The notes beneath the pieces are model-generated. The model did no database searches. It was not told the DNA's origin and was given only the letters and a program-made list of their open reading frames with translations. The position numbers and the translations under genes were made by a program. A stretch of 64,000 bases of DNA from Lepidodermella squamata (taxonomy: Eukaryota > Animalia > Gastrotricha), in the NCBI GenBank assembly GCA_047495785.1, contig JBLDXI010000029.1, positions 2,170,001 through 2,234,000 on the forward strand, written 5' to 3'. Positions 1 to 64,000 of this stretch are shown one piece after another; position 1 is the first letter of the stretch, and each line of letters starts with the position of its first letter.

Positions 1-800
1 TTCTCCATTTCCTCGGCATCTGAAGTGAAGTAAGTCATCTTCCCATACCACGCAACGGTCACGTTTCGTGACTCGAGCATGCGGATCATTAGGGATTCGG
101 TCGCTGTAAAATACTCGATCATATCTCCGAGGACAGCAACTCTTTTCCAGTTCATGGAGACCATGAAAGACGCTAGAGCCTCATGTCCGATACCGGCCCT
201 GTCGCCGAGTGAAAAGAAGGAATTGTATCGCTGCCTGTTATGATAAAGCTGCGGTGAGAGCGGGATCATTAGAAGCTGTAATGTTGAAACCCGAAGAATT
301 GCAAAAATTTCTGGCTGATACTAACTTACACTAGCTACGCCATAATGACCAAGGGATTCACCAACTGCGAGTTGCGAGATTGTTGAACATCCAGGATTGA
401 GGAAAATCGGCAGTCTAGCTTCATCGCTCTCATGAACGAATTTAGGCATAATATACTTTATCATCAAATCGTCACTGCATTCGTCATCAATCAGTTCCAC
501 GGCTAGTTCGAAACCGGGCAGGAAATCTCCTGAAGTAAACAGCCGATCTAATGCTACTTCAATCGATTTGGTCATTAGGGCACCGGCTGGGATGATAGGA
601 CCTCCGTAGTTGAGCGACATTGGAATGGTCAACACCTTATCTCGAGTAGGATCAGTGCCGAAATTTCGTCTAACTGCAAAACGAGGCATGGGGTCTGCAA
701 GTGATACTGGTTGAACGTGTGATTGGAGCAGGATTTCTTCAATTTTCGCAGAATGAACTGACAAAACATTTATCATAAAAAATATCCGAGTTGATATCAT
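1..800 (-). CDS. Class C GPCR / GABA-B-like receptor, Venus-flytrap (ANF-receptor) N-terminus; 3' part lies outside the window
   Basis: ATG at 800 gives a signal-like MISTRIFFMINVLSVHSA. Motifs LPGFELAVELIDDEC and FLNPGCS. A 54-nt GT-AG intron (329-276) joins GVAS to LLMIPLSPQLYHNRQRYNSFF...MNWKRVAVL, typical of this ligand-binding domain. Confidence 0.8.
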
Positions 801-1198
801 CGCTACTTCGTATTTATATAAGAAGACACCTAAGTGAGTCCGAATCACTTTTTTGTCACTATCTATCTCAGACCTTCTGTTGGACAGCTGATCTACGTGA
901 CTTTAATAGTAAACATCCGATCGCTCAAGGCGTTTTTTTGCTCAGCTGATCAGCCTCTAATTCGGCTAATCATTGACGCTCATGTCCATGCAATCGCATT
1001 GCAGAAAAATGAAGGTTAAATCCTTTAAAGGGTTTTAACAGAATAATTGAACCTTGTAAGTCGTGTAATCAAATGAGATATTTACAAAATAAACAATTTT
1101 GGTGTCACAGAAAGCTCGTGCCATTTGGCACACGTGTTTCTTGTTCTAGCTACTTTTAAATTATTAACGTAAATTAATTCAGCCATCAAACAGAACAA

Positions 1199-4100
1199 AT
1201 GACTTTACGTAGTTTTATTGTTTTAACAGCGTTGTTGATCTGTTGTTGTTCAGCCTCGATTGAAAATGACGAAGATTACCCGACTGTGAACGAGGACCAC
1301 CACACTGAGGAGGTTTATTCAATAAACACTTCATTTGGGGTTGTTATTTTATTTTCAATTTTAGCGTTTTCAAAGCAGCAAAACCTATCATGACGAAGAT
1401 TACCCAATCGACGGAACTGGAGATAAAGCAAGGTCAGGCGAACAGTTTGAGACTTATGGAGGCGATGATGGGAACGGAGCTGCTCAAGAAGTCGAAGATG
1501 CCGAATCTCAGCGAGCTGAAATAGCAGAAATTTACCAAGAAATCGACGATCTGTTACAAGACGTCAGTGGATTTCAATAAGCTTATTTCAAATCTTATCT
1601 TGATTCTTGATCCATACTAGGACACGGATGATACCGCAGTCGAGGAGAGGTTTCAAGGTTTTGGCGATGAAGATGAAGACGATGAAGAAAGGATGTTCAA
1701 GCAACCAGTCGAGACTGCTGGTTGTGGCGTTCGATACACTGTCGACCAAGCTAGAGCCCTTCTCAACAAAATCAGAGCTGATATGGGCCAGAAGGTCGAT
1801 GGCGAGATACTCGCTGGCGAAAAGGCCAGCAAATGGAATCTGCCTATTCATTACACCTTCGACCCAGCTATTCGTAAGTTACACTGTTACAGTTCCAATA
1901 AAGACATCATTTGAATACTCTATTTAGCTGAAAATGTTCGTGGTCTTATTCGAAATGCCACGCGAGAATGGGAACGGCTGACATGTATCCGGTTTGAGGA
2001 AGTAGAATCAGCACTGGATAATTCTCATGGCATCAAATTTGTTCGAGGGAAAGGGTGAGAATCGAATTTATGTCTCACGTCTGTCTTTGCTCAATATTTC
2101 ATTTCTTTTGTTTTCTAGCTGCTATTCATTTTTCGGCAAATTGAAGTTTCAAGAATTTCAAAATATCTCAATCGGGAAAGGCTGTGATCATGTAAGCGTC
2201 GATTCAATACCTCAACTAAAAATAATTTTTATGTAATTTTTCTAAATAGCCCGGAATTATTGCCAATGAAATTGGCCACGCCCTCAGCACAGTAAGCTTA
2301 TCTTGAATTTTCGACCTATTTAGGCATATTTTTCAGGGACTCGAGACATCTGAGTTGCAGAAAGCAACAAAAGGCTCTCGAAAGAGGATTATCAAGTATG
2401 TTGAATTTTGACCCAAGTATGAATCATGTTCCGAATCTTATTTAGAAATAACCGTAGTACAACAACTGCGAAGCCTAAACGGCGCGGTCGGATAAGCACG
2501 CCAACCCTATCGGACTTGCGTTACACGACTTGCCTCGGGCAGTTGACTGGCATTGTTTTTGGCGATGCAAAGCGGATCAACGAGCATTATCAGTGCTTAA
2601 GTGAGTTGTTCTGAATTTATATCGCGATCAATAGATCTTAACTTCCTTAACTTCCTAAATTGTCAGAGAACCATTGCCGCTCAAGCAGATCTTCAAGCAT
2701 GTGCAAAAATGGTGGCTTCGTGGACCCGAACAACTGCCGTAGATGCATTTGCCCTGATGGTTTCGGCGGGAAAACTTGTGCAGATATCGAACCAACGAAA
2801 TGTGGCGGTATTGTTAAAGTAAAAGCCGGTTCTTTCGGCCGAATTCAGTCTCCCAATTTTCCTCGTAAATACCCTCAAAATACACGATGCGTTTGGTGGA
2901 TCCAAGCTGTAAGTTTGCCAAATTAGCAAAATAATCATGTGCCCTGTGATTTCATCTATTTCTAGCCTGCCGGGAGACAACTGGTTTTTGGCTTCAATGC
3001 AAAGCCTCAGCTCGGGTTATCAAAATTCAATAAAGGTGACTTCGCCAATCATTTTAATCCTCACTTGTTACAATTCAGTCTAGACCTGTGCGACGATTTT
3101 GTTGAAATTAAAACTGACCACGATATGACTAAGAGTGGAAGAAGGTTAGTTTTCGAAAACATCAGCCAGTTGCACTATGGAACGTTTAATTTTTAGGTTT
3201 TGCTCGGTCGGGCCTTCATCAGGCCGCGTGGCTTACACGGATAAGAATTTCGCTATCGTTATATTTGAATCGCACGCTGTTGAAGATAAGAGGAAAACCG
3301 GATTTCAACTCACAGTTTACGTGACTGATGCTGGCGAGAGTTCCGCTGAAATCGCTAGGTCAGACTGTCGACTAACGAAATCTGGATATGACTACGAAGG
3401 CCCTCGGGCTACGACAGATTCCGGCAAAGAATGCGCAGATTGGAACAATGTGACGCCGAAATTGAACCCGGACTACTTCCCTCATGGAGTTATAACTAGC
3501 AACGAGTGTCGCGTGCCAATGGCCTCAAAGGCGCCATTTTGCCATCTGAAATCGAACCTGAAGAAGTTCGAATACTGCGCTAAAATTCCAATGTGTGGCA
3601 GTGGTGAATCGCGGTCGAGTGTAGGTGGCGAAGATCGATTGGTCAAGTCTTTCTTCCTTATCGAAGGGTCGACATGGCTTGAGGCAAACGAAAAGTGTCG
3701 AGATGAAGGCGGCTCACCTGCTGTTCTCACCAATGAAGAAGATAAAGAGCATGCTCTATCATTTCTGGGTAAATCATCGGTGTGGATTGGTATGCGACTG
3801 CTGTTGAAAAACAGTTGCTACTGGGTCAACGGATCGAGGCTGAACTCGGAAGGCCGTGGTATCACCGAAGGCGGTTGCTTGAGTTATCGGCCCTCCGATG
3901 GCTCCGGCTTTGAATCCGAATTTGACGAATGCACTAACTTGAAGCCGTTCATTTGCCAAACGATCGTTTCAGCTACGGTTTGTTTTATCTAGATCAAGAG
4001 TTTGAGGCTTTTGATTCTTGACTTTTGTTATAAAAGATTTCTAGCCTAAGCTTTGATGTCCAAAACTTATCATGGCACGAAGCAGCATCGTTCTGTGAAA

Positions 4101-4471
4101 GCAGTTATGGCTTTCTCGCTGTTGCGACTTCTGCAGCCAAAATCGGTCAGATGAATGCATTGTTGGCGAATTTTGCTGATCGAACTGCCGATGGCGTCTG
4201 GGTCGGGGCTAGTTGCTCCGCTGTTGATGAGTGGCAATGGTACGGCGGTTCGGTTGTATCTGAAGACCAAGCACCTCCATTATCACGCGAGCATCAATGT
4301 AAGAATGTTTTATAGGCTGTGTTCCTATCGGTTATCAACTGCCTATTTCCTGTAGGTGGATCGCTTTGGCCGAATGGCACAATCTCAGCATCTTCCTGCA
4401 GCCAAAGGACGCAAATGCTGTGTCAATTTTACAAGGCGCCTGATGATAATGACGATTCAATTACTGATTAA
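1199..4471 (+). CDS. Secreted astacin-like (degenerate active site)-EGF-CUB-kringle-C-type lectin x2 protein, multi-exon
   Basis: Signal peptide, acidic pro-region, WNLPIHYTFD, WERLTCIRF, GCYSFFG, SIGKGC, then NEIGHALST in place of HExxH. EGF CKNGGFVDPNNCRRCICPDGFGGKTC, CUB IQSPNFPRKYPQNTRCVWWI, kringle GYDYEG..TDSGKECADW, two lectin domains (TWLEANEKC..VWIG; SWHEAASFC..VWVG). The junctions traced are ~50-60-nt GT-AG introns that keep frame; TAA at 4469-4471. Confidence 0.85.
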
Positions 4472-5086
4472 CCTGACTGTGGGGTGTGATGGGCAACATT
4501 TCTAAACATGTTAGCTTCTATCTATGATAGGTTTTATGTTACCGCTTCAATTTCGAAAGAAAAGTAAGATTTCACAGGGCATTCCCTTCCGTTGCTCTGG
4601 TTCATTTTTGTTGATATTGGTAATGATGAATAAACACGGCTGTTTTACTCTGTTACACCTTCCAAAACTTAAAATTAATTGTAAATTCGCAAGGTCCCGT
4701 AAACTCCCGTAGAAGGCCGTTTTGAAATGCGAGTAAGAAGTGGACGAAGACGGGTGGCGGTTGTTCTGCTTGCAGCTGCTCGTCCCACCTCAAAGGTTTG
4801 GCGTGATTAATATTGAAGATAAAGATAGGGCGACGATGGAAAAAACAACTGGATATCTGGCGTAAAGTATGAATAATTTTGTATATATTATCATTTTATC
4901 TCATTGAGAAGAAGCGGCGAGAAGATTTAGCTAATTGCTCAGCGGGATAAATTCTGCGGCGCAGTTACAGGCCTATCCCAATGAACACCAATTTTACAGA
5001 CAGATCCTTATGTTCTAAACACTCAACCGCGATATCTCAGTCTAAAAATAACACATGGCACAATAAGCATTATTCTTTTCCAAGAA

Positions 5087-7294
5087 ATGGCGGCTTATCT
5101 GCCGCCTAAACGCCCTCGCAAGTTGTGCTGTAGTAGCGGACGAGTTCGCCGCAAGTTTACTCATCTTAAATTCCGTGACCTCAGAAGTGGGAATAGTGAG
5201 CTTATAAATACCTGCGGCTTGGACATGCTTCTAAATAGCATCAAAATGAACAGCGATAATCCGTTTTTCAAAAATTATCGGCAGACTCGTCCAATCATCG
5301 ATAGTGATGGTGAGGATGATGAGGTTGGTCGACTGGCAGACCAAGTTAGCCGTTTCCATCTGACTACTCAAGGTTGGATAAATAAGCTTGAGGTGGAATT
5401 CACTGATAAAGTCGACACGTTGTCACTGCTGGTCCAGGATTTAACGCTTGACTTGGAATCGTTAACGACACGGTTCGACAATGGGCAGCAGGCGATGCGA
5501 GCAGAACTTGATTCGGTGAATAAGAAGTTGTCTGAAAACGATTGGATCGGTGGGAGTGTTAGCGAACTTCAGCAGAAAGTGAGCATTCTTTCGGGGCAAG
5601 TGGTGGATATTCAAGCTAAACTGGACAAGGCACCTGAAGATGTTAAAATTAAAATCAATGGCGAAGTAGAAAGACTAACTGAAATTCTGGCAGATAAGGA
5701 GCGAAGGATATCTGAATTATCGACACGCTTGGCTCAAGTTGAGACGAGAATAGCTGAGCCGAAACCAAGTAAGATGGAACTTTCGCTTTTGCTACTTGAA
5801 GAGATGGTAATGAACGATTACGGCAATATTCCTCCGCCAGAAATTCAGCCTGAAATTGTTAGCTACCAGTCGCCAATAGCCGAGGCCGATGTTCAGAATG
5901 AAAATGCTGGAATGAAATTATTCGAAGAAATCTTACACTCGATAATGGCAACTACGACCGCAGATTCACTGGATGATGAAACTAGCGATTCCGAATCTTC
6001 AGACAGCACCTCCTCAGATGGGAGCTCCGGTGATAGACCTGCTTCCGGTGCATATTCGACAGAAAAAGTCAGCAATTCATTGGATAAAGGGGAAATCGTT
6101 GAAGGGACGTCTTTCTCAACTTCGAAGCCATCAATGCCTTGTAAGCGGAAACTATCTCTACCCCTTGAGCAGGATGACTCGACTAGCCAAAAAGCCGTTG
6201 CTACAGGCGAGAATGACTCTGTCACTCTGAATCACAATGATGAGGATTTATCTGTTAACCTCAGCGATGACAATAATTCCTACATGGGAGATCAGGATAT
6301 CATTGCTGAATGCGGAAATGGTTTATCTGATAACGAAGGATCCATGACTAGTCGCGATAAGGAGCTTGAGGAGACCGTGGCAAATTCGACGGTAGTTGAA
6401 GATGGCATTGACAGATCTGCTCATAATCCTGCTACCGGCATCGAAACCGAACGAAAGGAGACATTGGTGCTATATGCTAATTTCAGTGAAACGGTCCAAC
6501 TCGTCTTGGGAACGAATTCTGCAGAATCGAATTCGCCAACTGATGTAGCGACGGTCGACGACACTGAGGCAAACCCTGCGACTGTGGAGCGAAATTCGCT
6601 TGAAGCAAGTATTTGCCAATCAGCTGCCGATGAGAGCGAAGCACAAGGAAACAATTCATGCCCTGAAACTTCTCTTCCGGATGATCCCCAGGACGCGTCC
6701 GCGATAACGGCCGCTCATGACTCAGAAAGTGGTAATGGCGGAGCGGCCTCGACGTCACCGAGCCATGTAAGTCCAACGAATTCCGCTATTGTGGCAGATA
6801 AAGCAGAAAGTGGAAGTGCGGAGTCTGAATCTGGGGATGTTGAGGAGGAGCCTAACGTTGAGGAGGCGGAACAAGGGCAAAACAATATTTCTAGCAGGCG
6901 TGCCTCGTCTGCGAGCGAAGGTAACATGGATAATCTGAGCTCGGGCATTGAGAGTCCAATACCTGAGATAACTGTAGAAAATCGCTCGGCACCTGGGATC
7001 ACTAATTCCCAAGACGAAAATGCTCTTCACGCGGACTCTGGGGACCTAGACAACAGTTTCAATCAGCTCGGAGCAGAGAATGCAACTGAGATGGCTAATC
7101 CTGATGAGTTGTCATCACACTCTAGTATCCCTGCTGACTCAGTGAATGATTCTTCTTCAACACAACCTTCATCAAGACAAAGCGATGGTCAGAGACGCGG
7201 AGTAGGCACTCTCGTCGAATTGATTATAATTGCGCTATTTGCAGCTATTTTGCACGGCTACGTCTTCATTTATAAACCTGAGCCAGCAATCTAA
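5087..7294 (+). CDS. Intronless orphan: N-terminal coiled coil, long acidic Ser/Glu/Asp/Asn-rich disordered region, C-terminal transmembrane anchor
   Basis: 735-codon ORF; heptad-like L/V/I periodicity at about aa 95-225; hydrophobic LVELIIIALFAAILHGYVFIY followed by only KPEPAI; AATAAA at ~7375. The true start may be a later ATG (5225 or 5246). Confidence 0.75.
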   Translation: MAAYLPPKRPRKLCCSSGRVRRKFTHLKFRDLRSGNSELINTCGLDMLLNSIKMNSDNPFFKNYRQTRPIIDSDGEDDEVGRLADQVSRFHLTTQGWINKLEVEFTDKVDTLSLLVQDLTLDLESLTTRFDNGQQAMRAELDSVNKKLSENDWIGGSVSELQQKVSILSGQVVDIQAKLDKAPEDVKIKINGEVERLTEILADKERRISELSTRLAQVETRIAEPKPSKMELSLLLLEEMVMNDYGNIPPPEIQPEIVSYQSPIAEADVQNENAGMKLFEEILHSIMATTTADSLDDETSDSESSDSTSSDGSSGDRPASGAYSTEKVSNSLDKGEIVEGTSFSTSKPSMPCKRKLSLPLEQDDSTSQKAVATGENDSVTLNHNDEDLSVNLSDDNNSYMGDQDIIAECGNGLSDNEGSMTSRDKELEETVANSTVVEDGIDRSAHNPATGIETERKETLVLYANFSETVQLVLGTNSAESNSPTDVATVDDTEANPATVERNSLEASICQSAADESEAQGNNSCPETSLPDDPQDASAITAAHDSESGNGGAASTSPSHVSPTNSAIVADKAESGSAESESGDVEEEPNVEEAEQGQNNISSRRASSASEGNMDNLSSGIESPIPEITVENRSAPGITNSQDENALHADSGDLDNSFNQLGAENATEMANPDELSSHSSIPADSVNDSSSTQPSSRQSDGQRRGVGTLVELIIIALFAAILHGYVFIYKPEPAI

Positions 7295-7573
7295 CTGGTC
7301 TTTCATGAGTGAAAAAATTGTGATTATAACTGATTCATTCTATTTATTCCTTTCCCCTTTTCCCCATGTCAGGAAATAAAATAAGCTGGTGGTTTCTTCG
7401 TTTATTGTACTTTTCGAGAAACATCAATGATAGCCGGGGTTGATAGTAATGACCCCAAAAGTGAACAGGTGTTTTGCCTTCTGATAAGAACAATTAGCAT
7501 ATCGAGGTTTCTGGAAACCTTCCATTCCTCGGAGAACAACCAAACAAAAAACCATCTGCTAACTCCAGAAATT

Positions 7574-10500
7574 ATGATTGCCAACAATTTCTTGGGAATA
7601 ACTTCCGTAATTATAGCTTTGAGTGGCGCATCAGACCTTGATGTTGCTTCCCGCATCAATTGTTTCCCGGAACAACAGGGAACTGACAAAGAGCCATGGA
7701 AGGTGACCAAAGAGCAATGTGAGAGACGAGGCTGCACCTTCGATCAAAACAATCAGGGTAACGCCTACGCGCCACCTTGTTATATGCATCCAGACAAAAT
7801 CGGCTACAAAGTGACGTATGCATGTCTTCAATGCAATGGAAAGTTGTTGCATGTTGAATTGGCACCATTGTCAAATGCCGTAATTTTCGACCCGCCAATA
7901 AAGCGTGCTTTATTCACTGCGCAAATTATGGCGAATTACCACTTGAGATTCAAGGTAAACAGGAGTGGAATATTCTGAGCTATTTTTATCACATCCAAGC
8001 TTAATTATTTTAGATAATTGACACGGATGAAACTAGATATGAAGTTCCATTCGAGTCGCCATTCGAAGCATCGAAGGAAGCCTCAGTCGAAACTGCTGAC
8101 TTCACAATCGATTTCAGTTACAACCCTTTCTCGTTTCGAGTGATTAGACGAAAAACTGGGGCTGTACTTTTCGATACGTCAATGGGTGGTTTTGTATTCT
8201 CGAATCGTTTCCTTCAAATCACAACGCGACTCCCATCCAATAATTTGTATGGCATTGGAGAGCATGAGCATCCAAACCTCAAGCACAACTTGCAGTACAA
8301 GGTAAGCTTGCCGATATAGCTGACCGTTAGCCGTTTTGTTCTTTTTCGCTAGACCTGGCCGATGTTTGCTCGCGACCAACCTTCACTTGGCGAGGTTAAA
8401 TTCCACTTTGTGATGACAAAATTCGACAGGTTTTCCTTAACAGGGACTGCCCCTTTATGGGGTCCACCCGATGTATATGGTGCTTGAAAATGATGGCAAT
8501 GCGCATGGTGTCTTTCTAATGAATTCAAATGCAATGGGTAGACTCCAAGCTTATATTTTAGAAAAATCACATAATTCAACTTCATTTTCCTAGAATATTC
8601 TCTTATCCCGGCGCCAGGCCTCATAATGCGATCGATAGGGGGTATTTTTGACTTCCACCTGTACACTGGGCCCACCCCTGAGAATGTTGTCCAGCAGCAT
8701 ACCGAGGTATAACATTAGACAAAAAAGCTCTTTTAAATAGGATGATCCTAATACAGTTTGTTGGGCGCCCGTATTTGCCTCCTTACTGGTCATTGGGGTT
8801 CCATCTCGCTCGTTGGGGCTATAATTCATTGTCCAATATGAGAAATGCTGTAGAGAGAACTAGGCGTTACGGTATCCCTCTCGACGTTATTTATGCTGAT
8901 ATCGACCACATGGACAAAATGCGAGGTAATGCTATGAAAAATCAGTGTACTAAATAATAATTTTCCCTAAGATTTCACGCTGGATAACAAAAATTTCGGA
9001 GAAATGCCAGCATACCTTTCAACCGAGAGGAAAACGAATGGATTGAGATCTGTCATTATTTTGGTAATCTTCTTCTTATCATTTTTTCGAAAATGAGGCC
9101 TAACTTCTAAACTAGGATCCTGCTGTTACTAACAACGTAACTAATTACGAACCGTGGAATGTATTGAACGGAAATGACACCTGGATTAAATGGTCGAATG
9201 GTGAAACAATGATGGGCTATGTTAGTCTAGTTTTTCCACCCTAAATCCTAAATCCCAGAGTTTCAAATGCTTTTCAGGTATGGCCTCCCGGGAAAACCGC
9301 TTTCCCAGATTTTTTCCTCAAACGGACTGGTGATGTTTGGAAGGACTTGATTATCCGCCATTCTAAAACGATACCTTTCGATGGCGTTTGGATTGATATG
9401 AATGAACCGAGTAATTTCGGCACAAACGAGCTAAAGCCATGGAACTGGCCCGAAGGCGAACCTGCCTGGAGCCTCAAATGCCCAGCTAGCGACTACGAAG
9501 ATCCACCATATCGCACTTGTTAGTTGATTCATTAATAGAAAACATTTCGACCTCCCATTTTACAATAGATGCAATAAGTCGATACGACTCGTGGAACAAG
9601 CCTGGTCGGCTCAGTGATAAAACCTTGTGCATGGAAGCTCGGCAGAATGACGGCGAATTCCGCCACTACGATGTTCACAACCTTTACGGATTCACCCAAA
9701 GCAAGCCAACTGTCGATGCCTTGGAAGCAGCTTACCCGGGTAAGAGAGGTTTCGTTTTGTCTAGATCTACTTTTGCTGGCAGTGGGCGACACGTCTCGCA
9801 CTGGTTGGGTGACAACGTAGCGTCGTGGACGCACCTGCGACGATCGATCATCGGAATGTATTTTTTAATTGAATAATACGAAAGCTGATGTTGAAAATCC
9901 TATAAATTCAGGCTTGAAATGAGCATGTTTGGAATACCGCACACCGGTCCTGATATTTGTGGATTCATAGGCGAGCCCTCGGCCGAGCTATGCAAACGCT
10001 GGATGCAGCTAGGCGCCTTCTACCCGTACAGCCGTAATCACAATGTTGAAAATACGAAAGATCAGGATCCAGGCTGGTTTGGGCCAGAAGTAGCCGAGCC
10101 TAGCAAATTTTGGATGCGAATTCGTTACAACTTACTGCCATACTTCTATACCCTGTTCTATTTGGCTCATGTCGAGGGCAGTACAGTGGCCAGGCCGCTT
10201 TTCCATGAATTTCCGAGCGATTCGCAAACTTGGGACATTGATTCGCAGTTCATGCTGGGATCAGCCTTACTAGTTGCCCCGGTTCTCGACCCTGGCAATG
10301 CTGATCTCAAAGCCTTCATTCCGACTGGAAAGTGGTTGAATCACGTGACACAAGGCTCGCCAATCGATCATTGTGGTGAAACAAAAGGGAAATACGTTAC
10401 CTTTAATGGCAATAAAGACATCACGTTGTTCCAACGAGGCGGCTCCATCGTAGTTTACCAAGGTCTTAACGAGGGCAACATTGTGTCAACTGCGAAAACG

Positions 10501-11125
10501 TAATATTTACAAACTTATTTTATTTTTTATTTACATCGATTTCCTCAGTCGATTGGAACCTTTTTCACTGAATGTTGTGTTTGATTGTGAGAATAAGGCT
10601 AGTGGAATCCTGTTTTGGGACGATGGAGAATCAAAAGGTATTCGGTTCAATCAACTTGAGTAATGTTATAGCCCCTCATTTTAAAGACACTGTCAAGAAT
10701 GGCAACTACTGGCTACTGGGATACGAAGCGAGCCTGAATAGCGTTTGTTTGAAACTTCTAATCAAGGGATACTCCTAATTACACTAAAACTTTCTCAATT
10801 TAAAGAATGAGGCGAAGCTTTCTGTTAGTATCAATCATCAATCCAAGGATCCAAATATTGGGTCTGGTCTGATTTACTCGTCGATCATGATTCATGGCTT
10901 GGAGAGAGAACCAAGTTTGTATGGTTTCGAGTGTCCGAGTTCCAAGCCTGATTGCTCTAAATCTGCGAGTTCAAGTGAATTCGCCAACGGAGTAAGCATT
11001 GCTGATAACCTTTCATTCATAACATTAATATTATTTTCGCATTAAAGAAGCTTACAATTAATTTGCTTTGGAATCAACCGACTCTTCAAGACGAATTTAA
11101 TCTGATAATCAAATTCAACCGGTAA
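7574..11125 (+). CDS. GH31 alpha-glucosidase (maltase-glucoamylase/sucrase-isomaltase/GAA-like) copy 1, with trefoil domain, probably secreted
   Basis: Trefoil-like [21 protein letters not shown]; YGIGEHEH; [15 protein letters not shown]; nucleophile WIDMNE (~9389); HWLGDN; GPDICGF; [15 protein letters not shown]; LFWDDGES; 14 short GT-AG introns traced; TAA at 11123-11125. Confidence 0.93.
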
Positions 11126-11350
11126 TGTGGAGCTACAAGCGTGTGAGCTGTAGAATAAGAGACTACAAAATACAGCATACGTTATCTATCAAACTTCCGC
11201 TTGCTTTTAGATTGGAATTGACGATTTGGGCTCAGTTCGAGTTCATTCCAGATTCCCACGCAACTACGCCCTAAAATGATTGTGTGCCGGAGGTCTTAAT
11301 AAAAGCTTGAACTAGGGAGTGGTGAGAACTCGATTCGGGTGGGACCTTAT

Positions 11351-11359
11351 CTTATCAGT
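11351..11359 (-). promoter_or_regulatory. Candidate GATA-factor site (ACTGATAAG) ~80 bp upstream of GH31 copy 2
   Basis: cttatcagt is the reverse complement of ACTGATAAG and is adjacent to a second cttatc. Motif match only. Confidence 0.3.
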
Positions 11360-11434
11360 CAGCAGTCTATTGTGTCAGTTTGAGAATAAGGTTGCGATAG
11401 ACAGAATCCGGATTCAGACGCAATTTTAATTGCA

Positions 11435-15181
<3,747 letters not shown>

Positions 15182-16032
15182 AAAGATACCAATCGCAATT
15201 TAGGACTTTTATTATTGTTAATGATCAGTGATTATGAATCAATTATGAGTTCAAAGTATTATATTGCAGAATAGCGTGAATATCGAAGACTGCTTTGAAA
15301 TAAAATGAAATTTGAAATTTATAAACAAAAGGCCATTTTTACGCGACATTTTGGAGACGCATGGGAAGTTATACTTGGAATATATATTACCTTGTTAAGC
15401 TCCCTAATTAAAGCAAAAATTAAGCTGCAGTGTACGAAGAGAGAATCAGAGGGAATCGGTACTTGCTGTTATTTTCCAGTTCGACAGGTAAAGTTGAGAA
15501 TATACTAGAAAAAACCTTTGGGGCCATTTGATCTACAATTCGGGTCAGCAAATATTCTTTAGTTCGACGATCCTGAGAAGGTGCTTGAAATGTCGGTGTA
15601 GTATCCTTATTCATACTTTGTCTCATAATTGCTTCATTATATTTTTTACGAACAAAGTATTGCGTACACTAATAGTCTGAGGTCATAAAACAACCCACAA
15701 GCTGATCTGCTCATGCGAAAATAATTGATAGCCAGCATGTGCTCCACGGGTAATGCGCCATATGCCACCTACATTATACGCTGCATAATTTTTCGTACAA
15801 TTTATTACGTTATTAGTTTTACAATTATATTCCGCGGTAATTCAAGCGGTAATTCATAGACCTAAATGTCTTTAGCGGGAGAGATTTTGCACTGACTTTG
15901 GTCTTCTTTTTACTGGGTCAACCCTTGTTAGCTATTAACTAAATTGGACACTTTCTTTTATTATAATTCCGAATTCAGCCCGTTTCTGGCCCGAAATCTC
16001 CTGGGGAATTGCTGATAGGATTTTTCGTAGAT

Positions 16033-18686
16033 ATGGCGAGCGTTAAATTTGATGATGACGGGGAGCCATCATTGGATTCCGGCGCAAGCAGTCGCCGCTC
16101 CTCAGTTTATTCGTCATCTCTCAGCCTCAAATTGCGAAAATTTCGATTATCGATGAAATTTCTATCGGTTCTACGTGGCAATTGTGATGTGGCTTTGGTA
16201 CTCAGTGAAAACATTGACGAGGTAGAGGCACGTAAACTGGCCAACGTCCTCCTAGAGCGGAAACGCGGGTTGGAAATCCGTATTCTGAATCTCACGAAAT
16301 GCAAAGCTTTCAGCATCACTGCAACAACAAAATCGTAAATTCAAGTCTTGGAAATTCAACTTTGTTATCATATACTTACACATCTCATTAGATTGTTGGA
16401 ATGGGCTGATGAATTCCGATTAGCGAAAAGAGAGCGAGAAACAGGTCATTTGAGGACATTTGTATTGGACCAATTCGAGTTGTTTGAGCTCAGCGAGGTA
16501 CCCGATCAGTTTTTCACGCAAACCGAGCGACAACTCCTGATAAAAATGGCCATTGAAACCATTCGAGCCTTGTCTATCGTTGAATTTCACGCAGATGCGC
16601 AAATCAGCAAAGGAAGACCAATAGGTCGGCGAATTCGCCTCTCGCTGTGAGTGCCTTGAATTTTTGTGTCCTTTCAGTTGCCCACCTTCAACTTGCCGGA
16701 GTTGTGACCAGCTTCTTTCCTTTGCACGCTCCACTTAACATTCTGGATCTGCGCAAACGATGGATACCCTCAGACCGGTTGAACATCAAGCAGCCATTAG
16801 GTGATGCGCTTTTTTATGTCGCCATGATATACTTATATTTCTGTCCGCCCGATAGATGACATATGCTCATACTTCGATTGTTCAATCGCCCTCTACTTCG
16901 CTTGGCTTGAATTCTACACTAGATGGCTATTCCCACCAGCTTTGTTCGGCATCTTGCTATGGACCTTCGAACCAACATTCTTGGACCCAAACATTGAATC
17001 TCGACGTGAAAATATGCCAAATGTCACTATCGTCACTTGCCTCATTCTGTTCAACACAATTTGGTTCGCGCTTTTCCGCAAATTTTGGCAGCGAAAGAAC
17101 AGCGAATTAGCTTTTCGGTGGGGTGCCATCGACCATCGTGAGACCAGTGAAAAATATTTCATCGAACCTAGGCCTTTATTCTCAGTAATTTTTTGAAAGC
17201 TTCTTGCCCAAGTTTCAATAACTCTATTTTTCAGGGGAGTCCTGATACAAATCCTGTCACAGGAAAGCCGACCCTCTACTGGCCTGATTGGAAGCGAAAT
17301 TTTATTTTCTACTTCGTATCGGTGCCAATAATTGTCGTCTGCATTTGTCTGATGATGCTAGCATCTATGATTTGCCTTCGTCTGGAAAAGTACGTCGAGA
17401 AGCATGCTAGCAATTTTACTTTTCCCTTCGATTACATTGTCGGCGCACTGCCTTTGGTATTCTTTGTATTCATCCTCAACTACTTCGACAACGCTTTCAT
17501 GACTGTAGCCTTAAAACTCAACGATATGGGTATGTTATCCTAAATGACTGATCCAGTATCCAATACTTGCTAAAATCATTACGTCAGAAAATCATTATTC
17601 GCAAATCGATTATGTTAAACAGCTTCAAGGAAAGCTTATTGTGGTAAGGATCTTCGCAGCTCAGTGTTATTTCCATTATTGTCAACTATTACAGTTTCGG
17701 TTTCTCAACGGCTTTCTACCGCTATTTTATACGGCTTTTTACAATCGAGACTTTAAAGATTTGCAAGAACAAGTAGCAGCTTTGGTTATGCTGCGTCAAG
17801 TTGCCAGTAATGCAACTGAAGTTTTATGGCCCTACCTTATGGCTAAATATCAGCAGCTATCGATCAAAAACTCGAAGAACAAGGCCGAATCTTCAGAGAA
17901 TGAAGATGAGAGTAGCGAATTGAGGTCACACGTCAAAGATAGTAAGATTATTTCTCGATATCCCTGCTAGGTATGTTTCCTTCATTACTACAGCTCTCGG
18001 TGCATTTTTGCATCGCCGAACTCGTCGGAAGAGTTCACTGCGTAATATGGTGGCTACTGTCAAGCAGAACGCGACCGTTGCCAGCCAAATTGAGAATGAA
18101 GCTGTCATGCAAGAGGTAAGAAGAGGATCTAAGCCCACAGATAAAGATTAAGATGGATTTGTATTTTTTTTCATAGTTCGATGACTGCTTTGAGGATTAC
18201 CTGGAAATGTTCTGCCAGCTTGGCTACATCATGATGTTCGCTGCCGCATTTCCACCTGTTGCTTTCTGGTGTCTGGTCAACAACTTGGTCGAAATTAAGA
18301 CCGACGCCCTCAAAATGTGTTCGGTCTACCAGCGCCCCTTCGCCCGAGAACGGGTGCGAGACATTGGCATCTGGAAACCTGCCTTCGAAATGTTGGCAAT
18401 CGCTTCAGTTGTCGTCAACGTAGCTCTTATCGCCAATTTCGACATCATTAATGGATTCTTCCCAACGGAAATGCTGGACAAACATCACGCAGCCCTTATT
18501 GCGGTTATCGTCGCCGAGCATGCGATATTCGCTTTGATGGCGTTTGCCAATCGGGTTTTGGATGACGTCCCGGCTAGTATTCAAATTGAAATCGCGAAAA
18601 GGGAGTACGCTCTTTTAACCGCAGCTTCGAAAGCGTTAGCCGAAACGCAACATTCAAGTGGAAGCGAGCAATTAATCGCAGAGTAA
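16033..18686 (+). CDS. ANO8: Anoctamin/TMEM16, most similar to the ANO8 subfamily
   Basis: FTQTERQLLI, FFPLH, YFAWLEFYT, WQRKNSELAFRWG, EPRPLF, NPVTGK, FYTAFY..DLQEQVAALVMLRQV..EVLWPYL, FEDYLEMFCQLGY..AFP..NNLVEIKTDALKMC..QRPF..IGIW. ANO8 versus ANO10 was judged by eye. Confidence 0.88.
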
Positions 18687-19587
18687 CACCTATAAACCTA
18701 AACTATTGCTTAACACATAAAGCGCTCTCATATTAAACGAAGATTTCGAAAGATAAATTTGAAATGATAATTCTGTTCTTGCAATTAGGAGCTTCATTTC
18801 CTTGTAACGTTATAGGGCCGCAGGAAATTTTAGATTTTTCCATACGAAACGGGAGTTATAATCAGACAGTAAGACTTCAAATACAACGTACGGAAATGAA
18901 TTGTCAGACACACTCATGATTAGCATATAGCATATAGGAAGCATTTTGAGGCCTTTAACTTGAGAAAATTTCTGAAAATTGGCGAGGAACGCTAGGGGCT
19001 CAACGGAAGTTCCCAGTAGGTTTAGCTTCAGGCAATTATTCAATTAAACCTTCTACCAAAGTTGTACGCGATTAAAAATGGTTACGCATTTTATTCCAAG
19101 AGTCATTGCAACGCCATGACACACTGCATTTAGTACCAGTGACATGTAAGAGTTCAATACGTAGGAGGACACGGATAGCATTGACTTCGCCATTAATGCT
19201 TATACGAGCTCGACAGGAAACGCGAATCGTGTCCAGTCGTTTCGCCGTGGCTCTATTAGGACATATTGTACACGAAAGAACAAACGCGGGTAGACGTTAA
19301 AAAATCGAAGGCTCGGTATTTCGCATTCCAGGTGTATCGAATATAACAGACAAAGATGTTCCTTTTTCGCTCACTCATGCACTGCATAGAGAATTTTACT
19401 CTGTATTGACTCATGCTTCCCACTGAGATCAATTTCGCGTACATACAAAAATATGACACCCATCCCAACATGATAAAAGCTTCCGTGACGATCTTGGCCC
19501 TGAAGATACACAATTTGCAGACATTAGGTGATCAATTTTTATGACAGGTGGGTAACGATTAGCATCAGCCTAGTAGTTACAGTAACA

Positions 19588-21906
19588 ATGAAAAGCGCAT
19601 ACCTGACATACTTGGTTCTTTTGACGATACAGCATGTCTATGCAGCAGAAAGATTAACCATTATAGCACTGATACCGCCAAGTTCAGATTCCGGAGGAGC
19701 CAATGTCTGCCAACATTCGATGGAGGTAGCTATTGACTATGTAAATAGAGGCCACGCGAAAATCCTCTCAAATTACTCGCTAGAAGTCGCCTACCTCGAC
19801 GAAGGCGCTCTCTCAAGTGATGCGCCATTGAACTTTGTCAAGTTCATCTCAGGATACAATGCTGAATCTGGCACGTTTCTCGCACCGGTTGTAGTCGGAC
19901 CATACTATGCTTGCAATACTGTTTCGTCAATCATTCGCAGCTTCAACATGGTACAATTCGCAACTTGGTGTGGAAGTTCTATGTTTACAGGAAATCGCTT
20001 GAAGTTCCCTAACTTGTACCGACGCGTTACTCCACAGGAGAATTATTTCGTCCCATTTTTATACCTCGCTAAAATGATTGCGAAATGGAATCAAGTGGGT
20101 ATAACTTATTCGCCGGACAATTTGTCAGAATCCTTGGCGGCAAAATTATTCTTGCAGACTTTTGAAACCGAATCAAGAGCCGTTGTATGGATTTCTCCGT
20201 TTCTACCACTGCAAGCCGATGACGTTCTTGTATCCCTGAGAAAAAGTGATGCGAGGATCATTTTTCTCGGATTTTTCGAAAACTTTCAACTAATTCAATT
20301 TCTCTGCGCGGCTCATCGGAGGGGTGTTAGTGGTGATCGATACCACTTTGTAACGTATACAACCGCTTTTTCTGACCCCGGAACTTTGAATCTCACAATG
20401 CAGGAAAATTGCAGTAACGAGGTGGTGGATGAAATGTTCAGTCGAACGACATTCATCGGGAACTTTGAAGGTCTAGCATCTCCGACCAATAAAAACTCCT
20501 CGATAGGATATGATATTGCTGAGTTCGATCGGCGATTGGACCGATTGCTGAACCACTCTAAGCCGCCAGAATATCCGAAAAGGTACGTATGCCACGATGC
20601 AATGCTACACGCACTGACATCGCTTCACCAAGCTGAAATTCGATTGGCCAGGGAAAATTTGACCCTGAAAAACTTCTCAACCCATCCGAGGCAAGTTATG
20701 ACAGCCGTTAACCAATCTGCCGCCGCAGCTGATTATGAGGGTCTTCAATTCCGACTAAAATACTCCAGGGACCGATTAGAATCTGATGGGAGGTTTCAGG
20801 GCATCGGGCAGTATTTCACCGAAGACCGAAAGTTACATCTTATCTGGCGTTTGTGGCACAACGGCGAAACTAGCGCAACCGTTTACAACCTCAGTTATTA
20901 CGACATTGTTCAGTATCTGGAACCAAGTTGGAAAACGAAAAACGGGGATATGCCAAAAGATCTTTCAATTGTCAAGCATTTCACGAAAATTGTTCCATTA
21001 GCCGTATTTTGGGCTGTCGTTTTTCTCGCATTTACAGCATCGATTCATTACGTGCTATTGATGATTAAGCTGGAGATAGTCAGAAGAAAGCACTTTCCCC
21101 TATTTATCGCTGCATTTTTGGAAAACTGCGCTGCAATTACGTTCGTGTCCCCTGCCTCCGCGATCATTTGCGTCTTACAGGCCTTCCTTGCTGCCATGGG
21201 GGTGGCCTTTACTTCAATCTTCCTCCTCGCGAAGTTGATCTCCATTTACATAGCCGCGAAAAGGTTCGCCGCTAAAAGATATCGACCACATTCGAATAAA
21301 GTGGGCAAAGCGAATAAAGGCAAGAAGATTAGTTCTGCATTGAACGCCGCGAAACCTGAACCTCGGACGAAAAAGCTGTTGCGCCACGCCTACCCGATTG
21401 TCGCGACAACTCTAACCGTAGCAAATACTGTTATTGTGACATCATGGCTGGCGAGTTTGGATTTCACGCATCCGTTTACTGTTGTTAGCAATCATCTGTA
21501 TGACCAAGAAGAGGACAAATATTACGATTTATCCTTTGAAATATGCGCGGAGAACTATTTGTCCCCGAAATCAATCGCTTATCTACATCTTTTAATTCAA
21601 ATTGGCTGCGCCTATGTCACTTTCAGGTTCTACACTATGAGTCAAATACCTTTGGAAATTGCCGAAGAGGTGAAAATGCTGCAAATAGCTAGTGTGAATT
21701 GTTTGGTCATTTTCGTTCTGGTCTTGATTGCTGTAAATGTCCCATTTCCAATACTTCAAAAGCAGGAGATCAGAGCGTTTGGCCTGTTGATCCACGGTAA
21801 TTCATGCGTTGCGGTTATCACAGTTATTTTCAGCAAAATTAGATGTTTCAAGAGGCGGACTCTACCTTCAATAAGTAGCTTCAATCTTAATCGAATATCC
21901 CCTTGA
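19588..21906 (+). CDS. Intronless divergent class C GPCR (GABA-B-like: Venus flytrap + 7TM, no Cys-rich domain)
   Basis: Signal peptide MKSAYLTYLVLLTIQHVYA; AIDYVN..ILSNYSLEV..DE; KFPNLYR; WNQVGI; SDARIIF; FLCAAHRRGVSGDRY; seven hydrophobic segments with Cys at TM3 and ECL2. Confidence 0.85.
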   Translation: MKSAYLTYLVLLTIQHVYAAERLTIIALIPPSSDSGGANVCQHSMEVAIDYVNRGHAKILSNYSLEVAYLDEGALSSDAPLNFVKFISGYNAESGTFLAPVVVGPYYACNTVSSIIRSFNMVQFATWCGSSMFTGNRLKFPNLYRRVTPQENYFVPFLYLAKMIAKWNQVGITYSPDNLSESLAAKLFLQTFETESRAVVWISPFLPLQADDVLVSLRKSDARIIFLGFFENFQLIQFLCAAHRRGVSGDRYHFVTYTTAFSDPGTLNLTMQENCSNEVVDEMFSRTTFIGNFEGLASPTNKNSSIGYDIAEFDRRLDRLLNHSKPPEYPKRYVCHDAMLHALTSLHQAEIRLARENLTLKNFSTHPRQVMTAVNQSAAAADYEGLQFRLKYSRDRLESDGRFQGIGQYFTEDRKLHLIWRLWHNGETSATVYNLSYYDIVQYLEPSWKTKNGDMPKDLSIVKHFTKIVPLAVFWAVVFLAFTASIHYVLLMIKLEIVRRKHFPLFIAAFLENCAAITFVSPASAIICVLQAFLAAMGVAFTSIFLLAKLISIYIAAKRFAAKRYRPHSNKVGKANKGKKISSALNAAKPEPRTKKLLRHAYPIVATTLTVANTVIVTSWLASLDFTHPFTVVSNHLYDQEEDKYYDLSFEICAENYLSPKSIAYLHLLIQIGCAYVTFRFYTMSQIPLEIAEEVKMLQIASVNCLVIFVLVLIAVNVPFPILQKQEIRAFGLLIHGNSCVAVITVIFSKIRCFKRRTLPSISSFNLNRISP

Positions 21907-22127
21907 TAAATTTTATGACATTGTCTGTTAGTTTCAGACCACCTTCACGTTGTTCCATTGAATCTTGTTCCATTGAATCTACAAAAAGTATGATTCTGAT
22001 GAGAAAGCCGCGTTTTGCTAATACATAATTAGATCCATAGATCGATCTATATAGATAAAGAATTTGTACAACCTTATTCCCTCCATTTTACTATGCATCC
22101 TGCTGACTTAGCGATGGTTCTTTTATT

Positions 22128-24335
22128 TCATGATTGGTTCATTTTTGGCATCACCATGGGAATAAAGTTTGCTGCTGCAATAGTAATAAGAATAACTAAT
22201 GATAGTATTATGTCATAGCTAAAGCTAGGCGCCAAAATGTACCCGATAGCCACAGCAGCCGTGAAAAGAGTAGATGTCAGTAAACCGGAAAGTTTCGCAG
22301 CTTTCATCTCTGCGTACATTTCCGAAAACCGCTGATTGGTGCGCATTTTCAGGATGCAAAAAATAATCAAAACAAAAACAAGCGAATGAATTGTTAACAA
22401 TGCACCAAGCCATTTACCTGTCCATTTCGATAAGCATACTGTCATTTCTTCATAAACGTAAGTATCCAAGTTAGGGACGTACTCCCCTGGTATCTTCGAT
22501 GAAGTATGCGCATAAATGGGATCAATGTTCAGCCATATTAAAACGGCTAAGAAACTCGCAGTGGCAAAAGCCGACGCGCTTAAAATATCTAGCTTGATGT
22601 TGACTTGAAACGGCACTAAAACGGGTCTCCTATTCGAGAAACCGTTCCGTTGAACTCGACGGCTTTTAGAGCTTAACTTGTCTAAGAATAATTTCATTTG
22701 TGATAATCTCGATAGGATGCCTCCTGAAAGAAATGAAACCCCCAGAGCGGTAGTAATGATTGTTAAAGAGCAAACCAATTGCGTTCGCATTCTAGCTTCG
22801 GCAGAAATTAAAACTGCTGATGAAGAAAGAAATAAACAGCTGAAGAGCTGATTGAAATAACGCCAGTCGACGGAAATTCGCTCTTTCTTTTTGATGATAA
22901 TGACCTTCATAATAAGAAGAATTTCACAACCTGCGATAACAGCAACGATGATAAACCATGGAAGGGGTACCTGGTGTGTTATCCGGCTTGAGCCTGGAGA
23001 GTCGGCCGGTAGATCTTTCCAACTAATAGGATGCAACCCGACGAAACTAAAAGCTCCCGGATCTGTTACATTCGAAGTATTCTGCTGGAGAGATGAGCGA
23101 TATCTGACTAGTAAGCCTTTACCCCGTTGCCAAGTCATGATCACCTGAGCCTCGTAATCCCACTCTAGCCGCTTTGAGTAGTGGAAATTTCCGTATCTCA
23201 GTCCTGTGAAGTTGACACGACTTGTCGATGAATTCGCAATTTTCATAACAAGTTCAGGATATTTCGCATAGTCGCGAATGGTCAAGTTCATGAGCTTTAG
23301 TTGTCTTTCAGTTTCGTTAAGGACGATGAGGCTCTCAAGGGCAGAGTCGTAGCAGGCAAGCCGAAACTGATCCCCATCACGAGCGACGGTTCCAGACCGT
23401 TGGAGTAGCATATGTTTGAAAGATGTCACATTATTCCCGAGCTCATCGTTGCCTGACGGTGTCATAGGAACTGTTTCAGCTGCTCCGATTATCAGTAGAG
23501 ACTGGAGTTGCTCAAGGTAGATACTTTGGTTACATCCTGGTGGGTACAATTGATTTGGGGTGGGTTCTAGAAAGGTAATCGTTGAGACAATGAACATGTA
23601 CCTCGACCCGCTAAGTCCGTTCCTATGAGCAATGCAAAGAAAGGCAAGAGTCTGCTTTCCATCAGCGCCTTCAAAGGTAAATATCCGAATATCATCCCGT
23701 TTGAAGGATATCATCATCTCATCAGAAATATCGATGAACGCTTCAAATCTTTGAACCTTAATTCCAGCTTCTACGGCAATTTCGTGGAAGAAAATCCCGG
23801 TTTCCACTGAGAAACTGTATGCTAAAGCCACGACAATTGCAAGTTTCCGCCAGGGAGTGAATCTTTTGATGAAATGAAGGCGAACTATCAGCCCGAGTTC
23901 AGCTGGACCGCGGACGCGGTACATATTCGGATACAAATTTCGCCTAGCCGTCTGAGCTGGGGCTGTGCAAGATCCTGCGATCATCACCATGTTCATATGA
24001 TGAGCGATGGAACCCCAGGCCTTACAACTGGACGCTGCAATTGTTCCGGCAGTAACCGGCGCAATGAAGCTGCCGTTTTGTCCTGATGGTAGATTTTCTC
24101 GAAGAAAATTCACGCCAGCCGCGGCAGCCCTGGCGGTGAGAGGTTCTTCTTCGCGTATGTCGAACTCCACTCTGTAACCAGGCAGTAGGTTTTGTGAGTT
24201 GGCCATTTCGCCGACTAATTTGAATGCCAGGTGGCATCTTTCAAAAGTCGGAGGAAGTTGCGTCAAAATTACCAGACGGTCATGGTATGCAGTCGCAGCG
24301 ACTTCGAAAACGATCAGAAGTAAGAGGCTTTTCAT
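22128..24335 (-). CDS. Intronless divergent class C GPCR (GABA-B-like), convergent paralogue
   Basis: Signal peptide MKSLLLLIVFEVAATA; LLPGYRVEF; YPNMYRV; WRKLAIV; DIRIF; FLCIAHRNGLSGSRYMFI; CYDS; seven TM segments; very short C-tail. Confidence 0.85.
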   Translation of the reverse strand: MKSLLLLIVFEVAATAYHDRLVILTQLPPTFERCHLAFKLVGEMANSQNLLPGYRVEFDIREEEPLTARAAAAGVNFLRENLPSGQNGSFIAPVTAGTIAASSCKAWGSIAHHMNMVMIAGSCTAPAQTARRNLYPNMYRVRGPAELGLIVRLHFIKRFTPWRKLAIVVALAYSFSVETGIFFHEIAVEAGIKVQRFEAFIDISDEMMISFKRDDIRIFTFEGADGKQTLAFLCIAHRNGLSGSRYMFIVSTITFLEPTPNQLYPPGCNQSIYLEQLQSLLIIGAAETVPMTPSGNDELGNNVTSFKHMLLQRSGTVARDGDQFRLACYDSALESLIVLNETERQLKLMNLTIRDYAKYPELVMKIANSSTSRVNFTGLRYGNFHYSKRLEWDYEAQVIMTWQRGKGLLVRYRSSLQQNTSNVTDPGAFSFVGLHPISWKDLPADSPGSSRITHQVPLPWFIIVAVIAGCEILLIMKVIIIKKKERISVDWRYFNQLFSCLFLSSSAVLISAEARMRTQLVCSLTIITTALGVSFLSGGILSRLSQMKLFLDKLSSKSRRVQRNGFSNRRPVLVPFQVNIKLDILSASAFATASFLAVLIWLNIDPIYAHTSSKIPGEYVPNLDTYVYEEMTVCLSKWTGKWLGALLTIHSLVFVLIIFCILKMRTNQRFSEMYAEMKAAKLSGLLTSTLFTAAVAIGYILAPSFSYDIILSLVILITIAAANFIPMVMPKMNQS

Positions 24336-24788
24336 ATATAATATAGCTGCAACGTTTATAATGTAATGCATCATGTAATCATGTAGGGCAGAAAGGAGAG
24401 TCGGCAGCAAAACAAGGAATAGTAACTAGTAAGAATGATTAATGATTAGCAAGATTAACAGCGATCGAAGCTGTTGCAATTTGGAAGCCTGCAAAACTAG
24501 CACACCGGTTGGGAAATTAAAGATTACGCCGTCACCTCGCTAATGTGACGTGCTCTCAGCCTCTATTCGAGGCTAATAATTCTCATTTCGACAATGCGGG
24601 GTTGATGCAGTGAATGGGATGCCTGACTTCATTCTGGAAAAACAAGAGTCAGCGATTTTAATTGGCTTCAAAGGTGCGATGAAAATCAAGCTCCGCCTCC
24701 AGTCCTGATCACCGAATTCTTCAGTTAATTATTCATTGTGAACTTCTTGTTCAAGTCCGCATTGTAGAAACCATATCCTGACATATGT

Positions 24789-25052
24789 CGACTGCATATC
24801 CTGACCGTGTGGTAATATTGACGCAACTTCCTCCGACTTTTGAAAGATGCAGTCAAATTAGTCGGTGAAATGGCCAACTCACAAAATGCGTTCGTACTCT
24901 AGCTTCAGCAGATGTTAAAGCTGCCGAGGAAGCAAGAAACAAGCAGCTGGAGAGCTGGTCGCAAAAGTCAACGGTAAGTAGCTCTTTAATTTTGATGACA
25001 ATGACCTTCGTAGACAGAAGAATTTTACAACCTGCAATAACAGTCGTGATGA
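24789..25052. pseudogene. Scrambled remnants of the 22128-24335 receptor: 5' fragment inverted (+) and fused to a TM1-TM2 fragment (-)
   Basis: 24789-24886 is the reverse complement of ~24190-24301 (gtaatattgacgcaacttcctccgacttttgaaagatgc...gaaatggccaactcacaaaa, with a small deletion). 24887-25052 directly matches ~22780-22951 (IAGC.ILL..KVI.IK..SCLFL.SSA.L.SAEAR.RT). Confidence 0.8.
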
Positions 25053-25644
25053 GCAAACGGATTTTCGTGGTGTTCCGTGATCAAGGGTACCTTTCACTTT
25101 CACTTTCAACTTCAGATCCCAAGAGCAAGTCCCAAAAAGGTTGCGGCGAGTAGTCTTCGAAAATGAGACCGGTTTTATTGCCGCTGATGTATGAATCTGA
25201 CTCGTAAGTAGTACCGACCACGAGGTTTTAATGCACTGTGGCGTTTGCACTTTTGTTTTCTGTACTCCCTCGTCTGATAGGTAGCTGATCGTATTGGATG
25301 TCAGAAGCAGTACTGGTTGTACTTGGGCCTTGAATGATGAACGATGAACAATAATTGCCAAGATTATTAGCTATATGTTAAGGTGGAGACATTTCTCGGT
25401 TATCATGCAAGGTTAACGCTGTTCGAGCAACATATATCCGTTAAAGTTTATTCTTAATTATTTAAACGTAACACGCGAAGCAGTGATTCCACAACAGAGT
25501 AATAAATATATCAAATTACCCGAATAATACATTTGCAAGCGTTCTATGTTCAACAGATGCCAGCTAGCTCAACGTTTTTAATTGCAAACCATCCAGTAAT
25601 ACTTACGTAAATTTCCAAAAGCAGTTCCTGCGTAGAGGACTGCC

Positions 25645-26005
25645 TTAAACCCTTATGGAAATTGACTTGGGGGCTCCGCGGCCTTCGCCACTGGGCTTGC
25701 TGGGAATCGTGTTTGCAACCTTCCCAGTCGAGTCAGGCAAAACCACTTTAATTGGCTTCTTCTGGTGATGCGCCGGACGTGCGCCGCGGGGCCTCGCAAA
25801 ATGATGTGGCATACCCCCGCCACTACTTGAAAATGATGCAGGCACATTCCGCTGAATAATTGAAGCATGTTTAATAGCGTGGCTTTCCTCTGCCAGGAAA
25901 ATACAGGCGACAACGCCAACCTTTTTCAAGATATTATTAAAAAATTTAGCTTTCCAAAACGAAGGAATAACTTACGAATAGCGCTGGAGCAACAAAACGG
26001 AGCAT
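25645..26005 (-). CDS. Small secreted cationic Pro/Gly/His/Arg/Lys-rich protein (101 aa, 2 exons)
   Basis: Exon 1 26005-25976 (MLRFVAPALF), 55-nt intron GTAAGT...AAAAG (25975-25921), exon 2 VGVVACIFLAEESHA/IKHASII...SISIRV-stop. Splicing completes a classical signal peptide ending S-H-A. Confidence 0.65.
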
Positions 26006-26864
26006 TATCTACTGAGGATGAGAAAGAAAGTGTGAATTTCAACAAAGAATAATTGAGAAATGACGGTTTATGCTGCTTACAATGCCTTTTTATACCCTAG
26101 TTAACCATGTGATCACGAAGTTGTCCTCACGCACCTGTTATTAAGACAAATAAACAGGCGATCGGTGTTTTTTCCTTGTCCAAAAGTGATGATTTTCGCT
26201 AAGATAAACATGAAAGAAAAATGGACGAAGAAAAATACGCCTACGATGACTTCACACGTATTTCTTCAAATTTAATCATTAATATCTAATAAAAATAAAA
26301 TATAATTTGTAATATGAATGGGGTTTTATTTATCAAATAAAAATTATAAATTTAGGGTGAGCGGGCCGTCACCTCCTGAGGTTTTTTAAGGTTTCTGCAG
26401 TGATGTCAGTTGCTCTCCTGTCTAGAGACAAATTTCCTAACCGCCCATTTTTCGCATGTGCATTATCCTCGGCGCCATCTTAGAACCAGCTCAATCTTAC
26501 TGGTACGCTAATTTTTCTTGAAACTATTTTGACGTGCCAAAGGTCGTATTTTTGGCGTTTGTGGACGTTTTTGAATTTTTAGCCATCTCCAGCAATTTTT
26601 TTCTCCCCTGGTCTGCCTGGTCTGTGCAGCCACGGCTTTTTTGTTAGCATTCCTCATCATATTTTCACCAAGTACCTTTCGTTTCTTCCTACTCTTACTC
26701 GATCGCTTTTATCGGTAAACTTCCTGTTAGGCGAATGGTCGCTGCTGCATCCTTCACCTTATTTTAAGAAACGTTCATTGCATTGTTCATATCTTCGCAT
26801 CAACTCTGTTTCATCTTGAACAACGGAGATCATGATTGCTGCCAACCTTTTATGTAATCAAGTC

Positions 26865-27835
26865 CCCAGACCGGCACGAAATAAGCTGAAATACGCTGAA
26901 ATAATTAAGCTGAAATAAGCTGGCAAATGATTTCAGCTTAACGTTTTTCCAGCATATTTCAGCTTAAATTTCCAGCGTATTTCAGCTTATAATTATATTT
27001 CAGCGTATTTCAGCTTATTATTTCAGCTCTTTTCAGACGAGAAAAACTTATTTCAGCTCATTTCAGCGCGTGGCGTCATGCTATTTCAGCGTATTTCAGC
27101 ACTTTTCCGTCCATTTTTCATTTTTCAAAATATCAAAATCTTCAAAGTCGATAATTTCCACTTCAAAGTCATTGATCACCATTCACATGATCAGACCGGT
27201 ATAGACAAAATTTCTGAAAAATCGAAATTTGAAATTGAAATTTCACCCACAACTGCAAAATTCGAACTATTTAAATGATTAGCAAGAATCAAACCTGAGA
27301 GGAACATTAAAATATAAAAGGTTACAAAATGGTGCTGTCATAAAAATAACTTACAAATTTCTTGATAATTTTTTATTGGATCGGGTCTTGAATTCAATGG
27401 CGAACTGACGAACAGTTGTATTTGCATATGCACACTTGTATTCTGAGGGTAATTTAGCTCTTTTCAGCATGCAATAGTTGCTAACTGAAAGCTGCCAAAC
27501 TGAATTCCCGATTATAATATAACATTATATTATGTTATATTATATAATTATATTATAATATGTTATATTATAATCGTATATCGTATATATGAAATATATA
27601 TAATATATTTCAGCTTGTCGATGTCGCCGCGTGCTCATTTCAGCGTATTTCAGCGCAGTGCGTAGATGGATTGCAAAAAAGCATGACTTGGCTAAAAATC
27701 TGCCGAAATGTGCGCAGCCCAGAAATCAGCTCCAGCGTATTTCAGTGGTGAAGAGGTCGCCATGCCTTATTTCAGCGTATTTCAGCTGATGAAATCAGTT
27801 CCAGCACATTTCAGCTTATTTCGTGCCGGTCTGGG
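26865..27835. mobile_element. Non-autonomous TIR DNA transposon (CMC/EnSpm-like) with subterminal ATTTCAGC repeat arrays
   Basis: Perfect 28-bp TIR CCCAGACCGGCACGAAATAAGCTGAAAT / ATTTCAGCTTATTTCGTGCCGGTCTGGG; 2-bp TSD TC (26863-64, 27836-37); more than 15 copies of ATTTCAGC or GCTGAAAT; internal TA-rich tract 27511-27608; no transposase ORF. The superfamily is inferred from the termini and TSD. Confidence 0.88.
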
Positions 27836-27939
27836 TCATTCTACAAATGCCCGGCATTTTCTGAAGATTGCAAGTTTGATCATGCTTGGTTAGTTGTTCA
27901 AAATGAAATTATAGAGAATTTAAAAAATTCAAATGGCAT

Positions 27940-29158
27940 GGCCGCCCAGAACAAATTTTAGTGGGTAATGTAAATATACCGCCGGTTCAGAGATGATAAA
28001 AAAATTTCCACTTCAAAATTCCCCGCAAATGTGAACAACTGGTAGGGCGCTACGGTCAAACGAAGAAAAATGAAATGATTCATACGATAATAAATGCATC
28101 GTAAATAATATGAAGAATAAAGCCTGCCGCTCTCCCGTAGTAGAAAGAAATGGCGACTGGGGGCCCTTCATGAGAAGAAAGGCCCAGGTCCGGCCTGTTT
28201 CTCGATGATCACATAACACATAACGAGTGACGAGTGATGAAACCCAAGAATCCCGAAGAAGAAATAATACCCTCATCATTCAAAATCAATTCAGCTCATG
28301 GAAAAGCTTAGATTTTGTGGAAATCGAACAGCACTCAGCCCCGACTTCGATATAACACAATATTTCGTTCAATTGCGAATTTCGGGCAGCATTCTTTGGG
28401 CCGACTCCTGCGCGTTAACGCCCCTTGTCCTTTCGAGACAATAGCGCTGCAGCAAAATAATTTGAGAAAGGATAAAAGCCAATCAATTGTACAAATAAAA
28501 TAAAATCCGGAGAAAATTATTTTGAAACAGATGAAAATGCAGAGCTATATTTGCTAATCGGGAATTGTCGGGGGGGGGGGGGGGGGTCGGGAATAATTAA
28601 TCTGTTTAGTTAAATGTAGTTGTTTAACTTAAAAGTCCCAAAACTTTCGACGACGACCGTAAAACGGCAAGTTTCACCGAATAAAGCTCGACAATTCCCG
28701 ATTAGCAAATAGCTCTGCACTTTCATCTGTTTCAAAATAAGTTTCTCCGGATTTTATTTCATTCGTACAATTGATTGGCTTTTATCCTTTCCATTCTCAT
28801 ATTATTTTGCTGCACAAGCCAATTACAACACAAGTTAGAGGAACTCTCCTGGGCCTTTCTTCTCATGAAGGGCCCCCAGTCGCCATTTTTTCCTACGGGA
28901 GAGCGGCAGGCTTTATTCTTCATATTATTTACGATGCACTTATTATCGTATGAATCATTTCATTTTTCTTCGTTTGACCGTAGCGGCCTACCAGGTGTTC
29001 AAATTGCGAGGAATTTTGAAGTCGAAATTTTTTGATCATCTCTGAACCGGCAGTATATTTACATTACCTACTAAATTTGCTTTGGGCGGCCAGCACTCAG
29101 CCCCGACGTCGATATGACATAATATTTCGTTTAAGTGCAAACGTTTCGGGCAGCATTC
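27940..29158. repeat. Nested inverted duplication (two arm pairs) plus a direct repeat and a central G17 run
   Basis: 27940-28188 is inverted at 28848-29091; 28448-28570 is inverted at 28689-28814; 28329-28394 is directly repeated at 29091-29158; poly-G at 28570-28586. Confidence 0.9.
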
Positions 29159-29711
29159 CTCCTGGAAATTACCACAATGGCGCCGCATGGATCTTGGAAT
29201 TTGCGCCATTGCATCAGCTTTGTTCCTGGCTCGAACCGCTTCAGCGGCACGCGATCGCTATCGACGACATGGTTGAGCTTGAAATCGACATTGATCAGAT
29301 CGGTGAATTGGTTGCTATAAGCTATGAGTTGATAACTCAAGTTCGAAGGTATGCGATTCTTCGGCGAAGCATCAGGCCAATTTTACGCGAAGATTTGACA
29401 GGAATAAAGATAGCGAACATATAAATCAAATCAAATTTGAATCCATATCGGCCCATATCGGCCGAAAAGCTTGATTCGTGACAAAGAAATTATCTGAATC
29501 TTTTATTTTCTCATTGAAATCTTTTGAGATGATTGATTCAATTATCGCTTTATTCGGAAATCGACTTCCAACCCATGGTGGATCATTGTTAAAGCGGACT
29601 GGGTAAATTTGTTTATGATTAAGATGAGAAAATAAAATGATCCGATGGTTTGCCCCCAGCTCTTCCATGGCATTGAATGGTGCCATTTCCTTCTTCTCAG
29701 TGACAATGTCA

Positions 29712-29980
29712 TCATAGCCACCCAACGTAGCGATAACAGTCTCGTATGCATTTGTTCTCAAGATTCGGATGTTTGAACGTCGTCGCGCACTCGTTGATGC
29801 AAATCGTAAGTGGCCATCTTCCTCTGAAAATTATATAGAATAATTTTGTGATAAAATATTTGGAATTTTAATATTTAATTACCCAACTCGTTTAACCGCA
29901 ACAATTTCGGCCGAATTCAGGTCGAGCAATGTCGAAGCTACGACTACTAAAACACACAGAGAAATTGCGAACCGAACCAT
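29712..29980 (-). CDS. Small secreted prepro-peptide (69 aa, 2 exons) with a KR site and a CxxxC-x12-CxxxC mature peptide
   Basis: Exon 1 29980-29883 MVRFAISLCVLVVVASTLLDLNSAEIVAVKRV; 59-nt intron GTAATT...TTTTCAG (29882-29824); exon 2 completes GGRWPLTICINECATTFKHPNLENKCIRDCYRYVGWL followed by tandem TGA TGA. Confidence 0.7.
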
Positions 29981-30228
29981 TTTTTCACAAACAAAAAAAA
30001 TCCGCATTTGATTAAACAAAAATCTTATCTTTATTTGACACGGTTAATAATTAGGTTAAAATTCACGAATAATTTGTCGCGCAATTCAACTCATCGCATC
30101 GCGGCATAATTATTTATCACGAAATCTCTGAAACGAAAAACTGAAATTCTTATCATTTTATGACATTTGAAAGATAACTGCACACGCAATATATAGTTGA
30201 TTTGAGGTCAATACTTCGAGTCGGTGTT

Positions 30229-33200
30229 TTACACCAAGGAAACAATCAAGGTGAAAGCCTGGGTGACAGTCAGCGGTTGTTGTTCGGTATTCAGCGACAC
30301 GGTTAGCAGCTTGTCCTGCGCATTGTACGTGCTATTGATAGTCGGGCACGACGTCGCTCGGCCATCGACAGCCGCCAAACAGTCGAGCGTTATCGTTTTC
30401 GGCTGGCTCGGGAAATTGATGAAAACAACGTCCGAATACGGCAGATCCGCGCCTAGTTTCGCATCACTTGCAGGGTGTTTGACCGAGGCGGTCAGCACGG
30501 TTTTATTGGCGTCTTGTTTCGAGTTGTAGACAACGAAAAGGTAAGAGCCATCTTTCACCGTGTCGATCGACTCGCCATCGTCCCAGAATAAATGACCGTC
30601 AGCGGTTTGATTCGAGCAGCTCGGTACGACTGTGAGTTGGAAAGGCTGTTTGCGCGTCGTCATGGTTGAGATGATCGGGCCGTCGTTGACACCCTGCGTT
30701 GAGACAACGGTTCCGTCGCGTTGAAGCAGCGCCGGGCCGTCGACGTTTATTGTCGTGTATTTTCCACCCGAAGTAGCGCAATTGTCCTAGCAATTTATGA
30801 AAAAGTTAAAAATCGAATTCTAAAAGTTAAAGTTAAAGTTAAGTTAAAGTTAAAAATTCGATTTTCAAAGGTTCAAAAAAAATGAAATTTAAAAAAATTC
30901 AAATTTAAAAAGTTTGATTTTAAAATTTCAAAAAATTGAATCTTAACTTTTCAGAATATGCAATTTTTTATTTTTAATTTTCAGATTTTCTAAAATTTCT
31001 TAACCCGTTAGCGCCCAGACCATGATCCCGCATCCCGACTCAAAAATGGATGCGATTTTCGGAATCTAGGCTAAAATAAATGGTATATTCCAAGCTCCCG
31101 GGAATTTTTCCAAGTTCCCCGACGAAGTTAGGGTATTACGTCATACCCTGTACTTTTCCCTATATTAATATTATCTCACTAATACACTAATAATAATCTA
31201 AGTACTGGAAAAAATCGTCAAATTTTTGACAAGAATACCATTTTCAATTTGTTTCCGATCGCCTTAATCAATCGGCCTCGTGTGGGCCGTAATGAAATCG
31301 GAAAAAATCCGTCAAAAAAATGGGGGGTCGTGAGTCTTGTTTTGACATGATTACGTAATGTCCGATTGATCGAATTGGTATCGATTTTCGAAGATTGGAA
31401 TCCCACCCTGCTTAGGTAACAGTAGAGGCCACATGCCAAGCCATACATCAGTAGATAGCTGGGATTATGATCTACTTGAATTTGGCATAGTCCGGAAACT
31501 TGGAAACCTCTGCAGAGAAAGAGATAGATCCAAAAACCACGTTCCCAAAGGGGAACATACGGCGCTAACGGGTTAACTAATTTTCTCACCAAGAAACGCG
31601 GCGAACCAGCAGTCCATTGCCACCAGTAGCCATGAGGAACGTAAACAACCGGATTAGCCTGGCCCTGCTGAACAATAGGCGCGACCAAGAAAGACTTTCC
31701 AAGCATAAACTGAACAACAATAATTTTAAAATTTGTGAAAATTCCCTTTAAAGAAAATCAAACCTGTCGGTCGAGATTGTACGTCGCATTATCGGCGGGA
31801 AATTCGAAGAACATCGGTCTAGAAAAATTATCGAACATTTTTATATTAAATGCCTGCCTAAAAATCTTTGATTTCTCAATTTTTCAATTTGAAATTTCCA
31901 ATTTTGCAGGCTTACCTTGCAACAGTATTTCCTTGAGTATTCGCCTTGTAGAACAGCGTGTACATGTAGGGCAAGATTCGGTAGCGCAAACGCATGTACT
32001 CTCGCGACGGATTGGCTACGTCAGGTCCGAAATAGCCAGGATCTTGAGGCGGCGATGGCAAATCGTTGTGGTTACGGCTGTACGGATAGAACGCGCCCAT
32101 TTGCATCCAACGCTTGCACAGCTCAACAGACGGAGTGCCAATAAAGCCGCAAATATCCGGGCCTAAATTTAAAATAATTAATTTAAATTGAAAATTAAAT
32201 TAATGCTGAAAATTTGGAAAAAAATCTTTTTTAAATAAACCAGTGTGGAAAATGCAAAATTCAAATTTTGAAATAATTTTTCAATTTTTTCAAAATTCAT
32301 GTCATTTCGGAAAATTCACCGGAGTGTGCAATGCCGAACATGCTCATTTCGAGCATGCCGATAATTGAGCGTTGCAAGTGTTCCCATTTCGAGACATTAT
32401 CACCCAGCCAATGAGCCACCTTGGCACCGCTACCAGCAAAAGTTGACCTCGACAGAACGAAAGCGCGTTTGCCAACATAGGTGCGTTCCAGCGCCGTTAC
32501 GGTTGAGCGACTTTCAAGCCAGCCGTACAAACTGTGAACGTCATACATTTTCATCTGGCCGTCGTTCGTAATAGCCTCCATGCAAAGGGTCTTATCAGAC
32601 AGACGGCTGTGCCAGGTATTGCTGTCGTAGCGGCTGATAGCATCTTGAAAAAAATTCGAAAAATTCAAGAAAAAAAATCGAATTTTTTTAATTACAGGTT
32701 CGATACGGAGGATCTTCATAGTAGCTGTTGGCGCATTTTAGTGACCATGGGGGCAAACCCGGTGGCCAGTTGAATGGCTGGTACTCGTTGGTGCCGAAAT
32801 TGCTCGGCTCATTCATATCGACCCAAATTCCGTCGAAAGGAAATTTCTGTGAGAACTGCTGAACCAAGTAGCTCCAGGTATCAACTGTCCTCTTTAGGAA
32901 ATGATCCGGAAATCCGACCTTGCCTTGAGGCCAAACCTAAACAATTAAGAAAAATTAGGAAAAAAATTCAAATTTTCCTGAAAAATGACTTACGTAACCA
33001 AGCATGACGGTTCCATTAGGGAACTTGACAAAAGTATCATTACCATTGAGAACATCCCACGGTTCGTAATTAGTCGCGTTATTCGTAACAGCCGGGTCGA
33101 TAATGATGACTGAACGCAAGCCATTGGTCTTCTTTTCGGTCGCAAGAAAATCGGGCAATTTTCCGAAGTTTTTCTCGTCGATTGTGAAATCTTTACGCTC

Positions 33201-35369
33201 GTCCATGTGATCGATATCGGAGTAGATAACATCGAGCGGGATCGAGTACTGGCGAGTTCGATTTATCGCATCTTGAACGTTTTGCAGATTGTTGTAGCCG
33301 TACTTTGAGAGTTGGAAGCCAAGAGCCCAGTATGGAGGGATGAAAGGCCGGCCAACAAACTAAAAAGGACATTTTTAATACAATTATCAAGAAAAAATAA
33401 GAAAATTAATACTTCAGTATGTTGCTGGATAACATTCTCAGGGGTCGGGCCGATGTAGACGTGAAAATCGAAAATGCCGCCGATTGTTCGAATAATGACT
33501 CCAGGGGCAGGAATTAGTGAATATTCTGAAATTCAGGAGTTAAATTTAAAAAAAAATTAAATTTAAAATTAAATCTCACCCATCGCATTCGAATTTAACA
33601 TGAAAACTCCGCTAGCATTGCCGTCATCTTCAAGTACCATGTAAAATGGATGAACGCCATACAGCGGTAAATTCTGGGGAATAATTAAATTTTAATTAAA
33701 TTTTTTTATTTTTTTTTCTCACCTCGCCAAGGCCAGGTTGATCTCGAGCGAACATAGCATGGGTCTTGTAATACAAATCGTGTAAGAGTGCTGGGTGTTC
33801 ATGTTCGCCAAGGCCATAGAACTGCTTCGAGGGCAGCGTGGTTGAAATCTGGAGGAACCGGTCAGAGTAGACAAAACCGCCGAGTGATGTGTTGAAAATA
33901 ACGGCGCCATTCGATTTGCGAGTGATGACGAAAGAGAACGGCTTTTTCGTGTACGAAAACGTGAATGCGGCCGTGTCGGGTGTTGAATTCGAAGGCTGAA
34001 GCGGCGAATCGAATGGAACTACGTAACGATCTCTATCCACGTCTTCGACCTAAATTTAAAAATTTAAAAAAAATTAAATTTTGAATTTTTTCAAATTTCA
34101 ATTTTTTTACATTTTTAATTAAAATTTGAAATAATTTCATTTCATTTTTGAAGTGGACTGACAACCAGGATCGGTGGCTTACCACTGGTCCTCCCCCGAC
34201 ACTCGGTTCGTCTAGCGTGGGGATAAAAACAAAGACTGCGCTAGGCGGGCTGGGTACACCGGGGTGAATTTTATTTTATAATTTTTCCTTCCTATTCGCT
34301 ATTCCTTGTTGTTAATCTTTGTTCTGTATTATATCGGTAAAAGAAGGAAAATATAAAATAAAGATAATGTTATGTTATGTTTTGAAATAATTTTTCATGA
34401 CGTTTTAATGACGTCATTGCTTTCTTGGCACCATTTGCGCATTTTTTCAGAATTTTTTTTCAATTTCAAGTTCTGCACGCATCCCGACAATTATGAATAT
34501 GCTAATGAGGTGTCCAAAGTTGCCCCATAAGTGTCCAAATTTAGCCCAACCGCGCACCATTTTTATGAAATCAAGGTAAAATGGGAAAATTACCAAATTT
34601 TGCACAGATATGGGAAGTGAGCCCCCTCCTCATGACCTGCAATTTTCACGTTTTTATAATTTTTTCCTGATTTTCTAGAGCTGAAAACCATGTTTTTTTC
34701 CAAAATACCTACACTTACGGTATTTAAAAAATTGATTAAAAATGATCAAAAATAATCAGAATTTTAAATAGAATAGGTAACTACGCTTAAAATTGATAAA
34801 ATTAAATTAAATAAAAAAAAATAACCAACCGTTATCTGAACATGTTCGTCATTCAGAATTTTGGCCGTCAGTAGCACGTGACTGATGGGCGGGTCGAAAA
34901 TCGGCACCGAAGACATCGGTTTAAGGTAGATCATTTCGAGAACGAACACCCCAGTCTCAGGATCGCGGCCTTTCATGTAGTAACTCGAATTTGGCATTTC
35001 AAAAACTTCGTAGCCAATACTGGGCGGCATGTAGCACGGCGGAACCTCTGGAATGCCGTTTGTGTTTTCGTCGAAGGTGCAATTTCTCGCCTGGCATTGC
35101 TCCTTCGAAATGCCCCAAGGTTGGTTAGGATAACCCTGCCGTTCTGGGAAGCAATTGATGCGGGAGAACAGGTCTTGAACCGAGGTTTTCGTATGCCAGT
35201 CGAATGATTGGCCGGTGAATCGTAAATACGCAAAAAATCCAGCCAAAACCGCGCCGAAAATGAAAATTGCAGCGACTAGGAAGGTAACAGCTCGCAGGGT
35301 TGGCCGGGGAACATAACGCCGCCGAATTCGCTTCGTACTGCCTTCGACCTCAACTAACGGTTCATCCAT
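30229..35369 (-). CDS. GH31 alpha-glucosidase copy 3, type II membrane, with enlarged AT-rich introns
   Basis: [24 protein letters not shown]; trefoil [20 protein letters not shown]; FYGLGEHEH; WVDMNE (~32825-32808); HWLGDN; [13 protein letters not shown]; LFWDDGES. Confidence 0.92.
31004..31572. mobile_element. piggyBac-type non-autonomous element (MITE) in an intron of GH31 copy 3
   Basis: 12-bp perfect TIR CCCGTTAGCGCC / GGCGCTAACGGG flanked by a TTAA duplication (31000-31003, 31573-31576); 569 bp; no transposase. Confidence 0.9.
34153..34379 (+). mobile_element. Retroposed insert (5'-truncated LINE 3' end or SINE-like) antisense in intron 1 of GH31 copy 3
   Basis: 7-bp TSD TTTTGAA (34146-52, 34380-86); GC-rich hairpins at the 5' end; AATAAA at 34357-62 followed by an (ATGTT)n-like tail. 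Confidence 0.65.
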
Positions 35370-35762
35370 GGTTATAGGAAAACTTGACTAGCTTGCTGGT
35401 TTTCCCTGTGTGTGTATAATTTTATGTGTGTGTGTGGTTTGAGTGAAAAAACTATAAGCGCGTGCCAGTGAAGCTAATATACCTGCGTAATTTTATGGGT
35501 TAAAACTACGATAAGGGCCTGCCCTTTTTATGAATGAATAAATCGTGGCGTGAAAGTCAGCAGTTCAATGGCGAGCACGTGCTCGAGCCTACCAGATGGT
35601 TCTAACTCGCAGTGTGCATCATAATTTTTTTTCGCTTTTTTTGTTTGGATTATCTCGACATTTACTTGCGTCCAACACACAATTGAATTTTTTATTTCGT
35701 ATCCTCGAATAAAACGATGTTGCTGTGACCTGATTGCAAAAATATCCATGTCACGGTTTGTC

Positions 35763-37047
35763 CTATTTGTCCAGCCGGAATGCTCGACATAATTCTGAGT
35801 CGGGTGACAATAGATCGGCGGCGGTTTTCCATGCTTCTGCGTAAATTGACTGACTAGGCTGTTGGCTTTGATCGGACTCAGCTGTTGATCCAGCTAGCGA
35901 GCTATGGATAGCTCTAATTTGAATTAACCGACCAGCTATGAAAACCTGTATTTTCAAAAATCAAAAAAATTTCAAATAAAATTTTTAAAATTTATTAAAT
36001 TTTTTATTTATTTAATAATTTTAAATTTGAATAATTTCACGATTTTTCTTCATTTTTTCTTACACAATTTTAACCGATTTTTAAAAACAAAGAATTTTAC
36101 CGGAAGAACTTCCAACTCTGCTCGAGTTAGGCGAGCATGTTGATCGTAGGCTTCCAGAAAAGCTCGGGCGCATTTTGGTCTATCACATTCTCCGACCATT
36201 ATTCCAGTCAAAGCAACAGTTGGCTCCATGAGCCGATGCGTGACTCGAGCGTCAGAAAAATCAAAACATCCTACAATTTGCTCGCGGTCTTCACTGCTGA
36301 CCAACAGATTTCGGCCATGCAAATCGCAATGAACCATTTGTATCGGTAATTGGCCATCAATGATCAATGGAACAATTTTTGAGTCGTAAATCTCAAGGTA
36401 CCGCTCAGCAAACGAACGCTGCTCATCAGGTAATTTTGCGATCAATTGCCGCGTGTCGTAGTAAGAAATTTTCATCAATAAATCAGTCGTGACTCGTTGA
36501 TCATAAAATGGGTTCTTGAAGGAACGGAAGGTTGTGTCAAGTCGACCCGCAAAGTCACCGATTCTAGACGCTAAAAGCTCGGTATAGCTCCGATGGACTA
36601 ATTCGCCTTTGAGATACGTCGTAAGTCGAAAACGACGATTTATACCCTGAAAATCTTTGGTGAAAAATTAAAAAAGAAATCAAGGCTGGGAAAGGCACTG
36701 ACTAGTTTCTCCGTAAACCTTTCCATCTATGGTTTTCACAATTTCTGGGACAGGGTAACCAGCTTCCTTACAGAAGGTCATGAGGGCAACTTCAGCCACT
36801 TGGTTTGGAATACAAAATTTAATTTTTAATTATGTCCTTGCTTAAATAGGTCCTTTATACCGATTTGTTCAGCATCAGACGTGAACTCGTCCTTGAAAAC
36901 TTTGAAAGTTAGATCCCCATGGCTTGGCGATACAACATGAAAGGTTCGATCCTCCGATCCTCTTTGTTCAGTCACGGAGGTGGCTGAAATTCCATAAAAC
37001 CTTTTGATTAGGTCCACTAAATCAACTCCCTCAACCAAATATTCCAT
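35763..37047 (-). CDS. HYKK: Hydroxylysine kinase / aminoglycoside-phosphotransferase-fold kinase
   Basis: FYGISATSVTEQRGSEDRTFHV, GYPVPEIVKTIDG, FRLTTYLKG, catalytic-loop VHCDLHGRNLLV, GCFDFSD, FLEAYDQHARLTRAELEVLP; four exons. Confidence 0.8.
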
Positions 37048-37112
37048 TATTTTTATAGGTGTAAAAATTCTAATCCCAAAATTTCAAAATAAATTAATTT
37101 TTTTATTGATTT

Positions 37113-40100
37113 TTAAACGGTACTGCGTAAAAAGTTGACAATAAACTTTCGACCACCGACAGTTGAAATCAAATTAAGCATAGATTCTGAAAGCGGAGTG
37201 CCAGCGTTTTTTTCGATGAAGGAGCTTAGCAAGCCAACAGCAGCTTCTCGCACCTCGTCCAGCTTAAAATTCCCGGCCATCATTAGACCGTAGAAAACGC
37301 CATCAACGCATAGCCCAGCGACTTCTTCATCCAGAGTGAACGCGGCCGCCTCGAATCCGGCCTTGAAAGCTGGCTGAAAAACAGCCCATGATGTCTCGAA
37401 CATCGCTTTGATAACGCATGTTGGCGGTTTGGCCTTGTCGATGTAAGTCTCCGTGTACAACAATTCGTTACAGGCTACACTAAGATCGCGTCGATTTCGA
37501 GCAGCTCGGAGTGACTCATCCGCCGCTAATCTCATGAGTTCAGTTTGTTGTTCAAACAAAACTGACTGACCATTACCCCGACCGAGTGATGTGGTCAACT
37601 TGACAGGGCTTGAGGAAACGCATTGCCTAACAACTTCTGCTGTTGAAATTGTTACTAGAATCTTGTCCTTCTTAATGCTATCGTAGATTTGTTCTAGGAA
37701 GTCTTTCGCGAAATCTTGACCGTCGTTGATTCCTCGATTGTTCTTGATAAAATCATCCTTCGACATGCGTTGCTTCACATTCGGCGAGTGAAGGTCTGTG
37801 TTCAACATGATAACTGAGAAGGCTAGGGTATGGGCCGAACTCGAGCTAGCAATGGCTGTTTGCCGCTTGTTGCACTGCATGTAACGAGCCGCGAATCGTT
37901 CCATAATCCGATCGATCTTCTGACTCTCGCCGGGCAGACGGAATCCCTGGAGGAAAAGTTTCCTCAACGCGGGTAAGAAGTCGAGATCTGTGAAGTCGAA
38001 TAGATTCATGAATGCATCCATCACATCGAGGTTCTCTGCATCAGGCTCGCCGAGATAGTCACCAACTGCCGATCGATCTAACCGTCGTTCATTCCGTAAC
38101 AACTCCGCAATATCCCTAGCATTTGCCGATAAGAATCCATTCTCCTGCATGAACTTAACTCCTTTTACAGGGGTTTTGTTGAAGACATCAATTCCATTAG
38201 AGTATGTGATTTTTTTAGCGAGATGTTTTGAGAAGGACTTGAACGAATGCTTACTCCTCGTTGAGTTGGCCTTTTGATGCAGGTCGGAAAGATGCTTCAT
38301 CAAAGCAACAATGTTTCGATAGCATTCCTTTTTCACTGCCATATCTTCCTCTCGAATACTGTTGCTGAGAAACGAAAGACCAGGAGTTGCTGGCACATAG
38401 TTTACCATCTGAAGGACCAGAACCGCAATTTTCTCGAAGAAGTTGGGGTAAAAAATTTGGCAGTCGTATTCGATGAAGATTTCAAACAATTTGTCCTGCC
38501 TGCATGTTAAATCGAGAAGAAAACGCCGAATAACAGTCTTGAAATCCTGAGGGACGTTCTGGCTCTCGTAGCAGAAGATGAAGTACTCAAGAAGCAAAGC
38601 AATCTCGTCCTTCAGGGCTGATCTCACCCCGACAGAGTCGATAAGTTGGAGGGTTAGGGCTATCAATCGATCTAGAAGTTCAACTGTACAGTTGAAGCCA
38701 CTTTCGATAAGAGCGAATTGAAAATGCCGTTGAGCTGCTGCCAGTAAGTTTTCTACCCCAGTCTCCTCCCGGGCGTAATTGATCATCAGATTAAGAAAGA
38801 TGAATCTTGACCGCTGTTTGTAAGGCGGAAGTCCTCTAATTTTCACGAATTTATTGTCACCAGTAGAAAGACCGCAGAGGACCTCAAGGATTCTAGTTCC
38901 ACTGTTGAGGAGACCAACCCTAGCCAATGCGGTGTCGGACGATTGAATTTTGCGCATCAGACTGGGTGACGGAGGGACTTCGTCGAGATACGCTAGAAGT
39001 AACTCAAGCCCCGGTGTCTCGCTTTGCTGCGTTGAAAAGATACTCAAGCGCCGTGGCCTGCTCAATGGGGTATGTAAGCTGAAGTCGTAATCCTTTGTGT
39101 CTAGCTTCACTGCCACTTTCATCATATTCAGCAGGTATTCGTCAAAACTCTGCCCGTTGGATATAACATTCAGGTGGAAGCTCACTCCGAATGCTTTCAT
39201 CAGAGTTTCTTGCCGATAGCCTCTAAGCGACGAGACGAAGGTAAATAATGTCTGAAATGAAAAGAATTGATCAAGGAAGAACGCTTCTCATTTCGCAAAC
39301 CTGTACAATGAGGTCTTTGTAGATGGACTCCATTAGTGTATGATGTACGGCTAATGCATCCACCCATTCTTCAGCTTCTGTTACATTATTTTCCAAATAA
39401 CCAAGAGCTAGCGATTTCTAAAAATAATTTCTCCAGTAGAAAGCAAGGGATAATCAGAGGTTCAACTTACCTGAAAGCATTTTAGAGCAACTTTTGCCAC
39501 CGGTAAAGTGTTTGTTTGGACTGCAAGTTTAAGGAAGAGCAAAAAGCGGCGCGAGTTTAAAACATAGGGCAGGTCATCAGCCATTCGGCATCGAACGAAA
39601 GACTCAGGCGAAAGTGAGCTGTTTCTAAGGCCAAAATTGTTCAAATGAAGAAGCTGAATCTGTATTCGAAACTTACGGTTCAAGACCATCTATAGATAAA
39701 TCTTGAATTAAACGCGAGTTTTAGGAAAATTCGGAGCTTACCTAGACTAGCGCTGAAAGGGCTAAAGTGCTTCGTTTCGTATTTCAGCTTAACCTTTGAC
39801 CGAATCTTCTCCAGGGCTTGGAGCATAAAGTTTGGTAGCAAGTAACGGAGCTTTAATAACTTAGTCATTAAAATAGTCCTTAACAAAGTTCCCCAATGCC
39901 ATACCTTTGCAGGATCAGCTTTTGTCACTAAACAGCACATGACTAAATGTCTGAAGAGCCGATCGACATTCTCGCCTGATTTCGCGCTCGCCAAGTAGGA
40001 AGCTCTGAGCCTCTGTTCATTCGCGAAGATTTTCTTTACAGTTTTTTCTCTGATGATGGGCTTGTCCCCATTTTCTTCGTCCCTTTTGTTACCAACGAGA

Positions 40101-40578
40101 AAAGATACGGGAAAATCTCCTTCTGCGACTCTTTTCTGTATCTGCTCCAACCAAAATGACATGACTGACAGGGACTTGGGGTTGGTAAGGTCGTATACAA
40201 AAATAATCTGAATAAATGGATGAGCGATTTCTTTCTTCAAAATTTGACAAAATTTACTCCGTGGATCTCGGAGAAGGAAGATTTCCCGATTGCAGATGTC
40301 GGATTGTTAATGTCCTCGGCTTTGACCGATTCAACATTAACGTTAACACACCTACTGCCGACTTGAACACGTTTTGTCTGCGCGGCCTCTGTGAGGATGA
40401 TTAATGAGCTAAAAATGTTAATTGAAAGCAGTGAATTCTTACCAAGTGTATTAGGTGTAGAATCGCTGAATGCGCCCGTTGTCCATCTGTGCATTAATGA
40501 CTTTTTGCCGACTTGAGGATGTCCACATATCACAATCTTTAGAAGGCCACATTTTAATTTGGTGCCAATTAATTCCAT
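37113..40578 (-). CDS. Predicted fusion: Rab-like small GTPase domain + BIG1/2-type Arf-GEF (DCB-HUS-Sec7-HDS1), ~1033 aa, 8 exons
   Basis: Exons 40578-40443, 40388-40258, 40207-39905, 39850-39742, 39689-39677, 39624-39471, 39417-39301, 39251-37113 total 3102 nt in one open frame, with 49-54-nt GT-AG introns. GTPase motifs KIVICGHPQVGKKSL, IIFVYDLT, LVGNKRD, SAKSGENV. BIG-like FMLQALEKI, ALKCFQK, FIEYDC..PNFFE. Sec7 FRLPGESQKIDRIME and IMLNTDLHSPNVK. Each domain call is ~0.9; the fusion itself ~0.75. Confidence 0.78.
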
Positions 40579-41069
40579 TATTCACGGCCGTGTTGGCGGA
40601 TGAGTGGCAAAAGTCTATTTACACATACCTTAATGCTGTAAGTTGAGCTGCTTGAGCGGCTCAATGACGACGATGAGTCATCGCACGTTGACATTTTTAA
40701 CTTATTCACTGTCACCTGATTTTGCCTCCGCGCTATGGCGAAATTGCCGCTTCAAACACGTTGTAATAGCGCATCCGCGTGACCGTTGTAAAAAATGAAG
40801 ACGAACATGCGGCGTGTGAAGTGTGCTATTGCTTTTTCTCGTGTTATTTTTATACCTTTAGCTATTATACACGTAGTTATTATCGCCGCTTTACTCTAAA
40901 ACGCTTCAATTTATCTTCGACATGTTTAAACATGCAGATAAAGTCTTGGGTATGCATTGTACCGTAATTTTACTTGTGGACTTTCTTATCGTAATGGTCG
41001 AGAGTAATCGCGCCTACTATTACTTGGAAACGTTTTTTTTGTGAGAAGAAACAAATCGATAATTATCAC

Positions 41070-41141
41070 GGTTCCATGGTGTAGCGGTTAGCACTCTGGA
41101 CTCTGAATCCAGCGACTCGAGTTCGATTCTCGATGGGACCT
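41070..41141 (+). tRNA. tRNA-Gln(CTG): tRNA-Gln, anticodon CTG
   Basis: GGTTCCA/TGGGACC acceptor stem, A box TGGTGTAGCGG, anticodon arm CTGGA-CTCTGAA-TCCAG, T arm CGAG-TTCGATT-CTCG; T6 run at 41149-41154. Confidence 0.97.
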
Positions 41142-41256
41142 AATGTGATTTTTTATTCTTTCATCGCGAAAGATTGTGAATATGTAAATTGATTGATGAT
41201 TGAGGACGTGTTTCGTGCCAAAACACGCCCAAGCTTGTTTGGCCTCCTTCATTTTT

Positions 41257-41488
41257 AAGATCATACTTCTTGGGATCATTACTTTATTAAGTTTTGCCCC
41301 AACGTCAGCCTCATCTGACGACAAACCCAAACCGCGATGACGAGGCGTGGTGACTGGCCCTGAGCGCGAACTTGGCCGCACTTGACTGGCTATCATTAGC
41401 CGGTCTGGTCGGCCGTTGATGAACGTTCCGGGCTGGTGGCTCCTTAATTGGGGCCACTTCCGGAGGGGTCAGTCGCTTTCAGAGCGGC
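41257..41488 (+). ncRNA. U3: U3 snoRNA
   Basis: 5' AAGATCATACTT (GAC/A' region), box A GGGATCATT, box C' GATGA (41336-40), box B GAGCGCGAA, box C TGATGA, box D variant CAGA (41480-83), terminal stem CCGC/GCGG; order, spacing and ~232-nt length match U3. Confidence 0.9.
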
Positions 41489-41607
41489 TTTTTAATAAAA
41501 TAAATATAAATACATTTTTCATTGATATTCATTAATGATTGAATTGTCTTTGAAATAAAATCGTATAAAGACTCATGAAATCATGAAAAGCAGTCTGTTC
41601 ACAGTTT

Positions 41608-43253
41608 TTAGACAATTATTCCTTTACAGCCAGTACCTTGACATTCGGGATAAGGGAAAATGTTGGGCAGCACTGAAACCTCTGATGTGAACACAAGTTG
41701 GCCAAATTTATCAGCCGGAATAAAATCACCAATGAACGACCCTAGCTCAGTCCCAAATTCCTTGTACTTGATTTCGATGAGCGAAGCAGACCACCGACCG
41801 TCCCCAGGAGCATCAACTTTACCGCGATAAGTCCGTTTCCCGTTGACAATCGTTTCGTTCAGCTTGACCTTGCTCCATAGTGATTTAAGGTTCGCGCAAT
41901 AAGATGAAACCGTGAAACCGCAATCGCACGGTTTATCGAAACTAGCCATTCGAAAATCCCGTCGCAACTTGTTGCCATCGAAGGTGTTCTTCCCGCAGGA
42001 GTTCGCGTGCCATAGACTAGCTTCGTGGACCTGACCATGATCATCTAACGTGACGACGATTTCTCCAGTCACATTCGAAATTTCCCAGGTAAATGTAGGA
42101 ATGACACGATCTTTCAGCATGTAATCTGCCCAAGTGCTGAGGCCAGGAACTAGTTCCAACAGACCAGTCACCATCATATGCTCAGCATTAGGTACCATCA
42201 TAAACCATTTCGGGCCAGGCATATCTTTCCACCAGTAGTGCGTATCGTCAGGTTGCTGAAATTCGTCCAAAACAGCATTCATAACCAATTTTGGCACGGT
42301 TAGTCGCTGTCTGTAGAAATACGGGTCGATTTCACGCTGTAGCATGGCCATATTTGGGGTGTCTAAACGCTCCGTTATGTTCATTTCAATGTAGTCTTGC
42401 AACGCCCAGCCAAAACCGCCGTAAGACCGCCATTGATGATGGGCAACCGCGGCGAAGTTGATTGCGTCTAATACAACTGGGGCGATGGCTTTTACCCGCT
42501 TCGGATCAACAGCACCAACATCCCACGTTGTCCATCCTCTTTTCGACGCTCCAGCTACGATGTAGGAATCAAGCTCGTAGCCTTGTTCGGGGAATTTTCG
42601 CTTCATGAATTGTGTAACGGTGTCCATTGCTCTTAGAGAGGCTTTAACCATTGGGAAATACAGAAGCCATTCTGGTTTCGATGGGTCCTTGAGGAAATGG
42701 TCCCAGGTGAAGGAGACCGCTGCGTCTTCTCTTCGCGATTTTTTGAGAGGATCGCTTGCGAATGTGATACCTTGATTCGGAATGTTTCTTAGAAACCCGA
42801 CAACAACTCCGACTCTCGCTGCTAAGGCAGCACAGGCGAGGAGTTCGTCGTTCTTCGGGCTTACAGGTCCAGCGGTATTGTCGCCACCAGTAATCCTGTT
42901 TCCAAGAGCCACGTAATGGAAATAAAATAAGGCTTAAATTGCTATTCTTACCATAGGGTCGCGTTTCGCGTATACTTTACGTTATCTGGCACAATAACGT
43001 AAAGGTAGTGCCACCAGATTGATTTTGTATTCGAATCCGGGGTGAATTCATCATCGGTAAGCCACTGCTGTGAAGTCATGTTCAAAGCATACGCTGTCCA
43101 CTTATGGCGGCCGAGTATCTCTTTGCCATTTATAGTCCGGCCCAAATCCACCCATTTGTAGTTTGGGTCGTTTCTCCAGACGTAGTCATCTAAGGCAGTG
43201 CAATTGGCACCGATGAACAGAAAATTTAATAGAATAAAAATGAAGAAAATCAT
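41608..43253 (-). CDS. PhoPQ-activated pathogenicity-related (PqaA) / Dictyostelium AprA-like secreted alpha/beta-hydrolase-fold protein
   Basis: Signal peptide; TALDDYV..D..Y; LNMTSQQWL; WWHYL.VIVP; IPNQ...F..DP..KSRREDA; PMVKA..RAMD; VAGASKRGWTTW; DPYFY..RL..PK; DEF..PD; VPNAEH. One GT-AG intron at ~42950-42896. Confidence 0.88.
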
Positions 43254-43441
43254 GTTTTTAGGTGACAATTCCGTTATCTGCGAATTATTTCTGGCTCAAA
43301 GGCCTTTCCCTGTTGTGCAAACAAACAATCGACGCTTCCTTTTTGGTATTATCTTTTTCTGCAAATACTTATACCGTCAAAGATAATTTTTTAGGTTTAT
43401 TCACCAGTTGCCAATATAACTTTATATCTGACTTATAACTG

Positions 43442-44856
43442 TTATTTCGCGGCTTGCTCAATTATACGTCTACGCCGTTCGGTAAAAAAAGGCTTGTGGG
43501 TTAGGGCAATCACGAATGCTGAAAACAGCAAGCAACCGCTGATGAAATATGATGAAGATAAAATGTCCGCTGTATTGAGCCAATCTGACAGAGGAAAGAC
43601 GAAGAGAAAAAGCAGGCCCTGTGACCACAGCAACCAGCCAAGACTAGCATTCAACTTCTCTAAGCCATACAGACCTTCCAACAAAATGCTCCTCAAAGTG
43701 GTCAATGGCGCTAACAGATAAAGCAGAATTTCAATTGACGAGGCTTAAATTGTAGCAATCTTACCTATCAGGAATCCGTACACTAAGCTGAATGTGATGA
43801 AACCTATATCCCCAAGCTTAACGCCAATTGCAGCGAACACTAAGACTGATGCGGAGCAAGTTACAGTTCCAAAAATGTACATTGAATAGGCAGTAAGAAT
43901 AACATGCCGTTTCCCAAGATCTGACAGGTAGCCGCATGTGAATCGGCCTATTAAATTAGCCACTCCCACAAACAGCGTCAAAAGGGACCTAGTGAGCTCG
44001 GAGACCCCAGCACTCGGCAATGAGGCTTGGCCCATGAGCAAAATCAAAGGAATGTAACCTGATTGAAAATGACACATTTCGATTTGGAAAAGTCATATTT
44101 CAGCACATTATACTTACTGACGAAGGAAAAAGCAGAAGAAATGATTACGCAAATAAAGTGCCATTCTTTGAATAAACTAAAATTGAAAGAGCCGAGGAGT
44201 TGCTTTAACTTTGACTTTCCAAGGTTGGCATTGATCATTTTTTCATCATCGTGAACCAGCCCTGCGGCAACTCCATTCAAGGACAAAGCTCCAGCGAGAA
44301 GGAAAACCCCTCTCCACGAATAGAGCTTGGCTAGTTGATAGGAAATAGGACCGAGTAAGAGAATAGCTAGTGGTCCACCGCACATTACAATGCCTGTCGC
44401 TAGACCTATCTCACTTTGATCAAAGTAGTTCTGGATTACTGCAATCGATGGGCCATACATCAAGCCGGTCGATATCCCGGCTGCGGCTCCGATTCCTAAG
44501 AGATCGACTGTAATTCTGACTGTTCCAGCCACAGCAAAGACATCGTTGCAAAGCCAGGTAAGGAAAAATGTGATAGTCGGAATGATCGAACCAACAATAA
44601 TCAATTTCCTGAAGCCGAAAAACTGAATTGCTGGAGCTGCAAGAGGCGCCAGCATCAAGCAAAGCGTTGAAATCAGAGCTCCGATAACAGCGATCGAGGT
44701 CTTAGCTGCAGTAGATTCGGGCCATAGGTTGGTGTACTCGACTTCAATGTGAGGCTTAATAACGCTGTAGAGAATGGCAAAATATTCGAGGATGACGTTG
44801 AGGAAAAGAGTTCCGATCAAAATCGGCGTTTGCCTCCTGAAATCTCCGCATGCCAT
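43442..44856 (-). CDS. MFS transporter, monocarboxylate transporter (SLC16)-like
   Basis: About 12 hydrophobic segments; FGFRK; YF..GLATGIVMCGG; YSWRGVFLLAGALSLN; NLIGRFTCGYLSD; two short introns. Confidence 0.85.
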
Positions 44857-45292
44857 TTCGAGGTACAGAATTACGAAATTAATTCGTTTCCTGGCATTAG
44901 GTTGAACTGATAAAGCGGGATGTGAAAGTGACTGAGCAAATTATCATGACAATTGTCAACTCGTTATCAGGAGGAAAACAGACTTTTTTACTCTCGCTTA
45001 TTCATCTAAATTTTGGCGTAAAATATCAGCTGTGTAGAATGCGTAAAGCTCAATACAAAATAATCGCCTGCATCTGACATGCGAGACTTTTCACAACAAC
45101 TCGGCATTGAGTAGTATGAATTATAATACTTGAATTTTTAAATGCATAAGCCTTTCGTGCATTCTGTCGCCGTCGGCATGTTTTCAGTGTAATATGGCTT
45201 CTCATCAACGTTAAAATCGTAAATCGTCTTCAAAAGCAGTGTTAATTTTTACAGGTGGAAAACTGATCACTGATAGTATCACGAAAGCATTT

Positions 45293-48200
45293 TCAGGTCG
45301 CTGGGCCTTCTTGCAAGTTGCGGTAGCTGATCGAACTAGAACCGCCACCCAGCTCGTCGTGATGAGGAAGACCGGATCCTGACGATGTTCCAGATCGGAT
45401 TGCATCGAATCTCTCGTGTAAAATGCTAGGAACATCATATCGCCTAAATTAGAAGTATTAAGTTGACCCAAAAATGTTAGCAATCATTTGAAATTCACCT
45501 CCATACGAAAACTCCAACCAGACCTAGGAGAGCCACAAGTATGATGACTGCAATAACAATGCCGGCAATTGCACCTCCGGAAAGCCCAGAGCTAGTATCT
45601 GTTGAAGCATCGGACTTCACAGCTTCACTAGTTCCCATGACTTGCGGAGTTGGGCAGTTGGACAAAGGATCAACTAAAAAAAGCAAAATATTAACCTTTA
45701 CAGCGAGTTCTATTGATTCTCACTTTGAGGAGGAGTGCTGCCCTTAGCCAAGCAGAGGACATTCGTATTCGCGCACCACTGATTGTTAGACATGCATTGA
45801 ATCCGGTACTGGGCACCTTGGAGACGAGATTCGACCGCGGCGGTGGAGGCACAAGTCAAGTTGCACCATGATCCGACTCTGTAGTCGCACTTTCCTACGA
45901 AACTGCCAAGGTTTCCATCAGGGGCTGGACATCTCGGAACTGTGTCAGGTTGATTAGTCGTTGCGGTAACAGAAGCAGCAGCAGCAGTGGTAGATATAGG
46001 AACAACAGTTCGACGTGTAGTAACAATTCTCCTGGTTGTGGTTACATTATTAATATCTGGCTTACCATTTGCGCAGTTGACGCCGTCTGGCGGGGCTGAT
46101 TTGTCTGGGCAAAGGCACTTCTTGCCACCATTGGTTTGCGGGACACACACATCACTGCAAGTGTCGACTGAACTGCAAGCCGTATTCGCACTAACTTTGG
46201 CATCCTCAAGACGCGAGTACAGAGCCAAGCCATTGATGCCAATCATGTACTGACCGCCGACGGTGTTTATCTTGAACCCGGTCTTCTTATCGTAGACATG
46301 AATACCACCGTATCCCCAATCAGTTCCGAGGATAAAGTCTCCATAGACGGCAACGCCGTAAGTAAAGGAGGCATTATCCGGGGAAGTCGTGAATGTGTTA
46401 AACGTGGTATCGCCGGGTCTATCCAGGTCAAAGGAGAAAATCGACCTGTTTTGACCCGTAGTGAAATACAGGCGATTTGCCGAATAATCAACGGCCATGT
46501 CGTAGATCCAAGGTATTATTTGAACATCCTGCGTTGTATTCGCACTGAAGTACATGACTCTGGTGCAGGGCGCTGAGCCATCGATCGGGCAGCGCATAAT
46601 TGCTGACCAAGCTGTTGGCGTGGCTCTATATTGAACAGTGGGCCGCCCAAGGGTATTGTTAATCATAACAGCCTGAACAATGTTGCTGTTATTCCTGACT
46701 GAGACGTAAAGGTGCCTAAAAAATATATTTAGATGTATGTGAACGCCAAAGAGATCGTTGGCTTACAGCCTGTCACGTCTGCGATCCATTGTAACCCCAA
46801 ATGCATTGCCACCTATGTCGCTGAAGTCAGCAATGGGCACACTTCGCTTGGTATCAATGTTTGCCGCATATAACATGCGGTTATCTCTGATCGTGTAGAA
46901 CAGCGTTCTCGAATTGCTGTCCACGAACAGACCATACGGCCTGCTGGTTGCATCTAGAATATTTGTTGATATGTTTTTAGGAAACTAGCTTGAGCATGAA
47001 CTCACTGAATTGCAAGAAAACGTCGTTGAAAGGAATTTGACCGAACGTTCTCTGCATCTGTCTCGTCGGCATAATTCTAAGGATGGCCGATCGGTCGAAA
47101 TCGCTGTAATAAAGGTGGTCTCTAGGAGCATCATAAGTCACAGCATAAGGCCGGGCCTGTTCGCAAAGAAATAATCTCGTAACTGATACTTTTTTTTAGG
47201 AAAACAGCAAACCTTTGGATGGATATTGTAAGTAGAAAGAATGTCTTTAATGCCGCGGCTAGGGTTATCGAGAACGTTAAGTGGGACTGAATAGATATCG
47301 TGGCGGTAATCATCCGGCGCGAAAACTACTCCAATTTGCGCGATATCCAACGTTCGAGCTGTGCACGAAACGCCATCGTCAACGAGCCGCATGCCGTCAG
47401 GACACATGCATTGCCGGATCGTAGCATTGGTCCTTGGCTGGTCCCATTTGCTGAGGCAAAACTGCTCACAGCCTCCGCGGTCGATGGCCGCGCATCTGTC
47501 GTTCGCGGCTAGGATTAAAGCTCAAAGTCAGTTGTTAAATTTTAAATCATAGTTACCATAGCTTGTATTTTTTAGTATAATAAGTGATGGATCGTTAATC
47601 GCCAGAGAAGATAGGAAGTAAGACCGGCCGAATTGGAAAACGGAAGTTTCCGAGTCAACAACAATACCACCCGATGAACTGGTGAAAATCTTTTGGGCAC
47701 ATCCATTAGCATCGTCTCCATTCGCATTTGGTCCACATGTGAACAAAAGTACGGATTGATAAACCGCGATGTAAGTTACGTTGGGCTTCGCAAAAGTTGA
47801 GAACACCGGAGACTGTTGAACGAATGGGCAGCTGTTGGCGAACGGTGGTAAATTCGTCAACTGAATGCGTCCCAGCTGATTGCTTGGCTGGTTCAGCATA
47901 AGAAGTGTCTGATTGGCATATGCGACCTGTAGCTGGATAACTGTATCAGTCGTCGTGGCAACTAAGCATTGGTTGGAAGCTCCGTCGAGATCTCGCTGAA
48001 AAACACTACTTCCGCCATCAGCGTTCGTCAATGCTATGTAGAGTTTTCGTCGATAGACATCAATTGCCAAGCCTGTCACGTTAACACCTTCGGCAAGAAT
48101 TAAAGGACTTTCAAAGTCATCTCTGACCACGATCAGCCGTTTGTTAGCCTGATCGGAGATGTAAAGATTCCGACCAAACCAATCGAAAACTAGATCAGAA

Positions 48201-50949
48201 ACTCCGTTAGCATTCGTCGTAACGGCTGAGTAGAAGACATCGGAACTATTGGCCACATTCCCTCCGGCTAACTGACCGAGAAGAGTGAAAAAATTGTAGG
48301 AATAAGCCCCACGAGTCGCAGCGGTCAAATTGACCGAGAACACCTGGCGAGGGTTGCTCAACATGTGCACAACGTAAGCTTTAAAGGTGAACGGATCGAC
48401 ATCCATTGATCTCGGTGAATCCAAAGGTCCAGAGACAAAACCTGAGGTGGAGGTGATCATTGAATATTTTCAATCAAATCTAGATTGACTAACCTATTGA
48501 GGTGCAATTGTCAGTTGTAGCCAGGATGTTCCTGCTATTCGAGCTGGTGATGTCAGTAATCGATCGGTGACAGACTTTGTCGTTGGCAGTAAAGACCACC
48601 GAAGCGCCACTAAGGCCATCGTTTGGATCTTTAGCGCAACGACCATTGCTATCGAAAGCATAACCATCTGGGCACAGGCATTTGGCTTGTCCCTTGATGT
48701 TCACGCAAATGTAGAGGCAGCCGGCTGCGGCGCAGTTGACTGAAGCCGGTGCGGCTGGTTGCTCTTCGTAGTTGGTCATAGCTCGGTAAACTCCGAACAG
48801 TTGCTTGCTGTAAACGTTGATAATGTTGTTGCAGCAAGCTCCGGCGTTAGTCCGAGCAATAGCATAGGCAAAAAGGGTCGAATTTCCCGTGTCAAGTCGA
48901 GTAACCACAACAAGTGCATAAGTGTTCTAGAAAGGCTTGAGGTCAATAAAATTCAAAGTGAAGGACAAGTACTCACGCTGAATAGAGCCAATGACGCAAC
49001 TCGGCTATTGAAAATCGTGAATTCATCGGTTCCGATAGGTGAACTGTAAAGCATGGTTCCTTCGTAACTGAGGACATACATCTGCTTGGTAAACGCAATC
49101 CACACACTACCAAAACATTTACAAATTATTTAGGTCAACTCATAATGTCAAGTTGGTACTTTTTTGTTTGGAAATTCAACGCAATTGCACCAGGTAGAGG
49201 AGTGTCAGGGTTTCGGCTAAGCAGAGAGTCGCTGAAAACTGTCGTTGGGAAGGTGTAGAGCTTGGTAAACTCGCTGCCATCCATCAAAGTACGCCACAGT
49301 GATATCTGCTGCTGTCTTTCTTCGAAATCCAAGAAGAAAATGTACCCAGCAGCTGAGTCAAGGCGCAGGGCGTATCCTGCCAAGTTAGGTGCAACTCTGA
49401 TCGTTCGATACATGACTGTTGGTGCGCCCGAGCCAGTAGTTGGCTTGGGTGACAATGGCAAGATGCGCATCCATCTGAAGTTTGGATCGTACCAATAAAT
49501 GTTGTTACCGACCCAATCGTAACCCATGGATTTGATGTTACTTGATATGCCGCTGTAATGACCGGCTGTGTTAAACTGGCCATCGAGACCAGCACTCATG
49601 ATCTGGCGATATCTAAGGGCGGCGCTAAACATGCGCTGATTGGCCCAGTCGTAAGAAATCGCAGCGATATCACTGCTGATTGTGAAGAGCTGTTCACGCT
49701 GGGGCCGGCGTGTCCAAATAGCGGGGTCGCCACTCAGACGGTAGAAAAGGGTTGCTTCTTTAGCGAAAGAGACGTTGTAGACTGCATAGAAAACACCTGG
49801 GCCGTGTAGAGTGTCCTTAACACACGGATCGTCCGGTTGAGTGTTGTTAGCCTTGGAAATCGTGTAATAATCCATGCATTGGCACTTGGCGTTTCTGGCA
49901 CTATCAGGCAAGCAAATTTGATTGCACTCCAGACCTTGACACATACGTCTCGCATTAGGATCGTAATTGTAGTATTTGAAAGAGATGACATTAGTCGACA
50001 ATCCAATAGAAAATGGAATACGGAGGAATTGGTCCGTTAGGATTGTAACACCTTGAGCCGTATATTGCACTTTTTGTATAAAACCGGTGATCGTATTTGC
50101 GTAGTAAGCTATGCCATTCGCAACACTGATTTGCGTACAGGGTAGCTTGATAGTCGCCGGCCAAGGGTTACTATCTCCCAGTTTCATTGCCTCGATGTAG
50201 CCATCAATGCAGTAATACACGACGGTGTTTGTGCTATCGAACGCCAAACCATTCGCCCTTCCGCCGGCTCTGCGGCTAAAAGGGATGTTAGCCGCGAAAG
50301 TTCCGTTGATGAAGGTCGACAGGTACATGCCTCGAGTATCATTTAACTGCTGAGCTAAAACTCGATTGTTCGTCTTGTCCAGGAAGAAGGTTCCATCGAG
50401 ACGCTCGGTTTCGGCAAATAGCGATTTTATGCGCAAATCGTTGATTTCATTGAGGAGGGTGATTTCTATGACTAAACTGTAGCCACTGTCGTAGAAGAAC
50501 ATCACATCATATTCCGGATAAGCAATCAAATCTTTGGGATTCGAATCTGTAATCATTGGAAAATTAGAGGTTAGAAATTCATTTCAGTTTATAAACAAAC
50601 CATCGCGAAGTTGCTGCGTAAGGACAGGGCTTCCCATCGTCATGCTGGCCTTCCAGAGGCCTTTCTGTAAGGTTTGAGTGCTTGAAAAGTAGAACTGTTT
50701 AGTCAGCGGGTGAAATTCGACGTCCTCAATATTGCGGATTTCGCTCGGAACCGCGTAACTCGCCCAGGTCTGACCATTCAGGGAGTAATAAACCTTATAA
50801 GCCCCGCTCTCCTGTGTCAGATACAGCCACATATCTGCATAATAAAAATTCATAAATCGATAGGAAAAATTGCCGATCTAACCATCAGCTATGGCTGCAG
50901 TGAAGAAAAGGCAGCCGACTAGCAGCAGGCTAAGTCGCGCTGCAGACAT
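45293..50949 (-). CDS. LRP-like type I membrane receptor: four degenerate YWTD beta-propeller/EGF modules, Thr-rich stalk, sushi-like domain, TM, short tail
   Basis: Signal exon MSAARLSLLLVGCLFFTAAIA; YDWVGNNIYWYD, FDWFGRNLYISD, LAIDVYRRKLY, VDYSANRLYF; four EGFs; TM GAIAGIVIAVIILVALLGLVGVFVW; tail ending YRNLQEGPAT-TGA (45295-45293). No LDLa repeats seen. Confidence 0.85.
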
Positions 50950-51946
50950 CGCTCGGAGATTGGATCTTTGACACAAACGTAGATGACGACCCTATAAAAG
51001 AAATAGAAACATTGCGGGCCGGATGTGGAGTGGTTAGTGGGCAGGTATAGGTTTACAAAAAAACGCGTGCGTTAATACACTTGTGAGGGAGAGTAGAAAA
51101 AACACAAAAGCTAAAGTAAACACACAACAAATAATAAGTTGAAGTTGTACACTAAGCCGCGTCTTTTTAGTGCCATCACAGCTCCCATAGCTCGTGACGC
51201 ATACGAACGCATGAGGCAGCAATAACATGAGTTTTGTACTGCGGAATGAGTTTGCGCAAGTTGTATTGTTATTTACAGCATTAGCAACCGTGTTGCACGC
51301 CGGTCGCGGTTACATTCAAGCGTGTGCGGGTCAGAGAAGAGGAATCACTGCACTGTTTTTGTTGTCGCCGTCGCCGTTGTCGTCGTAGTTTTGATGGGGG
51401 AGCACAGGCGCAGCCTTGAACACAGCGACACCATCACTGTGTATGTTAGTGTGTGTTGAACCCTCATATGCTAAACCACCATATAGTCGTCGCCAATATC
51501 CTACGGCGTATAATTCACTAATCTATTAGTCATACCCCACCTGGTGCCAACATACTGAGCTACAAAAGCGTAACTTCCTAGCATTCCTACATCCCCATAT
51601 ACTGAATGAAAATTTACGTTAAGCCTTAATAAATGAGAGCGAAAACTTACGCAGTCCCAAATAAGCGAAATTGAAAGAACGGAATATCAATGCGGCCAGT
51701 GAAAGGCTATTGATAGTTCTTTTAGGCGGATTTTTTATTCATTTTATTTTACTTTACGTTTTTTTGTGTATGATTCATCTTTCATCTTTCTGGAATATGT
51801 GATAGCGGTTCGGCGTTCAAAAGCTGGAGTCACGACTTTCGTGGGTGTGAATAGCCATTCTCAGGTTTTTAATATCTTCCACAAAAACAACGTGGTCACA
51901 TCAGGCTGGAAGTGATAATAATCAGTTTTATTGCTGTAATAAATTG

Positions 51947-54352
51947 CTAGCAATTACTGGCTGTGCCAGGCCTTCTTATTTCAATCATTGGAACATTGTT
52001 CGAAAGAGTTGCGACCGTGCCGTGAATCTGTTCTTCCGGAACATAATGAACTGTTGGTTCCCGTTTTCTATTTAAAGGAATAATTGAATGGATTAATGAC
52101 TAATCAAGTTTCTCTACTTACCTGTTGCACTGATATACCGCGAGTAACAACAGAAGACCTGCAATCACAAATGCTACCCCGCATGCTGCGAAGAGAACAT
52201 CATCGTAATGATTTGAACTGTCTTCGATCTGAGGGCCAAACGTGTTTCCATTGACCCTAGAAGGAAAAGTTACTAAGAAAGATTTCCTGAATCTTCTTGA
52301 AATACCTCGATCGATTGCTGCCTGGAGTTGATGGAGCAGTAACGTTATAGGGAAGTCTGAATTCAAGAAATTACATTATTGCCACAGAAGCTTCTAAGTC
52401 CATCATGAAATTACTTATATCCAGAGTAGCTTTGCGTTCCGTATAGCAGCAACTGCCACTGACTGATAGTTCCTTTATTAGTATTATTTCTCGCATTGGA
52501 TATTTCGATCTTCCAAGAACCGAAGGAATTCTCGCCCCAAAACTGGACAGACGTAAAGGACCAATTTGAGATCTTTGCTCGTTGACAGTCATTAGTCCTT
52601 GGCGGTAAAATTCTTGAAGCAGTTCCGCTTGGTGATACTAGAACAATATTCAGGTCCCCACGACAGGTCATCTCAGCAGTTATCTGAAGCTGGACATGTT
52701 CCAGATGAAAAACAGAATTCTCCCTACCATTATCACAAGTCTTCATATCAGCAGTTAGCAAGGTTTTCCCATTCGGAACATGCAGGTAAGTTGCTTGATT
52801 TCTCACAGATCGACAAATCAATTGCTCCGGTACGTTTTGCCACAACAATGCGTGCTCAACAAGAGCGAGTCCATCCAAGAGACCGAAACCATAGCGGCTG
52901 CTAACCTTTTTTCCAACTCTACAATAAAATTAAGAATTACGCGCGGAAAATGAATCAGTGGGCAAGTAGACATACCCGTTTATAATCCATTCAGCATCGA
53001 GAAGTGGTGATTTTCTCGAAGTTTCCACAATTATATGCTGAACATCTCGCCATGACAATCGAGGATTTGCCTCAAGCATAAGAGCAAACATGCCTGCAGC
53101 CAGAGCAGCTGATGCCGATGTGCCAGAATGCGAATTGGTGCAGCTATTGTTAACATCCGTCGTTACTATCTGCCGATCAGTTTCTGAATTACCAGAACTG
53201 TATGTTGTCGTAAGGGTCGATGCGCATTCCTCGAGATACCAAGGCTTCAGACCTTTCTCCGTTGTCGAGCTGACGGAAATCGTGTAAATCGAACTTGCGT
53301 ATCCGTCAAACGCGCAACTGTCCTCGTAAGCTCCGCCGTTACCCGAGGCCCAAACGTAAATGCTTCCAAGACCACCCCGGCCATTTGTAACACCTTGGAG
53401 CAAGGCTTTACTCGCTAGTACGCCTGGCATGTCTAGAGATCTGCCGTCATCATTTGGCCCCCAACTTGCCGAGTAGATATCGACGTGTTGGGGGTTGTGT
53501 GAAAGAGCCGCGGCTTCAATGGCGTCGGTTATTGGCCCATCAAGCATGCGAACCCCGCCGATTCTGGCGTTGAAAGCTGCCCCAACGGAGCATACGCTGT
53601 TATTAGCAGTTGCCACTATCTCGCCGGCACATCTTGTTCCGTGGTGATTCGGTTTAGCTACGTCCAATCGTGGTGTTGGGTCGCTGTCATTGCCGTTCAG
53701 GTCCCAGCTAGCTGCTGGGTCATAGTTCCTGGCCAAATCGGGATGATCCTTCTCCAAACCTTTAAATGTAAGTTATTTCCAAATTGAGATAAAAATTCGA
53801 ATTCTAACCATCATCTAAAATAGCCACGACAACATTCTTCCCTGTGTATCCTTTCTGCCAAACTTGTTGCACATTCATGCCGAGTTCGCCATCTTGAGCT
53901 AGATGCCACGTGTTTGGCCATTGAGGATCATTGAAACTAACAAGTGATCTCTTCACCCTTTTCTTAGGAATTTGCAGCTCGTAGAAACCAACTTCATCGT
54001 GCACTTTCAATTTGCTGTCAACTTGGGATAGCCATTCGACACTGTGTCGAATTATTTCTCGTTTCGAGAGTCTGTTTGAGCTGTTAGTTGCCGCTTTCAG
54101 GAAAGGAGGTATGCCTTCGAAGATGAAGGCATTAAGAGATCCAACCTAAAATTGTTCGTATGCTTGTGTGGTTGTATATCAAGATTTACCTACCTGTCCT
54201 TTAAAGGTAAGCCCGACTTCTTGAGCTATTTTCTTAGCATTATCTATACCACCTTCAACCTCAATTGCCCATTGTTGTAGCGGAAATGATGAGACCAGCG
54301 TTGATAGTGATATCACAAATAAAATAGCGAAAATACTTAGCAATGAACGCAT
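51947..54352 (-). CDS. Furin-like subtilisin/kexin proprotein convertase with P domain and TM, without a Cys-rich domain
   Basis: Signal peptide, prodomain [12 protein letters not shown] autocleavage site, catalytic [27 protein letters not shown]; P domain LEHVQ..RGDL..LVSPSGT; [23 protein letters not shown]; TAG at 51949-51947. Confidence 0.92.
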
Positions 54353-54782
54353 ATTTAGGTGAGAATAATTTTTTACTTTAATTCAGCTAGTGCTTAGTTT
54401 TATTTTGCGACTTGTCTCACATCGTAATCTTAGTTGTCACGCAAAATGTAGAACATCTGTAGTGCTCTAGGAATCATCGGTACATTTCTTTTACAAATTT
54501 AGGTCTAAATTTTCGGAATGAATGAGGAAGGTATGAGCATGTATTTTCTGAATATTCTCAGAGACATTGGCAACTTCTAGGTTTTGTAAACCCCGCCCAT
54601 CCCCAGCTTCGACAGATTTAACCCACATGATAACCTTTGTTATATCAACTTGAAATTGCTATGAAAAAAGCCGGCACAACCAACAAGACTATAATGCTGT
54701 GATTTATAGTTTTATCGTACGAAACATCTATCACTGCGTAGTAGGACTGTCATAAGGCAAAGAAGTCATTTTGGTGAGTTTC

Positions 54783-55450
54783 TCATCTGGATGACGTTGA
54801 ATTTGCCAAAGCCTGGGCTGCCAGTGTTTCCAAGATTGCAGCCTCGCTGCGCAGTTGAGATGCTCGGTCATCGTCGACCCGACATCCGGAAGCAATGTGG
54901 CTTTCGATAATTTCCCAGTTCTTCTTCGTAACATCTCGCAGGCTGACAATAGCTTCGAGCAACGCTTTCTTTTTCCGCTGCATCTCATCAACTTGTTTCG
55001 TCAATTCCTCAATCATCTTCTGCTTCTTTTCACGACACCTTCTAGCCGCTTCGCGATTTTTCCCCTTCTTGATTTCCACTGGATCGTCCTGCTGAAAACG
55101 TTAACATAAATTTGATGTTAATAAAATTCAAAATTATCACTCACATCGGTAATTCCGACCATGTTCAAGTTGGAGCAAGATGACTGTCGGCTGCTCATTG
55201 CAGATGAAGCAGTTGAGAAACCGGATGTTCCTGAGTAATCGGCATCACTCGCTGTTCCTTTGCTGCTAGTTTCACTGATTTGACGGCCTAGCAGCTTAAA
55301 AACCTCATTCATCACCGGTGTATCGATGACTTTGCTGGTAGCATCGCCCATTACTCGGTCCCAATCCTCGACCAACCCGTCAGTCAGCGAGCTCTGTCGC
55401 ACAATCAGTTGGGGCAAAGGTAGGGAAGCTGGTCTTCCTATATCAGACAT
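54783..55450 (-). CDS. Fos/ATF3/JDP2-like bZIP transcription factor (2 exons)
   Basis: Basic region KNREAARRCREKK, a zipper, then H-x4-C (ESHIASGC); intron GTGAGT...TTTTCAG at ~55145-55093. Confidence 0.8.
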
Positions 55451-56226
55451 TATTCAAAATTCTCACCGCGCGTTGTAAAAAATGTTGGTGAAATGACGAA
55501 GGTTGTGAAAAAACGTGCTTAAGTACAACGAGAAACGTGTGAGCATAAAAAATTGTCGCTACATGGGGAAATGCTGCATTCTTCTTACGTTAAAATGACT
55601 CATCTTCGAAATACAACGGAAGTTAGGCAACAAATTTTGAGTCCGCTGCCAAGCTTCTTGTTATTTTAGGCTGCATACTTTTTGAAGAAAGATCTTCGGT
55701 CAAGAATGAACCTTTCCCTGACGAAAGATTCAACTGTCCAAAACTGACACTAGCCATTTGCTAAACCTTCAATACCGCCCTAGCGGGAGTTGAGGCTACA
55801 GTCACTCGAATCCAGGACTTCGCTGCCTTCAAAATTAGAGTATGCCAAATGGGTGTTAAAGAGCGTTATGTTGCATGTATGGAGCATATACTGCGGGATG
55901 TTGACAATATTTTTTAATAAATGAGTTCCATCCGGAAAGTTGTATGGCTTGACAGGACTACAATTTTGGTTTCACATTTGGCCAAGCAACAACACTTCGC
56001 ATCTACACGAAAAATGACACGATGTAGGGTTCTGATGAGTCATCAACCAAATTATTACAACATTTTTATTAAAACGGATGAAACAATGGATGCGAAATTT
56101 TCAACTTCATTTTCTCTAACATACTAGAAAAAGTAATAACTTTTATATATGAATGACACGACACTTTTGGTGGCGGTTCAGCTAAACCTTGGGGGTTAAC
56201 CGCAGTTTTCGAGGTTAACCGAGACT

Positions 56227-59200
56227 TTAGCTCCCATCGCAGTTGTAGCCATCGATCGGATCATGGGACCCAAACGGGCATTTGCAAGCCACCTTGAAAT
56301 TCGGCATCGGAATGCAAATATGGCTGCAAATTATCTTTTGATCCGGGTGATGGCATGGGGTCGTAAAATTGCCCTTATCATCGTGCTCGCGGCTGAAAAC
56401 GGCCAGGCCGTTGAGACCGGTGAAAAACGACCCGCCAATGACGCCCTTCTTTTGTTTGGTTTTCAAATCGAAAACGTGGACACCGCGATGTTGCCAATCA
56501 GTCGCTAGCAGGTAGTTGCCATACACCTGAACGCCGTAGATGAACGACGGGTCTTTATCGCTTCCCTCAGTTGCGAACAGCTGCGGGCCGTTTTCGATGT
56601 TTTTCAGCTCGACGTACATAATCGAGCGATTTTGGCCGGTTGAGAAGTAGAGACGGTCGGTTTCGTAGTCGATCGATAGTTCGTAAATCCAGGGCACGGT
56701 TTTCGTCTTGTCCTGGCCGGTCGCTGAGAAGTAGACGACTCGGGTGCAGTTTTGGCCGTTCGGGAAGCAGCGCATAATAGCGGACCAGGTGCTGGGCTGG
56801 GCATTCGAGCCGCTAGCAGTCGCTGGGGTAGTCACGTTTCGAGTAGCAAAGTAGATGTGCCTTGAATAGAAAAAAATTGTCCATAATGAATTAATAATTC
56901 AGTAATTTATGATCACGCAAATATTTGAAAGTTACTGGCAATGTGGATAGATTTTCAGCTTTTCATAGCAAAACGATGGAACCCGGGATTTATTTCACAT
57001 CAAATTATCCATCTAAAATTATTTCTATCAGCTCTGTTTTGAAATGAAAATCAAGGTGGCATGAATTTATTTGAGAAAATCTTGTTTTGGGACCCCATGG
57101 TTTCTTTTTAATGGTCAAAAATTATTCAATTAAATGGATTTTTCAATGAATTTTTGAATCGACGTTCCTACGCTTACACCCATCTAAAATTAAAATCCAC
57201 CAATGCGTGATAGCAGGGCATCTACCTGAAAATTTTCGGTGAAAAAAGCAAAATTAGGGACACAATAAACACGTCGCCAAGAATTTAAATCGCAGGTCTT
57301 TTCTTCTCTTTGCTTCAAAATAAAACCCACATTTCTAATCATTAATCTCGAAACTAGCGGTTGCATAGGCAACACAGAGTCTAAAATTACCGGCTGATAA
57401 TTCAGCGTTTTTAGATTGCAAAAAATCCGGAAAAATATTTAAAAAATCTCAGAATAAGCAGGAAAATTACAAATCAACTTGCCGACCTTAGCTTGCAATT
57501 TCTAATCTAAAGATGGGAAATGTTGGAGAAAATATCAGAAGAATACTTTAACCCTCAGCAAATTTATTCTTTTCGTCAGCAAGTGTTAACCGATTAATAA
57601 TTAATAATTTATACTATTAGTTGCAATGAGTTAGAGCCATTACAACGCGCTTAGCAAGTTTTTTAGCAGCAATTTTATAGCAAATGTTTCGCCTAATCCA
57701 GTGCTCCGCAAACTGTTTTCACCGTCGGCATTTTTGGCGGCCGGAAAGCCTTAGGCCGCAGGTGCGATTAGACTGACGCCCGCACTGACATTGATGCTCT
57801 TTCATCGGCCGCACAGCTTTTTCAAGCTTTGTTAAATTTTTCTTTAACAAATTTTCGCTCGCGAGAGTTTGATTACGCTTAGCTAAGGCAGGTTTATTAG
57901 TTTCCACAGGCCTTGAAATCGTCAACGACACATAAGCCAACTGCTTCGTTACAAGTAAAGACTAGTAAAGTCAAGAGAAGCGATTTCTGCGATGGTACCA
58001 AAACCTTTTTACTCAACGGGCCACTGTTGTGACTCGCGGATTCAGGGTGCGAGGAAGTACCGGGGTGATGGGGCGTCGCGACACCCCAGCTTTGAGATGC
58101 CAATCACAGGAATAAAAAAAACCGCGTGTCCCTCGGCTGAGGACTCGGGGCGAACTTCCTCGACGACCGATGACAGCGATGATCCAGAGACCTCCAGTGC
58201 GGGTCCGGCCTTTCGCGATCGAACTGGGACGGTCTGAGCCACTCAGGGAAACAGCTCGGTACTCACCCGGAATCTCATCAATTCGGACGATTTGTTGAAT
58301 GGATGCATAATTTTCGGCAAGCCTTCACACAAACAAGCACGCGCGTGACAAAAATTCGAAAAATAATAATTTGAAAATTATTAACACTTGCTGAGGAGAA
58401 AAATACGTTTGCTGAAGAAATAAAATAGGTTCTGACGAAAACAGAAGTTGCTGAACAAAAACACAATTTTCTGAAGAAAAGAATAAATTTGCTGAGAGAA
58501 AAAGGTAGGTCCAAATATCACAATACCAAGTTTTTCAAATTTTGACTATCAGTCCAGCTATTTCTCAAATTTAAATTTTTTTGTAAAGATGATCATTGCC
58601 AATAATATTCGTTAATTTCTGATTTTTCGAAACTTTAAATTTCACATTTTAAAATAACTATTCAATTCTTCATCATTTACATTCGATCTGGTCTCCGGTC
58701 CATGACAACGCCGTAGAAACTGGTGTATTGATCGGCTTGATACAGGATTGTCGTGTAATTTTTACTTTCCATGTCAAAAGCGGCGACATAGTGACCCTCG
58801 CGGTGGGTGTAGAACAGCAAGCGCGATTCGTGGTCGACAAACAGACCGTACACTTTGTTGCCTGTAGCCAGGAAAATTTCAAAAATATAATTAGAAACGA
58901 TAAAACAAATATGCAGCGCTAATTATTGGAGGTCAGTCGCTAGTATTGTTATTAAGGTGGCTGCTAATTATCGATCACCGTCGACCGCCCACATCCGGTA
59001 AAGCACTCAGCCGCCCGTTGTTAAGCAGCGCTACTGGCTTAATAAAAGCAGCTCGAGGCCATCGATGTCTCTCATTTGACAACAACAGGAAGATTGAATT
59101 CAAATGAAATACAACAAAATGAGAGGAAGTGTGACATTTCACATCCAGGGTCTGATAATTAAAAGGCACGACAATTACAGCAAGCTAAAGCGTTTGCAAC

Positions 59201-62200
59201 GCAAATTAAGCTGAATTTGATTGAAAATTAAAAGGCGGCTCTAAAACTAGAAGCCTCAACTTTCAATCAACTCGCAGAGTACAACGTTTAGAAATGAGAA
59301 AATAATCAGGATTCTGATTTCAACACGTCGTTGATTGCCAATAAGTAATTAAAGATAATTGAGATTACGCCAAAATTAGTTTTCAACCAAAAATTCAGTC
59401 CGCAGTCCGAAGGTAATAAATGAATTTAAATTCGAAAATGAATTTATTATTTTTCGAGATATAGCGATAAGAACCCAATTTTTTGTTTATTTCAAAATTT
59501 GCAAAAAAATCGATAATTTCAATTTTTAATTCCTATTTATGTGTTGGCTATATAATTTTCAGAAATTCCGCCTTTCAAATAATTCACTGGATTTCGCCAC
59601 TTCGGACTGCAACAAAGGCTTAATCTTAAACTTCATCATCGAAATTCAAACTTGAAAGTATGAAAGAAGGCGCACGAAAAGCAATTCATAGGTTACTTCA
59701 TAGCTTTCAACGCTTTTTGATATCAATTCCGTTGCCTTTCGAAAAAACCTGACTTGTCAACGTCATGCGGGTTGCAGCTATAGACAACAATGCATACATA
59801 CATTATACGTGAATGAACAAGGCATGTCGTTGTTATTAATTGATTATTCAACAATAGCGATGTTACGATAACCCCTGTATTGTAACGTTTTCACCCCGCG
59901 CGTGATTTGCATTAAGGCCGCGCATCACTCACCTAGGTGAACCACAGTCTCCTCCATGTGACCCTGGTCAGGATCGCGCGCCATTTGCGTCTGCGGGTTC
60001 ACGCGGATTATCGAGCCGCGTTCATGATCGCCGAAATATATATCCGACGTGAGGGCGTCGAATGCGACCGAGTACGGCCGCGCCTTAGCGTGGATGAACA
60101 GCGCGGACAGGTTGTTTTGAACCGTGAATGAAAAGTCGCCTTTTGCCGACTGTTCCACGGTGTTCAGCGGCAGCATGAATATTTTATGGCGATAGTCGTC
60201 GACGCTGATAATCGCGCCATCGTTAAGCAGGTCGATGGGCCGCGGAGCGCAGTGCCGATGGTCCGGCATGAGTACCATGCCGTCGGTACACGCGCAGTGC
60301 GACGTGCAGGCATTGCTGTTCCACGAGGCGAGGCACAAATGCTCGCATCGGCCGTGCTCCAAATCGGCGCAAATGTCCTGGTACGCTGTAAATTTGAAAC
60401 GATAATTAAAAATTAAACTGATCAGGTCGCGGCTTGTTTAATCAAATATGATCGTGACTCGAGCGATGTTAACATAAAAAATTAACGGAGGATCGCTGCT
60501 ATAGCAGAGTTGAGCGTGGTATCGTTCAGCTGAACGGCTCAATATTCATATTTAAAAGCAACGTTAGATCCTCAAAAGTTGGATTGTATGAAAGTCAAGA
60601 AACCTATTATAGGTATTGAATAATTTCAATGATTTTTGAAAACGTGTTTAAAATTTAAAAATAAATTGATCAGAAAATTCATAAAACGTGAAAGAAATTA
60701 CAGAATTGTTGTGGATGCTTTCGATAAAGCGAAAAAAGATAAAACTAGGGAATTTCGGCTATTATTTAAAAATAATTTTGGTTTTCTAGTGATCACTTCC
60801 TGAAACTTCGCTAAAATTTCAGCAAGCTATTTCTATATCAGAGCATCACGAATTTTGGTCAATATTTAGATAAATCATTGAAATTGCATAGCAAAATTGA
60901 TGTGAATTATCTAATTAAAATTGTTGAAAATACTAACCAAGATTTGATGGATTTGTGTTGATCTCAGCTTGCGTATCAGTGCTCGCATTTCGGAACAAAT
61001 ACGGATTCACAACAGCTAGTGATTTGATAGGTCCACGCGGTAGGGTAACTTTCCGCAACTGAATCTCCTGGTCGACAGCCGCGCCCATCGAGTTCGACGT
61101 GTACAACTTCAAATCCGAATTCGACCAGGACGAGAACATCAAAATACGCTGGTAGACTGCAAATTGCGAGACATTAGCAATAGCGAATTGCGAATACGCT
61201 ATTGTTGGTTGTTGGCATTGGGAAAACGGCGGCAGACGGCGTAGATTGTACCAACCGAGTCTATTCGCCGGCTGCTCCAGGAACAACAGGGTGGTATTTG
61301 CGTAGGACACCTGCATTTGAGCAACATTGCCTTGAACAGTTCCTAGAACACACTCGCCAGTTGCGTCGAGGTTTAACTGACTGATCGTGCTCAAATTTGT
61401 CGCGTTCGAATAAGTAGCCCAGTACAATTTTCGTCGCATCGCGTCAACGACCAGGCTGGTGATATTAACGTCCTCCTTAATCAAAGCAGGGAAGTGATAG
61501 TTATCTCTCAAAACCACTAAGCTGCGAGAAGATTGATCAGCGATATAGAGATTTCGGCCAAGCCAATCGAAAGCTAAGGCAACAACTGAATTTCCCGAGT
61601 AGAAAACTTCCGATTCATCCGGGGCCCCGTCATTCATCATTCCTAGCGTAGGAATAGATATCCAGTCGAAAACTTGACTAGCCTGGCGTAGCCGCAGGTT
61701 GTAAATCGCGGCTGGCATGTGATTTTGCTGGACGGCGTAAATTCGATAGGCAAAGTGGTCTGGTTCCATGATATTGTACTGCTTTTTACCTGAGGAATTT
61801 ACAGAAAACGCACCTTAATATTTGAAATTGTTTAAATGTTGGCAGCAGAGAAAGGATGTTAAAAAAACAAAACAGAAAAGAAAACTTTGTAGTCGCAAAT
61901 TTAAAATTAAACTGTTAGGTATTAGGTACTAGAAAATAAATCGACTTTACATATTTTGAAGCTTTGCATAGCTTTACTTATTAGCAATAAGGCCGATGGA
62001 TTTTGATTTCTTAAAGCATTGTAGGCCGGGTTTGCAGGGTCAAAGTACAACTCTAAAAATAGCGCGTGACGGTTAAAAATAGCACTATGTACTCTGTAAC
62101 GTTCTATGTGTAGCCTTATTGTTCAAATTTTCGTCATTTTTTTAAACTATTTTAGAAATTCCACTATTAAAATAACCCAGCTTTCTCAAGCTACTTTTCA

Positions 62201-64000
62201 ATAATCTGGAGAATCTGGAGAATTTGAAAAATTATTCTAACAACTAGCTGCATTATTTCAATAGCGTGAATCATGCTTTGGATTTTGACCTTACGAAACC
62301 CCGCTAGGCCTAGGCTAGTCTCGTAGGCCAAGGCTAGGCCTATTCGCACCTGCCCAGTTGAGGTCTAGCCCTAGGCTAGGCCTGGTAAAAATGGCTCGAA
62401 ATTGTTAGGCCTGCAATAGGCCTACTTATGTTTCTGTCGGCCTAGGTTAGGCCTAGGCATTGCATGAAGCCGATTGGTGTATTGTGTATTTATGACTTGT
62501 GTATTTGTAATTATTAGTGTATTGTGTATTAATGTATTTGTGACATTGCGGCCTGCAATGAAAAAATAGCCTGGTCAATCTTGATATAATTTAAAACCAT
62601 GCCATAGCCGATTTTTTTTCATTGTCAAACGTAAATTTGTGATGGCCATAGAGAATAGAACCTATTCTCTAACTCTATTCTCTATGGTGATGGCAATTTA
62701 CGGTTCCTAATAATTCCATTGTGGAACCGCTGGTAAGTTGAACTTTGGCGCGCACGCTGATTGGTCAATTTATCGTTGCTAGTGACTCCGGAATTAAACA
62801 ATTTAGTCGTGCGATCCACTAATAAATTATTTTATATTTATGCAAAAAATGACCTTGCCACACCCTCTGCACGGTTTCCATTGACCACGAGCGTAAACTC
62901 CATATTAATGGTGGTAAATTGCTGCGGCAAAATACACTTGTTGCAAAAAATCTTATGGATCGCACGACCAACATGTTTCATCCGGGAGTCATAGCAACGA
63001 TCGATTGACCAATCAGCGTGCGCATTGGATTGGACTTTGAAGTGGTCACACAATGTCATTTAAATAATCTGTATCCGCTTAAAGAAATTGAACACCAAAA
63101 ACACGTTCAATTTTTCATTCAAATTCTTTAAAATAATTTCTGATCTTCTCTCGAATCGTCAAATATTTACCATTTTGAAAGCAGTAGTCTGCGTCGAATG
63201 GGCTGGGGCCGATCTGCGACGACGGCTGGCCTATGGTGTCAAGGCTGTGGTAGCAAATTTTGTCCAGAGTGGTGTAAACAATAACGGGCGAGGCGGGTTG
63301 CGTATTGTTGACATAACACTCCTTCACCGTGTTATTCCACGAGTAGCCGTCCGGGCACAGGCAGGTGGCGACTCCCTTGATGTTCGTACACATGAACTGA
63401 CAGTTTGCACTAGAGCAGTTCACTATATACACCAGAAAAATCAGCACTCACTGATCAAAAATTACGGCAAATATAACTCACGTTTTTGAGTAACAGCCGG
63501 AAACGGCTGGTAGCTGGAAAGCGCCCGAAATTCGCCATTCAAAGTGCGTGAATGACGCAGCTCTAGATTAGAACAGCACGAACCGTCAGCTTTAGGCACG
63601 ATCGAATATACAAAAATCGAAGAAACAGAATGCACGAGATCGACAACGGCCAAAAACATGAATCTGCTCTCGTACAGCTGAATGCTGCCAACTCGGCTGT
63701 TGAAAATAGTGTAGTTTTTGTGCGCTGTAATGTCGAATTTCGCAACAATTCTTCCGTGATAATCCAGCACAAATACACTGGTCGCAAAAGCTGCCCAGAC
63801 GCTGAAAATAATTCAAGAATTACAAATCCAGCTCAAAAATTAGAAAAAACTATTTACTGTTTCTTTTGGAAATCGACAGTCAACGCTCCAGGGAGCATCA
63901 AATCTGGGTTGATATCCGAATTGTCATTTGAAAAAACGGTGGGCGGGAAGTCGTAGATCTTTTTGCCCTCAGAGCCGTCCATTAAAGTTCTCCAAACGTG
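56227..64000 (-). CDS. Second LRP-like propeller/EGF protein (paralogue of 45293-50949); 5' part outside window; ends after the last EGF
   Basis: Colinear with the first copy (WSAIMRC, PWIY, YF.TGQNRSI, FDWLGRNLYIADQ, DDYRH.I..PLN, C.NIKG.A.CLCPDGY); stop after DGYNCDGS at 56229-56227; several introns of 0.5-1.8 kb. Confidence 0.85.
57552..58498. mobile_element. TIR element with subterminal ~20-bp repeats and a GC-rich decayed interior, inside an intron
   Basis: CTCAGCAAATTTATTCTTTTC (57554) is inverted at the right end (GAAAAGAATAAATTTGCTGAG, to 58496); TCAGCAAGTGTTAA is inverted at 58381; six TT(G)CTGA-led repeats at 58388-58496; termini CCC/GAG with AA on both sides (possible 2-bp TSD). 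Confidence 0.65.
62025..62304. mobile_element. Possible MITE with an imperfect ~20-bp TIR and TAG flanks
   Basis: GCCGGGTTTGCAGGGTCAAA versus TTTGACCTTACGAAACCCCGC; TAG on both sides; several mismatches. Confidence 0.4.
62303..62457. repeat. Cluster of palindromic TAGGCCTA / CTAG repeats
   Basis: About ten degenerate copies of (C)TAGGC(C)(TAG) within 155 bp, followed by a TGTAT-rich simple repeat (62478-62541). Confidence 0.7.
62647..62686. mobile_element. 40-bp micro-transposon (8-bp TSD class, P/hAT-like)
   Basis: Perfect 13-bp TIR CATAGAGAATAGA / TCTATTCTCTATG with a 14-bp spacer; perfect 8-bp TSD GTGATGGC (62639-46, 62687-94). Confidence 0.85.

What the first reader, a model, noticed from the sequence alone, without database searches (positions are those of the whole stretch)
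37113..40578. Degenerate Rab-like GTPase fused in frame to a truncated BIG/Sec7 Arf-GEF
Seen: the Rab-like frame has no stop codon and no C-terminal prenylation tail. After helix 5 (LFRHLVMCCLVTKADPAK) it runs, with or without the stop-free 54-nt intron 39904-39851, directly into FMLQALEKI, which resembles the first DCB helix of BIG1/2 (FLTRALEKI). Eight exons give one 3102-nt open frame. The GTPase keeps G4 (NKRD) and G5 (SAK), but G1 reads GKKS instead of GK[S/T] and the G3 WDTAGQE motif is absent (VESVKAED), so it looks like a pseudo-GTPase. The Sec7 glutamate finger (FRLPGE) is intact, while HDS2-4 are missing. Known: large Arf-GEFs are recruited and activated in trans by small GTPases (Arl1 at the DCB domain; Ypt1, Ypt31/32 and Arf1 at HDS domains of yeast Sec7). 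Inference: this gene may have lost the C-terminal regulatory domains and gained a covalently attached GTPase-fold regulator. I do not know this architecture from characterised proteins.
Basis: partly seen in the sequence, partly recalled or inferred. Interest (0 to 1): 0.88.

Follow-up and report, generated by a model that had tools for sequence, protein, structure and literature searches.

The report
Dead Rab-like domain fused to Arf-GEF
One spliced, expressed animal gene joins a degenerate Rab-type GTPase domain to a shortened BIG/Sec7-type activator of Arf GTPases; a distantly related organism has the same join, and I found this design in no paper or database searched.

Summary
A spliced RNA contig (run X1) removes every predicted intron, including the 54-nt one at the GTPase-to-DCB junction, and uses the 13-nt micro-exon. 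It also removes one further intron (40537-40628).

An ortholog on four metagenome contigs (38% identical, 1024 aa) has the same layout: Rab-like domain, DCB, HUS, Sec7, HDS1, stop.

Both proteins share the same GTPase defects:
- G1 reads GxxxxGK[K/R]S.
- Switch I is degenerate or deleted.
- WDTAGQE is replaced by xxxAED[IV].
- NKxD and SA[K/A] are kept.

The GTPase domain is the second-best conserved part (43%; Sec7 52%). The GEF part is BIG-type: it matches BIG1/2 at E 1e-60 and Gea at 1e-29, and the ortholog's AlphaFold model matches the full-length Sec7 and Gea2 structures. HDS2-4, which hold the autoinhibition and dimerisation modules of yeast Sec7, are missing.

I found no protein with both Ras and Sec7 domains, and no paper describing one. 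I class it as a new variant of a known kind. The regulatory role of the dead GTPase is inferred, not shown.

The parts
40629..40694 (-). True exon 1: ATG at 40692-40694 and a Ser-rich 22-aa N-terminal extension
   Evidence: The X1 spliced contig joins 40629 to 40536. There is an in-frame stop upstream and this is the first ATG.
40537..40628 (-). Intron 1 (92 nt, GT..AG).
   Evidence: joint 40536/40629.
40443..40536 (-). Exon 2: beta-1 and the P-loop GHPQVGKKS (40498-40524), then a degenerate switch I
   Evidence: (weak Ras/Roc match).
40258..40388 (-). Exon 3: beta-2/beta-3 and the G3 position, where ESVKAED (40312-40332) replaces WDTAGQE
39905..40207 (-). Exon 4: C-terminal half of the Rab-like domain, with the RabF5-like FVYDLT, G4 NKRD, G5 SAK and helix 5
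   Evidence: Pfam Ras at E 1.4e-9. The listed 60 of 70 PDB hits are all Rab/Ypt/Sec4 proteins.
39851..39904 (-). 54-nt stop-free intron at the GTPase-to-DCB junction, removed in RNA
   Evidence: joint 39850/39905. The ortholog has no counterpart of these 18 codons.
39742..39850 (-). Exon 5: short linker and the putative first DCB helix (LRYLLPNFMLQALEKI...)
   Evidence: It aligns with KLSILIPDFILKGIAKI of the ortholog.
39677..39689 (-). 13-nt micro-exon
   Evidence: The letters GGTTCAAGACCAT sit between joints 39624 and 39742 in the X1 contig.
39301..39624 (-). Exons 7 and 8 (39471-39624 and 39301-39417), which hold the DCB core, plus the intron 39418-39470 between them
   Evidence: hhalign against the DCB regions of BIG proteins gives probability 93%, E 3e-7.
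37113..39251 (-). Exon 9: HUS (about 38457-38819), Sec7 domain (37659-38213, glutamate finger FRLPGE at 37926-37943), HDS1-like region and the stop codon (37113-37115)
   Evidence: Pfam Sec7 at E 7e-70 and HUS at E 3e-5. PDB BIG1/2 at E 1e-60, and Sec7 8ucq aligned through HDS1. The AF2 model of the ortholog matches 8ucq and Gea2.

Best explanation
This is one protein-coding gene (9 exons, 1041 aa). Its product is, from the N-terminus: a Rab-derived pseudo-GTPase domain, then about 8 linker residues, then a BIG/Sec7-family Arf-GEF core (DCB, HUS, Sec7, HDS1) that stops where HDS2 would begin.

Shown here: the fusion is transcribed and spliced as one frame. It is conserved in a second, deeply diverged organism. 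The gene is under purifying selection. The catalytic Sec7 domain is canonical.

Inferred:
1. The protein is an active Arf1-type exchange factor.
2. Because it lacks HDS2 (the autoinhibitory domain of yeast Sec7) and HDS4 (its dimerisation domain), it is not controlled in the way canonical BIG/Sec7 is.
3. The N-terminal G domain has lost the Mg2+ and gamma-phosphate sensors (P-loop Ser/Thr, switch-I Thr, DxxGQ) but kept the guanine-binding motifs NKxD and SAK. It therefore no longer cycles as a switch.
4. The G domain instead serves as a permanently attached interaction or regulatory module. Either it docks in cis on the DCB-HUS surface that binds Arl1, Rab1 or Rab11 in trans in other BIGs, or it targets the GEF to a partner or compartment.
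For: - Spliced RNA: one contig carries the G-domain exons and the DCB/HUS exons, with the junction intron removed.
- Ortholog: the 1024-aa model from L006 has the same order of domains, the junction inside one exon, the stop at the same place and two shared intron positions.
- Shared defects and shared retained motifs in the G domain.
- Identity by domain: G 43%, Sec7 52%, DCB 37%, HUS 32%, HDS1 31%.
- Of the variants listed for X1/X2 against the window, 29 are synonymous and 6 non-synonymous.
- The Sec7 domain is about 50% identical to ordinary BIG Sec7 domains and has the intact FRLPGE and IMLNTDLH motifs.
- The AF2 model of the ortholog's GEF part (pLDDT 81, pTM 0.80) matches the Sec7 and Gea2 cryo-EM structures over about 780-850 alignment columns.
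- Literature: HDS2 autoinhibits Sec7, truncating HDS2-4 raises GEF activity, HDS4 dimerises, Rab1 and Arl1 recruit and Rab11 stimulates (PMC10927569). Arl1 binds DCB helices 1, 4, 6 and 8 (PMC4956616).
Against: - No experiment or structure here bears on what the G domain does. I could not fold the spliced G domain or the whole protein, because spliced sequences cannot be given by reference.
- Retention of GxxxxGK, NKxD and SAK leaves open that the domain still binds nucleotide and even switches.
- The RNA evidence comes from assembled contigs, not single reads. A minor isoform without the G domain cannot be excluded.
- Pfam does not detect DCB or HDS1 on the pieces. DCB rests on hhalign and on the fold of the ortholog. 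The first DCB helix was not included in the hhalign match.
- Only two species are known to have the gene.
Confidence: 0.6

Rival explanations
1. The N-terminal domain is still a working, if atypical, nucleotide switch. For example, it could bind nucleotide without Mg2+, with the conserved Lys/Arg after the P-loop lysine standing in for the metal. The GEF would then be gated in cis by the nucleotide state of its own G domain.
For: GxxxxGK, NKxD and SA[K/A] are conserved in both orthologs. The replacements are themselves conserved: K/R after GK, and AED[I/V] at G3. The G domain is 43% identical between orthologs.
Against: The P-loop Ser/Thr, the switch-I Thr (deleted in the ortholog, Ser in the X1 allele), the DxxG Asp and Gly and the catalytic Gln are all missing. 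In Ras-superfamily proteins these are needed for Mg2+/gamma-phosphate sensing and for the switch (established knowledge).
Confidence: 0.2
2. The G domain is only a structural or solubility appendage, or a relic, with no specific role. The protein is simply a short BIG paralog.
For: The switch motifs are degenerate. The domain has no lipid anchor (no Gly2, no C-terminal Cys).
Against: It is the second most conserved domain between two orthologs whose Sec7 domains are barely closer to each other (54%) than to ordinary BIGs (50-52%). The fusion is therefore old and the domain has been kept under constraint.
Confidence: 0.12
3. Two products are made: a Rab-like protein and a separate short BIG that starts at MLQALEKI, from an internal promoter or from spliced-leader trans-splicing at the 39850 acceptor. 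On this view the fused contig reflects a precursor or a minor form.
For: An in-frame ATG sits at the start of the DCB helix. The evidence is an assembled contig, and itself warns that a contig across two genes shows no single transcript.
Against: The Rab-like frame has no stop codon before the DCB exons, whether the intron is spliced or retained. The cis-splice 39905/39850 is seen in RNA. In the ortholog the junction is inside one exon, with no acceptor site there and Ile instead of Met.
Confidence: 0.06

Closest known systems
BIG1/BIG2 (ARFGEF1/2) and yeast Sec7, large Arf-GEFs of the trans-Golgi
   Same: DCB-HUS-Sec7-HDS1 core. The glutamate finger FRLPGE and the IMLNTDLH motif are present. 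The best PDB matches are the BIG1 and BIG2 Sec7 domains (E 1e-60) and full-length Sec7 8ucq.
   Different: It ends after HDS1 and has no HDS2-4, which carry autoinhibition and dimerisation in Sec7 (PMC10927569). It carries an N-terminal G domain that no described BIG has. Outside the Sec7 domain it is very divergent: a search restricted to that region found nothing.
[quoted passage not shown]
   Same: An Arf regulator with an N-terminal, atypical Ras-like G domain in the same polypeptide (PMC2542466 and PMC6358971).
   Different: AGAPs are GAPs, not GEFs. Their G-like domain is not Rab-derived, and the rest of the architecture (PH, ArfGAP, ANK) is unrelated.
TBS proteins (Sec7-PH-TBC) of alveolates and haptophytes
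   Same: A lineage-specific fusion of an Arf-GEF with a module of the Rab system, read as Arf-Rab crosstalk (PMC6727740).
   Different: The Rab-side module there is a RabGAP (TBC-N) at the C-terminus of a cytohesin-derived Sec7. Here it is a Rab-fold pseudo-GTPase at the N-terminus of a BIG-derived GEF.
Rab GTPases (nearest solved: Rab5a/Ypt51, Sec4, Rab6, Rab12, Ypt7)
   Same: G-domain fold by sequence. NKxD, SAK and a RabF5-like FVYDLT are present. The listed 60 of 70 PDB hits to the C-terminal half are all Rab/Ypt/Sec4 proteins.
   Different: No P-loop Ser/Thr, no DxxGQ, a degenerate switch I and no prenylation tail. No Rab subfamily can be assigned (E only about 1e-6).
Trans regulation of BIG/Sec7 by Arl1, Rab1/Ypt1, Rab11/Ypt31 and Arf1
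   Same: A small-GTPase fold acting on a BIG-type GEF. The Arl1 site includes DCB helix 1, which here begins about 8 residues after the G domain (PMC4956616; PMC10927569).
   Different: Here the GTPase fold is covalently attached and lacks the switch regions through which Arl1 contacts DCB. Whether it docks there is untested.

Membership tests
BIG/Sec7 subfamily of large Arf-GEFs | Sec7 catalytic domain with the glutamate finger | tested here: met
   Pfam PF01369 at E 7e-70, covering model positions 2-183 of 183. FRLPGE lies at 37926-37943. The motif is invariant in the 76-sequence alignment.
BIG/Sec7 subfamily of large Arf-GEFs | Closer to BIG than to GBF/Gea or cytohesin | tested here: met
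   PDB matches: BIG1 and BIG2 at E 1e-60, cytohesins at 1e-49 and weaker, Gea2 and Gea1 at 1e-29 to 1e-30.
BIG/Sec7 subfamily of large Arf-GEFs | HUS domain | tested here: met
   PF12783 scores 24.3 bits on the window exon, below the gathering score of 27.3. It is on record for the ortholog P0001. The fold of the P0001 model aligns with Sec7 and Gea2 over the whole N-terminal region.
BIG/Sec7 subfamily of large Arf-GEFs | DCB domain | tested here: inconclusive
   Pfam DCB is not detected on the exon pieces. hhalign of the two orthologs against BIG DCB regions gives probability 93%, E 3e-7, but only for the core helices. The resemblance of the first helix is by eye.
BIG/Sec7 subfamily of large Arf-GEFs | HDS1 domain | tested here: inconclusive
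   PF09324 is not detected. Residues 324-663 of the window's 695-aa last-exon ORF align with 651-985 of Sec7 8ucq, which covers Sec7 plus the following region. The ortholog's model has helical repeats after the Sec7 domain.
BIG/Sec7 subfamily of large Arf-GEFs | HDS2, HDS3 and HDS4 domains | tested here: not met
   The protein ends about 155 aa after the Sec7 domain. The stop is at the same position in both orthologs, and the next gene starts 65 nt downstream.
Rab GTPases | G1 P-loop GxxxxGK[S/T] | tested here: not met
   GHPQVGKK-S in the window and GNPGVGKR-S in the ortholog.
Rab GTPases | G2 switch-I Thr and G3 DxxGQ | tested here: not met
   WDTAGQE is replaced by ESVKAED in the window and TPINAED in the ortholog. 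The switch-I segment is deleted in the ortholog, and its Thr is Ser in the X1 allele.
Rab GTPases | G4 NKxD and G5 SAK | tested here: met
   GNKRD/GNKID and SAK/SAA.
Rab GTPases | C-terminal Cys prenylation motif | tested here: not met
   Helix 5 runs into the DCB helix, and the protein ends in ...LRSTV.
Pseudo-GTPases (G fold with lost catalytic or switch motifs) | G-domain homology with one or more G motifs lost | tested here: met
Pseudo-GTPases (G fold with lost catalytic or switch motifs) | No GTP hydrolysis or no nucleotide binding | not testable with these tools
   This needs a nucleotide-binding and GTPase assay on the recombinant domain.

The most novel reading that the evidence does not exclude
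A Rab/Arl-to-Arf-GEF activation cascade has been collapsed into one polypeptide. The dead Rab domain sits permanently on the DCB-HUS GTPase-binding surface and holds a BIG core that lacks the HDS2 autoinhibitor in a defined (on or off) state. It would then be a natural 'Rosetta-stone' fusion that reveals which surface of BIG-type GEFs receives Rab input.
Probability: 0.25. Interest if true: 0.8.

Novelty: new variant of a known kind. Interest (0 to 1): 0.62.

Why it matters
Large Arf-GEFs are switched on at the Golgi by other small GTPases that bind their non-catalytic domains in trans. How those inputs are read is still being worked out from yeast Sec7 and Gea2 structures.

This natural protein does three things at once:
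- It deletes the autoinhibitory and dimerising C-terminal domains.
- It hard-wires a GTPase-fold domain next to the DCB helix that binds Arl1 in BIG1.
- It has kept that domain under selection after its switch motifs were lost.

That gives a compact, single-chain system for asking where a Rab-fold docks on a BIG-type GEF and what the docking does to exchange activity. It also adds an N-terminal G-domain class to the catalogue of Sec7 architectures. A survey of 506 Sec7 proteins (PMC6727740) reported only the known accessory-domain combinations.

Tried and rejected
- Metagenome scan with G-domain peptide patterns: it gave four loci, all ordinary Rab genes with no Sec7 nearby.
- Exhaustive HMMER search with the G-domain C-terminal half: 198 hits. 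The best are tandem multi-Ras proteins. The long hits that I scanned (P0254, P0149 and others) have no Sec7 domain.
- Word-indexed search with the junction profile: it found only the ortholog's own 88-aa ORF and one small Ras fragment.
- Search restricted to the non-catalytic 335 residues: nothing.
- ESM Atlas look-ups: only Sec7-only or Ras-only clusters.
- Paper searches for Rab/Ras plus Sec7 fusions and for pseudoGTPase plus Sec7: no description found.
- Paralogs within the window: none.
- Folding the spliced G domain or the whole protein: not done, because a spliced sequence has no reference and long sequences may not be typed.
- Rab subfamily assignment: not resolvable, since PDB E-values are only about 1e-6 and spread over Rab5, Sec4, Rab6, Rab12 and Ypt7.
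- A separate full-length BIG elsewhere in the genome: not checkable. Only this window is readable, and the scan's notes have no Sec7 entry.
- Organism: not established. Earlier scan notes guess a rotifer, which I did not test.
Full report
**What is in the sequence.** Pfam finds a full Sec7 domain (E 7e-70) and a weak HUS match on the large last exon. It finds Ras (E 1.4e-9) on exon 39905-40207 and weak Ras/Roc matches on the P-loop exon.

**Transcript evidence.**
- Two public runs hold this stretch.
- Run X2 carries the locus unspliced, in a 1898-nt contig across 39145-41039.
- Run X1 carries one 1885-nt contig from about 40735 to 38395 in which every intron is removed. The removed introns are 39252-39300, 39418-39470, the two introns flanking the 13-nt micro-exon (whose letters are present between the joints), 39851-39904, 40208-40257 and the intron between 40443 and 40388.
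- X1 is therefore RNA. The splice 39905/39850 joins the last G-domain codon to the first DCB codon.
- The same contig also skips 40537-40628. The real first exon is 40629-40694, and the product has 1041 aa from 9 exons.
- Of the variants listed for X1/X2 against the window, 29 are synonymous, 6 non-synonymous and 5 intronic. The gene is under purifying selection.
- Caveat: these are assembled contigs, so a minor alternative isoform cannot be excluded.

**A second species has the same gene.**
- The only close relative of the GEF part among 5.8 billion proteins is P0001, a 793-aa ORF from an ENA metagenome (36% identity, full coverage).
- Its contigs (L001, L006-L009) encode a Rab-like domain upstream, in frame. 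From L006 I built a 5-exon, 1024-aa model.
- There the end of the G domain and the first DCB helix (…VVARSIESEKLSILIPDFILKGIAKI…) lie inside one exon. The 18 codons of the window's junction intron have no counterpart. The window's internal Met is Ile.
- The stop is at the same place (…FLRSTV* and …YLRTTI*).
- Two intron positions are shared: before the (I/L)xxCG strand and before I(I/F)FV(Y/F)D. An intron after …EP is in the same phase.
- The neighbouring APH-like gene is shared as well, though rearranged.
- The two Sec7 domains are 54% identical to each other and 50-52% identical to ordinary BIGs. The two lineages therefore split long ago and the fusion is old.

**The G domain is a conserved pseudo-GTPase.** I aligned both G domains to 60 Rab-like representatives. 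Both proteins show:

| Motif | Window | Ortholog |
|---|---|---|
| G1 | GHPQVGKK-S | GNPGVGKR-S |
| Switch I | degenerate | deleted |
| G3 (WDTAGQE) | ESVKAED | TPINAED |
| G4 | GNKRD | GNKID |
| G5 | SAK | SAA |

- In G1 the Mg2+-binding Ser/Thr is replaced by Lys or Arg.
- In G3 the Asp, the Gly and the catalytic Gln are all missing.
- Neither protein has a prenylation tail.
- The C-terminal half hits only Rab/Ypt/Sec4 proteins among the 60 PDB matches listed, weakly (best E 3e-6). No Rab subfamily can be named.
- Identity between the orthologs by domain: G 43%, DCB 37%, HUS 32%, Sec7 52%, HDS1 region 31%, overall 38%. The dead GTPase is the best conserved part after the catalytic domain, so it is functional.

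**The GEF part.**
- The best PDB matches are the BIG1 and BIG2 Sec7 domains (E 1e-60) and full-length Sec7 8ucq, aligned through the region after the Sec7 domain. Gea and GBF are far weaker (1e-29).
- hhalign of the two orthologs against DCB regions of BIG proteins gives probability 93% for the core helices.
- An AlphaFold2 model of P0001, built with a 76-sequence alignment, has pLDDT 81 and pTM 0.80. It matches the Sec7 and Gea2 cryo-EM structures over about 780-850 alignment columns.
- The protein ends about 155 residues after the Sec7 domain, so HDS2-4 are absent in both species.

**How it most likely works.**
- In yeast Sec7, HDS2 blocks the catalytic face and truncating HDS2-4 raises activity. 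HDS4 dimerises the protein. Arl1 and Rab1 recruit it, and Rab11 stimulates it (PMC10927569).
- Arl1 binds helices 1, 4, 6 and 8 of the BIG1 DCB domain through its switch regions (PMC4956616).
- The protein here is therefore, by inference, an Arf exchange factor without the usual autoinhibition. A non-cycling Rab-fold domain is tethered about 8 residues from DCB helix 1.
- I think the G domain most likely acts as a fixed interaction or regulatory module, either docking in cis on DCB-HUS or targeting the GEF in trans.
- A remaining atypical nucleotide switch is the main rival, because GxxxxGK, NKxD and SAK are kept.
- None of this was testable here. I could not fold the spliced protein.

**Is it known?**
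- None of the searches found a protein with both Ras and Sec7 domains.
- The eukaryote-wide survey of 506 Sec7 proteins reports only the known accessory-domain combinations, plus TBS and ARCC (PMC6727740).
- Paper searches for such a fusion found none.
- The nearest analogues are the AGAP ArfGAPs, which have an N-terminal G-like domain, and the TBS Sec7-TBC fusions.
- I class this as a new variant of a known kind (a BIG-family Arf-GEF), so far seen in two organisms only.

**Limits.** The organism is not identified. Earlier scan notes guess a rotifer, and I did not test that. Whether a canonical BIG coexists in the genome is unknown.

Noticed in passing
window 41257-41488 (+) and 41070-41141 (+): A U3 snoRNA gene (Rfam 104 bits) and a tRNA gene lie just upstream of the fusion gene. 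The tRNA explains the very high DNA depth in run X2 at 40963-41100.
   Followed up: partly
window 41611-42912 (-): A 434-aa ORF matches Pfam PhoPQ_related (PF10142, PhoPQ-activated pathogenicity-related protein) at E 2e-81. From memory this family is mostly bacterial and amoebal, which I did not check here. It is a candidate horizontally acquired gene.
   Followed up: no
window 36089-37047 (-); L006 4103-4987: An APH-like (PF01636 in the ortholog's contig) gene starts only 65 nt after the GEF gene's stop, on the same strand. It has an intron at 36799-36860 that is spliced in X1. In the other organism the homologous gene lies upstream and divergent, so this is microsynteny with rearrangement.
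   Followed up: partly
window 37116-37124 (-); end of the L006 gene model: Both orthologs end in S/T-x-V/I (…RSTV and …RTTI) after a highly conserved last 25 residues (MLNLIS.VGG..FI...LR). This looks like a class I PDZ-binding C-terminus and could be a localisation signal.
   Followed up: no
window 19528-21906 (+) and 22128-24410 (-): Two convergent long ORFs have ANF_receptor ligand-binding domains, and one also has a weak 7tm_3 match. They are class-C GPCR-like genes.
   Followed up: no
window 3177-3992 (+): An ORF combines a Kringle domain and a C-type lectin domain.
   Followed up: no
window 40447-40448: The X1 transcript reads AGC CTT where the window has ACA CTT. This changes the only candidate switch-I Thr of the G domain to Ser.
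   Followed up: partly
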